The translations under genes and the position numbers were made by a program. From Paludibacteraceae bacterium (GTDB taxonomy: Bacteria > Bacillota_I > Bacilli_A > RFN20 > CAG-826), in the NCBI GenBank assembly GCA_963621535.1, contig CAVFEQ010000002.1, positions 15,362-79,361 of the forward strand: a stretch of DNA of 64,000 nt. The letters are read 5' to 3'. Numbering within the stretch: the stretch's first letter is position 1; the number at the start of each line of letters is the position of its first letter. Positions 1 through 64,000 of the stretch are shown here, piece after piece. The notes beneath the pieces are model-generated. The model ran no database searches, was not told where the DNA came from, and saw nothing but the letters and a program-made list of their open reading frames with translations.

Positions 1-36
1 CGCTTTTCAAAACCCGTTTTTTGGCAAAGTCAAAGA

Positions 37-693
37 CTAAAGCCTGGCCAAGAGCCCTTTTAATTCCTCAGGAGAAGAAACGACGTAGTCGCTTTTTTCT
101 TCGAGCTCTTTTGTGTAATGACCATAGCCCCATTTGACTAAGACGCTTCTTAATCCGGCATTGTGCGCAGTTTCCACGTCAAAAGAGGAGTCTCCTACAT
201 ATAGAGTCTCTTCTTTGCTTAGGGAAAAGCGATCGATCACGCGCAGCGTGGAGGCCGGGTTGGGCTTCGGCGCTTCTCCTTGTTTTTGCCCAGAAACGCC
301 TTTGAAAAAACCGGGCAGATAATGGGGGACGACAACTTGAGCCAGCGCATCCGGCTTGTTCGAAACGACGAACATGCTTATGCCTTGGCTTTGGAAAGAG
401 CCTAAGACGTTGGACAAACCAGGAAATGGCTTCGTGTTATCTTCTTGGTAGGCCTTATATAAAGGCATATAGGTTTCTTTGAGCGAGGCGAAAAGAACGG
501 GGTCATCCCCTTTGTCTTTTAAAGCCTTTTTCACTAGACGGTCCGCCCCTCCGCCGATCAAATTTTTTGCTTCTTCCAACGTGAAAGAATAGGAATATCC
601 TTCCGCGCGTAGCGCGTCGTTGATCGCGCGGGTGATGTCGGGCAAAGTGTCCAGTAGGGTGCCGTCTAAGTCAAAAATAAGGTTCTTGATCAT
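37..693 (-). CDS. HAD-superfamily phosphatase (phosphoglycolate phosphatase-like)
   Basis: 218-aa ORF with an N-terminal DxDxT motif (IFDLDGTLLDT). Later VSNKP and GDSSFD motifs are typical of HAD subfamily IA. Confidence 0.8.
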   Translation of the reverse strand: MIKNLIFDLDGTLLDTLPDITRAINDALRAEGYSYSFTLEEAKNLIGGGADRLVKKALKDKGDDPVLFASLKETYMPLYKAYQEDNTKPFPGLSNVLGSFQSQGISMFVVSNKPDALAQVVVPHYLPGFFKGVSGQKQGEAPKPNPASTLRVIDRFSLSKEETLYVGDSSFDVETAHNAGLRSVLVKWGYGHYTKELEEKSDYVVSSPEELKGLLARL

Positions 694-723
694 GACCCCG
701 TAATTATAGGGTCAATCATCGTT

Positions 724-1413
724 CTAAACGAGTTTTGGATTAGGAAGCAAAACATCATCCTCATCCTCTTTTTCCTTCTTTCGATCGTCTAGGTTAAGGA
801 GTTTTCTTACCCATTTGGCGTAGCGGCCGAAGATATAGGAGGCACGCTTATGGGATATGTTCAATTCCTGCGCAGCCTCTAAAACGGTATAGCCGTTTAA
901 GCGATATCTCATGATTTCAATCGCCAGAGGGTTGATGCCTTTAGGGAGATTAGTGACCTCCATGATGGAATCCTGAAAATTCATGTAATCTCTAGGATCG
1001 TCGAGCGTCCCTTCTCTAGAGACTACGTCAGCCAGAGTCAGCGATGAATCGCTTTTCACGCCAAGCGTATCATCAAAAGAATCGGTGACCATCACATTTG
1101 ATTTGGCGAGCTTTTTGTCGACTCTGTTGGCCATCACGAAGACGAGGCAGCGGATTAAATAAGAGTTGAACGAGCCTTTGGAAAACTCAAAGGTTGATAG
1201 AGCGTCGTAAAAGGCGTGGAAGAAGATTTCGTTGATGTCCCAATCATCAAAGAACGGTTTCATTTTCGGCGACGCCACATTGCATAAAGTGTGACGCTTT
1301 GCGTGTTTGCGAGCTAGCAAAACATCAAGCGGGACCGGATCGCCCATGCGGTAACGTAGAAGAAGATCCTCGTCGGAAAAATCTTCATACGTCGTTTTTG
1401 AAGTGTCTGACAT
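724..1413 (-). CDS. Sigma-70 family RNA polymerase sigma factor, SigH-like by position
   Basis: 229-aa ORF with region-2-like (FFHAFYDAL...SFNSYLIRCL) and region-4 HTH (YTVLEAAQELNISHKRASYIFGRY) segments. It lies next to rlmB and cysS, as sigH does in Bacilli. Confidence 0.65.
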   Translation of the reverse strand: MSDTSKTTYEDFSDEDLLLRYRMGDPVPLDVLLARKHAKRHTLCNVASPKMKPFFDDWDINEIFFHAFYDALSTFEFSKGSFNSYLIRCLVFVMANRVDKKLAKSNVMVTDSFDDTLGVKSDSSLTLADVVSREGTLDDPRDYMNFQDSIMEVTNLPKGINPLAIEIMRYRLNGYTVLEAAQELNISHKRASYIFGRYAKWVRKLLNLDDRKKEKEDEDDVLLPNPKLV

Positions 1414-1446
1414 AATTCTCCTTTTGTTCAGGAGGCAAAAATGTCG

Positions 1447-2166
1447 TCAGCGATTGCGAAGCGAAGAGATCTGCGCTAGGAAGATTCCGGTGGCTACGGA
1501 GGCGTTTAAAGAATTGACGTGGCCGACCATCGGGATTTTCGTAACGAAATCGCTGTCGCGTAAAAGAAGTCTGGATACCCCAAATCCTTCGCTTCCGACG
1601 ATCAAGGCAATGGGGCACTTGTAATCGATTGCGTCGTATGAAGTGCTCGCGCTGCCGTCGCTGGAAACGACCCAAAAGCCATTTTCCTTTAACTTTCGCA
1701 TGGCTTGGGAGAGATTAGGAACGGTCGCCACCTTCGCATAGCAGATTGCGCCGGTTGAGACTTTCGCAACCGTGCTGTTCAAAGGCACCTCGTTCCGCTT
1801 TTTCATGATGATCCCATCGACGCCAAAGGCATCGCACGATCTAAGAATCGCGCCTAAATTATGGGGGTCTTCAATACCGTCTAGGACCAGAAGGAGGGGA
1901 TATTTGCTATTCTTAGAACCTTCGATCAGCTCTTCAACAGAATAGTTTCGCCACTCCTTGCAAATTGCTATAAATCCCTGGTGAGAGGAATTTTTAGCAA
2001 TTCGCGTCAAATCGACTTCTTTAGCGACTTCGACAAAGATCTTTTTCGCTTGGGCCATTACCACCAATGGATCTTTTTGGAGGCGCTCAAGAGTGATGAC
2101 TTTTGTAGCGCATCCTGAACAGACGGCCTCGCGAACGGCGTTTTTACCTGTGACTATTGTATGCAT
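1447..2166 (-). CDS. rlmB: TrmH/SpoU-family 23S rRNA 2'-O-methyltransferase (RlmB-like)
   Basis: SpoU-type C-terminal motifs are present (LVLDGIEDPHNLGAILRS, ALIVGSEGFGVS, IPMVGHVNSLNASVA). I trimmed the start to ATG 2166 (MHTIVTGKNAV), which follows AAGGAG; the ORF track extends to 2205. Confidence 0.8.
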   Translation of the reverse strand: MHTIVTGKNAVREAVCSGCATKVITLERLQKDPLVVMAQAKKIFVEVAKEVDLTRIAKNSSHQGFIAICKEWRNYSVEELIEGSKNSKYPLLLVLDGIEDPHNLGAILRSCDAFGVDGIIMKKRNEVPLNSTVAKVSTGAICYAKVATVPNLSQAMRKLKENGFWVVSSDGSASTSYDAIDYKCPIALIVGSEGFGVSRLLLRDSDFVTKIPMVGHVNSLNASVATGIFLAQISSLRNR

Positions 2167-2201
2167 GATATCAGCTCCTTGAAAAGACCCAAACGCCTTG
2201 C

Positions 2202-3548
2202 TCAAAAGACGCCCCTTTGAATTAGCTGGGCCCTTAAAGCGTCACTTCTTTCGAAGTCATGAGCGTCTTTTGCGGCGTTGTATTCCTCGAAAATCTTCTT
2301 CGTTTCTTCATCGATTAAGGGCTCGTCTACCTTGATCCCCAAGGCGAAGAAGTAGTCTTTCAAACGTCCATAATTGCCTTTCAGCATCTCTAGGTCAAGC
2401 GGGCGTTTCCTTAAATTCTGATTGGCTTCTTTGATTTCCGCGTAGAGGACGCTCAAAGCGTTGGGGGTGTTCAAATCGGCGCACAATTCGTCAAAGAAAG
2501 CGTCCTCGTTTGCGCCTTTGATGCTTGCTAAATCCACGCCGGCCATCTGCAACTTTATGGAGAGCGAACGGAAGGCGCTGGAAATCTTTTGGTAGGATTT
2601 CGTCGCTTCCGCGATCGTCTCATTCGTGAAGGATAGGGGCGCCCGATAATGGGTATTCAGCACCATTAAGCGGAAAGGCATTCCGCCATATTGGGCGATG
2701 ACGTCTTTAGCGAGGATCACGTTGCCCAAAGACTTGGACATCTTTTCGTTATCGATGTTGATGAAACCATTGTGCAGCCAATAGTGGGCGAGCTTGTTGT
2801 GATTATGGGCTTCGCTTTGGGCCATCTCATTTTCGTGATGGGGGAATTTGAGGTCAAATCCGCCGCCATGAATATCGATATATCCGTGCTGGTCTTTGAA
2901 AATTGAGGCGATCATGACGCAGCATTCCGTATGCCAGCCAGGCCTGCCTTCGCTCCAGGGCGTTTCCCATTTGATCCCTTCTTCGGTCTTCTTCCACAAA
3001 GCGAAATCCAACGGCGATTCTTTTTGGGAATTCACCTCGATGCGCGCTCCGGATACGAGAGATTCTGGAGTGTTGCCAGAAAGGCAGCCGTAGTCTTTGT
3101 CGTGGCCTACCCTAAAATAAACGTCGCCATTGCTTTCATAGGCGTCCCCATTTTTCACGAGGTCATTGATATAGGAAATCATCTCCCCCATGTAGACGGT
3201 CGGCTTCGGCGTGAAATCAGGCTGCAAGGCATTGACTTGGTCTACGGCCTGACGGAATTCTTTGATCACGTCTTCGGTGAGCTCTTTCTCACTGATCTGA
3301 AGTTCTTGCGCCCGATTGATGATTTTGTCGTCGACGTCAGTGTAATTTGAAACATAAGTGACTTGATAGCCAAGAGAAAGGAAAAGCCTTCTCCAGGTAT
3401 CAAAGACGATCACGGGGCGCATGTTGCCAATATGAGGCGAATTATAAACGGTAGGACCGCAGACGTAGATGGACACCTTGCCGGGAATCAATGGATTGAA
3501 TTCCTCGATTTTGTTTCCAAGAGAATTAAAAAGGGTGACTTTGTGCAT
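2202..3548 (-). CDS. cysS: Cysteine--tRNA ligase
   Basis: 448-aa ORF with the class I signatures HIGH (SPHIGNMRP) and KMSKS (EKMSKSLGN), plus YVCGPTVY and the Cys-rich WHTECC block. Confidence 0.95.
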   Translation of the reverse strand: MHKVTLFNSLGNKIEEFNPLIPGKVSIYVCGPTVYNSPHIGNMRPVIVFDTWRRLFLSLGYQVTYVSNYTDVDDKIINRAQELQISEKELTEDVIKEFRQAVDQVNALQPDFTPKPTVYMGEMISYINDLVKNGDAYESNGDVYFRVGHDKDYGCLSGNTPESLVSGARIEVNSQKESPLDFALWKKTEEGIKWETPWSEGRPGWHTECCVMIASIFKDQHGYIDIHGGGFDLKFPHHENEMAQSEAHNHNKLAHYWLHNGFINIDNEKMSKSLGNVILAKDVIAQYGGMPFRLMVLNTHYRAPLSFTNETIAEATKSYQKISSAFRSLSIKLQMAGVDLASIKGANEDAFFDELCADLNTPNALSVLYAEIKEANQNLRKRPLDLEMLKGNYGRLKDYFFALGIKVDEPLIDEETKKIFEEYNAAKDAHDFERSDALRAQLIQRGVF

Positions 3549-3660
3549 GGGATTATCTTACCATCCCTCATTATCCTTTTCTCATCTTGCGACACATTTT
3601 CTTTTTTCTAAACGCCTTCCTCCTACGAAGATTTGTTTAAGGGTCAAATTCAGTGTTTCG

Positions 3661-3706
3661 AAAAACCCCGCAAAATTCACTTATATGTTTGTTTTGCGGA
3701 GTTTTT
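3661..3706. terminator. Palindromic hairpin (14 of 15 bp stem, 16-nt loop) with T/A runs on both sides; possible bidirectional terminator or cysS leader attenuator
   Basis: AAAAACCCCGCAAAA (3661-3675) pairs with TTTTGCGGAGTTTTT (3692-3706). On minus-strand RNA the stem is followed by UUUUU, 113 nt upstream of the cysS ATG. Both arms are copies of the dispersed A5-NN-CCGC-A4 motif. Confidence 0.4.
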
Positions 3707-3857
3707 GAGAACGTTTTTTATGCTTTTCCCCGTTAACTGACGCGACATGACCGGTCTGAAAAGAGGCTGTGCAACGCTTTTGAGGTCGATGATTCTAGAC
3801 AAACGGGGAAGCCTTTTGCCCCCGGCGAAAAACGGTCTACCAATTTATTGGTAACTC

Positions 3858-3886
3858 TTGACGAACTTGAATCCGACCCTTATGAT
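3858..3886 (+). promoter_or_regulatory. Sigma-A-type promoter for rpmG-secE-nusG
   Basis: TTGACG (3858-3863), a 17-nt spacer, then TATGAT (3881-3886), about 30 nt upstream of the rpmG ATG. Confidence 0.5.
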
Positions 3887-3915
3887 TTTGCACGCTGAAA
3901 GTTGAATGATGGTTT

Positions 3916-4065
3916 ATGGGAAGGGAAAAGGTTTTTTTAATCTGCTCTGAGTGCTTGGCTAGGAACTATACTGTCACCAAGCGGAAAGACTCGTCCGAAC
4001 GTCTCAGCTTCAACAAGTTCTGCCCGCATTGCGGGAAGCACACGCTTCACAAAGAAAGCAAATAA
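3916..4065 (+). CDS. rpmG: 50S ribosomal protein L33
   Basis: 49-aa ORF below the ORF-track cutoff: [49 protein letters not shown]. It has the CxxC...CxxC zinc-ribbon pattern and RNY motif of L33 and sits directly upstream of secE. Confidence 0.85.
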
Positions 4066-4077
4066 GGAGGAAAGAAG

Positions 4078-4275
4078 ATGACCACCCCTGGAAAGTACAT
4101 CAAAGAAGTTGGCAAAGAAGCCAAACGCGTTCGTTGGCCCAAGAGAGACAAGCTTGTTCCAATGATCGTTGTCGTGATCGCTATTTCCCTTTTCGCCGCA
4201 ATATTCCTTTCTTTGGAAGATTTAACCGCTGCTTCGATGATTAACCAGCTCAAAGCGGCTTTTGGAGGCAAATAA
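4078..4275 (+). CDS. secE: Preprotein translocase subunit SecE
   Basis: 65-aa ORF with the KEVGKEAKRVRWP motif followed by one TM helix. A strong RBS (AAGGAGGAAAG) precedes it, and it lies between rpmG and nusG. Confidence 0.85.
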   Translation: MTTPGKYIKEVGKEAKRVRWPKRDKLVPMIVVVIAISLFAAIFLSLEDLTAASMINQLKAAFGGK

Positions 4276-4278
4276 TTT

Positions 4279-4869
4279 ATGGCAAGCAACATTGGCGAAA
4301 AACATTGGTATATCGTCACCACCTACTCAATGCACGAATCGAAGACCGCTGAGAATCTTCGCAAGCGTATCGAGACGATGAACATGCAGGATTACATCAT
4401 GCGCGTCCTCGTCGCTGAGCAAGAAGTTCCAGTCCTTGATAAGAACGGCCTTCCCTCAACCGTAACGGATAAGGAAACCGGTGAGGTTAAGCCCAAGACC
4501 AAGATGAAGAATCTTTATCCTGGCTATATCTTCATCGAAATGGTCATGACGGATGAGTCCTGGTACATCGTCCGTAATACTCCAGGTGTCACCGGCATCG
4601 TCGGTTCTTCCGGCGGCGGACAGAAGCCTGCTCCGGTTGCCCGTGAAGCAATCGAACCCGTCCTTAAGAGGATGAACATCATCGATGAGGATATGTATGC
4701 CCGTTATGCCGTGGGCGATCAGGTCCGCATCATTCACGGGGCTTTCGAAGGAACCGAAGGAATCATCACCTTCATCGACAAGGACACCCACGCCGTCCGC
4801 ATCGAAACCACCTTCTTCGGCCGTGTCACACCGGTTGACGTTGAATTCTCCGAAATCGAGAAAATCTGA
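4279..4869 (+). CDS. nusG: Transcription termination/antitermination factor NusG
   Basis: 196-aa ORF with an NGN domain (HWYIVTTYSMHE...PGYIFIEM) and a C-terminal KOW motif (GDQVRIIHGAFEGTEGII). Confidence 0.95.
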   Translation: MASNIGEKHWYIVTTYSMHESKTAENLRKRIETMNMQDYIMRVLVAEQEVPVLDKNGLPSTVTDKETGEVKPKTKMKNLYPGYIFIEMVMTDESWYIVRNTPGVTGIVGSSGGGQKPAPVAREAIEPVLKRMNIIDEDMYARYAVGDQVRIIHGAFEGTEGIITFIDKDTHAVRIETTFFGRVTPVDVEFSEIEKI

Positions 4870-4880
4870 ATCAAGTCGTC

Positions 4881-4912
4881 AAAAGAGTCTCTTGGAAAAG
4901 GGGCTCTTTTTT
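4881..4912 (+). terminator. Rho-independent terminator after nusG
   Basis: AAAAGAGTC pairs with GGCTCTTTT (one G-U pair) and is followed by a T run, 12 nt after the nusG stop. Confidence 0.55.
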
Positions 4913-5019
4913 GTGCTTAGTAGAATTTGGCCTGCTGCTTCTTGGCGTTTTGAACGTTTATAAATCGGCAACTATCCAAAGCGCCTTTCCGCTATAATCT
5001 AGTTAAGGCAGGTAACTTT

Positions 5020-5793
5020 ATGGATCGATTCATCGTTTCTTTAGCTTATAAGTACAACGGATGGGGGCTCGCTCTTTATATTCTTGTGGTCTCTCTTCTT
5101 GCGGGTTTGCTCGCCGGAATCATCGGTATTGAGCGAGAAATGAAAGGCCAGGCCGCGGGCTTGCGCACCCACGTCCTCCTTTCGGTTGGCTGCACTTTGC
5201 TTATGGTGATCTCCATTTTCGGCATTGGCATTGCCTCTGGGCAGATTGATTTATCTTCTGGCTCTATTGACGATAGCCTTCTTTCTTATGACACCTCGCG
5301 CATCGCCGCGGGCATCATCGCCGGCATTGGCTTTGTCTGCGCCGGCACGATCATCCGCACGGGGTTATCCGTCAAGGGCCTGACGACCGCCGCGACTCTT
5401 TGGGTGTGCGCTGGTATCGGCATGGCTTGTGGCTGCGGATTGGTGCTTGAGGCAATCGTGGTCGCCGCGGTTACGATGGTTCTCCTCATCGGCCTTCTTT
5501 ATATTGAGAAAGTCTTGGGAAAAAGGAGCCCCCAGGTCACCATCACCGTTCAAAAGAACGTCACCATGATAAGGGACATCCGCCAGCACGCCGACGCCAA
5601 CGGGCTGGTGGTCAAAAACATCGGCACTCACGCCAAAAAACTTGATAATGGCGAGGAAGCCATCGCCATAAACGTCTTGTTTGCTCTTCAAAGCGGGCAG
5701 GCGTCATTAGAAGAATTTTGCGAGTCTTTCGTCAGTAGAGAAGGCGTGATCTCGCTAGAGAAGCACCATTTCAAGAACCCGGTTGGGGAATGA
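5020..5793 (+). CDS. MgtC/SapB family membrane protein
   Basis: 257-aa ORF with the GIEREMKGQAAGLRTHVLLSVG motif, four or five TM helices and a C-terminal soluble ACT-like part, as in MgtC-family proteins. Confidence 0.8.
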   Translation: MDRFIVSLAYKYNGWGLALYILVVSLLAGLLAGIIGIEREMKGQAAGLRTHVLLSVGCTLLMVISIFGIGIASGQIDLSSGSIDDSLLSYDTSRIAAGIIAGIGFVCAGTIIRTGLSVKGLTTAATLWVCAGIGMACGCGLVLEAIVVAAVTMVLLIGLLYIEKVLGKRSPQVTITVQKNVTMIRDIRQHADANGLVVKNIGTHAKKLDNGEEAIAINVLFALQSGQASLEEFCESFVSREGVISLEKHHFKNPVGE

Positions 5794-5795
5794 GC

Positions 5796-6389
5796 TTAGT
5801 CTGCTATTGTCCCGCGGATTCTTTCGAATTCCTCTTCGACGGAGGTGAAATAGTAACGGGAATCTAACTCGGTGAACTTCACGCCGAAATGACCTTTGAA
5901 GATTCTTTCAAAGGTGCGCGTGAAATTAAGGAAGATGATTTCAGCGACCCTTAAAGGCGCGCATTCTTTGTTTTGCTCGGACAAAAGGGTGACGATCGCG
6001 TCAATGGTCGAAAAGGCGAGCAATCCCGCCTGATCAGAAAGCGCGTGCACTAAATCGGGTTCGCTAGGAAGGATCCAATTGTAATAATCGCGGAAGGGTG
6101 TCCCGCCTTTTTCATACGTCCCCTTATCCATGTTGAGCCTTAAGAACGTGGCTTTTTGGGCAAGGGCTTTCGCGTTGTAACTCTCGAGCAGATTCTCATA
6201 GACCGCCCGTGTGAGTTCGCTTCCGGCGTCTTCCTCGGCGAAGAGATTATCGAAGAGGTAAGACGCGGCACATAAGATATTAAGCGCCTCTTCGCGCGTT
6301 CTTTTCTGAATGTCCATCCTTAGCCAGGAAGAGGTGGAGTAGTCGAAGGTGTCAATCAACTGTTCGTAGCAATCAAGGGCTTGTTTCAT
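5796..6389 (-). CDS. Hypothetical protein, no recognisable motif
   Basis: 197-aa ORF filling the gap between flanking genes. Its composition resembles neighbouring genes and it has no recognisable domain. Confidence 0.45.
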   Translation of the reverse strand: MKQALDCYEQLIDTFDYSTSSWLRMDIQKRTREEALNILCAASYLFDNLFAEEDAGSELTRAVYENLLESYNAKALAQKATFLRLNMDKGTYEKGGTPFRDYYNWILPSEPDLVHALSDQAGLLAFSTIDAIVTLLSEQNKECAPLRVAEIIFLNFTRTFERIFKGHFGVKFTELDSRYYFTSVEEEFERIRGTIAD

Positions 6390-6409
6390 GAGGATTATTC
6401 TAATGGGTT

Positions 6410-6979
6410 TTGCCTGAGGCTTATAATCCTTTTGTGAAGTATCTTATCGTCAGCGACATCCATGGATCGGAGATGGGCGGGATCCGCCTGAAGGAAGCCC
6501 TTGCTAGAGAAAAGCCTGATTGTCTAATCCTTTTAGGGGATTTGCTGCATGGGGCTTATGATTCAGATCCCTTTTTCATCATTGGCATTTTGAAAACTCT
6601 CTCCATTGGCATCTTGGCCGTCTGCGGGAACTGTGACGATCCTTATGGAGACGCCGAGGCTTTGGGAATTGAGCTCCCTGACAGCAGAGAGCTTTCTTTT
6701 CAAGGGCACTGCGTTCATTTGCAGCACCGCCCTTTCGTTGCCTCCTTTGAAGAAGGGTCCATTTTGCTTAATGGTCACACTCATCGAAAAACTCTTTATG
6801 AGGAAAACGGAGTCATTCATTGCAACCCGGGTTCACTTGCCTTGCCACGCGACGATTCGCCTTCTTATGCGACCATGGATGAGGACTCTCTTGTTTTAGT
6901 GAACGCGATGAATGGTCTTGCTATTGAAAAACTGTCGATAAATCCGAGAAAAACAAATTTGAAAATTAGTTATAACTGA
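6410..6979 (+). CDS. YfcE/MJ0936-type metallophosphoesterase
   Basis: Calcineurin-like motifs are present: LIVSDIHG, LILLGDLLHG, GNCD and LLNGHTH. The ORF-track start is TTG 6410; GTG 6434 (giving MKYLIVSDIHG) is an equally plausible start. Confidence 0.75.
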   Translation: MPEAYNPFVKYLIVSDIHGSEMGGIRLKEALAREKPDCLILLGDLLHGAYDSDPFFIIGILKTLSIGILAVCGNCDDPYGDAEALGIELPDSRELSFQGHCVHLQHRPFVASFEEGSILLNGHTHRKTLYEENGVIHCNPGSLALPRDDSPSYATMDEDSLVLVNAMNGLAIEKLSINPRKTNLKISYN

Positions 6980-7083
6980 CCAAAACCATTAAAAAAACAT
7001 GTGTTTTGGTCTAATAAAACGAAAAAAACTTTGTTATAACTGACCAAAAGTCTAATTTTTTGGTAAACTTTGGTCAGTTATAA
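6968..7083. repeat. Three copies of the 15-16-mer GTTATAACTGACCAAA (two direct, one inverted) upstream of the ATPase gene
   Basis: Direct copies lie at 6969-6984 and 7033-7048, and the inverted copy TTTGGTCAGTTATAA at 7069-7083, abutting the RBS. A further hairpin pairs GACCAAAAC (6978-6986) with GTTTTGGTC (7003-7011). Confidence 0.8.
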
Positions 7084-7095
7084 GGATGTTTGCGT

Positions 7096-8526
7096 ATGAG
7101 CCAATGTAAATTAATTGGGCGAAAAGATGAAGTGGAGACGCTTGATTCTCTCATGCGTTCTAAAAAGCCCGAGTTCGTTGTTCTCTATGGCCGAAGGAGG
7201 GTGGGGAAAACTTTCTTGGTGAAGCAATTTTTCAATGAGCGGTTTTCGTTTTATTCCACGGGCGTAATCGGTGGCTCCCGACGCGATAAACTTGTCGCTT
7301 TTTACTCTTCGCTTAAGCATTACGGCCTCACGAGCAACAAAGCTCCCAAAGATTGGTTCGAAGCCTTCGATTGGCTTCGCGATTTGTTGGAAAAACCTTA
7401 TTGTTATCGTGATGCCCGGAGCCAAAAAAGAGTCGTTTTCCTTGATGAGCTCCCTTGGATGGATTCTCGCCGTTCCGATTTCAAAGCCGCGCTCGATTTC
7501 TTTTGGAACACCTATGGTTCCACGCAGGATGATTTGGTGCTTTTAGTCTGCGGAAGCGCTACGTCTTGGATTATCAACAACATCGTCAAGGATGCCGGGG
7601 GTTTTTATAATCGCCTGAGCAATCAAATTCACCTTTTCCCGTTTCACCTGAACGAATGCAAGGCCTTTTGCTTGAAAAAAGGTTTGTGTTTTAATGACGA
7701 GCAGATTTTGCGTGGTTATATGGTTTTCGGCGGGATCCCTTATTACTGGGATCTGCTCGATCCTGTTTTGAGTTTAGACCAGAACATCCAAAAACTTTGT
7801 TTTGAGGAAACCGGCCAGCTTCGTTACGAATATAATGCTTTATTCCGTTCGCTTTTTTCCTCTAAAGGCGAGCACCGCGCTGTGATTGAAGCCCTTGCGA
7901 AAAAGAAAGAGGGAATGCTCCGCAATGACCTCCTTAATACCAACGGGATCAAAGGAGGCAGGCAACTGAGCGAGACGCTTGAAGAGCTTGAGCAATGCGG
8001 CTTTATCCGGAAGTATCAAAATCACCTCACCACACTCTCAAACCCCATTTATCAGGTCATCGATTCCTTTGTGCGCTTTGCCATCTCCTTTCTAAATGGG
8101 GCCAATAAGAACGAATCATGGATAAAATATCTGGGAAAGCCGTCTTATTATGCTTGGGCTGGCAATTCTTTTGAGCTGCTCTGCCTAAACCATGTTAAAG
8201 AGATCAAAGAAGCTTTATCTATCGGCGGAGTTGAAACCAGGAATTATGCTTTCCGCAGCAAGAAATCGACTCCTGGGGCGCAAATTGACCTTTGCATCGA
8301 TCGGGCAGATGGAATCATCGACATCTGCGAGATGAAATATACGGAACAGGCGTTCGTCTTGGATACAAAATACCTGGAAAACCTTCAAAACAAGATCGCC
8401 GTGTTCCAAAGCGAGACCAAAACAAAGAAAGCAATCCAGGTTGTTTTGATATCCGCTAAAGGAGTCAAAGGGCAAAAGCTCGCTAATTGCCCGATGGTTG
8501 TTTTAGACAAAGACATATTTTTCTAG
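7096..8526 (+). CDS. Orphan AAA ATPase (Arch_ATPase / DUF234-type)
   Basis: Begins LIGRKDEVETL...EFVVLYGRRRVGKTFLV (Walker A) and has VVFLDELPWM (Walker B). Length and the C-terminal ID-containing end (AQIDLCIDRADGIIDICEMKY) match DUF234 ATPases. I take the start as ATG 7096, after AAGGATG. Confidence 0.75.
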   Translation: MSQCKLIGRKDEVETLDSLMRSKKPEFVVLYGRRRVGKTFLVKQFFNERFSFYSTGVIGGSRRDKLVAFYSSLKHYGLTSNKAPKDWFEAFDWLRDLLEKPYCYRDARSQKRVVFLDELPWMDSRRSDFKAALDFFWNTYGSTQDDLVLLVCGSATSWIINNIVKDAGGFYNRLSNQIHLFPFHLNECKAFCLKKGLCFNDEQILRGYMVFGGIPYYWDLLDPVLSLDQNIQKLCFEETGQLRYEYNALFRSLFSSKGEHRAVIEALAKKKEGMLRNDLLNTNGIKGGRQLSETLEELEQCGFIRKYQNHLTTLSNPIYQVIDSFVRFAISFLNGANKNESWIKYLGKPSYYAWAGNSFELLCLNHVKEIKEALSIGGVETRNYAFRSKKSTPGAQIDLCIDRADGIIDICEMKYTEQAFVLDTKYLENLQNKIAVFQSETKTKKAIQVVLISAKGVKGQKLANCPMVVLDKDIFF

Positions 8527-8542
8527 AAACACAGACCTCCTT

Positions 8543-8630
8543 GAAATATGAATAAATTTTCATATTTCTATTGTTTTATTGGTTCGCCCCTGTATAATCG
8601 GCCTTGTAAATATGAAGTACCATTCATATT
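8543..8630 (+). promoter_or_regulatory. Promoter with two palindromic ArsR/SmtB-type operators
   Basis: Operator 1 is GAAATATGAA-TAAATT-TTCATATTTC (8543-8568), a perfect 10-6-10 palindrome. Operator 2 is AATATGAA-GTACCA-TTCATATT (8609-8630). A TG-extended TATAAT (8593-8598) and TTGTTT (8571-8576) lie between them, just upstream of the arsR-family gene. Confidence 0.6.
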
Positions 8631-8642
8631 AAGGAGCCATTT

Positions 8643-8939
8643 ATGCCAGGAATTCCCGATGAAACAACCATCGATAAGATGGAAAACTTGCTGAATATCG
8701 CAAGCGATTCGACCCGTTTGAAAATCCTTTATGCGATTTCCGATAATGAGAAGTCCGTCTCTGAGATCGTTGAGCTCGTCGGTGCCTCTCAGTCTTTGGT
8801 TTCCCACCAGCTTCAGGTGCTAAGAAACGCCCACCTTGTTTCGACGAGGAAAACCGGTACACGGGTCTTCTATTCTTTGGATGACGACCACGTGAATCGC
8901 TTGCTCACCCTCGTTTATGAGCACGTGAATGAGCAATGA
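8643..8939 (+). CDS. ArsR/SmtB family metal-responsive transcriptional repressor
   Basis: 98-aa ORF with a winged HTH (RLKILYAI...SVSEIVELVGASQSLVSHQLQVLRNAHLV). It overlaps the start region of the downstream metal ATPase gene. Confidence 0.85.
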   Translation: MPGIPDETTIDKMENLLNIASDSTRLKILYAISDNEKSVSEIVELVGASQSLVSHQLQVLRNAHLVSTRKTGTRVFYSLDDDHVNRLLTLVYEHVNEQ

Positions 8940-8949
8940 GGAGAAGGTT

Positions 8950-10917
8950 ATGGCACACGAACATCATCATGGCGAAGAAGAAATTGGTGGAGAACACGAA
9001 GAGGAACGTTCTAAAAAGGCTATCCTTATTTTGATCTGCCGCATCGCGCTGAGTCTGACCTTTGCTCTTCTTGGCCAGTTCCTTTTCAATGAAGCCAATT
9101 TCAATATATGGGTTAATTTATCCGTCATGGCTTTGGCCTACGTCATCATCGCCTACGACGTCTTATGGGAGGGTCTGCTCTCAATTGTCAAAGAGCATCA
9201 ACCCTTTGATGAGCACTTATTGATGACCTTCGCTTCTTTAGGCGCCTTCGCGCTTCGTTTCTTTGGCCCAGAGCATAATGAGTTCTTTGAAGCTGTGCTG
9301 GTTATGCTGCTTTATCAAGTCGGCGAGGTCTTCGAGGATCTGGCTGCGGATAAGTCTAGAGAAGCCATCACTTCCGCCTTGGATTTGCGTGAGGAAGACG
9401 CTAGGGTCATTCAAGGAGAAACCACGGTTTTAAAGAAGCCAGAGGAGCTTAGAATCGGCGACCAGGTCGTTATTGGCGCCGGGGAGAAAGTCCTTTGCGA
9501 TGCCCTTGTTCTCTCCGGTTCAGGCTCGACGGATGAAAGCTCTTTGACGGGTGAGTTCTTGCCTGTTTGTAAAAAAGAAGGGGACCATGTTGTTTCTGGA
9601 ACGATTCTCAAAGAAGGGTCGTTGGTCCTTTCTGTAGAGAAAGAATATAAAGACTCCACCATTGCTAAACTCCTTGACCTAGTGGAGCATAGCGCTTCGA
9701 AAAAAAGCCGCGCGACGAGATTCATCACACGCTTTGCCCGGATTTACACGCCAATCGTGACCGGACTGGCTCTACTGGTAGCGGTTATTCCCCCACTGTT
9801 TTTAGGGATAGACAACCCCTCTGTTTGGAGCGGTTGGATCTTCACCGCCTTGGAATTCTTAATTGTTTCCTGTCCTTGCGCGATTGTCATCTCCGTCCCC
9901 TTGGCTTATTTTGCTGGGCTTGGCCTCGCCTCAAAGAAAGGGGTGGTCGTCAAAGGGGCCGAATATTTTGACAAGATCAATGAACTTAAGCTTGTTTGCT
10001 TCGATAAGACCGGGACTTTGACGGAAGGCAAATTCGCCGTTACGGAGGTCTGCCCCGTGGGCCTAGAAGAGAAAGAGTTCCTTGAATACCTCTCTGCGGC
10101 GGAATCGCGTTCCACTCACCCAATCGGAAAGGCCATCCTTTCTTATGGGGGCTTAGAGAACAAGGCAAACGAGGTTACTGAATATGAAGAAACCTCGGGC
10201 TATGGAGTCTCGGCTTTCTATCGCGGTCACGCTTTGCTCGCAGGCAAAAAGGAACTGCTAGAGAAAAAGAGAGTACCCGTGGATGCGAATTCCGTCACTG
10301 GATCAATCACTTACCTTGCCGTGGATGGGGTTTACGCCGGCTACATCGTCTTAAACGATTCGCTTAGGGCAAATAGCAAAAAAATGGTCGATGGCCTTAA
10401 GAATAGAGGCGTGAAGACGATGCTTCTTTCTGGCGATAAGAAAGAGAACGTCGAAATTGTTGCTTCAACCCTAGGCCTTGATGAATGCCGTGGCGAGCTT
10501 CTTCCAGAGGAAAAACAGGCGATCCTTAAAGGCGAGATCGATAAGAATGAGGGCAAAGTTGCCTTCGTTGGCGATGGAATCAATGACGCCCCCTCCATTG
10601 TTTTGGCTGATATAGGCATCGCAATGGGCGGACTAGGAAGCGACGTCGCCGTGAGAAACGCCGACGTGGTTCTGATGCACGACGATCCTTCAAAGATTCT
10701 TACCCTCATCAAAGTGGCCTCCAAGACGAAGAAGCGTGCGATCTTCAACATCGCTTTCTCCCTAGGGGTCAAAATCGGCATCATGGTCGCTTCCATAATC
10801 GGGACGAGCACCGGGTTATTCGAAGTCCCTCTTTGGGTAACGGTGTTTGGTGATTCGGGAGTGGCAATGCTCGCCGTGCTTTCCTCTCTCTTGCTTGCGT
10901 ATTCGAAAGTCGATTAG
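8950..10917 (+). CDS. Heavy-metal translocating P1B-type ATPase (Cd/Zn/Co-type)
   Basis: Carries the CPC motif (VSCPCAIVISVP), DKTGTLT, an HP motif (STHPIG), GDGINDAP and a His/Glu-rich N-terminus (MAHEHHHGEEE). ATG 8950 follows GAGGAGAAGG; the ORF-track start 8929 is the alternative. Confidence 0.9.
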   Translation: MAHEHHHGEEEIGGEHEEERSKKAILILICRIALSLTFALLGQFLFNEANFNIWVNLSVMALAYVIIAYDVLWEGLLSIVKEHQPFDEHLLMTFASLGAFALRFFGPEHNEFFEAVLVMLLYQVGEVFEDLAADKSREAITSALDLREEDARVIQGETTVLKKPEELRIGDQVVIGAGEKVLCDALVLSGSGSTDESSLTGEFLPVCKKEGDHVVSGTILKEGSLVLSVEKEYKDSTIAKLLDLVEHSASKKSRATRFITRFARIYTPIVTGLALLVAVIPPLFLGIDNPSVWSGWIFTALEFLIVSCPCAIVISVPLAYFAGLGLASKKGVVVKGAEYFDKINELKLVCFDKTGTLTEGKFAVTEVCPVGLEEKEFLEYLSAAESRSTHPIGKAILSYGGLENKANEVTEYEETSGYGVSAFYRGHALLAGKKELLEKKRVPVDANSVTGSITYLAVDGVYAGYIVLNDSLRANSKKMVDGLKNRGVKTMLLSGDKKENVEIVASTLGLDECRGELLPEEKQAILKGEIDKNEGKVAFVGDGINDAPSIVLADIGIAMGGLGSDVAVRNADVVLMHDDPSKILTLIKVASKTKKRAIFNIAFSLGVKIGIMVASIIGTSTGLFEVPLWVTVFGDSGVAMLAVLSSLLLAYSKVD

Positions 10918-10926
10918 TGAGTTATG

Positions 10927-10961
10927 AAAAGCAGGTTGATTAATCTCTTCCTGCTTTTTTT
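10927..10961 (+). terminator. Rho-independent terminator after the metal ATPase gene
   Basis: AAAAGCAGG pairs with CCTGCTTTT across a 14-nt loop and is followed by a T7 run, 10 nt after the stop. Confidence 0.7.
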
Positions 10962-11233
10962 ATCGAAGTTTTGCGGAGTTTTTTCTTGTTTTGCGGGCTT
11001 TTTGTTCTTTTTCGACCTTCTCCCGTCGCTTCGGTTATGTTGTGAACTGGTTCTATGCCTGCAATTTTGATGCGATTTAGAAGTGTTGCCTTTTTCGTTC
11101 CAAACGGTCGTTGTGAATCACAAAGAAAATTCGGATGTTGATCCCCTTTTTCTGCCAACTTATGGTGCCATGAGTATTTATTCGGATTAACTTTTATATC
11201 GTTATTGCGACTACTACTGCATTTTTTGTCTAC

Positions 11234-11318
11234 GAACCTTGAAATTTGGCGTCAAAAACGAAATATGAACCTTGAAATTTGGCGTCAAAACCAATTTACG
11301 AACCTTGAAATTTGGCGT
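11234..11318. repeat. Three tandem copies of GAACCTTGAAATTTGGCGT with an exact 33-bp period
   Basis: Identical 19-mers start at 11234, 11267 and 11300, separated by variable 14-nt spacers, directly upstream of the decayed ATPase gene. Confidence 0.9.
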
Positions 11319-11359
11319 TATTTCTTTCCAATGACTCTTATTACGGACGGCACAAATTT

Positions 11360-11989
11360 ATGTTTAAAAGATAGCTCTATGATGAACTAAAAAAGTGGAA
11401 GCAAGAATGCGATGGATCCTGTGCCATCATGGCCGAAGAAGAAGAGCGCGGCATGAACGTATCGAAAAAAGAGCTGTCGGCCGAGCAGGTGAAGGCGAAC
11501 GCCAAAGCTTGGGAAGCTGACAAGAAAAACATGAATAAGGAATACGCCGGCTGAATGTCGGAGGGAGAAAAAGAAAATGGAAAAGGAAAAATGGCGCAGG
11601 CTTTGCAAATTGTACGAAGAGAATAACGAATCTCTCAACTACGATCTCTACAGGAAGGCTTTGATCGAGGCTTTCGGTGATTCGGAGGAAGAAGCGAACA
11701 AAAACGCGATCGAATTCGTGAACGCCAGAAGACTAGAGTATATCAATGAGCTCTGCGACTTCGACTAAAACGGGAGCACGATCGATGGATAGCGTGAAAA
11801 TGGCAGATTCTCATAGAGGTGAAATCCAGCAAGGTGAATGAGCACCGTTCGCTTGACTGTTTTCTTAAGGATTATTCCAAATTCGTGAGTCGCGGGTATC
11901 TTGTTTCCTCAAAGGATTTCTGAAAAGAAGGGGTGTTAACAAATCTGCCTTTTTATCTTTTCCCGTTTTTCCTCGACCATTTGAAGTAA
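11360..11989 (+). pseudogene. Decayed AAA ATPase (AAA_14/DUF4143-type) gene with the middle replaced
   Basis: The N-terminal fragment reads MFKR*LYDELKKWKQECDGSCAIM, with an in-frame TAG at codon 5. The C-terminal fragment, from about 11815, reads EVKSSKVNEHRSLDCFLKDYSKFVSRGYLVSSKDF*KEGVLTNLPFYLFPFF. About 1 kb of the expected central Walker region is absent and about 380 bp of unrelated sequence takes its place. Confidence 0.55.
11577..11768 (+). CDS. Small acidic hypothetical protein (63 aa) inside the replaced segment
   Basis: The ORF is preceded by GGAGGGAG nine nt upstream of the ATG. It has no recognisable motif and its coding status is uncertain. Confidence 0.25.
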   Translation: MEKEKWRRLCKLYEENNESLNYDLYRKALIEAFGDSEEEANKNAIEFVNARRLEYINELCDFD

Positions 11990-12192
11990 GTGACCATTGC
12001 GCTTTGCGGCGGACTATAAAGGGAAACCATAAATTGAACAAAAAGCGGAAAAAGGCTGCAAAACCCTAGTATTTCGCGTCCTTCTAACCCAAAAACAATC
12101 CTTGAAGGACCCCAGGATTAAGTTTTAGCGGAAGTAGAAAATGTGGGGTTTTCTCGGCTTTTTTGAACTCCTGAAAAAACACAAATTCCCTA

Positions 12193-12221
12193 TTGCACGG
12201 CGCTACGCATACGCGCATAAT
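12193..12221 (+). promoter_or_regulatory. Sigma-A-type promoter of the rplK-rplA operon
   Basis: TTGCAC (12193-12198), a 17-nt spacer, then CATAAT (12216-12221), 85 nt upstream of the rplK ATG. Confidence 0.5.
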
Positions 12222-12306
12222 ATCACCCGCGTGCACAAACGTGGGAGGGCTTGACGAGGCCCGCATCACCACTGCATGCCAAAAATCCATAAGGAGGATT
12301 TCACAC
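12222..12306 (+). promoter_or_regulatory. Candidate L1-binding autoregulatory leader of rplK-rplA
   Basis: The 5' UTR contains GUGGGAGGGCUUGACGAGGCCCGCAUCAC: a GGGAG element next to a GGGC/GCCC stem-loop holding GAC. This resembles L1-stalk mimics. No covariance check was done. Confidence 0.35.
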
Positions 12307-12711
12307 ATGAAGAAAGTCGTCAAAGTCGTGAAGATGGAACTCCCTGGCGGGAATGCCCATCCAGGACCGAAGCTCGCTTCCGCTGGCGTGAACATGGCGA
12401 AATTCTGCACCGACTTCAATGCGAAGACCGGCGACAGAAAAGGACAGACCGTCCCCGTCATCATCACCGCCTACGAAGACAAGTCCTATGACTTCGTGAT
12501 CAAGACCAGCCCCGCCGCTGAATTGATCCTCAAAGCCGCCGGCGTCCAGAAAGGCGCAGGCAACGCGAAGCAGACCGCTGGTTCGATCACCAACGCTCAG
12601 CTCGAAGAGATCGCCAAATACAAGATGCCCGATCTCAACACCGAAGACGTCGAGGCCGCGAAAAAGATCATCGCCGGCACCTGCCGTCAAATGGGCATCG
12701 CCATCAAGTGA
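12307..12711 (+). CDS. rplK: 50S ribosomal protein L11
   Basis: MKKVVKVVKMELPGGNAHPGPKLASAGVNMAKFCTDFNAKT... is a typical L11 sequence. ATG 12307 follows AAGGAGGA; the ORF-track start 12193 is an upstream extension. Confidence 0.95.
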   Translation: MKKVVKVVKMELPGGNAHPGPKLASAGVNMAKFCTDFNAKTGDRKGQTVPVIITAYEDKSYDFVIKTSPAAELILKAAGVQKGAGNAKQTAGSITNAQLEEIAKYKMPDLNTEDVEAAKKIIAGTCRQMGIAIK

Positions 12712-12721
12712 GGACAGCACA

Positions 12722-13414
12722 ATGAAAAAAGTCAGCAAAAAGTACAAAGCCGTCCTTGCCAAAGTGGACGCCAACAAAGTTTATGACATCGCTGAGGCCT
12801 GCAAACTCGTCAAGGAAACCTCGGTCACCAAGTTCGATGCTTCGGTCGACCTCTCCTTCCGCCTCAACGTCAATCCGACCAAAGCCGAACAGCTTATCCG
12901 CGGGACCATCTCTCTCCCCCACGGCAACGGCAAGACCAAGAAAGTCCTCGTCGTCACCAACACCAAACTCGAAGACGCGAAAGCCTCTGGCGCCGACTTT
13001 GTGGGCGGCATCGACATGCTCGAGAAGATCAAGACCGAGAACTGGTTTGGCTTCGACATCATCGTCGCCACTCCGGACATGATGGGCGAACTCGGGAAAA
13101 TGGGCCGTCTGCTCGGTCCTAAAGGCCTCATGCCGAACCCTAAGACCGGCACCGTCACGATGGACGTCAAGACCGCTGTCGCCGAAATCAAGAAGGGTAA
13201 GATCGCTTACCGCGTCGACAAAGACGGCAACCTCTCCATGGGTGTTGGCCGCGTCTCCTTCTCCGCCGAAGACCTCGCCGACAACATCAATGCCGTCTGC
13301 AATCAGATCGCCAGCGCTCGTCCGGCGACCGTCAAAGGGACCTACATCGAAAAGGCCGTCGTGTCCACCACGATGGGACCTGGTCTCAAAATCACCTTCG
13401 CTTCCAGAAGCTAA
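12722..13414 (+). CDS. rplA: 50S ribosomal protein L1
   Basis: 230-aa ORF with L1 blocks (FDASVDLSFRLNVNP, LPHGNGKTKKVLV, GPKGLMPNPKTGTV), immediately after rplK. Confidence 0.95.
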   Translation: MKKVSKKYKAVLAKVDANKVYDIAEACKLVKETSVTKFDASVDLSFRLNVNPTKAEQLIRGTISLPHGNGKTKKVLVVTNTKLEDAKASGADFVGGIDMLEKIKTENWFGFDIIVATPDMMGELGKMGRLLGPKGLMPNPKTGTVTMDVKTAVAEIKKGKIAYRVDKDGNLSMGVGRVSFSAEDLADNINAVCNQIASARPATVKGTYIEKAVVSTTMGPGLKITFASRS

Positions 13415-13417
13415 GGT

Positions 13418-13563
13418 CAACCGAATTCGGTGAATCGCTTCCTATACCTAAGATAGCCGGGGGCAAGTGCCTTAAAAGTCCACCCTGCTGAGGTTAATGA
13501 AACATCACAACCCGCTAGTTATTCGAAGCATCACATAGTCGTCAAGAAAGGAGGTAGAAACGT
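13418..13563 (+). promoter_or_regulatory. Candidate L10(L12)4 autoregulatory leader upstream of rplJ
   Basis: A 146-nt untranslated spacer between rplA and rplJ at the position of the Firmicutes L10 leader. The structure was not verified. Confidence 0.4.
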
Positions 13564-14076
13564 ATGAATCAGCAAGCTCTCCAAGCCAAAAAGGAAGCCG
13601 TCTCTGAAATCACAAAAGGGATTAAAGAATCCGGCTCCGTCACGGTCGTTTCCTACCAAGGACTCACCGTCGCTGAGATTCAGGAGCTCCGCAAGGAACT
13701 CGCGAAGGTCAACTCGACCATGGGCGTTTACAAGAACACCCTCGTCAAGCGCGCCATCGTCGATACCAAGGCTCCGAACCTCGACAGCGTTCTCGAAGGC
13801 CCGAATGCCTTAGTCTTCTCTAAGGAACTCTCGGATGGCCCGAAGGTCGTTGCCAAGTTTGCCCGCAGACACGAGCATCTCGTGATCAAGGGCGGCATGG
13901 GAGAAGGACAAGCGTTCGACGCCGCGCAGATGAAGGCCATCGCCAAACTGCCGGATCGCAACGGATTGCTCTCTATGTTCCTATCGGTGCTCAATGCACC
14001 AATTCAAAAATTCGCCGCGACCGTCAAAGCCGCGTCGGAGAAAGACGGTGGAGCCGCTGCTCCCGCCGCCAACTAA
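13564..14076 (+). CDS. rplJ: 50S ribosomal protein L10
   Basis: 170-aa ORF after the strong RBS AAGGAGG. The sequence is L10-like (VVSYQGLTVAEIQELRKEL...) and it lies before rplL. Confidence 0.95.
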   Translation: MNQQALQAKKEAVSEITKGIKESGSVTVVSYQGLTVAEIQELRKELAKVNSTMGVYKNTLVKRAIVDTKAPNLDSVLEGPNALVFSKELSDGPKVVAKFARRHEHLVIKGGMGEGQAFDAAQMKAIAKLPDRNGLLSMFLSVLNAPIQKFAATVKAASEKDGGAAAPAAN

Positions 14077-14096
14077 GCCAATGGAGGTAAATCAAA

Positions 14097-14474
14097 ATGG
14101 CTAAGCTTACCAAAGAAGAGATCGTTGAATCCCTCAAAGAGTACACCGCTCTTGAACTCGCGGACCTCGTCAAGGCTGTCGAAGAAGCCTTCGGCGTCAC
14201 CGCTGCCGTCGCTACCGCTGCCGCCGCTCCCGCGGAAGAAGAGGAAGTTAAGAAAGGACCCACCGAGGTCTCTCTCATCCTCAAAGGCATTGGCGGTGGC
14301 TCCAAAGTCGCCATCATCAAAGCCGTCCAGGCCATCACCGGCCTCGGCCTTATGGATGCCAAGAAGCTCGTCGATGCGCTTCCCGCTCCGGTCAAAGAGC
14401 ACATCTCTCCCGTCGAAGCCGAAGAGCACAAGAAGGCTCTTGTCGCCGCTGGCGCCGAAGTCGAAATCAAGTAA
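14097..14474 (+). CDS. rplL: 50S ribosomal protein L7/L12
   Basis: 125-aa ORF with an Ala-rich hinge and the conserved C-terminal domain (KVAIIKAVQAITGLGLMDAKKLVD). Confidence 0.95.
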   Translation: MAKLTKEEIVESLKEYTALELADLVKAVEEAFGVTAAVATAAAAPAEEEEVKKGPTEVSLILKGIGGGSKVAIIKAVQAITGLGLMDAKKLVDALPAPVKEHISPVEAEEHKKALVAAGAEVEIK

Positions 14475-14502
14475 TTTCGCCTTCTAAAAATCGTTTACCC
14501 GA

Positions 14503-14548
14503 AACCCGCTCAAGGACACGTCTGCCTTGGGCGGGGTTCTTGCGTTTC
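14503..14548 (+). terminator. Imperfect hairpin after rplL (terminator or attenuator)
   Basis: AACCCGCTCAAGG pairs with CCTTGGGCGGGGTT with one mismatch or bulge. The following T tract (CTTGCGTTTC) is weak. Confidence 0.4.
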
Positions 14549-14562
14549 TAAGGAGTGTTTCT

Positions 14563-15159
14563 ATGAGCCAATATTTCGATAACGTAGAGAGTTTGGCCCA
14601 TCAGGACATCCATTACGAATTTGACCTCTTGGGCGAGCATTATCGCCTGAAGAGCGATGCAGGGGTCTTCTCCAAAGACGGCCTCGACGATGGCACTAGG
14701 TTGTTGCTTGAAACCATCGCCAAGACCGACCTTGGGACGAACATTTTGGACTTAGGGTGCGGAGTCGGACCAATCGGACTAATCCTGGCCCGCACTGACT
14801 CGTCACGTCACGTTGTCCTAGCCGACGTGAACGACCGAGCCCTCGAATGCGCGAAAGCAAACGCTTCCGCTCTTGGCGTAACTAGCCAAGTCGAGATTGT
14901 CCACTCAGACGTCTACAGCTCGATCAATTCCTCTTTCTCCACAATCGTGATCAACCCGCCTATACGCGCGGGTAAAAAGGTTACGTACGCGATGTACGCG
15001 GGCGCATGTAGCCACCTTAATGAAGATGGTTCCTTGATCCTAGTCATCCGCAAACAGCAGGGCGCAGAATCCTGCTTCTCTTACCTTAAGACCCTCTTTA
15101 AGAAGGTCGAGGTAAAAGCCCGCCATAAGGGCTTCCACATTCTCATCGCGCGCAAATAA
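14563..15159 (+). CDS. Class I SAM-dependent methyltransferase, MTS small-domain type (RsmC/YbxB-like)
   Basis: Carries motif I (ILDLGCGVGPIGL) and an NPP motif (VINPPIRAGK). It lies between rplL and rpoB, as ybxB does in B. subtilis. I take the start as ATG 14563, after AGGAG. Confidence 0.8.
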   Translation: MSQYFDNVESLAHQDIHYEFDLLGEHYRLKSDAGVFSKDGLDDGTRLLLETIAKTDLGTNILDLGCGVGPIGLILARTDSSRHVVLADVNDRALECAKANASALGVTSQVEIVHSDVYSSINSSFSTIVINPPIRAGKKVTYAMYAGACSHLNEDGSLILVIRKQQGAESCFSYLKTLFKKVEVKARHKGFHILIARK

Positions 15160-15169
15160 GGAGTAACAC

Positions 15170-18100
15170 ATGCCACAAGAAGAAAAATTCGACCACCAAC
15201 TTCTGAACTATAAAGATCCTAACGGCGTTCCCTATGCCGTGGGGGCGAACGGCCGCATCAACTTCTCCAAGATCTCCGGGAAGCTCCCTCTCCCCTACTT
15301 GGTTGAAATCCAGACCGATTCCTACCGCTGGTTCTTGAAGCAAGGCCTCGACGAGGCTTTCCGCGAGATTTTCCCGATCTACAGCTTCTCGGGAAAAATC
15401 CAGATCAACTATGTCTCCTCCCGTTTGGAGGAACCTAAATACACCCCGCTTGAATGCAAGGCGGGCGATTTGACCTATTCAAGCAAGATCAAAGTCGCTC
15501 TCCGCCTCGTCCTTGAAAGCGGCGAGATCAAAGACGCCGACGTCTTCATGGGCGAGCTTCCGCTCATGACCGAATCGGGCACCTTCATTGTCAACGGCGC
15601 TGAGCGTGTCATCGTCTCCCAGATCGTCCGCTCCCCCGGTGCTTATTTCCAAGACACCGTCGATAAGGATGGCAAGCACATCTATAACGGCGAGATCATC
15701 CCCGGACACGGCACTTGGCTGCAATTTGAAAGCGACCCCAAAGGCGTTCTCTATGTTCGTATCGACAGGCAGAGAAAAATGCCTGCGACCACCCTTTTCA
15801 AAGCCCTTGGCATCGATAAAGAAAAAGAGCTCATCCAGCTTTTCGGCAAAAGCGACAACATGCTTGCCACCATCAAGAAGGATGACAGCATCAAGTCCAG
15901 CGCCGGCGCTTTGATCGACATCTTCCAGAAACTGAAACCTGGCGAGCCGGTCACCCCCGATGGCTCGGTTGATTTCCTCGTCACCAAATTCTTCGACGAG
16001 AAGAGATACAACCTCGGCCCCGCCGGACGTTTCAAATACGCCCAGAAGCTCGGCCTCTATGAGAGGCTCCCTGGCCGCGTTTTGGCCGAAGACCTCATCG
16101 ACAACCACCCCGAAGGCTGCACCATCGACGTCGATGGCCACATCTTCAACGCCGATGGCGAGCTCGTCGAACCGAAAGTTCTCTTCAAAGAGGGCCATAA
16201 GCTCACCAAAGAAGAAGTCGACTCCCTTAGGGACAGCGAGTTCTTCGAAAGAGGCAACTATGAGAAGAAGATCGCCTCCAACGAGAAGATCGACAAATAC
16301 AGCAACGTCAACGTCATCCACGTCTACGCCCAAGACAAGCAAGGCGAAGAAGTGGTCCCGATGGTCGGCACCGATCTTAACCTCACCCTCAACAGAGTGA
16401 CGATCTCCGACATGGTCGCCTGCTTCTCCTATTTCTGCAACATCCAATCCGGCCTTGGCCAGACCGATGATATCGATCACCTAGGCAACAGACGCATCCG
16501 CTGCGTCGGCGAGCTTCTTCAGGAGCAGTTCCGCAAGGGCCTCTCCAAGATGACCAAGACCGTCCAGCAGAGGATGTCCATCAGCGATTTCGAGTCCATG
16601 ACCCCGCAGTCGCTTGTCAATATCCGCCCGCTTACCTCCTCTGTCCGCGAGTTCTTCTCCTCGAGCCAGCTCTCGCAGTTCATGGATCAGGTCAACCCGC
16701 TTGCCGAGCTCACCAACAAGAGGCGTATTTCCGCCCTTGGTCCTGGCGGTCTCACTCGCGATAGAGCTTCCATGGAAGTCCGCGACGTCCACTACACCCA
16801 TTACGGCCGCATCTGCCCGATCGAATCTCCTGAAGGACAGAACATCGGTCTTATCAACAACCTCGCCTGCTACGCGAAGGTCAACCAATACGGCTTCATC
16901 GAGACCCCCTTCCGTGAGGTTCTCCATATGGATGATGGCCGCTCCTTCGTCGTCGAAGGCGATTTCAAAGGTGACGGCAGCGTTGAATACAAAGCCAAAT
17001 ATCTTTCCGCCGATGCTGAGCGCAACCACTACATCGCCGAATCGAACATCCGCCTTGGCGAAGCCTGCCACTTGAAGGATCTCTATGCTAATGCGGACCA
17101 CGATTGCCTCGTGAAGGAAATCCTCGACGAGAAAGTGGTCGCTAGACACGATGAGGACAACCTCGAAACCGAGAAGGAGAAAGTCGATTACGTCGACGTC
17201 TCCCCCCGTCAGATCGTCTCCATCGCCGCGGCGAGCATTCCTTTCCTTGACCACGATGACGCCACCCGTGCTCTCATGGGCGCGAACATGCAACGTCAGG
17301 CTCTTCCTCTTCTTTCCCCTGAGATCCCTTACGTCGGCACGGGCATGGAGCAAATCATCGCCCGCGACTCCGGTCTTGCGGTTGTCGCCACCAAAGACGG
17401 CGAAGTCGTCTACATGGACAGCAAGAAGATCCAGACCAAGAACGGCAAGGAAGTCGTCACTTACGACCTTCAGAAGTTCGACCGCACCAACAACGGCACC
17501 TGCATGAACCAGACCCCGATTGTCCACGTGGGCGATAAGGTCAAAGCCGGCGACATCATCGCCGATGGCCCCGCCATGAGGCATGGCGAACTCGCCCTCG
17601 GCCACAACGTCCTCGTCGCTTACATGACTTGGCACGGCTACAACTACGAAGACGCCATCATCATGTCTGAGCGCATGGTGAAGGATGACGTCTATACCTC
17701 CATCCACATCGAGAAATACGAAATCGAATGCCGCGACACCAAACTCGGCAACGAAGAGATCACTCGCGACGTGCCTAATGTCGGCGAAGATGCGAAAGCC
17801 TTCCTCGACGAAAGAGGCATCATTATCCCCGGCGCCGAAGTTAAAGAAGGCGACATCCTCGTCGGCAAAATCACCCCGAAAGGCCAGACTGAGCCGACTC
17901 CGGAAGAGAAGCTTCTCATGGCCATCTTCGCCGAGAAAGCCAAAGAAGGAAAAGACAGCTCCCTCCGCGTTCCTCATGGCGGGGCGGGCATCGTCCATGC
18001 GGTTAAGATTTTCTCCCGCAAGAACAAAGATCCCCTTCCCCCGGGCGTAAACACCGTCGTCCGCGTCTATATCGTTCAGAAGAGAAAGATCTCCGAAGGC

Positions 18101-18973
18101 GATAAGATGTCCGGCCGTCACGGTAATAAAGGCGTCATCTCCAAGATCCTTCCGGTCGAGGACATGCCTTTCCTTGCCGACGGCACCCCGATTGATATCC
18201 TTCTTTCCCCGATGGGCGTCCCTTCCCGTATGAACATCGGCCAGATTCTTGAAGTCCACTTGGGCCTTGCTTGCCGCAAGCTCCAGATGAGAGTCGCCAC
18301 CCCCGTCTTCGACGGCGTGAGCAATGAAGAGCTCTTCGACATCATGAAGAAAGCCGGGCTGAGTGAAGACGGCAAAACCGTCCTTTATGACGGGCAAACC
18401 GGCGAGCCTTATGGTGAGCGCATCTCCGTCGGCGTCCAGTACATGATCAAACTCGTGCACATGGTCGACGACAAACTGCACGCCCGCGCCACCGGACCTT
18501 ATTCCCTCGTCACGCAGCAGCCTCTTGGCGGCAAAGCGCAGAATGGCGGACAGAGGTTCGGCGAGATGGAGGTCTGGGCCCTTGAAGCTTATGGGGCCGC
18601 GCACATCCTCCAGGAAATGCTTACCATCAAATCCGACGACCGCGTCGGCAGAAGAAAGACCTACGAAGCGATCATCAAGCAGCTCCCCATCCCGAAGCCC
18701 GGCATGCCCGAGGCCTTCAAAGTCTTGGTCAAGGAACTCAAAGGCCTTTGCCTCAACGTCAACTTGTACAAGAAGGATGGCAGCAAGATCGACCTCGACG
18801 AGCTCACCAAGCAAGCCCTCATCGAGGAGAAGAAAGTCAATTCTTCCATCCGCAACGCGATGTCTCCTAAGGAAGAGGAAGTCGACCCCGCCGCAACCAT
18901 CGAAGTCGCTAATGACATGGCCGCGGAAGAAGGGTTCTCGGTTTCCGATAGAATCCCCGGGAGCGAAGAATAA
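15170..18973 (+). CDS. rpoB: DNA-directed RNA polymerase subunit beta
   Basis: 1267-aa ORF with conserved beta blocks ([55 protein letters not shown]). Confidence 0.98.
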
Positions 18974-18992
18974 AGAAAGCGAGGAATGAACA

Positions 18993-21900
18993 ATGTCTGA
19001 TGAAATCAAAATTGAAGATACTGTCGTGACGGAAGAGGAACCTCGCCTCCCTCGTCGCGAGCGTCACGTCGAGTCTTTCGACGTCAACGACCTCGCTTCC
19101 GTCTCCGTCGGCCTTGCTAGCCCGGAGATGATCCGCAACTGGAGCAAAGGCGAAGTCACCAAAGCCGAAACCATCAACTACCGCTCCCAGAAACCGGAGA
19201 TGGGCGGCCTTTTCTGCGAGAAGATCTTCGGCCCGGCCAAAGACTATGAATGCCACTGCGGAAAATACAAAAAGATCCGCCACCAGGGCATCACCTGCGA
19301 GAAGTGCGGCGTCGAAGTCATCTCCAAGGATTGGCGCAGAGAGAGATTCGGCCATATCGAGCTCGTCTCCCCTTGCGCCCACATCTGGTATCTGAAGTCG
19401 ATCCCCTCCAGGATGAGCCTTGTCCTCGACATGACTCCGAAGAACCTCGAGGACATCATCTATTTCGCGGCCCACGTCGTCCTTTATGCCGGCGAGAAGA
19501 AGAAGCCTAATGGCGAGCCTTACCAGACCATCAAGTACAAGGACTACCTCTCCGAGGCCACTGCCCGCGTCGAATTCACCGAGGCCATCAAGGAAATCCT
19601 TGGGACGCTCGATGAGAGCAACAGCGACTACTCGAAGGGCCACGAGCTCATCGAGAAGATGCAGAACCCCCAAGAGACCTTCGACTTCTACACGATCAGC
19701 CAATACATCAACAAATACACCGGCGCCGAATTCGGGGAGGGCGCTGAAGCCATCAAAGAGCTGCTCCACAACGTCAACCTCGAAGAGGAATTCAAGGCCA
19801 TCAACGAGGCCATGAAACATTCTTCGACGCAAAACCGCTTGAAGCTCTCCAAACGCCTTGAGGCCATCAACGCCTTCAAGGATTCCAACCAGAAGCCTGA
19901 ATGGATGATCCTCGATGCGCTTCCGGTCATTCCGCCTGACCTCCGCCCGATGCTTCAGCTCGACGGCGGGCGTTTCGCCGCGAGCGATCTCAATGATCTC
20001 TACCGCCGCGTCATCATCCGCAACAACCGTCTGAAGAAGCTCATCGACATGTCCGCCCCATACGTCATTCTCATGAACGAGAAACGTATGCTTCAGGAAG
20101 CCGTCGATGCGCTTATTGATAACGGCAGACGCACCAAAGCCGTCACCGGTCCTAGCGGCCGTCCTTTGAAGTCCCTTTCTTCGGGATTAAAAGGTAAGCC
20201 TGGACGTTTCCGTCAGAACCTCCTTGGGAAGCGTGTTGATTATTCCGGACGTTCCGTCATCGCGGTCGGGCCGAATCTACGCATGTATCAATGCGGGTTG
20301 CCTAGAGAAATGGCGATCCAGCTCCTCCGTCCGTTCATCGCGGCGATCCTTATTGAAAGGAAGATCGTCTCCGCGCATAAGGCCGCGGACAAATTCATCG
20401 ACCGTTATGATCCGGTGGTCTTCGACATCGTCGAGGAAATCATCTCTGATCACCCGGTGTTGCTTAACCGCGCGCCGACCCTCCACCGCCTCTCGATCCA
20501 GGCCTTCCAGCCTGTCCTCGTCGACGGCAGGGCGATCCGTCTGCATCCGCTCGTCTGCCCTGGCTTCAACGCCGACTTCGACGGTGACCAGATGGCCGTC
20601 CATGTCCCGCTTAGCCGCGCGGCTCAGAAAGAAGCCGTCGAGCTCATGCTGGCTTCCAACAACATCCTCGGTCCGAAAGATGGCAAAGCCATCGTCGTTC
20701 CTAGCCAGGACATGATCCTTGGCAACTTCCACCTCACCACCGAAGAATCCCGCAAGGACTTCCAGGATAGGGCGGATGCTCTGCAAGCGATCGAGGCGAA
20801 AGAAGAGAAACAGAAGACCGGCGTCTATGAGCGCAAAGCCGTCCTTGAGATGGCCGAGAAGAATCTCGAATGGAAAGAGATGGAAGGCAAAATCTTCCAT
20901 AGCGTCTCCGAGGTTCGCCTCGCTTATGAATCCGGCGTGGTTTCGCTGCATAACCGCATCGCGATCCCCGCTAACGCCATCCATAAGGACCTTGGCTCAG
21001 GCATCCCTGAGGATGTGGCCAAAAAGTACCTCATCACCAGCGTAGGCAAGATCATCTTCAACGAAGTCTTCCCCGACGACTTCCCTTATATCAATGACGT
21101 TCCCCATCCGGGCGAATCCCTCGATTACATGGAAGAGTGGTTTGTTAGCCCAGCGGACGTCAAAGAGAAACTAGGCAAGGATTACAAAGAAGATTCTTCC
21201 CTTTCTCCTCTTGCCCAATACATCGATACCCTTCCGCTTAAAAAGCAGATCGGCAAAAAGCAATTAGGACCTCTCATCGACATGGTCTTCAAGAAGTATG
21301 GCGCCGCGAAAACCAGCGCCGTCCTCGACAAGATCAAAGACCAGGGCTTCTACTTCTCCATGATTTCTTCCGTCACCGTCTCCATCGATGACATCAAGGA
21401 AGGAAGCATCGGCAGCGCGAAAGCCAAGCTCGTCGCCGAAGGCAACAAGAAGGTCGACCAGATCGAGAAGTTCTACAAACTCGGCTTCCTCACCGCGAAA
21501 GAACGCCACAAACAGATCGTCGACATTTGGACCAAATGCACCAAAGACGTCGCCGAAGAAGTCAGCAAGGCCATGAAGGAGAACAAGCGCAACCCGCTCG
21601 TCATCATGGCGGATTCCGGCTCCCGTGGCTCGCTTGACAACTTCAAGCAGCTCATCGGCATGAAGGGCCTTGTCGCTAACCCGAAGAACGAGGAAATCGA
21701 AATCCCGATCGTCTCTTCTTACCGCGTCGGCTTAAAGGTCTCCGAATACTTCAACAACACCCACGGCTCCCGTAAAGGCGCCGCGGACACCGCGCTTAAG
21801 ACCGCGGACTCTGGCTACCTCACCCGTCGTCTTGTCGACGTCTCGCAAGATGTCATCGTGCGCGAAGAGGATTGCCACTGCGACCATGGCTTCATGGTTC

Positions 21901-23066
21901 GCGAAATCCGCAACACCGCCCAGGACAAAGTCGTCGAGACCCTCGATGACCGCATCTCCGGCCGTTATGCGATGCACGACATCATCAACCCGCTGACCGG
22001 CGAGATCATCGTCGAAGGCAACACCATGATCAACGACGATGAGGCCAAAGCCATCGTCGCCTGCGGCATCAAGGAAGTGGAGATCCGCACGATCTTCACC
22101 TGCGAGACCAAAGACGGCGTCTGCCAGCATTGCTACGGCAAGAACATGGCGACCGGCAACCTCGTTTCCATTGGCGACGCGGTCGGCATCATGGCCGCCC
22201 AGTCCATCGGTGAACCGGGTACCCAGCTCACCATGCGTGTCTTCCACACCGGCGGTATGGCTGGTAGCGACATCACGACCGGTCTTCCCCGTGTCCAGGA
22301 GCTCGTTGAAGCCAGGAACCCGAAGGGCGAAGCCTGCATCTCCGAGATCTCTGGTACCGTAAAGAGCATCACTCCTGAAGACGAGAAATACAAAGTCGTC
22401 GTCGCCAATGACCTTGAAGAGAAGGAATATGAGACCAACTACGGTGCCCATCTCCGCGTCAAGGTCGGCGACAAGATCGAAAACGGCGGCAAGATCACCG
22501 AAGGCGCCATCAATCCCCGCAAGCTTCTTGAGGTTGGCGGCGTGGAGAAACTCGAGGTCTATATCCTTAAGGAAATCCGCAAAGTCTATCACGCTCAGGG
22601 CATCGGCATCTCCGACAAGCACCTTGAGATCATCATCCGTCAGATGCTCCGCAAAGTAGTCATCGTCGATGGCGGCGACACCAAGATGCTTCCTGGCTCC
22701 CGCGTCGATATGGACCGCTTCACCGAAGAGAACGCCGCTGTGCTTCTTTCTGGAGGCAAACCGGCGATCTGCGAGCCACTCGTCCTTGGTATCACCAAAG
22801 CCGCGCTTGAGACCGACTCCTTCCTCTCCGCCGCTTCCTTCCAGGAAACGACCCGCGTCCTCACCGACGCCGCGGTGAAGAACCGCGTCGACGTCTTGCA
22901 CGGTCTGAAAGAGAATGTCATCACTGGCAAACTCATCCCCGCTGGTACTGGCCTTGCCACTGCTGAAGAAGCCGATGAAGCCGATAGCTTCTCCGTCTCC
23001 GAGGCGATGAAACAGGTCAAAGCCAAATACATCGAAAAGCACGACCGCGCTGATCAAGAAGACTGA
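18993..23066 (+). CDS. rpoC: DNA-directed RNA polymerase subunit beta'
   Basis: 1357-aa ORF with the N-terminal zinc motif ([20 protein letters not shown]) and the catalytic [12 protein letters not shown] motif. Confidence 0.98.
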
Positions 23067-23077
23067 TTCTTCTAGGA

Positions 23078-23108
23078 AGCTCACCTTCGAAAGGGGGTGA
23101 GCTTTTTT
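23078..23108 (+). terminator. Rho-independent terminator after rpoC
   Basis: AGCTCACC pairs perfectly with GGTGAGCT. The stem extends inward to a GAAA tetraloop and is followed by T6. Confidence 0.85.
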
Positions 23109-23113
23109 GCGTC

Positions 23114-23138
23114 AAAAAGCCCGCAAAAACGAAAAATA
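23114..23138. repeat. 25-nt repeat AAAAAGCCCGCAAAAACGAAAAATA (candidate left att-like copy)
   Basis: Matches 29218-29242 at 24 of 25 positions and 38701-38725 at 23 of 25, all in direct orientation. A 16-nt core also occurs inverted at 10988-11003. Confidence 0.85.
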
Positions 23139-23430
23139 TCTCTATTTGGCCGGGGGCGGTATTTGAGAAATTGCATCTTTTTTCCCTTTCACTGTGCGGA
23201 GAAAAGAAGCGCCTTTTGCGGACTCACTTTTTGAAACTTTTTTGTTTTTCCTCCTTCCAATGGCTAGATGAAAAAGCTGGCGGTTTTGGTGAATAGATTT
23301 TTCTGAAAACGAAAAAGCCACCATCGGCACGACAGAGTTATCAATTTTGGTATGGCAATTCGATAGACAAATTAGAGATAAAGTGATATAAAATGTTAAA
23401 CAGTGTTATTTAGGAACAAAGGTGCAAAAT

Positions 23431-23637
23431 ATGAAAATGGATTATGCTAGTGCTTTAAGGCAACTAAGGGCGGAATTGAACCTGTCCCAACATGAATTTG
23501 CTGATTATCTACATGTGTCATTCGTTTCGGTCAACCGCTGGGAAAACGGGAAATTCGAGCCTACAGTCCTCGTGAAGGAAAGGCTTAAGAAATTATTTAA
23601 GCAGTACAACATAGAATTGGAGGTAATGGATCAATGA
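23431..23637 (+). CDS. XRE-family HTH protein (controller-like), first gene of the AT-rich operon
   Basis: Carries an HTH_3 signature (LRQLRAELNLSQHEFADYLHVSFVSVNRWENGKFEP). Its stop overlaps the next start (ATGA). ATG 23431 is preferred over the ORF-track GTG 23422. Confidence 0.8.
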   Translation: MKMDYASALRQLRAELNLSQHEFADYLHVSFVSVNRWENGKFEPTVLVKERLKKLFKQYNIELEVMDQ

Positions 23638-24296
23638 AAGGCCAAGTGAAATCCAAACAAAGAGTCAGAGATCATGGGGAGGTTTTCACCAACGAGCGCG
23701 AGGTGAACGCCATGCTAGATTTAGTAAAGGATGAAACCGAAAACATCGAATCCACGTTTTTGGAACCAGCCTGTGGCGATGGCAACTTTCTTTCAGAGAT
23801 TATTCGTAGAAAACTCGCAATTGTAAAAGAAAGATACGGCAAGAATTTGGAAAATTACGAAAAGTATTCAATCGTTGCCGTCTCCTCGGTATACGGAGTT
23901 GAATTGCTGAGGGATAACGTTATTGCCTGCATCGACAGGCTGTACAATATATGGAACGATGAATACTCGGAGATTGCAAAAAAGCAAATCAACAAAGACG
24001 TCCAGAATGCGTGCAAATATATCCTCAAGAAAAATATATTGTGCGGAGATGCTTTGACCTTGAAGCAAGAAAATGGCGAACCGATCATCTTCGCGGAATG
24101 GAAGCTCGTCAGTGGTTCTATGCTCAAAAGACGTGATTATCGATTGGATCAGATTTTGGAAGCACAAAACGATACTCCGAGCCTATTTTGGTTCGCAGAT
24201 GGTTGGGAATATGATGAAGAGACAAAGGAATATATCCCTGCTCCAATAAAGGAATTCCCTTTAACCGATTTCAGAAGGGTACAAGATTATGAATAA
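23634..24296 (+). CDS. DNA-methylase-like protein with a SAM-binding motif I but no catalytic motif IV
   Basis: 220 aa. It has [17 protein letters not shown], the canonical motif [13 protein letters not shown] (nt 23763-23792), and NILCGDAL with FAEW, which resemble the GNSL and FDW elements of Eco57I/PglX-type enzymes. No NPPY or DPPY is present anywhere. Confidence 0.65.
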
Positions 24297-25842
24297 AGTC
24301 AACTACAATCCGGATGTATTATCTTGCATCGCCAATTTGAGCAACGATGAGGTTTTCACTCCGCCGGAACTCGCAAATGACGTACTTGATTTATTGCCAA
24401 AGGAGATATGGAAAGACAAAAACGCCAAGTTCTTGGATCCTTTTTGCAAATCCGGCGTGTTTCTTAGAGAAATCGCCAAAAGACTATTGGAAGGGTTAAA
24501 AGACGAAATACCAGATCTGCAAGAAAGAATCGATCACATCTTCCATAATCAAATTTATGGCATCGCAATTACCGAACTTACAAGCCTGCTTTCAAGAAGG
24601 AGCGTCTACTGCTCTAAATACCCAAACTGCAAATATTCCATTTCCAAATTCGATGATGTGGATGGCAATATTCGCTTTAAGAGAACAGAGCATACTTGGA
24701 AAGACGGCAAATGCGTTTTTTGCGGAGCTTCGCAAAAAGAATACAAAAGAGACAAAGAACTGGAGACTTATGCCTATGAGTTCATCCATACATTGAAACC
24801 GGAGGAAATATTCAACATGAAATTTGATGTTATTTGCGGCAATCCGCCTTATCAATTAAATGACGGTGGAAACGGGGCGAGTGCCATGCCTATCTATCAA
24901 AAGTTTATTCAACAGTCGATAAAATTAAAACCTAAATACCTGACAATGATAGTTCCTTCACGATGGTTTGCTGGCGGAAGAGGACTAGACTCTTTTAGAG
25001 ATGAAATGTTGCATGATAATAGGCTTCGCAAAATTGTTGACTTTCCAAACGCGGCCGATTGTTTTCCAGGAGTGGAAATTAAAGGTGGAGTATGCTATTT
25101 CTTGTGGAGTAGAGATGAAAGAGGGCTATGCGAAGTTACTACTAAAAACGGGAAAGAAAGCAACACGGCTATTAGGCCTTTGCTTGAAAAAGGATGTTCG
25201 ACTTTCATAAGATACAATCATTCCATTTCCATTTTGCAAAAAATACGTAAGTTAAACGAAAAGACTTTTAATGAACTGATTACCCCTAACGATCCTTTTG
25301 GCTATGACGTTAGAGTTGAAAATAGCTACACCAGAATTAAACCCGATATTAAAAAAGAAAAATTTAATAATTGCGTGAAGATTTATTACTATGGTTGGAA
25401 AAGAGACGGTATAGGGTACATAGATAGAAACACAGTAAGGAAAAATCTCAATTGTATCGAGGATAAGAAAATCTTTATTTCAAGAGCTTATGGTGCGGGT
25501 GAAGTTTTTCCACACCAAATTCTCGGAGTGCCGTTCATTGCCGACAAATGTTCCGTATGTACTGAAACTTATTTAATGATTGGCCCATATAAGGATGATA
25601 ATATTTTGCACAATATTTTGTCTTATATCTCAACTAAATTTTTCAGATTTTTGGTAATGTTAAAGAAAAACACGCAGAGTGCTACGCCTGCTGTGTATGA
25701 ACTAGTCCCTGTTCAAGATTTTTCTAAAACATGGACAGATGAAGGCTTATATAAGAAATACGGACTTACAAATGAAGAAATTTCATTTATTGAGTCTATG
25801 ATCAAACCCATGGATTTAAATAACCCAGCTGAGGAGGAGTGA
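24289..25842 (+). CDS. N6-adenine DNA methyltransferase, Eco57I-like (gamma class)
   Basis: 517 aa. It has [17 protein letters not shown], a degenerate motif [13 protein letters not shown] with no GxG, the catalytic [11 protein letters not shown] (NPPY at nt 24841-24852), an inserted 4-Cys cluster (C-x4-C...C-x2-C, nt 24610-24723) and a long C-terminal TRD-like region. Confidence 0.8.
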
Positions 25843-28712
25843 AAATGGCAAAAGATTTCTTTCCTCAAAAGCCAAACGCAAAACCGATGATATATGCCTA
25901 TGAAGATAGTAATCCGCAATATGCCGGCTATTTGAAAATCGGTTATACAACAATTGGAGTAGAAGAGAGGGTTAGGCAACAATACCCTACTTTGAGACCC
26001 AATGGCACAAGCCCATACAAAATCGTCTTTGCCGAATCTGCCATGTATACCGATGGCGGCAATTTCATGGACCATGACATCCATAAATATCTGGATAAAA
26101 AAGGGTTCAAGAATGTCGGTGGTGAATGGTACAAGTGCAGCGTCGATGACGTAAGGGCGGCTTGGATTGCCGTTCGCTCACATACAAAAAACGAGGAAAA
26201 CAGGACGTTGAATTTTGCCATGCGTCCAGAACAAGCAGAAGCCGTCAACAAGACAATGCTTTACTTCGACTCCGTCTATCAAGACAGAAAACACAACATA
26301 CCCAAATTTCTTTGGAACTGCAAAATGCGGTTCGGCAAGACATTTGCCTCTTATGAACTCGCCAAGAAGATGGGCATGAAGAGAATCTTGATCCTGACTT
26401 TCAAGCCTGCCGTCCAATCTGCTTGGGAAGACGATCTTAAGCAACACGTGGATTTCGAAGGATGGCAGTTCGTTTCTCGTGATGGTTTAAGATATGAAGA
26501 CGCAGATAAAGAAAGACCTATCGTTTGCTTCGGATCGTTTCAAGACTATTTAGGAATCAACAAGGAAACAGGCGGAATCAAGCCTAAAAACGAATGGGTT
26601 CATACCATCAATTGGGATTTGGTCATCTTCGACGAGTATCACTTCGGTGCTTGGAGGGATAACGCCAAAAAGCTATTTGAGAATCCTGATGACGAAAAGG
26701 AAGACGTCGATAACAGCAACCATAATGAATTGCTTGATGAGACGTGGCTTCCTATAACCACCAAATATTATTTGTATTTGTCGGGTACACCATTCAGAGC
26801 CATCAATTCCGGCGAATTCATAGAAGAACAAGTCTATAACTGGACCTATTCCGATGAACAAAGAGCCAAAGAAAACTGGAAAGGACCGGACAATCCATAT
26901 GAAGCTTTGCCACGAATGGTAATGATGACTTATGAGATTCCCGAAGCAATCAGAAGAGTTGCTATAAATGGCGAATTCAATGAGTTCGACCTCAATATGT
27001 TTTTCGAAGCGGAAGGCAAAGGCAAAGATGCACGCTTTATTTTCGAAAACGAAGTTCAGAATTGGTTGGATTTAATTCATGGTGCTTATCTTGATACTTC
27101 TATTGATGAACTGAAAGTAGGCACGAAGCGTGGGCAATCATATCTTCCTTTCAAGGAAACTGCCTTATTAAATGTTTTGAGTCATACATTATGGTTTTTG
27201 CCTAATGTGGCTTCGTGCGATGCGATGGAGAACTTGCTTAAACAAAAGCAGAACAATTTTTATCATACATACAAAATTAATAACTGCTCTGGCACGAAAG
27301 CCGGCGTCGGCCTTGATGCGTTATATCCGGTTCTCGAATCAATGGACGATCCTCTTGAATCAAAGACGATCACGCTTACATGTGGCAAGTTATGCACTGG
27401 CGTTACCGTCAAACCATGGACCGGCATATTTATGCTTCGAAACCTCTCCACCCCAGAGACTTATTTCCAATCGGCATTCAGAGTTCAGTCTCCTTGGGAG
27501 GTAAAAACCGAGACTGGAAAAAAAGAAATCATCAAGAAAGAATGCTATGTTTTCGATTTTGCTTTGGACAGGGCTTTGAAGCAAATCGCTGATTATGCGA
27601 CCAAGCTCGACATAAACGAGCCAAACCCAGAAAAGAAAGTTCGAGATTTCATCGATTTCTTACCAGTTCTAGCCTACAAAGACGGTGCGATGAAAGAAAT
27701 CGACGCAGGAGAAATCCTGGACATCGCTATGAGCGGAACTACGGCTTCTCTCCTTGCTCGTAGATGGGAGTCGGCATTGCTCGTTAACGTCGATAATGCG
27801 ACGCTGCAACGCCTCCTAAATAGTGAGCGAGCCATGGAAGTTTTGATGAAAATCGAGGGTTTCAGGAGCCTTAACAAAGACATCACCACAATCATCGCGA
27901 AATCCGAAGATGTGAAGAAGAAAAAGAAAGAACTCGAGAACCCTACGCCAAAAGAAAAAAAGCAGATCTCCGAAGAGGAAAAGGAGTTCAAAAGCAAGAG
28001 AAAAGAGATTCAGGAAAAGCTCATCAAATTCGCCACCCGCGTCCCCGTGTTCATGTATTTGACCGATTACAGGGAATATTCTCTCGAAGATGTCATCACG
28101 AAGCTTGAACCCACACTCTTCAAGAAAGTCACCGGCCTAGACGTCGATGACTTCAATTTGCTTGTTTCTCTTGGGATTTTCAACAAGCCTTTGATGAATG
28201 ATGCAATCTACAAGTTCAAGAGATACGAGGATTCAAGCCTCGAATATACAGGCATCAATAGACACGAAGGCGAAAAAGTGGGCTTGTTCGATACCGTTCT
28301 TACCAACGACGAATATAAACACTTATATGAACTTCAGCAAAAATCTCTAATTGGCAAGAAAACAGCTTATAAGCTCGAAGACTTGGCCAAAGAAAAGAAA
28401 GGCTCTGGATTTGATAAAAACGGGCATGCAGTATCTTCTCAACAGCCAACGAAATCGAATGAATCGGCCTTTGTTTCAAAACCAAGTTCGCCTTCAAACC
28501 AAAAAACAATTGTTACCAAGAAAGAAATTATCGTTGTCGATAAATCTAAAATTGTTGTTGGTGCCAAGGTTTCCCACAAAGCGTTTGGCATTGGATTTAT
28601 TACAGAGTTAAAGGATGAACTTGTCGTTGTTAAATTTGACGAATACCCAGCTGCTAAAAACTTCCAGAATCCACAAGGGTTCGAAAACGGATTCTTAAAG
28701 TTGGAGGAATAA
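25839..28712 (+). CDS. T5orf172/GIY-YIG-like domain fused to an SF2 (ResIII-type) helicase with a Tudor-like C-terminus
   Basis: 957 aa. Residues about 17-112 read [19 protein letters not shown]...DHDIHKYL...GGEWYKC, a T5orf172-like pattern. Helicase motifs are motif I MRFGKT (nt 26334-26342), motif II DEYH (nt 26631-26642), SGTP and [12 protein letters not shown]-rich linker and a C-terminal [14 protein letters not shown]...VVVKF (PcrA/UvrD CTD-like) follow. Confidence 0.75.
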
Positions 28713-28840
28713 GAGCATGCCAGGTAGCGTTCCGTTTTTGTAGGTAAGCCCCCCAATTGGTATGCCGAAATGATTTGACGTGCTCCCTTTCGGGATCATT
28801 TTTGGCGATAGTTTGCCCGCTGAAAGAAAAGGAGAAACGA

Positions 28841-29047
28841 ATGGAAGAAATCATCAGCGATGCCTTGGCCACCGGCAAAAGGGTGACCACCGTCTACAGC
28901 CCGGAGCTGAAGTTGGCCCTGTTCCGGGAGTATGTGTTCGACGGCCAGGAAGCTTATGACGCGATAATCTCCTGCCTTGGCGCCGAACGCAAAACTGTAT
29001 TTACTCTGCAAACTAGCGGGCCTAAGTCTACGCAAAGTCTACTTTAA
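28841..29047 (+). pseudogene. Possible N-terminal fragment of an IS3-family (IS150-like) OrfA
   Basis: A 68-aa ORF after AAAAGGAGAAA. The stretch VYSPELKLALFREYVFDGQEAY resembles the YSxEFKLxxVxEYLxGxxSY start of IS150-type OrfA. The reading frame runs into the 260-bp repeat and stops there. Confidence 0.3.
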
Positions 29048-29258
29048 AGTCTACTTTTAGTCTACTTTTAGGGTCTTTTCTTCTACTAGATAAATGGAGG
29101 CTGCAATATTCTTCCTAGTCTTTCTCTCCGGTAGCAGGCAAAGGAGAAAGTGAGTCTATATCACGGATGTGGCCTCTATAGCGATCATCCTGATTCTGGG
29201 TTGCGTTCTATGGAGCGAAAAAGGCCGCAAAAACGAAAAATAACCCTGTTTTGCAGGG
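28999..29258. repeat. 260-bp repeat element, copy 1
   Basis: Matches 38482-38741 at 259 of 260 positions. It contains four AGTCTAC heptamers at 29035, 29046, 29058 and 29069, internal hairpins, the 25-nt motif and a terminal hairpin. Confidence 0.95.
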
Positions 29259-29267
29259 TTATTTTTT
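29236..29267. terminator. Long A/T-rich hairpin at the end of repeat copy 1 (bidirectional terminator)
   Basis: AAAAATAACCCTG pairs with CAGGGTTATTTTT around a TTTTG loop, with T or A runs on both sides. It lies downstream of the convergent PAP2 gene. Confidence 0.6.
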
Positions 29268-29335
29268 GTTATTAGCTCTTGTGAAACGGTTGGAAATCCT
29301 TGTTTATTTAAGGATTGCGTTTCGCCACTTAATAA

Positions 29336-30178
29336 CTATTTTGCAGCCTCAGCGTCTTTTCTCTTGTAGAACCTTGCTTTAAGGCAATAAAAAGCAAGCA
29401 ATGTAATAAAGGCACCTGTGGTAACGTCTGAAGCAAAATGGGCGCCGGCAACAACGCGCGAAACCATGACGATTATTAGCCAAAGGTAGCAAAGGACGCT
29501 CGCGATGATTTCGCCGGTTTTCTTTTTGCTGCAGAACTCAACAGGCAAAAGAGATAAGACAATTACGCAGGCGGCATTGGCTGAGTGACCAGAAGGGAAT
29601 GAGTCTGAACCGCTCCACCAATTGGGTGAATACCATGGAAAGAAGCCATCATAAGGCGGCAATAAATCCCTCATGCGTGGACGGCCCCAGGCGTATTTAA
29701 GCGCATAGGTGACTGCTTGCTCTATCAAGATCGTAAGGATGGCGATGATGGCGACTCGTTTCAAAGAACTTCCGTAACGTTTGCTAAGAGCTCGCGCTCC
29801 GAAGAACGAGCCAGCTGCAATCGGCAACATAAACGAGAATCCGTAAATAAGCGCTCCTTTGACCTTTAAGTAGTTCAAAACAAAGAACACAAGAAGGAAA
29901 GAATAGGCCAGAATCCCGACAACCGATATGACGGCGATAAAGATGCTCAAGAATTTTTTCTCTTTTTGCCGCGTGAAGAAAAGGATATTGAAACCGAGTA
30001 AAGCAATAAGAGTGAACGGGACTTCTCCAATCGCCTCCAATATTTTGCCGAATAAGCTCTCTTTGTTATATAAGGCTATCGAGATATCAAGATCAAAGAA
30101 AGCAAAGTAGATCATCAGCGAAATATAAAGAACAACGCCAACAATCGCCGGTATGAATTTGACTATCTTTTTACTCAT
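29336..30178 (-). CDS. PAP2-family membrane phosphatase
   Basis: Carries the three PAP2 motifs: KYAWGRPR, PSGHS and SRVVAGAHFASD, with multiple TM helices. ATG 30178 overlaps the rhamnosidase stop by 8 nt. Confidence 0.85.
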   Translation of the reverse strand: MSKKIVKFIPAIVGVVLYISLMIYFAFFDLDISIALYNKESLFGKILEAIGEVPFTLIALLGFNILFFTRQKEKKFLSIFIAVISVVGILAYSFLLVFFVLNYLKVKGALIYGFSFMLPIAAGSFFGARALSKRYGSSLKRVAIIAILTILIEQAVTYALKYAWGRPRMRDLLPPYDGFFPWYSPNWWSGSDSFPSGHSANAACVIVLSLLPVEFCSKKKTGEIIASVLCYLWLIIVMVSRVVAGAHFASDVTTGAFITLLAFYCLKARFYKRKDAEAAK

Positions 30179-32753
30179 TTTCAGAAGCTCCGCTTTCCTC
30201 AATCTCAAAGACATAGTCGCCCTCATCTAGGGTTTTTGCTATTCCGGGCAAAACGATTTTCGCTTGCGTGTTTGAGGGTATGGATATCTCGTAAATGGTT
30301 TTCTTCTCTTCCTTTTGCCACGCGCTTTTCACCAAGCCGTATTGGCTCAAATATTCGAATCTTGCATAAGTGATGTTTCCGCCTGGTCTCGGGGCGATAA
30401 CAAAATTGTTTTCCCCTGCGATTTTCACGCCGCACATTTCTTTAAACAGCCATTCGCATACCGCGCCTTTGCTGTAATGGTTTAGCGAGCCAATGCCTTT
30501 ATCGCTTGTCGAATTGCCTTCCCAAGCTTCCCAGATGGTGGTCGCGCCATTTTTCATCATATAGAGCCATCCGGGCTTTTCTTCGTTCTCCAGGAGCTTA
30601 TAAGCGTAGTCAATGTCGATATCCTCCAAAACGTAAAGAATCATCGGGGTGGATAGAAAACCGGTACCAACCCGCCAATTGTAATGATCAAGAGCTTTGA
30701 TGAGTCTTTTTTTAGCGAATTCGGTTTGCTGTTCATCGAGCAAGCCCATATAAAGCGGCCGCACGAGCTTGGCCTGTCTATCGGTATCTAGGCTATATTT
30801 TGGCTTAGAGACGTATTCTTGATAGGCCTTCTTTGCCCCTTCGCTGTATTCTTTGACTTTTTTAAGGCGCTGATCGTTTTCTTTATGGAGTATTTCCGAT
30901 GCTTTTAGGACTCGATGAAGGGTGAAATAGGTATAAGCGGTTGATTCTTCTGGATGAGGGCTAGCGAAGTCATACCATTTGAAGGCCATGACGTCGTTAG
31001 GCTCTGCCCATTCGCCGTATGATTGTCCGCAGTTTACGAAGTACTTGCGGTTTTTAAACGAAATGTGAACCGGTTTGGCGTAAATCCCTCCCCACTTTCC
31101 AGCTCTTTTTATCATGAAGCCCGCGTAGTTCATGATGCCTTCGAAATGTTCTTGAAGCAGCCTATCATCGCCATACACCTCATAAAAATTCAAAGGGATA
31201 TAGACGCCTGCGCATGCCCAGCCTACCGACCCATTCATTGTCCACATGAACCAATCTTCATGGGCGTATGGCGCGATTTGCGGGAGACGCCCGCTCTTCC
31301 ACTGCCTATCGAAAATGTCGCGGACGTGCTTACGGGCAAAAGCGGCATAGTCCACCATGTAGGAAGCGGTTGGAAAGAAAATCTCGCTGTCGCCAGTCCA
31401 GCCCATTCTCTCACGGGTCGGGCAATCGGAAGGGATATCGGTCGAATTGCTTTTAAGCGACCACATCGTGCTTTGATAGAGCTTGTTTATCAAAGGGTTT
31501 GAGCATTCGAATTCGGAAACTGAAGAGAAGCCGCTATAGACGGCAATTGCCGTGAAATCGTCTTTTTCAAAAGGAATGTCGGTATCGATTTGCGCATAGC
31601 GGAAACCGCCATAGAAAAACTTAGGCTTGTAGTCGTTTCGTCCTTCCTTGCATAGATAATCAATTTCCTGAAGAGGCGACTTTTTGCCTTTGAATGTGCA
31701 TTGAATGTTTTCCAAAGAGAGCTCGCCGTCTTTGTCGAGCATCTCCCCAAGAGTGATGTGAATGCGCTCACCTAGATGTGCCATTAAGGAAAAGGAGATG
31801 TACCCTGAGATATTTTGCTCAAATTCGAGAACCTTTTTGCCTTTGGGGGTGATGATCAGTCTGATTGGCTTAAATTTTTCGTTTTCGGTGACACTAAAAT
31901 TATTAGAAGAAGTCAGTTTTGCGGGTTTTTTGATGGTTTTGGCTTTTTTGTCGTAGGATGGGCATTTCCTCGCATCAACCTTTTCTCCATCTTTGAGATC
32001 GGCAAAAATTATGGGCCCATCGTTTGACCAACTCCAACTATTGTCAGTGGCGAGCATGAACTTTGTCCCATCGTTTTTGGTTATCTCAAGCTGAGCTAAG
32101 AATTGCGTCTGCTTCCCATAGGTGTTCACTCTGCCTTTCGCGCCGCTTGATCCGCGATACCAGCCATCTGCAAGCTCCACGCACAATGAGTTTTTGCCAG
32201 AAACAACGAGGTCTGTTACATCATATGTTTGATATTGGACTCTTTTTCTATAGTCAAACGATCCTGGGGCGAAGATAAAATCGCCGCATCTTTCGCCGTT
32301 TATCCTGGCTTCGTATAGCCCACGGGCGCTGATATAAAGCCTTGCTGCTTTGACGGCGGAGATTTCAAAGTCTTTTTTGAAGCAATCGACGGGGTAGCGG
32401 TCCTTTCCGTTGGCCTTGTAATTGCCGCTTATCCATTGTGCACGCCAATCGTTTTCCTTGAGGAGGCCTAGTTCAAAAGAGTTATATTCGCTCCATTCCC
32501 CCGGTTCGTCGTTCTCATCGTAAAGGCGAATCCTGAAATCGACATGCGATCTTGATTGGAGCGGGAAAAAGAAGTCAAAGTGCATGCTTTGGCTTTTGTT
32601 TTTGTGTGTGCGTTTCTCCCCGTCGATAGCGAATTCGATTTCGTAGGACGTTTGCTTTTTCCCTCCTAGGCAATTCCAGCTGATACGAGGGTTTTTCACG
32701 TCGATGCCTGAGGGGTTTGTCAGGTATTCTGTTTTGATGTTTGTTGCTTTCAT
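30171..32753 (-). CDS. Alpha-L-rhamnosidase (GH78)
   Basis: 860 aa from ATG 32753, which follows GGAGG. It has an N-terminal NPRISW motif and the GH78 hallmark DCPTRERMGWTGD. Confidence 0.9.
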   Translation of the reverse strand: MKATNIKTEYLTNPSGIDVKNPRISWNCLGGKKQTSYEIEFAIDGEKRTHKNKSQSMHFDFFFPLQSRSHVDFRIRLYDENDEPGEWSEYNSFELGLLKENDWRAQWISGNYKANGKDRYPVDCFKKDFEISAVKAARLYISARGLYEARINGERCGDFIFAPGSFDYRKRVQYQTYDVTDLVVSGKNSLCVELADGWYRGSSGAKGRVNTYGKQTQFLAQLEITKNDGTKFMLATDNSWSWSNDGPIIFADLKDGEKVDARKCPSYDKKAKTIKKPAKLTSSNNFSVTENEKFKPIRLIITPKGKKVLEFEQNISGYISFSLMAHLGERIHITLGEMLDKDGELSLENIQCTFKGKKSPLQEIDYLCKEGRNDYKPKFFYGGFRYAQIDTDIPFEKDDFTAIAVYSGFSSVSEFECSNPLINKLYQSTMWSLKSNSTDIPSDCPTRERMGWTGDSEIFFPTASYMVDYAAFARKHVRDIFDRQWKSGRLPQIAPYAHEDWFMWTMNGSVGWACAGVYIPLNFYEVYGDDRLLQEHFEGIMNYAGFMIKRAGKWGGIYAKPVHISFKNRKYFVNCGQSYGEWAEPNDVMAFKWYDFASPHPEESTAYTYFTLHRVLKASEILHKENDQRLKKVKEYSEGAKKAYQEYVSKPKYSLDTDRQAKLVRPLYMGLLDEQQTEFAKKRLIKALDHYNWRVGTGFLSTPMILYVLEDIDIDYAYKLLENEEKPGWLYMMKNGATTIWEAWEGNSTSDKGIGSLNHYSKGAVCEWLFKEMCGVKIAGENNFVIAPRPGGNITYARFEYLSQYGLVKSAWQKEEKKTIYEISIPSNTQAKIVLPGIAKTLDEGDYVFEIEESGASENE

Positions 32754-32770
32754 GGGAGCCTCCAAACGCT

Positions 32771-34636
32771 TTATTTGGTTAAACCAGCAAGCTCGGCCTG
32801 AATCTTCTCGTAGTATTCCTGCCCTTTCTTTCTCTCGATTTCCCACTTCGCTTCATCACGGGCGAGCTTTTTGGCCTCTTTTTCCTTGCGTTTAGCGATT
32901 TGCTCAGCGCTGAGCGAGGCTAATTTAGCGGCTTTCTTTTCTTCGGTTTTAGCTTTTTTCGCCTCTTCTTTTTCTTCTTTCAGTTTTTGCTTGGCCTCGT
33001 TTTTGGCTTTTTTCTCCGTTACTTTGTCGTTGTGTTTTTTGACCTCTTCTTCGTAGTTGAGTCCTTTTTTCTCGCATTTGATTTTTAGGTTCTCTAAATA
33101 AGCGCGCTCGTTTTCTAAGAGATATCTTTCTTCGTCTTCCTTGGCTTTAACTTCCGGCGGAATCCAATTCTCGCCTTTAGCCTCTGCACTTGCTTTTTGC
33201 CGTTCCCTGATAATCGAAAGCTTCTTATTGGCGGTTTTCTCGGTGTTCAAAAACATCAGCAGGACGGCCAGGGCGAGCCCGGTGAATACCTCCAAGCCAA
33301 CAAAGGAGAACGTGATTGCGTTTTTAACGGCGTCTGATTGGACATAGGCCACGGTTTCGCCAAGCTCATTGATTGTCGGCGCCTTATACCCGCTGCCTGC
33401 TAGCAACGCATTGAAAAGGCCTGTGGTTACGCCGATCAAAGCCGTGGCGATGACGTTATAGACCGACATTGAAAGTCCGTCGCATCTTACCCCGCTCTTC
33501 CATTCAAGGTGGTCGAGAGTGTCGGCAAACAAAGCCATAAAGACATAAGAGCAAGGCAATCCGCCGATGTTTTTGATAAATTGACCCGTCAAGACGATAA
33601 CCATATTGGTCGGCGCCATCCAGCAAATGGCGCTGCCGATGGCGTAGAGAACGAATCCCCACATCGTGACATTCCTCTTTCCAAAACGCTTGGCAAGCGG
33701 CCAGACTAAGAAAATGCCTATGCCCATCGGGATTCCGCCGATGACTGAGACAAGCATCTGGGTCGTTCCGTCGTTATAGCTGCCCAAAACGTAATTGCAG
33801 TAGTAGACAAGGCCAAGGTTTTTCAAAGAAGAGCCGACGGTGTAGATAAAGAAATATGCGAAAATAATCCACATGTATTTGTCGCTGAAGACGATTTTGA
33901 GCTGTTTGGAGAAAGGCACCGCTTTCGTTTCGCCCTCCCCTTGCTCTTCGCTGATTCTCTCTTTTGTGAAGTAATATTCAAGAAGCGTCAGAGGGAGAGC
34001 GAGAATGCTCAAAACGCACATAACGATGATCCAAAGCGATTTATTGACGCCAAGAATAGGCATGATCACAACCGGGAAAAGAAGGGCGACCAATATCCCG
34101 CTCATCATGATGGAGGCGATTTGGTTGAAAACGGAAAGCCCGCCCCTCTGAATGGTGTTTCTCGTGGAAAGAGGAACCATGAGGTTGTGGCTCATGTTGT
34201 AGATGGTGAAGGCGAAAGAGTAGAAGAGGTTATATGAAACCATGACCCAGATAACTTGAACGGTCTCGTTCGCGTTTGGCACCAGGAAGAGAAGAACGCC
34301 GGTAATCGCGACTAGAGGAGCGGAAAGCAAGATCCAGGGTCTAGCCTTCCCTTGCTTCGTTTTTGTTCTATCGATGATGTAGCCCATGATGACGTTGGTA
34401 ATGGCGTCGATGATCTTGGAAACGATCGGGAAGATGGTCAAAAACAATCCGCCCCAAACGCTTGTCAAACCCAATACGTCCGTGTAATACACATTCAAAT
34501 ACGTGGCGAGAACGGCGTTTAGCAAAAGCGCTCCGCATGGCCCAAGCAAATACCCAAGCCATTTTTCCTTCCCCGTCACGTTGCGAGAATGAATCCTGCT
34601 GTCGAAGAGTTTCCCGTTCAATGCTTTGTTTTTCAT
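32771..34636 (-). CDS. GPH-family glycoside:cation symporter with a 156-aa K/E-rich C-terminal extension
   Basis: A 12-TM MelB/GPH-like core ([17 protein letters not shown]...) is followed by a tail from EKTANKK... to ...ELAGLTK rich in K, E and A (nt 32771-33241). Confidence 0.85.
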
Positions 34637-34638
34637 GT

Positions 34639-37099
34639 CTAGTTCTCCTTTTTCTCATCTTTAGGCAGTTTCGGGGCTTTAACCGAAACGCAAAAATCTT
34701 TAATGCCTTTCACAAGGTGGCCGTTTGCTAAGTCAACCATGCCCTGCGCGAAATTATAGGGAAAGCTTTTCCCTGCCGACATTGACATCGTGATAATTGA
34801 ATTGCTCTCCAAGATGCGTTTGAGAAAATAGGCTCCCTTGATTTTATTATCGCGTTCTTGGCCCTCAGGAAGTTTCTTGGCTTTCTTCATGTCTTTTTTC
34901 GCGACGCCGAGGACGGCATTGAATAAGATTTTTCCAATCGGCGTCTGCTGAAGATCGGTGAACCTGCTTTCCATTCTAATTGGTTTTCGTTTTGGCTCTT
35001 GCGGTATTTTCAATCCGGACATTTCCTCAAAAACATCGTTGGTCATGCGCAAAACTTCGCCAGCCCCATAAATGCGATTGATCTCTTGGGGATATGGAAC
35101 AGATGCTTTTTCTCCAGTGATGCTGAGGGTTTTGGAATCGATGACCGTTTCCGAATCGGAGCACAAATTAAAGAGATAGTCGCCGCTTTCTAGCACCCAG
35201 CGGTGTTCCTTTGCGTTCCAATAACGCAGATCGGCTTTCTTGATGCTTAAGGAAACGTTTTTTTCTTCGCCTTTTCTTAAATGCACTTTTTGGAACCCTT
35301 TAAGCTCACGTTTGGCTTTGAAGCAATCTGAACTCGGTGAGCTTACATAGATTTCGGCGACCTCAGCGCCATCGAAATCACCGACGTTCTTAATCGAAAA
35401 ACCAACAATGACTTCGTCGCGCTCTTCTTTGACGGAAAAGGAGGAATATTCAAATTTGGTATAGGATAAGCCGTATCCAAACGGATATCTGACTCTCTTA
35501 TTCGCGGTTAGATAATACCTGTAACCGACAAGAATCCCTTCTTTGTAAATCTCATTGATCCCTTTGCCGAAACTCTCTCCGAAAGGAACGTCTTCGTAAG
35601 AAAGAGGCCAACTTTCGGCAAGACGCCCAGAAGGGGTCTTTTCCCCATAAACCAGTTTCCATAACGCCTCACCCCCACCTTGCCCGGGCAAATACATATT
35701 CAAAATGGCGTTTACTTTGTCTTCAAACGGCAGTTCACATGGCGAGCCACCATACAAGATGACGGCAATCTTCTTCTTTAAGGGGAGCAGCACGTCGATT
35801 AGGGCTAATTGGTTTTTTGGCAGCGACATGCTTTCGCGGTCGCCTCCCTCGCTTTCTGAATAATCGGTAAGCCCGAGGAAGAGAAAAAGGGTCTCGTATT
35901 CTTCAGCGGCCTTCACCGCTTCATGAATCAGCTTTAAATCAACGTCATTTTCGTTTGCTTTATACCCTTTTCGATAAACGAAGTGGACGCCATGTTTTTC
36001 AAACGCCTTTTTCGGCGATGACAAAAACGTCGGATTTATCATCGAGCTTCCCGATCCTTGATAACGAGGCTTGTCAAAAAGCTCGCCGATCACGCATATC
36101 TTTTCGTCTTTTTTTTAGAGGCAAAACCCCGTTATTTTTCAAAAGGACCGCAGAATCGGCAGCAATTTCCTCCGCCAAAAGATGGTGAGATTCAAAATTG
36201 ACGTCGGTTTTGCGCTTATTTTGGTGCTTGCTCACCAGGTTAAGCACATTGCTTACGGCTTTATCTAAATCGGCCTGGCTGAGTATTCCGTTGTTTAAGC
36301 CATCGATTATCCATTTACGGCAGATGGGGGTGTCGCCAGGCATTTCCAGATCAACCCCGGCTTGGAGCATTTTGATGCGGTCGTGGGTGGCGCCCCAATC
36401 CGTGATAACAACCCCATCGAAGCCCCATTCTCCGCGGAGGACATCACTAAGCAGCGATTTGTTGTGGCAGCAATAAACGCCATTGATTTGGTTATATGCG
36501 CACATAAGACTTTCTGCGCGCCCTTCTTTCAATGCGATCTCGAAGGGCTTAAGGTAGATTTCGCGGATGGTTCGTTCGTCAGCGACGCTATTGCCCATAA
36601 AACGGAAATTTTCGCTGTTGTTCAAAGCAAAATGCTTTAAGCACGATGCAACGCCTTGGCTTTCTATGCCTTTTATCTCGAAGGCGGCGAAGGTTCCTGA
36701 TAAAAGCGGATCTTCGGAATAATACTCAAAGTTCCTGCCTCCTAAGGGATTTCTTTTTATATTCGTCCCTGGGCCCAAAACAACGTCAATTCCGTAATAA
36801 TTGCTCTCTTCTCCGATGGCTTTTCCAATTTTATAGGCATTTTCGGGGTCCCAGCTCGAGGCCACGGTGACAGCGGGAGGAAACGCGGTGGCTGGAAGGC
36901 TGCCAGTCACTCCGTTGTCGCCTTCCCCGTTTTGCACCCTTAATCCATGAGGCCCGTCTGACATTCGAATCGATTGGATGTTTAAACGCGGAACAGGATT
37001 GGTGTACATGAAATCGGTGCCCGCTACCAAAGCGGCTTTTTCCTCTTTCTTCAAATCGCTCAAAATTTTCAGTGCATCCATGAAAATGGTCTCCGCCAA
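34639..37099 (-). pseudogene. GH3 beta-glucosidase interrupted by a +1 frameshift in an A8 tract
   Basis: The N-terminal ORF (36074..37099) has SDGPHGLR, KHFALNNSE and ITDWGA. The C-terminal ORF (34639..36093) has PRYQGSGSS and a fibronectin-like end. Removing one A from A8 (T8 on the plus strand, 36109-36116) gives PLKKDEKICVIGELFDKPRYQGSGSS and one ORF of about 819 aa. Confidence 0.85.
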
Positions 37100-37165
37100 A
37101 AAGTTAAGACCATTATAGAAACAGGTTTAATGCTCCGTTGTACATTTGTTTTATTGATGATATAA

Positions 37166-38383
37166 ATGTTTTGTCTTTTTATGAAAAATATCGATTATTC
37201 ATATTTGGGCTCCCTGCTTGGCAATTTGTCAGGAGTCCCCATAAGGGTTTTTCGCGGCGAGAATCAAATCTTTTATTGCTCCATCGTCAAATTGCCAAAA
37301 GACCCGCTTGAGCCCTATTTGAAAAGGGTTCTCAGCAGCAAAAAACACATCGATTATTACATCACGCCTGCTTTTGATTACTACGGCATCGTTACGAGTG
37401 GACCAATCAAAATCGTCATAGGACCAACGCGCCAATCTCCGCTTTCAGATCAAGAAATCCGCGAGCAAGCCTTCGAGCTTGATGTCGAGCCGGAAGATTT
37501 GGAGGAATTTAAACTTGGCATCAAAAGCATCGTGCCAATGCCTTTTGTAAGCGTTCTTCAGATCCTGTGCGCGATCAACTATGTTCTGAACCATGAAAAG
37601 CTGACATTAGAAGACGTCACGATCGCCGAAAGCGCCCAAAAGGTCATGCAATCCGATTTGGAAACTCAAAAGGCAAATAAAAGCATCGACGGCGACCCTT
37701 TTTCTGAAGAGCATGAATTGCATAACACGATTTTCATTGAGCGAACAATCGCAAATATCGTGAGAAAAGGCGATACAGCCGCTCTTCGGCAATGGGCCAG
37801 CAGCGCTCCGGCGGTGAGAGCGGGTGTTTTGGCTAAAGATCAATTGAGGCAGATCAAAAACACGTTCATCGTAACCGCCACCATCGTTTCTAGGGCCGCA
37901 ATACGCGGCGGGATGGACGTTAATGAGGCTTTGTCCCTTTCTGATTCATATATTCAAAAATGCGAGTTTTTCACCAGCGTAGAAAGCATAATGAACCTTC
38001 AATTTAGGATGGTTTCCGATTACACCGAAAAAGTGGAGAGGCTTCGAAACAGCGGCTGCGCTTCGAAATTCGTAATTGAAGTCAGCAATTATGTACAGAA
38101 ACACATTTCCGAGCCCATAGACATCAAGGCTTTGAGCAAAGCGATGTATTTAAGCCGCTCTCGCTTCAGCACGAAGTTCAAGGAACAAACCGGAATGTCC
38201 CCAATCGATTTCATAACCAGAGAAAAAATAGAAGAAGCCAAAAGGCTTATAAAATACACAGACAAGCCACTTTCTTCGATTGGCGATTATTTGGGCTTCT
38301 CTTCCCAAAGCCACTTTTCCCGCACGTTCAAAAAACACACGGGCCTATCCCCGAATGAATATCGACTGAAGTACGCCGAGTAA
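37166..38383 (+). CDS. AraC-family transcriptional regulator
   Basis: 405 aa with a C-terminal double HTH_18 (SRSRFSTKFKEQTGMSPIDFITREKIEEAKRLI...FSSQSHFSRTFKKHTGLSPNEYR). An alternative start is ATG 37181. Confidence 0.85.
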   Translation: MFCLFMKNIDYSYLGSLLGNLSGVPIRVFRGENQIFYCSIVKLPKDPLEPYLKRVLSSKKHIDYYITPAFDYYGIVTSGPIKIVIGPTRQSPLSDQEIREQAFELDVEPEDLEEFKLGIKSIVPMPFVSVLQILCAINYVLNHEKLTLEDVTIAESAQKVMQSDLETQKANKSIDGDPFSEEHELHNTIFIERTIANIVRKGDTAALRQWASSAPAVRAGVLAKDQLRQIKNTFIVTATIVSRAAIRGGMDVNEALSLSDSYIQKCEFFTSVESIMNLQFRMVSDYTEKVERLRNSGCASKFVIEVSNYVQKHISEPIDIKALSKAMYLSRSRFSTKFKEQTGMSPIDFITREKIEEAKRLIKYTDKPLSSIGDYLGFSSQSHFSRTFKKHTGLSPNEYRLKYAE

Positions 38384-38481
38384 CGTGAATATTGTTGTTC
38401 TTTGTTTGCATGGCCCTGGCCTTTCCGATGCTTGCCTTAAAGTCGGCGATGGTTGGCCGTCCGCGGCGAAAGCAAAACTCC

Positions 38482-38741
38482 ATTTACTCTGCAAACTAGC
38501 GGGCCTAAGTCTACGCAAAGTCTACTTTAAAGTCTACTTTTAGTCTACTTTTAGGGTCTTTTCTTCTACTAGATAAATGGAGGCTGCAATATTCTTCCTA
38601 GTCTTTCTCTCCGGTAGCAGGCAAAGGAGAAAGTGAGTCTATATCACGGATGTGGCCTCTATAGCGATCATCCTGATTCTGGGTTGCGTTCTATGGAGCG
38701 AAAAAGGCCGCAAAAAAGAAAAATAACCCTGTTTTGCAGGG
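38482..38741. repeat. 260-bp repeat element, copy 2
   Basis: Matches 28999-29258 at 259 of 260 positions. The single difference is A at 38717 where copy 1 has C at 29034+200 (position 29234). Weaker similarity extends about 25 nt upstream of both copies. Confidence 0.95.
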
Positions 38742-38759
38742 CTATTAATCTTGTTTTGG

Positions 38760-40946
38760 TTAGGCTTTGTAAGAACAAATGTTGGAAATCAGATAAGATT
38801 TATCAATGCTTTCTGAGGCGGAAGAGAGATGGATCTTCACGTTTTCTTCCCCTGCTAATTGAGCGGAAGTAAGAGAGGCGAAATAGGTCTTGCTTTCGTT
38901 TTCGTTGGTGATGAAGACCCCGGCTTTGTTGATGTCGAAGCTCCAGTTCTGATAGGAATGAAGCATTTCCTCGCGGGTCATCTTGCTTTCGCTTGCTGCG
39001 GCGGGGCAATTTTTCCCTAGATTAGTTTCTTCCCCTGCTTTCACCCAAGCGATTTCATCTTCCCCGGCGGCGGTGCCAAGGCTGAAACGGAGGCCTTCGC
39101 CGTTTTCGAAGTATTTAGAGAAGTCGATTGGGTCAAGAGCGAGGATGCTTTCTGCTTCCATTGATTCGCCGCTGCAAGTGATCAAGGCCCCGTCTTTCGA
39201 CCCTTGCACCGCGAGTTTCCCGGCGGTTTTGCTGGTCGCGTTTTCTAAAGAGAAACCTTCAAGGGAGGAGAAGTCGATGACTTGTTTCTCCGCTTTCACG
39301 ATGTAGGGTTTGCCAAACCAGTGCAGGCGGCTCGTCCCCTTTTGCAAGGTACATGCGATCCCTTCTTCCCCGCTTGCTTGAGCATCAGTCAACTCGACTT
39401 CTGCGCTGGGGTTGCTAAGGCAGGTAAAGGGGGTTTCGCTGAGGATATTTTTCGCATAGGCAGTCACTTTGTCATCGCTTCCAAGCTTAAAGGAGATCAG
39501 GGAGTTTCTTAAGGACGAGGCGACTTGGATGGAGGAATCGCTTCCATTGGACAGAAGCTTTTTGCCGTTGATAGCGACGTAATTGTAGGTATTGAAAGAA
39601 CCTGCTTCCATGTAGATGGTCTCGCCTTTTGCAAGAAGGGATTTGAAGTTGATTTTGGGCATGGTGAAACCGTTTTGGTCATCGCTGCCCGCGTGAATCA
39701 TGATTCCGTCGTTTATCGTCCTGGCGAAATCCGCTTCCAGCTTATCCAGCGCCTCAGCATTCCCTCCGTATTGACCCCAGGTCGCTACGTTGAAGCTGCT
39801 GCGGATGGAAGTGGAGGCTTTTGCTCCGCCAGAAAAGGTGAAGTCAGCGGAGTTGAGCTCATTCACGATTTCCGTCTTGGCCGTTCCATAGGTATAACGC
39901 GCGGTAAGAAGAGTGTCGCCTTCTAAGGGGCTTCCGAAGTCGAACTTGCCCTCGCTTGAATACCATCCTTCAAAATCAACCGAGTCATAATATTCATCCA
40001 AGGTTTTGTTGGGGGCGCTTGGCTCGGCTAGCTTAGTGCCCGCGTCTTGGGTGATTGGATCGATGGAGGTTGTCCCATTCGTGTCAAAGGTCACCTTGCA
40101 CTGGATGAGAGAGGAAGAGACGACTAGGCTCACGTCCTTTTCCTGGTTCTTGATGAGATAATAGCCGTCCGCGTCTTTTTCTAAGACGAGGTCCCCGATT
40201 TTCACCGCGTCGATTTGGTGATACTTAACCGGGGTCACCTTGAATCTGATTTCTTTTGAGTAGGCGACCTTATCCAAATCGATGGAAGGATCAGAGAGCT
40301 CGATGCTGAAGCCATCCCCGGAAGGCAAGGCGATCTTATAGGTCTCTTCTTCGGTCGATACGTTGACGAAAGAGGAGGATTTGACGGACTTGATCGTGTA
40401 TACCCCGTCCCCATCTGGATTTAATGGATCGTCTTGGTAGACGACTTTGGTGATCTTGTTATGGGGGTTCGCGGTCAAAGTGAAACGGAAGTCGCTGCCA
40501 TAAGGGATCTTTTCCGCGTCGATGCTGTCTAAGGGGTTCATCGCGAAGCTGCCGGAAGAGAAGATCAGACGATAGGTGTTTAGTGCGGAGGAACAGGCGA
40601 TTGTGAGGTTAGAATTTACATTGGAGATGGTGTAGACGCCATCATCATCGCTTAGCAAAGAATAGCCGCTATCATCGATGAGCACCTCATTGACGCTATA
40701 GCCTTCTGAGGGGGTGATGGTGAAGCGGAAATCCTTCCCCTGCTCCACTTTGCTTGGATCATAGCCATCTAAGGCGGCGATGGAGCAGTGTTCATCCGCG
40801 GAATAAGAGATCGTGAAATACGTTTTCTCTACCTCGCTAGTTGAATCAGAGCCTTCTGGCGTGGGGTTTATGTTCCCGCAAGAAGGAAGAATCAGCATCG
40901 CGCAGGCGAGGCTAGCCAAGGCTAGGACGTTTGTTTTTTTGCTCAT
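38760..40946 (-). CDS. Surface lipoprotein with divergent InlB B-repeats and a Listeria-Bacteroides repeat
   Basis: Lipobox ILPSC. Three repeats of about 75 aa are present (YFTISYSAD..., YRLIFSSGS..., YKIALPSGD...), then VTFDTNGT...FEGWY. ATG 40946 follows GGAGG. Confidence 0.75.
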   Translation of the reverse strand: MSKKTNVLALASLACAMLILPSCGNINPTPEGSDSTSEVEKTYFTISYSADEHCSIAALDGYDPSKVEQGKDFRFTITPSEGYSVNEVLIDDSGYSLLSDDDGVYTISNVNSNLTIACSSALNTYRLIFSSGSFAMNPLDSIDAEKIPYGSDFRFTLTANPHNKITKVVYQDDPLNPDGDGVYTIKSVKSSSFVNVSTEEETYKIALPSGDGFSIELSDPSIDLDKVAYSKEIRFKVTPVKYHQIDAVKIGDLVLEKDADGYYLIKNQEKDVSLVVSSSLIQCKVTFDTNGTTSIDPITQDAGTKLAEPSAPNKTLDEYYDSVDFEGWYSSEGKFDFGSPLEGDTLLTARYTYGTAKTEIVNELNSADFTFSGGAKASTSIRSSFNVATWGQYGGNAEALDKLEADFARTINDGIMIHAGSDDQNGFTMPKINFKSLLAKGETIYMEAGSFNTYNYVAINGKKLLSNGSDSSIQVASSLRNSLISFKLGSDDKVTAYAKNILSETPFTCLSNPSAEVELTDAQASGEEGIACTLQKGTSRLHWFGKPYIVKAEKQVIDFSSLEGFSLENATSKTAGKLAVQGSKDGALITCSGESMEAESILALDPIDFSKYFENGEGLRFSLGTAAGEDEIAWVKAGEETNLGKNCPAAASESKMTREEMLHSYQNWSFDINKAGVFITNENESKTYFASLTSAQLAGEENVKIHLSSASESIDKSYLISNICSYKA

Positions 40947-40963
40947 GTTCGAATTTCCTCCAA

Positions 40964-42757
40964 TCATTTCTTTATTTCAGCCCAAACCGTAAGCCCGGAA
41001 TGGGGGTCATCCATGTTCTTGCCCGCGGAGGAGTAATCGACTAGCCTCTCTCCGGAAGACAGTTCAACGGTAAGGTTATTCTTGAAAGAGTCGTTTTTGA
41101 TGCGCTTCCCCTTCGCTTTTACTGGCAAAGGATTGTTAAAGCCATCTAGCCGCGCGTCTTCGGCGAGGACGATGGGCCCACGGGTATAAGCCACTTTCTC
41201 GTTTAGGCGATGGCAAAGCAGGGGGAGAGTGAAACGGATTTCCAGACGATCCTCGTTCCAAATCCGGTCGATCACGAGGTAGCCCTTCTCTTCTTTTGCT
41301 TCTTCTAAAGGCGATCCATTGAGGAAAACATGCATTCTCCCCCAAGAAGGTTTCCTTAGTTTCAAGGAGAATCTCTCCCCTCTTCCTTTGATTTTCAAGA
41401 CGGCTTTCCCGCTTCGATAAAGGTTCGCGCTTAAACTGAAGCGAATCTCTTTCTCGTTCCAAAGGCTCTTTGCGTTGAAGGAGCTATAGAAATTAATCGC
41501 ATAACCCCCCTCCTCTTTTAAGAAGGCAAAAGCTGGAACTAACCCTAGGCCATATCCTCCGTTAGCCGCGCAGCAGCCATAGGTCTTCCCTTCTTGCATC
41601 ACCATGAAGCCGCCGATGACTTGGCAACGCCTATCCGAAACCAAAGGGGAATAAGAATCGAAGCAATATCTTTCATGGGGAACGGTCACATACCCTTCTA
41701 GGTTCCATACCCTGCCCTCAGAAAGTTCCATGGTCTGGTTGAGGTCATTGAACGCGCCGAACAAGGCATTGTAGCTCATTACCTCGAGCAAAGAGGCGTA
41801 AGAAGCTTCCTTCGTGTAATTCAATAAATCGAGCAGCAAGCCCATATAAGCGACGGTGACGCAGGTCTCTAGGCTTGGTTTGGCTGGCTTCTTTGTTTGG
41901 GCGACTCCGGCGTGACTAAAAAACTCGCTGTCCGTGCCGATGCCTCCGGTGATCGTGAATTCGCTTTTGGCCACCTTATCGGCGAAAGATTTTGCCGCGT
42001 CGATGCATTTTTGCTCGCCTGTCACGATGCCATATCGCAATAGCCCTTGGAAGCACGCGCACATCTCATAGGCTTTCTTGCTGTTCCATTGGTAAGGATA
42101 AGAGCCTTCTTTCAAGGCTTCTTGAATGAGGTCGTCGGTGGAGCATAGCCCTGTGGAGACGATGTATTTAGCGAAGTCCAAGTAGGCTTTCCGCTTGGTG
42201 AGGGAATAGAGGTCCACATAGACGCCGAGGATGGAAACGCTCGCTAAAGAGCCATAGATCTTCGCGGTTTCTAGGATCCCTTTCTTGCCCCTTCCTTTGC
42301 CTACCTTCGCCATGAAGGCGTTAGCTTGCTTCTTTAAGACATTGAGGATCTTTGCTTTTTTGCGTTTGCTTTGCGCGATCTCTAGATAGCTAAGGAAGCC
42401 GATCATCGCATACTTCCTGCCCCAAACGTCCCAGCCTGAGAGTCTTTCTTCCTTCACGTAAGAAGAAAGGGTGCCATCTTCTTCAAGAAGGGAGGCCATG
42501 TCGAAGACCGATTTTTCAATGATGCGATAAAGGGCAAGGGAGGGCTTGGCTTTATAGCAAGCAACCGCCCCGCGGACGAATTTGCCCCAATATTCGCCTC
42601 TCCAGGAGCCGGCGGAGTCGCTATTGAGGGCGAATTGGTCCACGAAAAGGCGGTATTTGTCCGCGTCTAGATATTCCTCGTTGATGATGATGGAGATAAG
42701 CTCGCCTGGGTAACCAGACATCGTGAGGCTGATGTTTTGATTCGAAACTGACTTCAT
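40964..42757 (-). CDS. GH127-like (DUF1680) glycoside hydrolase, beta-L-arabinofuranosidase family
   Basis: Carries SLETCVT and YGCCAANGG motifs, matching the ETC and CCxxN zinc/catalytic cysteine signature of GH127. Length is about 597 aa from ATG 42757. Confidence 0.65.
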   Translation of the reverse strand: MKSVSNQNISLTMSGYPGELISIIINEEYLDADKYRLFVDQFALNSDSAGSWRGEYWGKFVRGAVACYKAKPSLALYRIIEKSVFDMASLLEEDGTLSSYVKEERLSGWDVWGRKYAMIGFLSYLEIAQSKRKKAKILNVLKKQANAFMAKVGKGRGKKGILETAKIYGSLASVSILGVYVDLYSLTKRKAYLDFAKYIVSTGLCSTDDLIQEALKEGSYPYQWNSKKAYEMCACFQGLLRYGIVTGEQKCIDAAKSFADKVAKSEFTITGGIGTDSEFFSHAGVAQTKKPAKPSLETCVTVAYMGLLLDLLNYTKEASYASLLEVMSYNALFGAFNDLNQTMELSEGRVWNLEGYVTVPHERYCFDSYSPLVSDRRCQVIGGFMVMQEGKTYGCCAANGGYGLGLVPAFAFLKEEGGYAINFYSSFNAKSLWNEKEIRFSLSANLYRSGKAVLKIKGRGERFSLKLRKPSWGRMHVFLNGSPLEEAKEEKGYLVIDRIWNEDRLEIRFTLPLLCHRLNEKVAYTRGPIVLAEDARLDGFNNPLPVKAKGKRIKNDSFKNNLTVELSSGERLVDYSSAGKNMDDPHSGLTVWAEIKK

Positions 42758-42762
42758 TGGCT

Positions 42763-44850
42763 TTATTCGCCTTTCGTATCCCAAGTCCCGATTTTGCTGA
42801 TGCCTTCCGCGATAAGCTCGGCGCTGGTGTTGTAACGTTTGATGCCGCCGTTATTGATCGCGGAAGAGGCGTAATAGACCCAAGCGAGTCTGACATTCCC
42901 ACTCGCCTTGAAGAACCAGGTCGCCGAAGGGATGTTCCCATATAGATCAAGCTGAGGGTTGTCTTCCTTTGAGCCGATCACGCAGTAGCCGCTGCTGGTG
43001 GAGACGTTCGCGTGGTCGCAGCTGCCCAGCCGATCGATGTCATTCTGCGCATAAGAGGCGTAAAGGCTCTCCCCGAAATAGCCGCTCGACATCGGCATGA
43101 AGACGCCGGAGACGACGTAGATATTCTGGAAATCCCCACTGAATTGGGTGCTCGGCCCATGGGTCATCGTGCAGTCCACGCGGAAGAGGGCTCCTTTTTC
43201 TTGCTTCGCGGAAGTCACTTCCGTGCAAGAGGGATCTAGAGTCAAATCAACGTAGATGTCTTTTAGGCTCATGTCGTTGAAACGCGTCTCGAACAAGGCA
43301 TAGGACTTGTCGAAATAATTCGTCGTGGTGATGTAGAGGTTGCTAAGGCTTGCCTTCCAGCCTTTCACGTTGTTGGTCCAGTTGTTCCTCGCGATTCCAC
43401 AGCAATAGGATGAACTGTCGTTGAAGGTGAATTCGAAGTGGGTGTCTTTGATGGTCGCGTTTTCCCCTAAGCCTCCGAAGGTTCCTTCGCGAGCGACTTT
43501 GAGCTTGACAGTGTGACCTTGCCCGTCGAAGGTGCCTTTGAAATAGCAGTTCTTGTCGCTTCCTGCGCTATAGTAGGAGCTGATCTGCTTGCTCATGTCG
43601 ATGGTTTCGTTGATGTCCTCTTCGAGGATGTAGTAGCCATCGACGACCTTGCCGGAAGAAAGAAGGAAGGTCGAGGCGAAATTGCTTTCGTCTAGCGCCC
43701 GGGTATAGACGAAGGTATTCTCAAAGTAATATCCGCCTTTGCTGGTGAGCACCAAAACGGATTCGGAATTCTCCCCCGCGGCCTCTAAGCCCTTGATGAC
43801 GCCGTTTTTGGTGAAGGAGAGCTCCTTATTGCCTTGCTGGACGTAGGTGATGCTCGCCCCTTCGCCAAAATATTGGCTCACCGGGAAAGGGGTCTCCAAA
43901 GAAAGCCTGATTTGCTCTGAATAGGTCGCGACGGGGCAAGTGACGGTGATTTCGATGAAACTGGTGTAAAGGGTGCCCTCTTCGTCGACGTAAGAGGCAT
44001 AAAGCTTCGTGGTGCCCGCTTTTTTGGCGGATACCACCCCTTCTTCGTCCACGGAGACGATGCCATCTTCTGGCGTCATGATCGTCGCGGCAGTTTGCCT
44101 TCCTTCATCATCGACGCGGAAGACGACCTTCGCCGAGGTCTTGTAGCTTTCTCCTTCCCAGGTATCAAGCAACCCTAGATCCAAGGAGGAGGCGACTTTG
44201 GTTTGCCCGTCTAAGGTGACCTCGCTATAGATGGCGACGTTCTTCAAGATGGTGACTTTGACTTTCTTACTCAGCGCGGAATTAGAGAAGCCATTCCAAT
44301 CGGCCTTGATGCTTACATAGCTCTCCCCCGGGGCGTTAGCCAACAAAGAATTCCCGGATAGGCTAAGGCAGGAGCCTTCCTCTAGTTTTGCAAGAAGCGA
44401 GCAAGGGTAGCTTGCTCCGTTGAAGGAAACGCTCCCTTTCAAAGAGAATGAGGACCCGCGGGCTAAGACGATCTCGTCGTTAAAGACATTATCGAGGCTT
44501 AAGGAAGGGAGAAGGTCCCCAAAGCCGACTTTGATGAGGCAAGAAGCCTTCGCCCCGCCGACGCTTGCGGTGATGATGGCTTCCCCTTTGCCCACGGCTT
44601 TCACGTTGCCGTTATCGACGCTTGCTATCGACGGATCAGAGCTTTCCCAGGTGATGGCTTCGCTAGAAGAGGTTTTAGCGAGCAGCGAGTAGGTCTCGCC
44701 GAAAATCATCTCATGGGATTTCTCTCCGAGTTCGATGGTGTTAGAGACGGCGGAAGAGGTGGCGCTATTGCCTGAGCCGTTGCAGGAGGCGATCCCGAAT
44801 AAAGCAAAGGAAGAGAGCGCCAATGCGATAAAAGTCTTGCTGCGTTTCAT
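42763..44850 (-). CDS. Surface lipoprotein with a Big_2 Ig-like domain and a beta-helix-like C-terminal region
   Basis: Lipobox GIASC and a Big_2 signature (ITWESSDPSIASVDNGNVKAVGKGEAIITA). The later FKGTFDGQGHTV motif is typical of beta-helix surface proteins. I trimmed the start to ATG 44850. Confidence 0.7.
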   Translation of the reverse strand: MKRSKTFIALALSSFALFGIASCNGSGNSATSSAVSNTIELGEKSHEMIFGETYSLLAKTSSSEAITWESSDPSIASVDNGNVKAVGKGEAIITASVGGAKASCLIKVGFGDLLPSLSLDNVFNDEIVLARGSSFSLKGSVSFNGASYPCSLLAKLEEGSCLSLSGNSLLANAPGESYVSIKADWNGFSNSALSKKVKVTILKNVAIYSEVTLDGQTKVASSLDLGLLDTWEGESYKTSAKVVFRVDDEGRQTAATIMTPEDGIVSVDEEGVVSAKKAGTTKLYASYVDEEGTLYTSFIEITVTCPVATYSEQIRLSLETPFPVSQYFGEGASITYVQQGNKELSFTKNGVIKGLEAAGENSESVLVLTSKGGYYFENTFVYTRALDESNFASTFLLSSGKVVDGYYILEEDINETIDMSKQISSYYSAGSDKNCYFKGTFDGQGHTVKLKVAREGTFGGLGENATIKDTHFEFTFNDSSSYCCGIARNNWTNNVKGWKASLSNLYITTTNYFDKSYALFETRFNDMSLKDIYVDLTLDPSCTEVTSAKQEKGALFRVDCTMTHGPSTQFSGDFQNIYVVSGVFMPMSSGYFGESLYASYAQNDIDRLGSCDHANVSTSSGYCVIGSKEDNPQLDLYGNIPSATWFFKASGNVRLAWVYYASSAINNGGIKRYNTSAELIAEGISKIGTWDTKGE

Positions 44851-44852
44851 GT

Positions 44853-46871
44853 TCACACCCCCAACGATTCCAGATAGGAACTGATTGAGACGAATTCCTT
44901 GATGTCCTTGATGCCAAGGTCCAAGCAGATGTTCTTGAACTTGGTTTTGATGGATGTATATTCGTCCGCTTTGAATTTGTCCTCGTAGCAGCCGATCGCG
45001 ACTTTCGCGGGCACGATCCACTCGATGTCGATGTAGTTTTTAAGCCTCTTGTATTTGGCTTCGTCTTGCTTGTAGACCTCGATGGCCTCATAGGCCTCAT
45101 CGCAGAGATCGAAGAGCTCCTGCACGAAGCCATACCCCCAATATTTGGAGTTCGAGGAGATGTCGGCGGTGCCGACCCCTCCCCTGCCAAGGCCGAATTT
45201 CTCGATCGTCCGCGCGAACCAAAGGCGGAGCTTCTGGAACATCTCGCTCATCGCTGGAGCGGCTTCTTGGTAGACGTTTTCGATGTAGCGATTGATCAAG
45301 GTGTCCAAATCAACAGACGCATTCCAGGATTTCTTGCAGAGGATGTAATTGGCAAGTCCGCCGAAGCCGGGGTCGGCGCCGCGCTGATCGTTCTTCACCT
45401 GCTCGAAGGACAAGGAATAGTTGTATTTCACCAAGTAGGAATGGTAGTCGCTATAGAAGTTATAGATGTCGTAGAAGGTGAGGTAGTCGTTGAAGAAGCC
45501 GCCATAGCTCCAAGCCCAAGCCCCTTTGTAGAAGTTCCCCCAGGCCCGGAGGTTATCTCTGGTTTCGTTATTGACGGAAGCGTAGAAGCCGCGCCCGTAG
45601 TCGAAGTTGCTTAAGGCGACGTAGGGCCTTAAGTTCACGCCCTCGGGCGGGATGAGGTCTTCTGCGTAATCGAATGTCCCGTCCTCGTTTTCCTTAAAAG
45701 GCGGGGTGAGCGCGGATTGATAGGCGAAGAAGCTGTAGCTGAGATCGCGCTTATAGTCCTTGTTCTCGGGTTTGTCCATCCACTCGTTCACGATTTTGCC
45801 GACGCGGTTTAAAAAGAGGATGACCGGGGCGACGGGAGCGTTGTTGTGGGCGGCTTTGACCGCGGAGCAAGAAGAGCAGGAGCAAAGCTCGGCGACGTCG
45901 TTCATGCCCAAAAAGACGGTCGTGTAATTCGGATAGCTCGCGTAGGGGTGCCAGGTTAAGGTATCCTCCATCTTTTTGGCCGCGAGATTCACCATCGTCT
46001 CAAGTTCTTGCTCGTCTCCTCTAGCGGTGAAGCAAAGCTGGTCGCCGGTGAGGGAGTAGAACTTAGGATGGGTTTCGCTGTAGACGCTTGTGGGGAAATA
46101 ATAGAAGCTATTGTGATTGATGCTGGCTTTTGATCCCGAAGTGTCGCCTTCATAAATCGGCAGGATGAGGGAGGCGGTATCATCGGTCACCCTCATGCGG
46201 TAGCAGAACATCGGGTTTTGGCCATTGACCGGAGTGAGCAGACCCCTTTTCTGGCGATAGGCGATGTCAGGGATATCGATGACGTCGTAATTGCATAAGG
46301 AAAGATCGGTGACGTTCTTGTCGATGGTGTAGCAGTCGTGGTAATAGGTCTCGAAATTGAACGCGAGGCTAAGGAAGTCATAGACCCCGTAAAGAGTCGC
46401 GTAGTTGCTTTCCCCGAAGATGAAAACCGATTTCCCTTTCGTGAGGATCCTCGCCCCGTCTCTGCCATAGGTCTCAAATGAGGTTTCCTGGGCAAGGCCC
46501 GCGCTTTCTAGATAGGCGTTCTTGCCTAAAGAGATGTAGGTGTCGCTTTCTTTGTAGGAGAGGTTGGCGTCATTAATGAAACTGAGGGCGATGCCGGTTG
46601 CTTCCTCAAAAAGGGAGGAGAGCTCGTTTTTGGCGTAAAGGAGCTGCTCGTCGCTCTCGCTAGGGACCACCACTTTGTACGAGGTATGCCCATTCTGCAC
46701 GAGGTAAGAGGAGGTCTTCTCCGCTACGAAGCGGTGCTTCTCCGTTGTAACTTCCCCGTCGCTAGTGGAATTGTTCTCGCCGCCATTGCTAGAATGGTTG
46801 CATCCGCTTACAAGCAGCAAAGTGCAGGAAGATAGGGCGAGTACGAATTTTTTGAGTTTTCTTTTTTCCAT
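44853..46871 (-). CDS. DUF4838-like lipoprotein (GH20b/GH67N-like N-domain)
   Basis: Lipobox LVSGC. The block DGARILTKGKSVFIFGESNYATLYGVYDFL is characteristic of DUF4838 proteins. ATG 46871 follows GGAGAGAAC. Confidence 0.55.
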   Translation of the reverse strand: MEKRKLKKFVLALSSCTLLLVSGCNHSSNGGENNSTSDGEVTTEKHRFVAEKTSSYLVQNGHTSYKVVVPSESDEQLLYAKNELSSLFEEATGIALSFINDANLSYKESDTYISLGKNAYLESAGLAQETSFETYGRDGARILTKGKSVFIFGESNYATLYGVYDFLSLAFNFETYYHDCYTIDKNVTDLSLCNYDVIDIPDIAYRQKRGLLTPVNGQNPMFCYRMRVTDDTASLILPIYEGDTSGSKASINHNSFYYFPTSVYSETHPKFYSLTGDQLCFTARGDEQELETMVNLAAKKMEDTLTWHPYASYPNYTTVFLGMNDVAELCSCSSCSAVKAAHNNAPVAPVILFLNRVGKIVNEWMDKPENKDYKRDLSYSFFAYQSALTPPFKENEDGTFDYAEDLIPPEGVNLRPYVALSNFDYGRGFYASVNNETRDNLRAWGNFYKGAWAWSYGGFFNDYLTFYDIYNFYSDYHSYLVKYNYSLSFEQVKNDQRGADPGFGGLANYILCKKSWNASVDLDTLINRYIENVYQEAAPAMSEMFQKLRLWFARTIEKFGLGRGGVGTADISSNSKYWGYGFVQELFDLCDEAYEAIEVYKQDEAKYKRLKNYIDIEWIVPAKVAIGCYEDKFKADEYTSIKTKFKNICLDLGIKDIKEFVSISSYLESLGV

Positions 46872-46881
46872 AGTTCTCTCC

Positions 46882-49881
46882 TTATTCCACAATCAAGGTG
46901 TAGCTATCGTAAGCGAGGTTGCCTTCCTCGTCTTGGCAGGTGAGGTAAACGGTGTAAGTTCCTTTTTCGGCGATGGTGAGCTGATCCCCGTTTTGGACGG
47001 AGGCCACTAGGCGCGAAGAGGAATCATAGATGAGGTGCCAGATTTCAAAGGCGCCATCTTTGGTGATGTTGTCTTTGGCCGAAACAATGGGCAAATCGCT
47101 GAGGACGCCCGCTTTGATCACGTATTTCTCCGGGACGTTTTCTAAGGTCGGGGCTTCCTTATCGAGGACGCTGACCATCCCCTGCAGCCCGCCGTAGACC
47201 GAATTCTCGGCGAGGTCAGAGATGCTGTAGGTGATGACATAAGATCCGTAATCGTCCATGAGAATCTCGTATTCTTTGCTGTAATCGGTGATGGAAGAGA
47301 GAGCCTCTCCGGTATTTTTATCTTGCATCACGCTGGCTTTGCCACCGACGTTCTTGATGACGTCCAAGGTGACTTTGCTGTCGCTAGAGGGAGTTAAGAC
47401 GTCGGCGACGTTAGGCGCGGAAACGATGGCGCTATCGCCAATAGAAGCGATTTTCGATGGGAAAGAGGCGCTAGCCATCGGGGCGACCCGGTCGCGGGTC
47501 GTGCCGGAACGCCAAACCTGGTTGCCAACGTTAGAGACGTCGATATAGCCGCCTTTTTCCATGCCTTTGCCTTCAACTTGAAGCAAGAAGGAATCCCTCT
47601 TGAAGGGGTTATCAAGGTCGAATTTGGCTCCGGCGACGCTTAAGGTGCCGGTATTCTCGCTATAGAAGATCGAGGCCCCGCTTTCCTTGTAGTTCTCGCT
47701 TGCGGTCTGGCTGCGCCCGTTGACGCTGACCTTACCTGTCTCAAAGGCGATTTCGACGCTCTGCGAGGGGTCGAAATAGGAGACTAGGCGGACGAGCAAG
47801 GATGAGCATCCGCTGGCTTTGAAGGTGAAATTGAAGCCCGTGAGCAGGAGCTTATTGATGAATTCCATGGAGGCGTCGCCCTCTTTTTGGCTCACGTAAC
47901 GGACGTAATCCTCGTTCTTGTCGCTGCTGTCTTTGACGTTCTCGCCAAGGAAGTCGCCGACGAAATATTTGGTGAGGTCGACTTTCTTCCCGTCCCACCC
48001 TGTGTCAACCACGGGGATCTCCGCGGTTTCTAAAACCGAGGATGGGTTGCTTTTGGCGATGAAACGGAGCTTCGTGCTTTTTGATCCGGTGATGGAGAGA
48101 TCGTGAGGGTCGACTGCGACGTATTCCCCGGAGTCGAAGCTGACGTAGCTAAGGATCTCGTCTTTGGCTTTGCCCTTTTCCCCATAGGTATAGGCCGCGG
48201 GCACATCGATCGTGTAGGAGGCGCCCTTCATGAAATAATGGGGAAGGGCGACTTCTTTTGAGGAGAAGTCCGCTTCCGTGCTTGCTTCGACGTTGAAATC
48301 CATGCTCTTAGAGCCGGAATAGAAGGAGTCGTTATAATAATAGGTCGCGTGGTAGGTGCCGCTGTATTCGAGGTCGAAGCTCTCACTCCCAGAAAGGGTC
48401 TTTTTCTCCCCGTTAGGATAAGTGAGCTCCACTGTGACTTCCGGCTCCTCATTCAAAGAGACGACGTTGTAGTTATCAAGTTTGACGCTCTTCCCTGCCT
48501 TTAGCCCCTCTAAAGGAAGCAGCTCGAAAGAGATCCCCTCTTCCCCAAAGGAAGTCACGGAGAGATCGACGCGCTTGCTAGAGAGGTTCCCATAGACGTC
48601 CTCTGCCTCGTAAATCACGGAATAGGTGCCTAGCTTATCGGGCGTGAACCTGCCGTTTTTGACGCTGACCATGCTTCTAGAAGAAGAGTCGTAGCCATAC
48701 CAAAGCGCACTGCGTGCTTCTCCACGAAGTGCGGTCTCGTCGTAGGCTTTGGCTTCGGGGATGGCGATTTCCACCCCGCCCATGATGTTGGCGGTTGCAG
48801 AAGAGGAGACATCGATGATCGGGGCGATCTGGTCTTTGTAATAATCCATCGGATTGAGGTCTTCGCCTTTGATCCCGCCGATCTCGGCGATTTCAATGGG
48901 GGCAAGATCGAGGCCGCTATATCCGCTCGCCGTCAAAGAGATGTAGGCTAGGCCGGTTTTGAACCCGGCGAAGGTGTCGCTATAGATGCCCGCGTTGTTG
49001 AATTCGCTGATCAAGGCGCTTTCTCTTGCCTGGCCGTTGTCGGCGTAGATCCGGTAATGGCTCGGATCGGAGGTATCAAGATAATAGGAGATGTTGTTAT
49101 AGACCCCGGAGATCGGCTGGTTGCCGCTTAAGGAGGTGCCTCCGCTGGAAGAGAGGCGGTAGCTTTCCCCGTCGATGACGATGGGGCCGGTATCGTCGCG
49201 GTTGATGCCGGCGCTTCTTCCTCCGTTATAGGAGGCGGAGAAATAGTTCAGGTAGTAATAGGCACCTTTGGTGTTGGTGATGGTGAAATAGTTATTCGCG
49301 TCGTAGGCGTCGGTGACTTTGACGCTGATGGAGGTGACGGCAGGGACGCTAAGCAAATCGAGGACGTTCCAGGAGATAAGCTTCTGATAGGTGGATTTGG
49401 AGAGGTCGATGGGCTGGGCGAAAGTGAAGGTATCCCCTTCCTTGATGTTGAGGCGGAGCCCGCTTGCGTAGCCATCACTCCGGAAGCAATAATTCAAGCT
49501 GCCGAAATCGAGCGTGGAGGAGGTGTCAGAAAAAGAATAGACGTCTTGGTAGACGGAGAAGCTCTTCGAATAGGCGCTTCCTCCTTCGCCATTGATCCGC
49601 AGAGAATATGTGCCGTAGGCATTAAGGGAATAGGAAGAGGAGGAAAGGCTGTTCCCGTTAGGATAGGTGAGCTCGGTGGAGACGATTTTGATGGTTTCCC
49701 CATCTTCTTTAAGCGTGGCGCTTTTGGGAATGTGGAGCAGGTCGCCTATGTTATAGACGTCCTCTAGCTCAAGCCCCTCCAAAGAGGCCTCGCCTTTGAT
49801 TTGGTAAGCGACGTTGCCCGCTAGGCTTATCCCTAGTAGCGAAGCAAGCGATAAACTCGCTAGGCGCGTGGTTTTCTTCAT
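46882..49881 (-). CDS. Large secreted protein with several Ig-like (HYR/DUF5011-type) modules
   Basis: 999 aa with a signal peptide but no lipobox. GTY..Y...D..GN module ends recur (GTYSVIYEAEDVYGN, GSYVITYSISDLAEN, GTYTVYLTCQDEEGN). Confidence 0.65.
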   Translation of the reverse strand: MKKTTRLASLSLASLLGISLAGNVAYQIKGEASLEGLELEDVYNIGDLLHIPKSATLKEDGETIKIVSTELTYPNGNSLSSSSYSLNAYGTYSLRINGEGGSAYSKSFSVYQDVYSFSDTSSTLDFGSLNYCFRSDGYASGLRLNIKEGDTFTFAQPIDLSKSTYQKLISWNVLDLLSVPAVTSISVKVTDAYDANNYFTITNTKGAYYYLNYFSASYNGGRSAGINRDDTGPIVIDGESYRLSSSGGTSLSGNQPISGVYNNISYYLDTSDPSHYRIYADNGQARESALISEFNNAGIYSDTFAGFKTGLAYISLTASGYSGLDLAPIEIAEIGGIKGEDLNPMDYYKDQIAPIIDVSSSATANIMGGVEIAIPEAKAYDETALRGEARSALWYGYDSSSRSMVSVKNGRFTPDKLGTYSVIYEAEDVYGNLSSKRVDLSVTSFGEEGISFELLPLEGLKAGKSVKLDNYNVVSLNEEPEVTVELTYPNGEKKTLSGSESFDLEYSGTYHATYYYNDSFYSGSKSMDFNVEASTEADFSSKEVALPHYFMKGASYTIDVPAAYTYGEKGKAKDEILSYVSFDSGEYVAVDPHDLSITGSKSTKLRFIAKSNPSSVLETAEIPVVDTGWDGKKVDLTKYFVGDFLGENVKDSSDKNEDYVRYVSQKEGDASMEFINKLLLTGFNFTFKASGCSSLLVRLVSYFDPSQSVEIAFETGKVSVNGRSQTASENYKESGASIFYSENTGTLSVAGAKFDLDNPFKRDSFLLQVEGKGMEKGGYIDVSNVGNQVWRSGTTRDRVAPMASASFPSKIASIGDSAIVSAPNVADVLTPSSDSKVTLDVIKNVGGKASVMQDKNTGEALSSITDYSKEYEILMDDYGSYVITYSISDLAENSVYGGLQGMVSVLDKEAPTLENVPEKYVIKAGVLSDLPIVSAKDNITKDGAFEIWHLIYDSSSRLVASVQNGDQLTIAEKGTYTVYLTCQDEEGNLAYDSYTLIVE

Positions 49882-49896
49882 GGAAGCTCTCCTTTG

Positions 49897-50922
49897 CTAT
49901 TCTTTGAGTCCGCCCACGGAGACGTTGCCCATGAGCTTGTTGCGGAAAATGACGAAGAGGATGGTGATCGGCAGGGCGAGGATCATCGAGGCGGTGATCT
50001 TCAGCGGCGCGGTTTGCAGCAAGAACTTCTCCGTGCCGGTCCCGATGTCAGATTTCCCTAAAGACATCTCGTAGACGGCCCTGGCCAAGGTTGGATGGGT
50101 GGGAAGATAAAGCATCGCGCTCTGCCAGTCGTTCCAAAGGGCGATGAACTGGATCAGAAAGACCGTGCCGATGGTTTTGATGGCCATCGGGAAGTAGATG
50201 CGGAACATGATCGTGAAGTCGTTGGCCCCGTCGATTGAGGCGGCTTCCCGATAGGCGTCGCTCATCGAGCGGAAGAAGGCGAAATAGACGAAATAGTACA
50301 TGCCTGCCCCCGAAAGGTAACGCAGGAAGTTGCCCCATAGGCTGTCATAGATCCCTAGTTGACGGAGCCAGGTGAGCTCAGAAGGCAAAGCGCCGACGAT
50401 GGGGATGGAAAGGACGAGAGTGAAGACGACGTTGATGATGGTCGAGAGCTTGTAATGGTATTTGCAGGTCAGATAGGCCGTGATCGCCGGGCCGATGGAG
50501 ACGATGAGCCCGCCTACCCCTGCATAGACCAAGGTGTTCCATAGCATCGTGAGGAAGTTCACGTTCTCGGCGCTATGGGTGACGAGGTTGTCGCCCACAT
50601 ACCAGCTGGAATTGAGCTGCTCGAAGATGAAGTTCTTGAAGATGAGCCCGTAGTTCTTGAAATGGAGGAACTCGTAGTTGCTCGCTAAGGGATTGTCCCA
50701 GTTGCTCCAGTCGATGAGCGGCCAAGAGATCGGTCCATTCTGCTCGAAGTCGTTCTTGCTCTTTAAGGAGGTCATGAAGCCCCAAAGGAGCATGAAAAGG
50801 AGGAAGATCGTGAATAAGGAGATGATGATGGCGAGGATCGAGTCGAAGACGACATCGACTTTATTCGCCTTGGGCTTTTTGCCGCGGCGGATGGAATTCT
50901 GCTTGATGTTTGCCATATTCAA
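49897..50922 (-). CDS. Carbohydrate ABC transporter permease
   Basis: Multi-TM protein with an EAA loop (REAASIDGANDFTIMFRIYFPMA). It overlaps the upstream permease gene by 4 nt. Confidence 0.9.
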   Translation of the reverse strand: MNMANIKQNSIRRGKKPKANKVDVVFDSILAIIISLFTIFLLFMLLWGFMTSLKSKNDFEQNGPISWPLIDWSNWDNPLASNYEFLHFKNYGLIFKNFIFEQLNSSWYVGDNLVTHSAENVNFLTMLWNTLVYAGVGGLIVSIGPAITAYLTCKYHYKLSTIINVVFTLVLSIPIVGALPSELTWLRQLGIYDSLWGNFLRYLSGAGMYYFVYFAFFRSMSDAYREAASIDGANDFTIMFRIYFPMAIKTIGTVFLIQFIALWNDWQSAMLYLPTHPTLARAVYEMSLGKSDIGTGTEKFLLQTAPLKITASMILALPITILFVIFRNKLMGNVSVGGLKE

Positions 50923-51872
50923 TCCTCCCTCGGCCCGAAACGGGTCATCAAGAATTTGGTGAGGAACACGACCGGGACGATGATGGCCGTGAGGCTCAGC
51001 CCGAGCGCGGAAAGCGCCGGGTAGCTGATGTAATTAGAGGCGCTCCCAAGCAGATCTGACTTCAGGCTCGTGATGTAGATGAAGTAACCGACGTTTGCCA
51101 TGCCCTCCGCATTTTCCCCGTAGATATTGAAGACCTGGAACTGGCTGGTGAAGACCTGCGAGAGGATGACGATAGCCAGGGAGATGATGGTCGGATAGAT
51201 CTTGGGCAAGACGACGTGCCAGAGGATCTCGATGGTGTTGGCCCCGTCTAAGGAGGCGCTTTCGATGTTGGCTGGGTTGACGTTGCCCATCGCGTTGGAA
51301 TAAAGGAGCACGTTGACCCCGAAGCTCATGGTGACATTGAACAAAGCCATGATCCAAAGCTGGGTGTCGGGGTTAGTGAGGATGTCCATCTTCTCCACGC
51401 CGAACCACTGGAAGAGCATCTCGGGGACGGCGCTTTGGACGGTGTATTTGAAGAGGATGCCAAGGACGACGCTTGAGAGCACTTGAGGCAAGTAAAGGAC
51501 GGTGCGGAAGAAGGCGCTGCAGGGCTTCTTCTTATAGATATAGTAAGAAGCTAGGATCGCTAGGGGCTGGGAGATGAAGAGATCGATCGCGATGAAGATC
51601 AGCGAGTTGCGGAGCATGTATGGGTATTTCGTGAAGGAGCTCCAAGCGACCTTGAAGTTGTCCCAACCCGCGAAGGAAGTCACGATCTTGCCCAAATCAT
51701 AATCCAGCGTGTAGGTCTGGAAGGCCATCACGAAAGAATTGATGTTCACGTAAAGATAGAAAACGAAGAAATGCAAAATCGGGATGATCAAGAAGCCGAG
51801 GTAAAAGGCAAAGTGCCCTACCTCGGCCTTGTTGAACTTCTTTTTGTTGCTGCGGGTTAACGTCTGATACAT
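50919..51872 (-). CDS. Carbohydrate ABC transporter permease
   Basis: Six-TM protein with an EAA loop (ESASLDGANTIEILWHVVLPKI). Confidence 0.9.
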   Translation of the reverse strand: MYQTLTRSNKKKFNKAEVGHFAFYLGFLIIPILHFFVFYLYVNINSFVMAFQTYTLDYDLGKIVTSFAGWDNFKVAWSSFTKYPYMLRNSLIFIAIDLFISQPLAILASYYIYKKKPCSAFFRTVLYLPQVLSSVVLGILFKYTVQSAVPEMLFQWFGVEKMDILTNPDTQLWIMALFNVTMSFGVNVLLYSNAMGNVNPANIESASLDGANTIEILWHVVLPKIYPTIISLAIVILSQVFTSQFQVFNIYGENAEGMANVGYFIYITSLKSDLLGSASNYISYPALSALGLSLTAIIVPVVFLTKFLMTRFGPRED

Positions 51873-51890
51873 GCTGTTCGCCTTTTCGCC

Positions 51891-53579
51891 TTATTTGGAC
51901 ATGCTCGTCCAGGTGCTTTCAGAGATCTTAGTCACGTCGAAGATGTAATCGGAGGTCGAGCCGGTGTTCTGGAAAGCGGAGAGGTAGCCTCCCTGCACCT
52001 GGGTGCCGTTTTTCGCGGTGAAGGTGCTCAGCTTCATGTTGTAGGAGATGATGAAGGAGGAGAGATTCTTCTTAAAACGCGTCGAGGCGCTGGAGCATTG
52101 GATGACTTCCGCGTCTTTGCGATAGGTGGCGAGATCTTCGTAATAGGTATTGTCGAGCTTGCTCATGTCGTAGGTGTAATCCATGGGGACGGTGAGGCCG
52201 GTTTTTTCAGAGAAAGCGGCGAGCTCGGAATCGCTATAGATGTATTTGATGAACTCTTTCGCGGCTTTGTCGGTGCCGTTCTTCTCGGTTTTGGCGTTGG
52301 CGAAGACCATCGTGCTGCCCACGTTAAGAAGGGTCGGCTTCTTGCCCTTTCCTTCGCTTACCTGTCCAGTCATCTGCGTGGGCAGAGGCATGAAGGCAGT
52401 GTGGCGGTCAGGGGCGCTAGGATGAAGCGCGGCGTAGGTTTTGAAGGTGTCGACGTTGGCGGCTTCATGGCACCAATACGATCCGTCCCAGTAGCAGCCA
52501 AAGCGGGTGCTGTTATGGCCGTTGATGAACCAGTTCATGGCTTCGGTCGGGGAGCCGTTGGGGTTAGCAAGCTGCTCGCTGTCGAGCCACTTCTCCTTCA
52601 AGGCGTTCTCGAAGAAAGCAAGGGCGTAGTAGCGGTTGGCCATCGAATACATCTGGTAGCCGTTGTCGTCATTGAGGACCATCTTCGTGGTCGTTGGGGT
52701 CTTTAGCCCAGAGCCGCTATAGAAGAGATCGCCATCGCCCCAGCCAGTGGCCACATCGACTTCCTGATCGGTCCAATTGCAATAGACGTCCCTCATGCCG
52801 TCCCCGCCGGTGAGCGAAGCCCATAAAGCCATGGGAAGATACCAGGAATATTGATGGCCTGAGCCGCAAAGGAGCATCGGGGAGATGCCTAGGCTCTTCA
52901 TTTTGTCGAAGAGGATGCAAAGCTCTTCCAAGGAAGAGGGAAGGCCGTCATCGTAGTCGCCTTTGACTCCGTTTGGCCCCACGGATTTCTCGACGTTTTT
53001 GTCGGCGATGAAGTCGGCGTCGCCGTATTTGCAGCTGTAGGCTTCCTTATCCTCGTCATCGACCTTTGGGTCAGCGAAATAAAGGCATTTGTCGTCGAAG
53101 AGATCCTTATCGTAGGTGATCCCTGGGAACCATTCGTAATGAGGCAAGCCGTAATATTTGTCGTCGCTGCCTTTCATCCTTTCCAAAAGATCACCGTCGA
53201 TCTTGTCTTTGACCGGCTCGACGATGTCGCTTAGATCGAGGAGATAGCCTTGGGCGGAAAGCTGGTACATGTCAGGGTTGGTCTCGTAGATATAGACGTC
53301 GTAGCCGCTGCTTTTCATCTCGGTGTTCCAAGTGATGTTCTTCGCGGTGGCGACTTTGATGTTGACGCCCTTCCTGTCGGTTTGGAAGCTGGTTTCCGCG
53401 TTGGCATTGGCGAAGCGCTTGCCGGCTTCGGTGACCCATTCTTTGCCTCCGGTGCCGTTGAAGACGAGGACGTTCAAAGTCGTCGTGGTCCCACTGCTAG
53501 ATCCCCCGGAATTGCTGCAGGAAGCCAAGGCGCAGGCGGCTAGGCCGGCCAAGGCGAGATTCTTCAAATTGGTTTTCAT
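51891..53579 (-). CDS. Extracellular solute-binding lipoprotein (large family-1 sugar binding protein)
   Basis: 562 aa with lipobox ALASC and an S/G-rich linker. It lies directly upstream of the two permease genes. Confidence 0.75.
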   Translation of the reverse strand: MKTNLKNLALAGLAACALASCSNSGGSSSGTTTTLNVLVFNGTGGKEWVTEAGKRFANANAETSFQTDRKGVNIKVATAKNITWNTEMKSSGYDVYIYETNPDMYQLSAQGYLLDLSDIVEPVKDKIDGDLLERMKGSDDKYYGLPHYEWFPGITYDKDLFDDKCLYFADPKVDDEDKEAYSCKYGDADFIADKNVEKSVGPNGVKGDYDDGLPSSLEELCILFDKMKSLGISPMLLCGSGHQYSWYLPMALWASLTGGDGMRDVYCNWTDQEVDVATGWGDGDLFYSGSGLKTPTTTKMVLNDDNGYQMYSMANRYYALAFFENALKEKWLDSEQLANPNGSPTEAMNWFINGHNSTRFGCYWDGSYWCHEAANVDTFKTYAALHPSAPDRHTAFMPLPTQMTGQVSEGKGKKPTLLNVGSTMVFANAKTEKNGTDKAAKEFIKYIYSDSELAAFSEKTGLTVPMDYTYDMSKLDNTYYEDLATYRKDAEVIQCSSASTRFKKNLSSFIISYNMKLSTFTAKNGTQVQGGYLSAFQNTGSTSDYIFDVTKISESTWTSMSK

Positions 53580-53608
53580 AATCGTGTGCTCCTTTCCAAT
53601 TTGCGTGG

Positions 53609-56197
53609 TTATTTCGTAAGTATAACGTTAAGCGAATAAGTGCAAAGAATGCCATCTTTCTGCAATTTCATGGAGATGGTGCCCTCGCTTGAAGAAGCCT
53701 CGCCAAGAATAGAGGAGGCATCGAACATCAAGGCATTGTTCTCAATCGCGGCATCGACGATCTTCTTGCCCTTATAAGAAGCGCTGAGCAGCTTCATCGA
53801 GCCGTATCCGCTTCCTAAGCTGATGGAAGCGAAACCGCTGATGAGCTTGGTGGAAACGCTTGTCTTGCTCGCGGTGCTGTAGCTGCCTGATATCCCCTCG
53901 AAATCCATCGGAAGATAGCAGTCGTTGATATCGATGGTGCTCGCTGTTTTGCCCGAGATGCTGCTTTTGATACCAAGATAGCCTAGCCGTTCGCAGTTGA
54001 GGATAAGGTTATCGAACTGCAATCCACTCATGCCGCTGTAATAGACCCCGCCGAAGAGAGAGACGATTGGGTATTCCGAATTGATGGTCACGTCTTTGAT
54101 CAAGGATCCGCGGGCGATGGAAGAGGAGATCATCCCAGTCCCAGAGCCAAACATGCCCATCGCCTCATAGTTATCGCCCCAGGCATCACTTAGGACGTTG
54201 AAGGTGACGTTTTCTAAGGTCGCCCCGCATAAAGCGACGGCTAAGGTAGTGATGTTCTCGTTTCTAGTGGTGGGAGATCCGCTTTTGGTGACCGCGAAGG
54301 TCGCGTTTTTGATGATGGCTCCCCCGCCGACGCAGGAGAACAGTCCGCCGTATTGCTCAGGGGCGTAGATGGTTTTTCCATTGCCATCGAGCGTTCCTCT
54401 GAAGCCGATTGAGCCATTCGTGCTCATCTGTTCCACGACCCACCCGCCGTGGTTGACGGGCGAGGTTTCCGATCCGATGTCATTAGCCAAACGGTAGTAG
54501 CCATAATTGATGATGCGGTCTTCGTTTTTGGTGTCGCTTTTCTTGCGGTAGGTATCGATCGCGACGAATTCATCGATTGTGCTGACGACTTTGGTGATGA
54601 GCAAAACCGGCACGTAGACGGTGATGTCTTCACCGTTCTTTTTCGCTTTGATGACGATTTCCCTTTCTCCGGCGAGATCCGCTTCCTTGATTTTATCTAG
54701 GGAAATCGCGTTAGCGTCATTTCCTAAGTCGGTCCCAGAGATGGAGATCGAAGAGATGGATCCCTCATCAAGCTGAGCTTGGCTTAGGTCGAGCTTCATG
54801 GTCTCCTCATCGAGGAGGAATTCTTGCCTTGTCGGCAAGGTGAGGCTGCTTTCTTGATCGTCAGTGAGGATCTTCTTGATGCTTGCGATCTGTGAGGGAG
54901 GAATGCCGACATAGCCGGTCAGATAGTTATAAATCGCATTGGAAAGGTCGCCGCTTGCATCCCCATAATAATAGAGGATGTCCTCATGCATCTTCCCAAA
55001 GGCGATGTAGTTCGAGCTGTCGCTTTTGTAGACGCCGCTACTTGTGAACGATTTGCCATCTTCAGCGATCGCGCTTCTAAGCCTCTCGCCGAACTTGCTG
55101 AAGCTCGTGAGTTCGAAGTCGCGGATCGTGTCTTCATAGCTCACGCCAAGGAGGCCTTCAAGCAGGAAGGCAAGGGTCCCGGTGCGGTCAGCCCCGGCGT
55201 TGCAATGGAAATAGACGGGGTAATTGTTTTCATCGGCAAGAGTTGAGAAAACGTCCCTGAGCGTTTTGACGGAGATGCCGTCTTGGTTAATCGCGGCGAG
55301 CTGGTCTTTTTGGGCATAGGCCCCATAGGTGTCGTAGCCATTGGAAACGGCGAAGGATTCGGGGTCGATGATGCGGTTATATTGGCCTAGCTGCCCCTGG
55401 ATATAGGTTTTGGTTTCGTCGAAGTAGCACTTCTTTTGATTACCGTCGTCTTTGCCGGTGTTGCGGAGATCGATCTCGGTTTTCACCCCGAGCTCTTCAT
55501 TGAAGGTCTTGATGCCGGTTTCGTCGAGTTCGGCGTAGTTGCTGAAGTTGTTGAGTAAACTGCCGCGGTAGAGCTTGCCATAGGCGATTTCTCTCTCCCC
55601 TGCTTTCCATCCCCCGAGATCGCGGATGTTGTAGGCTCCGGAAGCCTCGATGAGGCGGAGGGATGAGCCGGTGGTCTTGAAGCTAGAGACGGAAGAGGTG
55701 TCATGGCTCCGCGTTCCCTTCACTTTCCAATAATAGGTGGTGTTAGGGATCAGATTCTTCGCTTCGTAGGAATTGGATAAGGAAGAGACTTTGATCTGCC
55801 GTTCGTCAGAGAAATCCTCTTTGGTGGCGAGGGAGATGGTGTAGTTGGCGCTGCCATCTTTCTTCCAGGAGAGGGTGACGCTGTTATTCGTGAGGTTTTT
55901 GTTCTCGGCCTTTTGGGCTTCGGAGATCGTTTTGATCTGCTCTTCTTCCGTCTTTGCGTTCAGATAATTCGCGATGGGCTCCGGGGTGAGGTTGAAGGAT
56001 TCCCCTTCCTTGGGGGCGAGAAGCTCGATCTGGGTATAGGAAATGATGGGCTCGTCGTCGTCTTCTGAGCTTGAATCTTCAGAGGCCGTGTTCGCGGTGT
56101 CGCTAAAAATGTCCTGGTTCTGACTGTTGCAGGAGGCTAAGACGAAAGACAAGGAAACGAGTCCCATTAAAGCAAGGTGCGCGCTTTTTCTTTTCAC
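53609..56197 (-). CDS. Lipoprotein with FN3-like, tyrosine-phosphatase-like (Y_phosphatase3) and beta-helix-like regions
   Basis: Lipobox VLASC. It has NIRDLGGW...LYRGS and the CX5R loop VYFHCNAGADRTGT, plus a later FRGTLDGNGKTI motif. GTG 56197 follows AGGAGG; the ORF-track ATG 56239 would read through the cre/promoter region. Confidence 0.7.
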   Translation of the reverse strand: MKRKSAHLALMGLVSLSFVLASCNSQNQDIFSDTANTASEDSSSEDDDEPIISYTQIELLAPKEGESFNLTPEPIANYLNAKTEEEQIKTISEAQKAENKNLTNNSVTLSWKKDGSANYTISLATKEDFSDERQIKVSSLSNSYEAKNLIPNTTYYWKVKGTRSHDTSSVSSFKTTGSSLRLIEASGAYNIRDLGGWKAGEREIAYGKLYRGSLLNNFSNYAELDETGIKTFNEELGVKTEIDLRNTGKDDGNQKKCYFDETKTYIQGQLGQYNRIIDPESFAVSNGYDTYGAYAQKDQLAAINQDGISVKTLRDVFSTLADENNYPVYFHCNAGADRTGTLAFLLEGLLGVSYEDTIRDFELTSFSKFGERLRSAIAEDGKSFTSSGVYKSDSSNYIAFGKMHEDILYYYGDASGDLSNAIYNYLTGYVGIPPSQIASIKKILTDDQESSLTLPTRQEFLLDEETMKLDLSQAQLDEGSISSISISGTDLGNDANAISLDKIKEADLAGEREIVIKAKKNGEDITVYVPVLLITKVVSTIDEFVAIDTYRKKSDTKNEDRIINYGYYRLANDIGSETSPVNHGGWVVEQMSTNGSIGFRGTLDGNGKTIYAPEQYGGLFSCVGGGAIIKNATFAVTKSGSPTTRNENITTLAVALCGATLENVTFNVLSDAWGDNYEAMGMFGSGTGMISSSIARGSLIKDVTINSEYPIVSLFGGVYYSGMSGLQFDNLILNCERLGYLGIKSSISGKTASTIDINDCYLPMDFEGISGSYSTASKTSVSTKLISGFASISLGSGYGSMKLLSASYKGKKIVDAAIENNALMFDASSILGEASSSEGTISMKLQKDGILCTYSLNVILTK

Positions 56198-56224
56198 AAT
56201 CCGACCTCCTATAGCCAAAAAGTT

Positions 56225-56238
56225 TGTAAGCGTTTTCA
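56225..56238. promoter_or_regulatory. Catabolite-responsive element (cre) overlapping the likely -10 of the nine-gene operon
   Basis: TGTAAGCGTTTTCA matches the cre consensus TGWAANCGNTNWCA at every position. On the minus strand it directly follows TATAAT (56238-56243). Confidence 0.55.
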
Positions 56239-56418
56239 TTATAATGAGGCCACTTGAAGGGTGAAATTGCTAGGGCTAACGGATGTGTCCCGTTTTTTTA
56301 CCTGGCGTGGGCTTTCCTGGTTTTTGCCTGGTGAGAATTCTTTTGTCCACCGCGTCTGAAATCATTTAAAATATGCCAATAAAATCAGTGTCGCTCATTG
56401 ATATGCAAGGAGGACTAG

Positions 56419-57297
56419 ATGCGTTCATTCCGTTCCGAAGAATTTTCAAAGGAAGATCCCACCCTTCATGTCTTTTTCTTTAAGAACAAAGGGGAGGACC
56501 CCATCCATACCCACGATTTCATTGAAATCATGTATGTTAACTCCGGGGAGATTGAGCAGTTCGTCAACGAAAAGCATTTCATCACGAAGAAGGGCGATCT
56601 CGTCTTCATGAATTACAACAGCGTCCACCGATTCAAGTCCGCGGCTGAGGCGACTTATTACAACGTCTGCTTCTACCCCGAGACCATGGAGAGGATGATC
56701 AACCCAAGCAACGCCTTCTCCTTGCTTCTTCTTTCCGCGTTCAACGAGTTCTCCAAAGGCGAGAACGACGGGGTCGTCAGCTTCTCTCCCGCGGAGCAAA
56801 GGAAAGTCCAATACATCTTCGAACGCATGGTTGAGGAGCAGACGAAGCGCCTGCCTCATTTCGATTTGGTGAATGAATCCTACATGGCCATTCTCATCAC
56901 CCTCATCGCCAGAAAAGCCAGCTTGCCGGAGGAGAGTGAGAACGATACCTGGGGAGAGCTCGTCGAATACATCAACGACAATCTCGACAGCGGCCTCACC
57001 CTTGAGGCGCTGGCGAAGAAATGCTTCTATAACCCCTCTTATTTCTCACGCCTATTCAAGAACAAATTCAACGTCTCTTTGGTGGAATACATTTCCAACA
57101 AGCGCGTTGAGAAAGCCCTCCAGCTTTTGACGGAGACCGATATGTCGATCAAGGAGATCTCCACCGTCTGCGGCTTCTCCAATCGCAGCGTCTTCTATCG
57201 CGCTTTCTCCAAAATCACCGGCAAAACCCCGACCGAATATCGTAAGAAAAACGGGGTTGTCCTAACTTTTAATAAGGATAAAGCGCAAAACGATTAG
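56419..57297 (+). CDS. AraC-family regulator (cupin sensor plus HTH_18)
   Basis: 292 aa with an N-terminal cupin-like part (HTHDFIEIMYV) and a C-terminal AraC HTH (NPSYFSRLFKNKFNVSLVEYI...FSNRSVFYRAFSKITGKTPTEYR). RBS is AAGGAGG. Confidence 0.9.
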   Translation: MRSFRSEEFSKEDPTLHVFFFKNKGEDPIHTHDFIEIMYVNSGEIEQFVNEKHFITKKGDLVFMNYNSVHRFKSAAEATYYNVCFYPETMERMINPSNAFSLLLLSAFNEFSKGENDGVVSFSPAEQRKVQYIFERMVEEQTKRLPHFDLVNESYMAILITLIARKASLPEESENDTWGELVEYINDNLDSGLTLEALAKKCFYNPSYFSRLFKNKFNVSLVEYISNKRVEKALQLLTETDMSIKEISTVCGFSNRSVFYRAFSKITGKTPTEYRKKNGVVLTFNKDKAQND

Positions 57298-57311
57298 CTT
57301 TCGCCTTCCTT

Positions 57312-59918
57312 TTAGAAGTCCCAGCCGATTTTCTCTGCGGTGAGATTGTTCACCTTGAGTTTCATCTGGTAACGCGCTTCCTCTAGTTCTGAGGCAGGAT
57401 GCAAGAAGATCAGGGCCCCGGGGTCGTTTTCGTTATATTCCCCCGAGGCGTCGACGAGCTTATAAGTCACTCTGCCTTTACTAGACGAGGAGAAGGTTGA
57501 ATCGAGGTAGGAGGCCTCCTTTTCAAAATAGCCTAGTTCCTGATAGTGACTTTCGTCCCCGATTGCCCTGAATAAGGCGACCTCCCTAGCGGCTTCCCAG
57601 CTTATGACCACCCCGTCATTCTGGTATTCATAAGTGAGTTTTGCGGGGATTTTCTTTGCTTTGATCGGCGCGAAAGAGGAGAAAGAATAGGCGTGGCCTT
57701 TCTCTGTTTCAAAGGAGATGAAGTGCGAAGAACAAGAGGGGCTTAAAAGCTTTTCTCCGTCGTGGACTTGCGTCTTTTCGTAGAAGCCAGGATAGAACAT
57801 CTTCAATGGCTTTCCCGAGAGCGAGACGATTACAAGATCTTTCAGTTCGCCTTTTTCATAAGCGAGGCTCACTTCGAAGTTGCCCCTGGCCTTTAGGCCC
57901 TTGAAGGAAAGGCTGCTCCAGGCCTTAGGAAGAGCAGGCAAAAGGGAAAGATAGCCTTCGTGGCTTTGCAGGAGCATCTCGATGATCCCGGCAAGCGCGC
58001 CGAAGTTCCCGTCGATTTGGAAAGGGGGATGCACGTCCCAAAGGTTGGGATGGGTCTTTTCTTTGAGCATGGTTTGAAGCAATTTGTAGGCATGCTCCCC
58101 TTCTCCTGCTCTCGCCCAGGCGCAGAGGCGGTGAGCAAGAGCCCAACCGGTGGATTGGTCCCCGCGCAACTCCAGGGTACGCTTAGCACCATCAAGCCAA
58201 GCTGGAGTGTTATGGGAGATGATGTTCCCTGGCATCAATCCGACGAGCTGAGAGATGTGGCGATGACGATATTCGCCTATCTCGCCGTAGAAATGCTCTT
58301 CGCCGAATTCCTTGATTTGCCCAGAATAGCCAATTTCCACGGGGGAATAATGGCCCTTTTGCAGGGTTTCTTGCTTCGTGATCGCGTCTTCTTTGCCCAA
58401 GATGGATGCGATCTTCAAATCGTTGATCGCGTTTTGCTCGAGGAACTGCTCATCGAAGGCGCAGCCGATCGTGTGGTAGTATTGCTGCTTTTTAGCCTGC
58501 ATCTCCCAGTGGCCAGAAAGGATTTGCTCTGGGGAGACGCTATAGCAGCAAAGGTAGTAGTCATCGTATTTTTTCACGCATTCGGTCAAGAAAGCGGCCA
58601 AGCCGTGGACGGCGTGATAGACCGGCCCTTTCAGGAGTTTCTCGTCTTGGCTGAATTCGTAGGCGTCCATGAACAGCTGGGCGGTCATCCCGCCTGTCCC
58701 CGGGCCGGAATGGGTGTTACAAGAAAGGCCTTCGACTTCGTAGGCAAAAGCCCCCGTTCCGATGATCCATGCCCCTTCTGCGGGCTTTTTGCCTAAAACG
58801 TCTTGAATCCATTTCGCCGCGTTTGCCTGCGCTTTGGGTAGATAGGCCTCAAAGAAATCGATATAGGCATCGAAGGTCTCGCCCAAATTGGCGCTCCAAG
58901 AGGGCCAATAGTTCATCTGGATGTTGATGTTATGCCAGAAGCCGCTTCCCCAAGGGGATTTGTCATGGGCCGTCCAGACCCCTTGTAGCGAAGCGGGCAA
59001 GCCGCCTTTTCTAGAAGAGGAGATCAGAAGGTGTCTAGCGAAGAAGAAATAAAGCTCTTCCAAATAGGGAACGCTTTTCCCTGAGCGATACTCTTCCAAA
59101 AGCTCGGGAACAGGGCGATTGTCTTCTTCTTGGCTCAGGGAGAAATCAACCCTGTCCATCAAAGACGAATAATCTTCGCGATGCCTTTGGTAGAGCTCTT
59201 CGTAGGAAAGCCCCTTGGCTTTTTTAAGCAAGGAGAGCACTTCTTCGCTAGGATCTTCGCCTAGGGCCTTCTCTTCGAAGAAAGTCTCTTTGCAGAGCTT
59301 ATAGGAAGTGCCCGCGGCGAATAGGATCGTGGCCTCTTTTTGGTTTTCAATGATCAGGTATTCTCCTTCTTGCTTGAGGGCTGCTTCATCAAGAACGCCT
59401 ACTCTAGCGGAGAAAGAAAGGGAACGGAAAGGCAATCTTCCTTTCGCAAGAAGGCCATTGGAATCAAAGGATATCTCCCCGGTTCTTCCCCCTTCTTCGA
59501 CGCTTCTATCCCCTAAATAAGGGATTACGAGTTTGGCTTTGAAGGTTATCTCCCTAGAAGAGGAGATATGATAAACGAGGACTTTATCGGGATAGGAATA
59601 AAAGCATTCCCTTTTGATTTGGTTCCCATCAAGGGTGAAAGAAGAATAGGCCACCCCGTCTTGGAGCCTTAAGCCGCGTTGGTAACCTTGGATATCCCCT
59701 TTTGGGAATTCGAGAAAGATCTCCATGAAATTGCTGACGCCTCCGCGAGCGTAATCGTTCGCGAATTCGTTCGTGGTGATCTGGATCCTTTCTTTTCTTG
59801 CTCCGCCGAAGAGCGAGGCCCCAAAGCGTCCATTGCCGATTGGGAGAGAGTATTTCTCCCAGCCTTCTAGGCTGTTCGGGGCTTCTTCTTTGTAGGTGAG
59901 TCTAAGGTCTTTTTTCAT
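57312..59918 (-). CDS. GH95 alpha-L-fucosidase-family glycoside hydrolase
   Basis: 868 aa with the N-terminal GH95 signature WEKYSLPIGNGRFGASLFGG...ERIQITTNEF. The size is typical of the family. Confidence 0.85.
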   Translation of the reverse strand: MKKDLRLTYKEEAPNSLEGWEKYSLPIGNGRFGASLFGGARKERIQITTNEFANDYARGGVSNFMEIFLEFPKGDIQGYQRGLRLQDGVAYSSFTLDGNQIKRECFYSYPDKVLVYHISSSREITFKAKLVIPYLGDRSVEEGGRTGEISFDSNGLLAKGRLPFRSLSFSARVGVLDEAALKQEGEYLIIENQKEATILFAAGTSYKLCKETFFEEKALGEDPSEEVLSLLKKAKGLSYEELYQRHREDYSSLMDRVDFSLSQEEDNRPVPELLEEYRSGKSVPYLEELYFFFARHLLISSSRKGGLPASLQGVWTAHDKSPWGSGFWHNINIQMNYWPSWSANLGETFDAYIDFFEAYLPKAQANAAKWIQDVLGKKPAEGAWIIGTGAFAYEVEGLSCNTHSGPGTGGMTAQLFMDAYEFSQDEKLLKGPVYHAVHGLAAFLTECVKKYDDYYLCCYSVSPEQILSGHWEMQAKKQQYYHTIGCAFDEQFLEQNAINDLKIASILGKEDAITKQETLQKGHYSPVEIGYSGQIKEFGEEHFYGEIGEYRHRHISQLVGLMPGNIISHNTPAWLDGAKRTLELRGDQSTGWALAHRLCAWARAGEGEHAYKLLQTMLKEKTHPNLWDVHPPFQIDGNFGALAGIIEMLLQSHEGYLSLLPALPKAWSSLSFKGLKARGNFEVSLAYEKGELKDLVIVSLSGKPLKMFYPGFYEKTQVHDGEKLLSPSCSSHFISFETEKGHAYSFSSFAPIKAKKIPAKLTYEYQNDGVVISWEAAREVALFRAIGDESHYQELGYFEKEASYLDSTFSSSSKGRVTYKLVDASGEYNENDPGALIFLHPASELEEARYQMKLKVNNLTAEKIGWDF

Positions 59919-60048
59919 AGGTATTTTGCAAAATAATGGGGAGGTGTGCGCCTAAATGAGGTTCGCTTGGCTTTGTCTCATTATAGCATTGGCCTTAAGG
60001 GGAGAAGAGAGACAAGGAGGATGAGGTAAAAAAGGAAGACAACGTGCC

Positions 60049-60675
60049 TTAAATCCCGAGGCTAAGGAAAGCGTAGGCGCATTCCCAAAGGAGGTCTCCC
60101 CCGGAGGCGCTAGGCGAATTCGCGTTCGTGGATTCTGAAGAGACGAATAGGTAGGTGGTCTCTTCGAAAGCAAACCAAGAGGAGAAGCTTTTCCCTTCGT
60201 TATAGGAGGAATCCTCCCCGTCGTAGACCTTGATGCCCTTCTTCGCGCCTAACTCCCCTTCGTAAAAGGAGAGGGAGAGGCTTTTGATGGCGTCAAAGGA
60301 TGCGCCCTCCCCTTCTTTCGCGTAAGTGAAGTACTCTTTATGGTTAGAAAGAACGCTTTCAGGGAGCAGGAACAAATCGGCGATCCCCTTTAGATTGCTA
60401 GAGGCGATGAGATTGAATTGGGAATCGCTAGAGGAATAGCAGGAGCAATGGATCGCCAAGATGGGGCCATCCTCTATCTTTTCGTAAAGCTTTTGCTGAA
60501 AAGAGAGGTCTTTGGCAGAGCCTCCGACGAAGATCTCCAGGGTTTCCTCTTCCTTGATCTTGTCTTTCACATTGAAGCCATAACCAAGGATGAAACTGCT
60601 TAGCAAGGCGAGTCCGATGATTTTCCACCAGTCATACTGCAGGAAAGAAAGGAAAAGCTTATTCTTTGGCTTCAT
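60049..60675 (-). CDS. Membrane-anchored hypothetical protein (one N-terminal TM helix)
   Basis: 208-aa ORF with a single TM helix (WWKIIGLALLSSFILGYGF). Its start overlaps the upstream gene by 17 nt. Confidence 0.55.
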   Translation of the reverse strand: MKPKNKLFLSFLQYDWWKIIGLALLSSFILGYGFNVKDKIKEEETLEIFVGGSAKDLSFQQKLYEKIEDGPILAIHCSCYSSSDSQFNLIASSNLKGIADLFLLPESVLSNHKEYFTYAKEGEGASFDAIKSLSLSFYEGELGAKKGIKVYDGEDSSYNEGKSFSSWFAFEETTYLFVSSESTNANSPSASGGDLLWECAYAFLSLGI

Positions 60676-61144
60676 CTTGCTTCTCCTGATAACCCAGCAA
60701 ATAATCCTTGCGATAAGCGAGCTCGTATTTTTGCCTTTCTTTGAACGAGCAGTCGCTTTCCATCAAGACCAAGAAGGTCGTTTCCTTGTTTTCCTCGTCA
60801 AGGAAGACGAGTTTCCGCAGCCCTAATTTATGCGCATAACTTAGCCCCTCTTCTTTGACGAAGACATAAAGTTTAATCTCGTCCGCTTTATTGTTTTTCT
60901 TCAGGAAGGCAGCGATCGCCTTAAGATGCCCTAGCTTATAAAACAAGAGGTAATAATCGCCTAGAATCCAAACAAGAAGAATCCCAAGGGACAAGACAAA
61001 ATAAAGATAAGTGTCGCTTCGAGGATGAAGGAAGAACAAAAGCAAGATGGACGTGAGGCAAAATAGGCCAAGAAGGATGCCTAAAGTCAGGCAAAGTCTT
61101 CTCTTCTTGGAGAAATCAGGCAAAGAAGAATAGACCTCCTTCAT
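60659..61144 (-). CDS. Two-TM hypothetical membrane protein with a soluble C-terminal domain
   Basis: 161 aa from ATG 61144 (MKEVYSSLPDF...), with an ATGA overlap on the upstream gene. The ORF-track extension to 61396 overlaps the upstream CDS and is not credible. Confidence 0.55.
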   Translation of the reverse strand: MKEVYSSLPDFSKKRRLCLTLGILLGLFCLTSILLLFFLHPRSDTYLYFVLSLGILLVWILGDYYLLFYKLGHLKAIAAFLKKNNKADEIKLYVFVKEEGLSYAHKLGLRKLVFLDEENKETTFLVLMESDCSFKERQKYELAYRKDYLLGYQEKQDEAKE

Positions 61145-61983
61145 CGTTCTTCCTCCTTTTTGAATTCCCCTCTTAGCCCCTTTTGGTAGATGGCAGGATA
61201 ATATTCGCGATTGGTGAATTCGTCGAAGATCGTTAAGGCAAATAGATTCCAACCGACGAAATAAAAAGGCAGCAGCAAGAGAAGAGATAAGGCAACCACC
61301 AGGACCATCACCATGACTTGATCGATGAGCCCAAAGCAAAGCACCCCATAAGGGATGAGCAAGAAAGCGAAGGTCACCAAGGGCTTCTTGAAACAATAGG
61401 AGAAGGAATTAACGAAGAGCTTGGTCAAGCTATTGGAATAATAAAGGACCTGCGACATCGCCATGAATAACGCCGGCAGAAGCAAAAGGCAGATCCCCCC
61501 GCTTAGATAAGAAAGCCAGATTGATGAAACGGAAAGGGAGATGAATTTTGAAAGGAAATAGAAGAGGCTCCATAGCAGCCAAAGCAAGAGATAAGAAGGG
61601 AAGTTCTTTTTAATGCCCAGAAGGAAATCATGGAAGAAGTAGACCCCCTTCCCCCACGCCCATTGACGGAACACCCTCCCTAGCCCTGCTGCCGCGAGGA
61701 AAAGGAAAAGAAAGCAAAGGCAGTAAAGCAAAGTGAAAATGAGGCAGGTCGTCTTATAGAAAGAGACGTATTCCGCTTCGGAAAGGGACTTATAGGCCGG
61801 CAAAAGGAAGAGGTAATACTTCACCAGGATGGCGGCTAATAGAGGCAATCCGCAGAGCAGGAAAATGCCTCCGAAAGAGAAGAACATCCCAAAGCGCGTC
61901 TTGCAGAAATCAAGAAACTGCGCCTTGCGGCTATTAGGCAAGTCTTCGATGCTGAAATCTTTTTTGCCGAGGCGGAGCTTCAT
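61141..61983 (-). CDS. Polytopic membrane protein, possibly YesL/DUF624-like
   Basis: 280 aa with about 7-8 hydrophobic segments. It overlaps the ATPase stop by 4 nt. The family assignment is only a resemblance. Confidence 0.5.
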   Translation of the reverse strand: MKLRLGKKDFSIEDLPNSRKAQFLDFCKTRFGMFFSFGGIFLLCGLPLLAAILVKYYLFLLPAYKSLSEAEYVSFYKTTCLIFTLLYCLCFLFLFLAAAGLGRVFRQWAWGKGVYFFHDFLLGIKKNFPSYLLLWLLWSLFYFLSKFISLSVSSIWLSYLSGGICLLLLPALFMAMSQVLYYSNSLTKLFVNSFSYCFKKPLVTFAFLLIPYGVLCFGLIDQVMVMVLVVALSLLLLLPFYFVGWNLFALTIFDEFTNREYYPAIYQKGLRGEFKKEEER

Positions 61984-62702
61984 TTTCTTTCCTCTTCCTC
62001 GAACACGTAATTAGGATCGACGATCCCTAGTTCTTCCGCTGGTCTAATCCAGGCTAGCCGCCCATCTTCTAGACAATAGACTTTCGAAGAGATATAGATG
62101 GCTTCTTTGAGGTTATGGGTGATATAGATCGCGCTCGCCTTACTTTCTAGCAGCATCCTTTTTATGGTTACAAGGACGTCTTTCTTCTGCAAGGGATCGA
62201 CGTTAGAAAGAGGCTCATCAAGCAAGACGAGGTCGGGCTTCTTGATGAGGGCCCTGCCTAGGCATACTTTTTGGGCCTGTCCCGTGGAAAGCTGCCTTGG
62301 CCTTCTAGAGAGCAAGAATTCGATGCCGAGATCTTTGGCCATCTTCATGACCGAGGAGTCGATGGTCGAGTAAGACTCCCGATCGAGCTTCAAAGGGAAG
62401 GCAAGATTGTCATAGACCGTCAAGTGGGGATATAAGGCGAACTCCTGCATGAGATAAGCGACCCTGCGTTCCTTCAAGGTCATTTCGCTGATGTCTTGCC
62501 CGTCGCTTAGAATGGTGCCGTCGTAGGCAAGCTGGCTGGAGAGCGCGCGGAAAAGCGTGGTCTTCCCTGAACCTGATTCCCCCATGAGGGCGCTGATCTT
62601 CCCATCTTCAAACGTGCAAGTGACGTCTTTTAAAGCGGGGTACTCCTGCTTCTTCTTGCCTAGATAAGTGACGCTTAGGTGCTGGACTTCGATTTTCGGC
62701 AT
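61980..62702 (-). CDS. Short MalK/MsmX-like ABC ATPase lacking the C-terminal regulatory domain
   Basis: 240 aa with Walker A GESGSGKTT, a Q-loop, an atypical signature LSTGQAQKV, and the MalK-type Walker B with D-loop LLDEPLSNVD. No TOBE-like extension is present. Confidence 0.8.
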   Translation of the reverse strand: MPKIEVQHLSVTYLGKKKQEYPALKDVTCTFEDGKISALMGESGSGKTTLFRALSSQLAYDGTILSDGQDISEMTLKERRVAYLMQEFALYPHLTVYDNLAFPLKLDRESYSTIDSSVMKMAKDLGIEFLLSRRPRQLSTGQAQKVCLGRALIKKPDLVLLDEPLSNVDPLQKKDVLVTIKRMLLESKASAIYITHNLKEAIYISSKVYCLEDGRLAWIRPAEELGIVDPNYVFEEEERK

Positions 62703-62786
62703 GGGATTATGGTAGCAAAGGGAAAAAGGATTGGAACCTGAAACTCTTTAACGTCAGGAAAATCACAAAAATCGGGATAAGATGGC

Positions 62787-63209
62787 TTAAGCGACGACTC
62801 CTTTGACGATGATGAGGTTCCCATAGATCCTCGTTTCGCCGGTTTGGATGACCGCATAGCAATTCTTGGCCTTCTCGTAGAAAGAAAATCGCTCGATCTC
62901 AGAAACAGGATGGTGCAAAGCCTCTTCGTATTCCTTGATGATCTCTGGCCTCCCCATCCCCTTCTTCTTATCGCTTTCGGTCACTTCCATCGCGATGAGG
63001 GGATCGTCTGAATAGGTGTCTAGAGGGATGACGCTCATCACGGCCTTTGCGACGCTCACCGCGTCGATGCCTGGCATCCTGATTAATCTCTTCGCGCAGG
63101 TCTCCCCAGGGAAGTTCGCATCGGCGATGACCAGAGCATCCCCATGTCCCATGTCGCAAAGGATTTTAAGAAGATCCCCTGTTAATAATTTATCGATTCC
63201 GCTTAGCAT
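62787..63209 (-). CDS. fucU: L-fucose mutarotase (RbsD/FucU family)
   Basis: 140 aa, collinear with E. coli FucU (LLKILCDMGHGDALVIADANFP ... FYEKAKNCYAVIQTGETRIYGNLIIVKGV). It lies near the GH95 fucosidase gene. Confidence 0.8.
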   Translation of the reverse strand: MLSGIDKLLTGDLLKILCDMGHGDALVIADANFPGETCAKRLIRMPGIDAVSVAKAVMSVIPLDTYSDDPLIAMEVTESDKKKGMGRPEIIKEYEEALHHPVSEIERFSFYEKAKNCYAVIQTGETRIYGNLIIVKGVVA

Positions 63210-63309
63210 AGCGCCCTCCTTTTAGCCAAATGGCTTATTGCTTGAAAGAAATTATAACGAGCCTTGGAAAAGGAGAGCAAAAAACCGATTTGCCTGTTGA
63301 TTTTGAGAA

Positions 63310-63323
63310 TGTAAGCGTTTCCA
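63310..63323. promoter_or_regulatory. Near-consensus cre-like site in the fucU / surface-protein divergent region
   Basis: TGTAAGCGTTTCCA differs from TGWAANCGNTNWCA at one position. Confidence 0.35.
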
Positions 63324-63492
63324 TTTGGAAAATATGTGTCCTACTTTTTTACAGGGAACGTCCGATTTCTTGTTTTAAAGGACATTCGGTTCCTAGAATT
63401 CGGATATCGAGCGAATAGTTCCGTCTTTGCTGTCCCGACTTGTCTAAAGCGAGGAACTGCAAATAACGGAGCGTTTATCAAAGGAGAAAAAC

Positions 63493-64000
63493 ATGATAAA
63501 GAAGAAGAAACTCGCGTTGCTGTCGGTAGCCGGCATTTTAAGCGCCGTTGCGATTGGGGTGACGGTGACTGGTTCCGTCAATCCTAATTTTATCCCCACT
63601 TTCGGCGAAGACGCGACCGTTTGGAAACACTACGCCGCGGTTGAAGCGACCGAAACAACCCATGGGTCCAAGGAATTCTGGGCGAGCTGCACCCCTGATG
63701 CCAGCGGCAATTATGGGACCCATGTTTTCGTAGCCCCGACAACGGGCACGATCGTAGAAGGCGGTGATATCAAAACGACGGCTTATTGGGGCGATATCGT
63801 CGAAGGCGACGACCGTTATGTCGGCCCGGTTGATTCAACCATCACTTTCGATGCCCGTGGTGGTGTGGCCGTAACTGAAGGGAAATATTCCTATGGCACC
63901 GAGGCCTCCGCTCTTCCGACCACTACTCGCGAAGCGGATGATTATTACGATTCTTATGAGTTCTGCGGTTGGTATAAAGACGGCGTTGCTTATGATAAAG
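63493..64000 (+). CDS. Secreted or anchored surface protein with a Listeria-Bacteroides repeat (5' partial, runs off the window)
   Basis: ATG 63493 follows AAAGGAGAAAA. It has an N-terminal signal/TM segment (MIKKKKLALLSVAGILSAVAIGV) and later ITFDARGG...YSYGT...FCGWYKDG. There is no stop before the window end. Confidence 0.75.
   Translation, partial: MIKKKKLALLSVAGILSAVAIGVTVTGSVNPNFIPTFGEDATVWKHYAAVEATETTHGSKEFWASCTPDASGNYGTHVFVAPTTGTIVEGGDIKTTAYWGDIVEGDDRYVGPVDSTITFDARGGVAVTEGKYSYGTEASALPTTTREADDYYDSYEFCGWYKDGVAYDK

Follow-up and report, generated by a model that had tools for sequence, protein, structure and literature searches.

A 260-bp intergenic repeat with an AGTCTAC array and a terminator-family module beside a glycoside cassette in an Enteromonas genome

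Two direct repeats and the cassette between them

A 260-bp element was found twice in the window, by which we mean the whole 64-kb stretch of DNA that was analysed. The two copies are direct repeats on the plus strand, copy 1 at 28999-29258 and copy 2 at 38482-38741, and they differ at one base only (C at 29234, A at 38717), which confirms the near-identity described in an earlier note on this DNA. Copy 2 lies between an AraC gene and the 3' end of a 735-aa operon gene, and the right end of copy 1 is joined to the left end of a glycoside cassette. To the left, the repeat continues as a diverged extension on the same strand, 28980-28998, with its counterpart at 38463-38481. The similarity upstream of the copies that had been noticed earlier is real and short: 15 of 17 bases match at the same offset (shuffle p ~0.003). 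It points to an older homology that extended slightly further, or to the edge of a conversion tract.

The genome assembly (1.84 Mb, 115 contigs, 94% complete) holds just these two full-length copies, and no full-length element was found in about 80 other genomes of the genus and order. These counts, both genome-wide and in related taxa, speak against a multi-copy family. The relatives matched two separate pieces of the element only, positions 24-71, which hold a heptamer array, and positions 220-260, which hold a 3' motif and hairpin. The earlier note had named the existence of two copies alone, produced by a recent segmental duplication, as the outcome that would count against its proposal, and this is essentially what was found.

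The cassette spans 9.2 kb (29249-38417) and encodes PAP2, a GH78 rhamnosidase, an MFS_2 symporter, a split GH3 and an AraC regulator, as assigned with Pfam. Its segment 29249-38415 is 94% identical in G080 (C61) and L233 and 89% identical in L235, and in each of the three it lies in a different chromosomal context with the element at neither end. The 3' end of rpoC, by comparison, is only 80% identical between G080 and this genome. Judged by these comparisons, the cassette is horizontally acquired and mobile. On the left it is joined within the hairpin loop TTTTGCAGGG, and on the right the junction is 65 nt before copy 2. The gene order in the sibling species G019 is rpoC, a terminator, the motif with its hairpin, two genes, and then the orthologue of the 735-aa gene with its operon. 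From this synteny, it follows that about 15.6 kb, comprising a restriction-modification islet and the glycoside cassette, accreted between rpoC and the operon.

The DNA to the left of copy 1 contains insertion-sequence debris. A 36-nt remnant on the plus strand at 28725-28760 (GGTAGCGTTCCGTTTTTGTAGGTAAGCCCC) is the end of a multi-copy insertion sequence, and the same end terminates six contigs of this assembly. A second insertion-sequence-like fragment (28759-28949, plus strand) includes the start of an OrfA-like gene; its 190 nt have paralogues at C79:1470-1660 (92%) and C25:19017-19206 (88%), and it yields a 68-aa ORF that reads into copy 1. Neither this OrfA-like ORF nor the small ORFs matched anything in Pfam or NCBIfam. 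The 68-aa ORF was also considered as a relative of a small wHTH protein of L047 and L059, and this was dropped because the blastx/BLASTP search found nothing. Two further candidate remnants were rejected. The left flank of copy 1 matched the AraC 3' end at 23 of 31 DNA positions with no protein support, and the right flank, considered as a remnant of the 735-aa gene (shuffle p 0.02), is cassette DNA that is conserved in G080. Exact-word scans of JGI metagenome contigs gave no matches, and exact look-ups of the AraC, PAP2 and restriction-modification nuclease sequences found none on record.

The copies had been proposed to be a MITE or a transposon end, that is, a non-autonomous mobile element or a terminal binding array. 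In favour of such an element, the two copies are nearly identical while their outer flanks are unrelated, the phased array recalls the ends of Tn7 or Mu, and insertion-sequence fragments lie nearby. The rest of the evidence points the other way. Besides the low copy number here and the absence from the roughly 80 relatives, there are no terminal inverted repeats, the sole end-to-end resemblance being a recurring CTGCAAA word (~11/15), and no target duplication marks the boundaries, where the flanks show graded similarity instead. The arrays are direct, both on the plus strand, and not inverted. A transposase or recombinase gene was found neither between the copies nor next to them, and the heptamer array is not carried by any transposase partner. 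The right two-thirds of the element are ordinary orthologous intergenic DNA in sister genomes, and the plasmid and phage collections contain no match to the element. Both versions of the proposal were thus given up, and we regard them as the least probable of the readings considered here, with a probability close to negligible.

The AGTCTAC array and its association with pSlfn genes

Each copy carries four exact AGTCTAC heptamers on the plus strand. In copy 1 the array occupies 29025-29065, with starts at 29025, 29036, 29048 and 29059, and in copy 2 it occupies 38508-38548, with starts at 38508, 38519, 38531 and 38542; the copy-2 array is also present in the sister assembly L236. The spacing of 11, 12 and 11 was as the earlier note had given it, but its placement at 29035-29075 was 10 nt too far to the right. 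The units consist of the 7-nt heptamer plus 4-5 nt, and the four words fit a definition of an array as three or more direct repeats of a 6-8-nt word at 10-13-bp phase. The heptamer occurs eight times in the window, always within the two copies, where 2.6 occurrences are expected, and none of 100 shuffles reached eight. The array is perfectly intact and identical between both copies. A 47-nt stretch, spacers included, recurs unchanged in L047 and L059, and the L059 copy directly follows the stop codon of a pSlfn gene.

A scan of one genome per prokaryotic species with the pattern AGTCTAC-N4-5-AGTCTAC-N4-5-AGTCTAC returned at least 116 loci. Among these, 19 of the loci listed adjoin a gene for a protein of about 430 aa that combines SLFN_AlbA_2, HATPase_c_4 and a C-terminal winged-helix (wHTH) domain. 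The geometry is constant, with the gene starting 20-45 nt from the array and reading away from it on the strand where the repeat is GTAGACT, and many such loci have a second co-oriented array after the stop codon of the gene. The hosts of the 19 listed loci include Oscillospiraceae, Lachnospiraceae, Spirochaetales, Bacillales, Mollicutes, Alistipes, Mailhella, Succinatimonas and one Enteromonas species (G079). The array-linked proteins at the listed loci are 44-95% identical and the heptamer is unchanged throughout, meaning that the AGTCTAC word is conserved across phyla, down to 44% protein identity.

Paralogues of the same family within the genus also have a phased array at this place, but each has a different one. 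In this genome, the genes on C42 and C84 have ATGAACT x4 and CGTGGAAT x3-5, and other paralogue arrays in the genus are built from GTGTAAGAA or GTACACT. Paralogues in this genome are flanked by direct repeats of 116-275 nt that bear their own arrays. The predicted recognition helix tracks the type of array in a small sample of proteins: 'SLxGVKK' goes with xTxxACT words, and 'GT(T/S)RxS' goes with GTG-type words. In addition, TAGACT-N17-TAGACT resembles a -35/-10 pair, so the array would be part of the promoter of its gene.

These proteins belong to COG2865. Their 'HisKinase-HTH' composition makes up 19.2% of 5,930 pSlfn proteins, which are presented as phage-defence nucleases, and phage defence was shown for other pSlfn compositions (Nat Microbiol 2026, PMC13056530). 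No published account of the pairing of arrays with pSlfn genes was found by a keyword literature search or in the available text of PMC13056530. PADLOC 2023 has no model for the pSlfn HisKinase-HTH protein, and none of the viral contigs with AGTCTAC arrays bears a pSlfn gene.

Because of the association between array and gene, the fixed geometry and the paralogue-specific arrays, the array is most likely the docking site of a pSlfn HisKinase-HTH protein, with the protein docking at its own array. That the protein binds there is suggested by the co-occurrence and by the match between array type and recognition helix. The view that the phased heptamers are a multi-site protein-binding array was therefore retained as the best reading; the binder is likelier to be of the Schlafen/ATPase/winged-helix class than a transposase or recombinase, as had been supposed.

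No cognate gene was found adjacent to either copy or anywhere in the 94%-complete assembly, and the window contains no remnant of a pSlfn gene. The best homologues here of the AGTCTAC-linked protein are 42-43% identical and have other arrays. Since the genome has no cognate gene, the array was classed as an orphan, although such a gene could sit outside the 94% that was assembled. Three other Enteromonas species without the cognate protein have likewise kept orphan AGTCTAC arrays, and this retention, like the intact state of both arrays here, hints at a role independent of the cognate gene. A gene-less array would be a 'solo' site, probably doing little by itself. Bacterial Schlafen/ATPase/winged-helix proteins are paired with phased arrays of their own, and the element provides a clear example of such an array from which the gene is missing. 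In G020, an AGTCTAC array likewise stands after an AraC orthologue, and this falls outside what our main model explains.

The middle segment and the terminator module

To the right of the array is a middle segment of about 145 nt (29073-29217 in copy 1, 38556-38700 in copy 2), which is native non-coding DNA downstream of the 735-aa gene. It contains the degenerate heptamers CTTCTAC (29080), AGTCTTT (29117) and AGTCTAT (29153), and it is about 96% conserved in L237 and L236, where it stands behind the same 735-aa gene. Homologues elsewhere were absent from all the collections searched, including related genomes, plasmids and phages. A promoter scan found no promoter-like site on either strand of either copy. 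The segment folds no better than shuffled sequence (z = -0.55 and +0.09), and Rfam gave nothing at gathering score and only terminator-driven, sub-threshold matches at an E-value threshold. The segment was also considered as a decayed pSlfn 3' end, and this was rejected when a blastx/BLASTP search found nothing.

These results bear on whether the element contains a small gene of its own. The product could be an sRNA of about 150 nt, for which a weak extended -10 lies near 29102-29110, or a small membrane peptide of 24 aa (MASIAIILILGCVLWSEKGRKNEK) or 19 aa (MEAAIFFLVFLSGSRQRRK), possibly toxin-like and under the control of the array. Small ORFs of a hydrophobic-then-basic kind are present, an SD-like AAAGGAG is sequestered in a hairpin, and the plus-strand RNA 29090-29275 folds at z = -3.7. 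That value is due to the terminator hairpin, as it becomes -0.55 when the hairpin is removed. Neither strand has a promoter that passes the scan, none of the start codons has an SD at the proper spacing, and the U-tract on the plus strand exists in copy 1 only. The C-terminal 'KGRKNEK' is the translated terminator motif, which recurs in non-coding contexts, and neither Rfam nor Pfam gave a match. Between copy 2 and the sister genomes, about 5 of 260 positions differ, much as in the flanks (97.7% identity over the contig), and because divergence is similar in both, the element is under no stronger constraint than its flanks. The statement that no conserved ORF is present was upheld, as none has a credible ribosome-binding site and the longest frame ends differently in the two copies. 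The candidate ncRNA gene was not: it has no promoter, no fold in its middle beyond that of shuffles and no Rfam match. We consider a small gene of either kind quite improbable.

The 13-bp A/T-rich hairpin noticed earlier was confirmed (29236-29266), as was the position of the repeat boundary, 29258, within its 3' arm. A terminator scan placed the module of copy 1 on the minus strand at 29210-29270, with the form AAAAA..CCGCAAAA-N16-TTTTGCAGG, and the module of copy 2, also on the minus strand, at 38693-38746, where a covariance model matched as well. The minus-strand hairpins (29266-29236 with 13 pairs, 38746-38722 with 10 pairs) are each followed by a T-run, and they lie 70 nt (copy 1) and 14 nt (copy 2) past the stops of converging genes. 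On the minus strand, hairpin and U-tract are wholly within the repeat in both copies, while the plus-strand U-tract is outside the repeat. The module of copy 1 would thus end the PAP2-GH78-MFS-GH3 operon on the minus strand, and that of copy 2 would end a nine-gene glycan operon whose last gene stops at 38760; termination in vivo at both is predicted from sequence. The element therefore does end in a terminator, as had been claimed, but not in the terminator of a gene of its own, since the complete one is on the minus strand and serves the converging operons.

Eleven aligned instances of the module gave the consensus AAAAA..CYGCAAAA-N16-TTTTGCRG..TTTT, in which the inner hairpin is variable. 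Compensatory changes occur in this hairpin, which is 77% paired, and only 1 of 500 shuffles reached the observed covariation score. The long-range GCAAAA/TTTTGC pairing was not used as covariation support because it is 93% paired but nearly invariant. A covariance model matched 23 times in this genome, 9-18 times in five sibling species and 0-6 times in the rest of the genus. Family members are found mostly where two genes converge or behind a co-oriented gene. The 3' 45 nt are, on this evidence, a member of a lineage-specific, dispersed family of palindromic, predicted Rho-independent terminators. A third, partial copy of the 3' motif is located just past the rpoC terminator (23094-23154, plus strand) and lacks the half that forms the hairpin; species G019 and G012 have an intact motif and hairpin at this position.

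The positions of these motifs could also suggest recombination sites. The element, or its 25-nt motif, would then be the site of integrase-less islands, with the heptamers as arm-type sites, and the restriction-modification islet and the glycoside cassette would have been inserted in tandem behind rpoC by a recombinase acting in trans. Three co-oriented motif copies do bound the two islands, and behind rpoC in G012, two motif copies enclose a 1.7-kb insert with a single gene. The cassette's left junction lies exactly in the hairpin loop, and a similar sequence, TTTGCATGG, is found at the right end. The G020 locus would fit as well, as it too pairs the end of an AraC gene with an AGTCTAC array. 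However, no integrase or recombinase gene is present in or near either island, and the motif is a dispersed terminator family of about 23 copies that are mostly unrelated to islands. There is no constant core, as the post-rpoC junction is at a different point of the motif than the cassette junction. The cassette occurs in other genomes without element or motif, and the genes that accompany the heptamer are pSlfn genes and not recombinase genes. The similarity between the cassette ends covers 9-10 nt, with a chance probability estimated at roughly 0.04. We consider attachment sites unlikely, though worth keeping in mind. As the family is dispersed, the three 25-nt repeats are taken to be closely related members of it and not demonstrated att sites. 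Telling a dispersed, sequence-conserved terminator family apart from apparent att sites is part of what gives the element some value.

Origin of copy 1 and comparison with known systems

The sister assemblies carry the element at the copy-2 site only, about 2-4% diverged. L236 has, at 97.7% identity, GH3, AraC, 99 nt, a complete element with its array, and the start of the 735-aa gene. L237 has the right 187 nt of the element behind the same 735-aa gene, and the end of the multi-copy insertion sequence abuts it at the equivalent of 29072/29073. The L237 contig ends inside that insertion sequence and the array may lie beyond, so the absence of the array from L237 was dropped as an argument. The contig of L232 ends inside the element, with the right part present. 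All three have A at the variable base, and at three positions both window copies have a derived base that the sister assemblies do not. Therefore, copy 2 is ancestral and copy 1, going by these comparisons, was produced by duplication or conversion after this lineage and the sister lineages had separated. The private base of copy 1, C at 29234, matches the motif downstream of rpoC.

Another possible explanation for the two copies is an ambiguity of assembly, with one chromosomal copy in the order insertion-sequence debris, element, 735-aa gene, and a free or strain-specific circle of 9,483 bp that carries the element and the cassette. An exact repeat of 260 bp is longer than the k-mer size, contigs end 55 nt into the multi-copy insertion sequence, and all four junctions, as well as the assembly graph, fit either topology. 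L236 is unbroken through its element and so may have one copy. On the other hand, the contig here spans both copies with the variable base phased to each right flank, and the junction from AraC through the element to the 735-aa gene was confirmed in the independent assembly L236. The element and its anatomy stay real under either topology. We find such an ambiguity quite improbable.

Our preferred reading, to which we give a probability of about 0.6, is that the 260-bp element is a non-mobile, non-coding intergenic mosaic, composed of an orphan docking array and a family terminator, that was recently duplicated. Copy 1 would have arisen recently in this lineage by duplication or gene conversion, probably during the rearrangements that put the 9.2-kb cassette and the insertion-sequence fragments between rpoC and the operon. 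Since the copies are 260-bp direct repeats, RecA would be expected to excise the cassette as a 9,483-bp circle bearing one copy. Taken alone, the element is of modest interest, being an ordinary intergenic module that was duplicated locally and recently. It illustrates how a transferred carbohydrate cassette in Enteromonas, an uncultured lineage of gut Bacilli, came to stand between 260-bp direct repeats, and such bracketing would make the cassette easily lost or moved.

The gene-less array module could instead be a reusable 'docking bay' and not debris, offering portable homology or protein-organised sites for the swapping of cassettes. If this were true, a Schlafen defence gene would here have been replaced by a sugar cassette able to loop out as a 9.5-kb circle, and intact orphan arrays would persist by recruiting incoming pSlfn proteins or by shaping local transcription. 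We think this doubtful, and decidedly unlikely as matters stand.

The mosaic reading can be compared with several known systems. The closest are the pSlfn HisKinase-HTH loci, which have the same AGTCTAC heptamer at the same 11-12-bp phase; unlike at those loci, the copies here bracket a 9.2-kb metabolic cassette and no pSlfn gene adjoins them. The operators of OmpR/PhoB- and SARP-type regulators, such as Pho boxes, are heptameric direct repeats with 4-nt spacers (PMC5930380). The array resembles them in its 7-nt unit with a 4-5-nt A/T-rich spacer, which places one site per helical turn. In those operators, a winged-helix domain reads the sites, which overlap the promoter of the regulated gene. 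The candidate protein here is a Schlafen nuclease joined to a GHKL-type ATPase in place of a receiver or BTA domain, and the array stands where genes converge and has no promoter to serve.

Solo LTRs, which are left by recombination between flanking direct repeats, are similar in that a flanking-repeat module remains without its usual gene. In contrast to solo LTRs, there are two copies here with unrelated cargo between them, and the loss of a pSlfn gene from this site would be a supposition of the comparison. The duplication also recalls Campbell-type duplications and att islands, as direct repeats bound a transferred block and tandem blocks stand behind the conserved rpoC. It differs from them in having no integrase, in a repeat made of 260 bp of ordinary local DNA, and in a cassette that occurs elsewhere without the element. 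Lastly, the terminator module is like bidirectional intrinsic terminators in having an A-tract, a GC-containing palindrome and a T-tract between convergent genes, and it is like REP/DUS-like terminator-embedded repeats in having a conserved word, CYGCAAAA...TTTTGCRG, that is common to many copies. Compared to both, its conserved inverted word stands outside as well as inside a variable inner hairpin, so that two alternative pairings are available, and the family occurs in a single subclade of the genus only.

The glycoside cassette in other genomes

The rhamnoside/glucoside cassette that lies between the two copies of the 260-bp element (29249-38417 in the window) is 94% identical to its counterpart in a related species, compared to only 80% identity for rpoC with the same species. 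The cassette was also found in at least three chromosomal contexts. Because of this excess identity and the variety of contexts, the sequence comparison points to recent horizontal transfer of the cassette. In two assemblies that carry it in other contexts, L233 and L235, the GH3 gene was called intact (813 and 826 aa, respectively) and, therefore, the homopolymer split of GH3 in the window is not common to these two assemblies.

AGTCTAC arrays at other loci

An orthologue of the cassette's AraC regulator in a related genome (G020) is 54-56% identical, and five AGTCTA(C/T) heptamers likewise lie 185 nt downstream of it (L034, G020:C116:1183-1237). Among 14 loci of AraC homologues fetched from the genus, including that of the genome carrying the window, only these two have an array nearby, and the heptamer is the same at both.

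Three Enteromonas species, all lacking a close homologue of the AGTCTAC-linked Schlafen protein, carry orphan AGTCTAC arrays of three to four repeats (L020, L021 and L022, in G021:C8, G030:C11 and G032:C14, respectively). These arrays sit in a conserved intergenic region, approximately 370 nt 5' of genes for a 220-aa protein and an 886-aa protein, which resemble Rex and AdhE by eye from their N-terminal sequences. AGTCTAC arrays identical to that of the window were seen at two more loci, L047 (CAVKAR010000060.1, 980-1672) and L059 (CAVHTL010000082.1, 2-488). At both, one side of the array is occupied by a small protein of 78-90 aa that looks like a winged-helix regulator by eye. The other side holds the 3' end of a Schlafen gene in L059 and three ORFs in L047, which by eye are like those of an IS66-type element. 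L059 and the cassette carrier L235 come from one assembly.

Dispersed repeats in the genome

Dispersed palindromic elements resembling terminators, in which the inverted word CYGCAAAA...TTTTGCRG is conserved and the inner hairpin is variable, gave 23 hits in the genome by model search. Members of the family lie in the window (29210-29270, 38693-38746 and 23094-23154) and elsewhere in the genome, for example at C25:3826-3886, C93:193-253 and 2610-2670, C30:736-796 and C32:10155-10215. Its distribution is restricted to a single subclade within the genus.

An insertion sequence with the end GGTAGCGTTCCGTTTTTGTAGGTAAGCCCC is also present in multiple copies and interrupts the assembly at six contig ends (C7, C24, C27, C38, C66 and C72). 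A 36-nt remnant of it (28725-28760) adjoins copy 1 of the element, and in the sister assembly, L237, a copy sits within the element itself.

Arrays at further Schlafen genes and in viral contigs

Further Schlafen/ATPase/wHTH genes in the same genome have long direct repeats on both sides, which are approximately 90% identical. On C16, the repeats are about 275 nt (21415-21720 and 23420-23727) and each terminates in a phased array of three AGGGCTCATG; on C27, they are about 116 nt (2580-2693 and 4175-4287) and each terminates in four phased ATTGCGC. The second repeat copy lies upstream of an SbcCD-like operon on C16 and of a DUF4143 ATPase gene on C27, as if the neighbor were wired to the same regulator.

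An identical array, AGTCTACTCTTAGTCTACTTTCAGTCTAC, was found in eight IMG/VR viral contigs (L186, L191, L195, L196, L198, L202, L204 and L210), with no Schlafen gene nearby. In the three contigs inspected, the gap that holds it is non-coding, and its distance from genes for a small HTH-like protein and a 418-aa ParB-like protein, as judged by eye, ranges from a few hundred to approximately 1,200 nt. This viral array could serve as a phage operator or an iteron.
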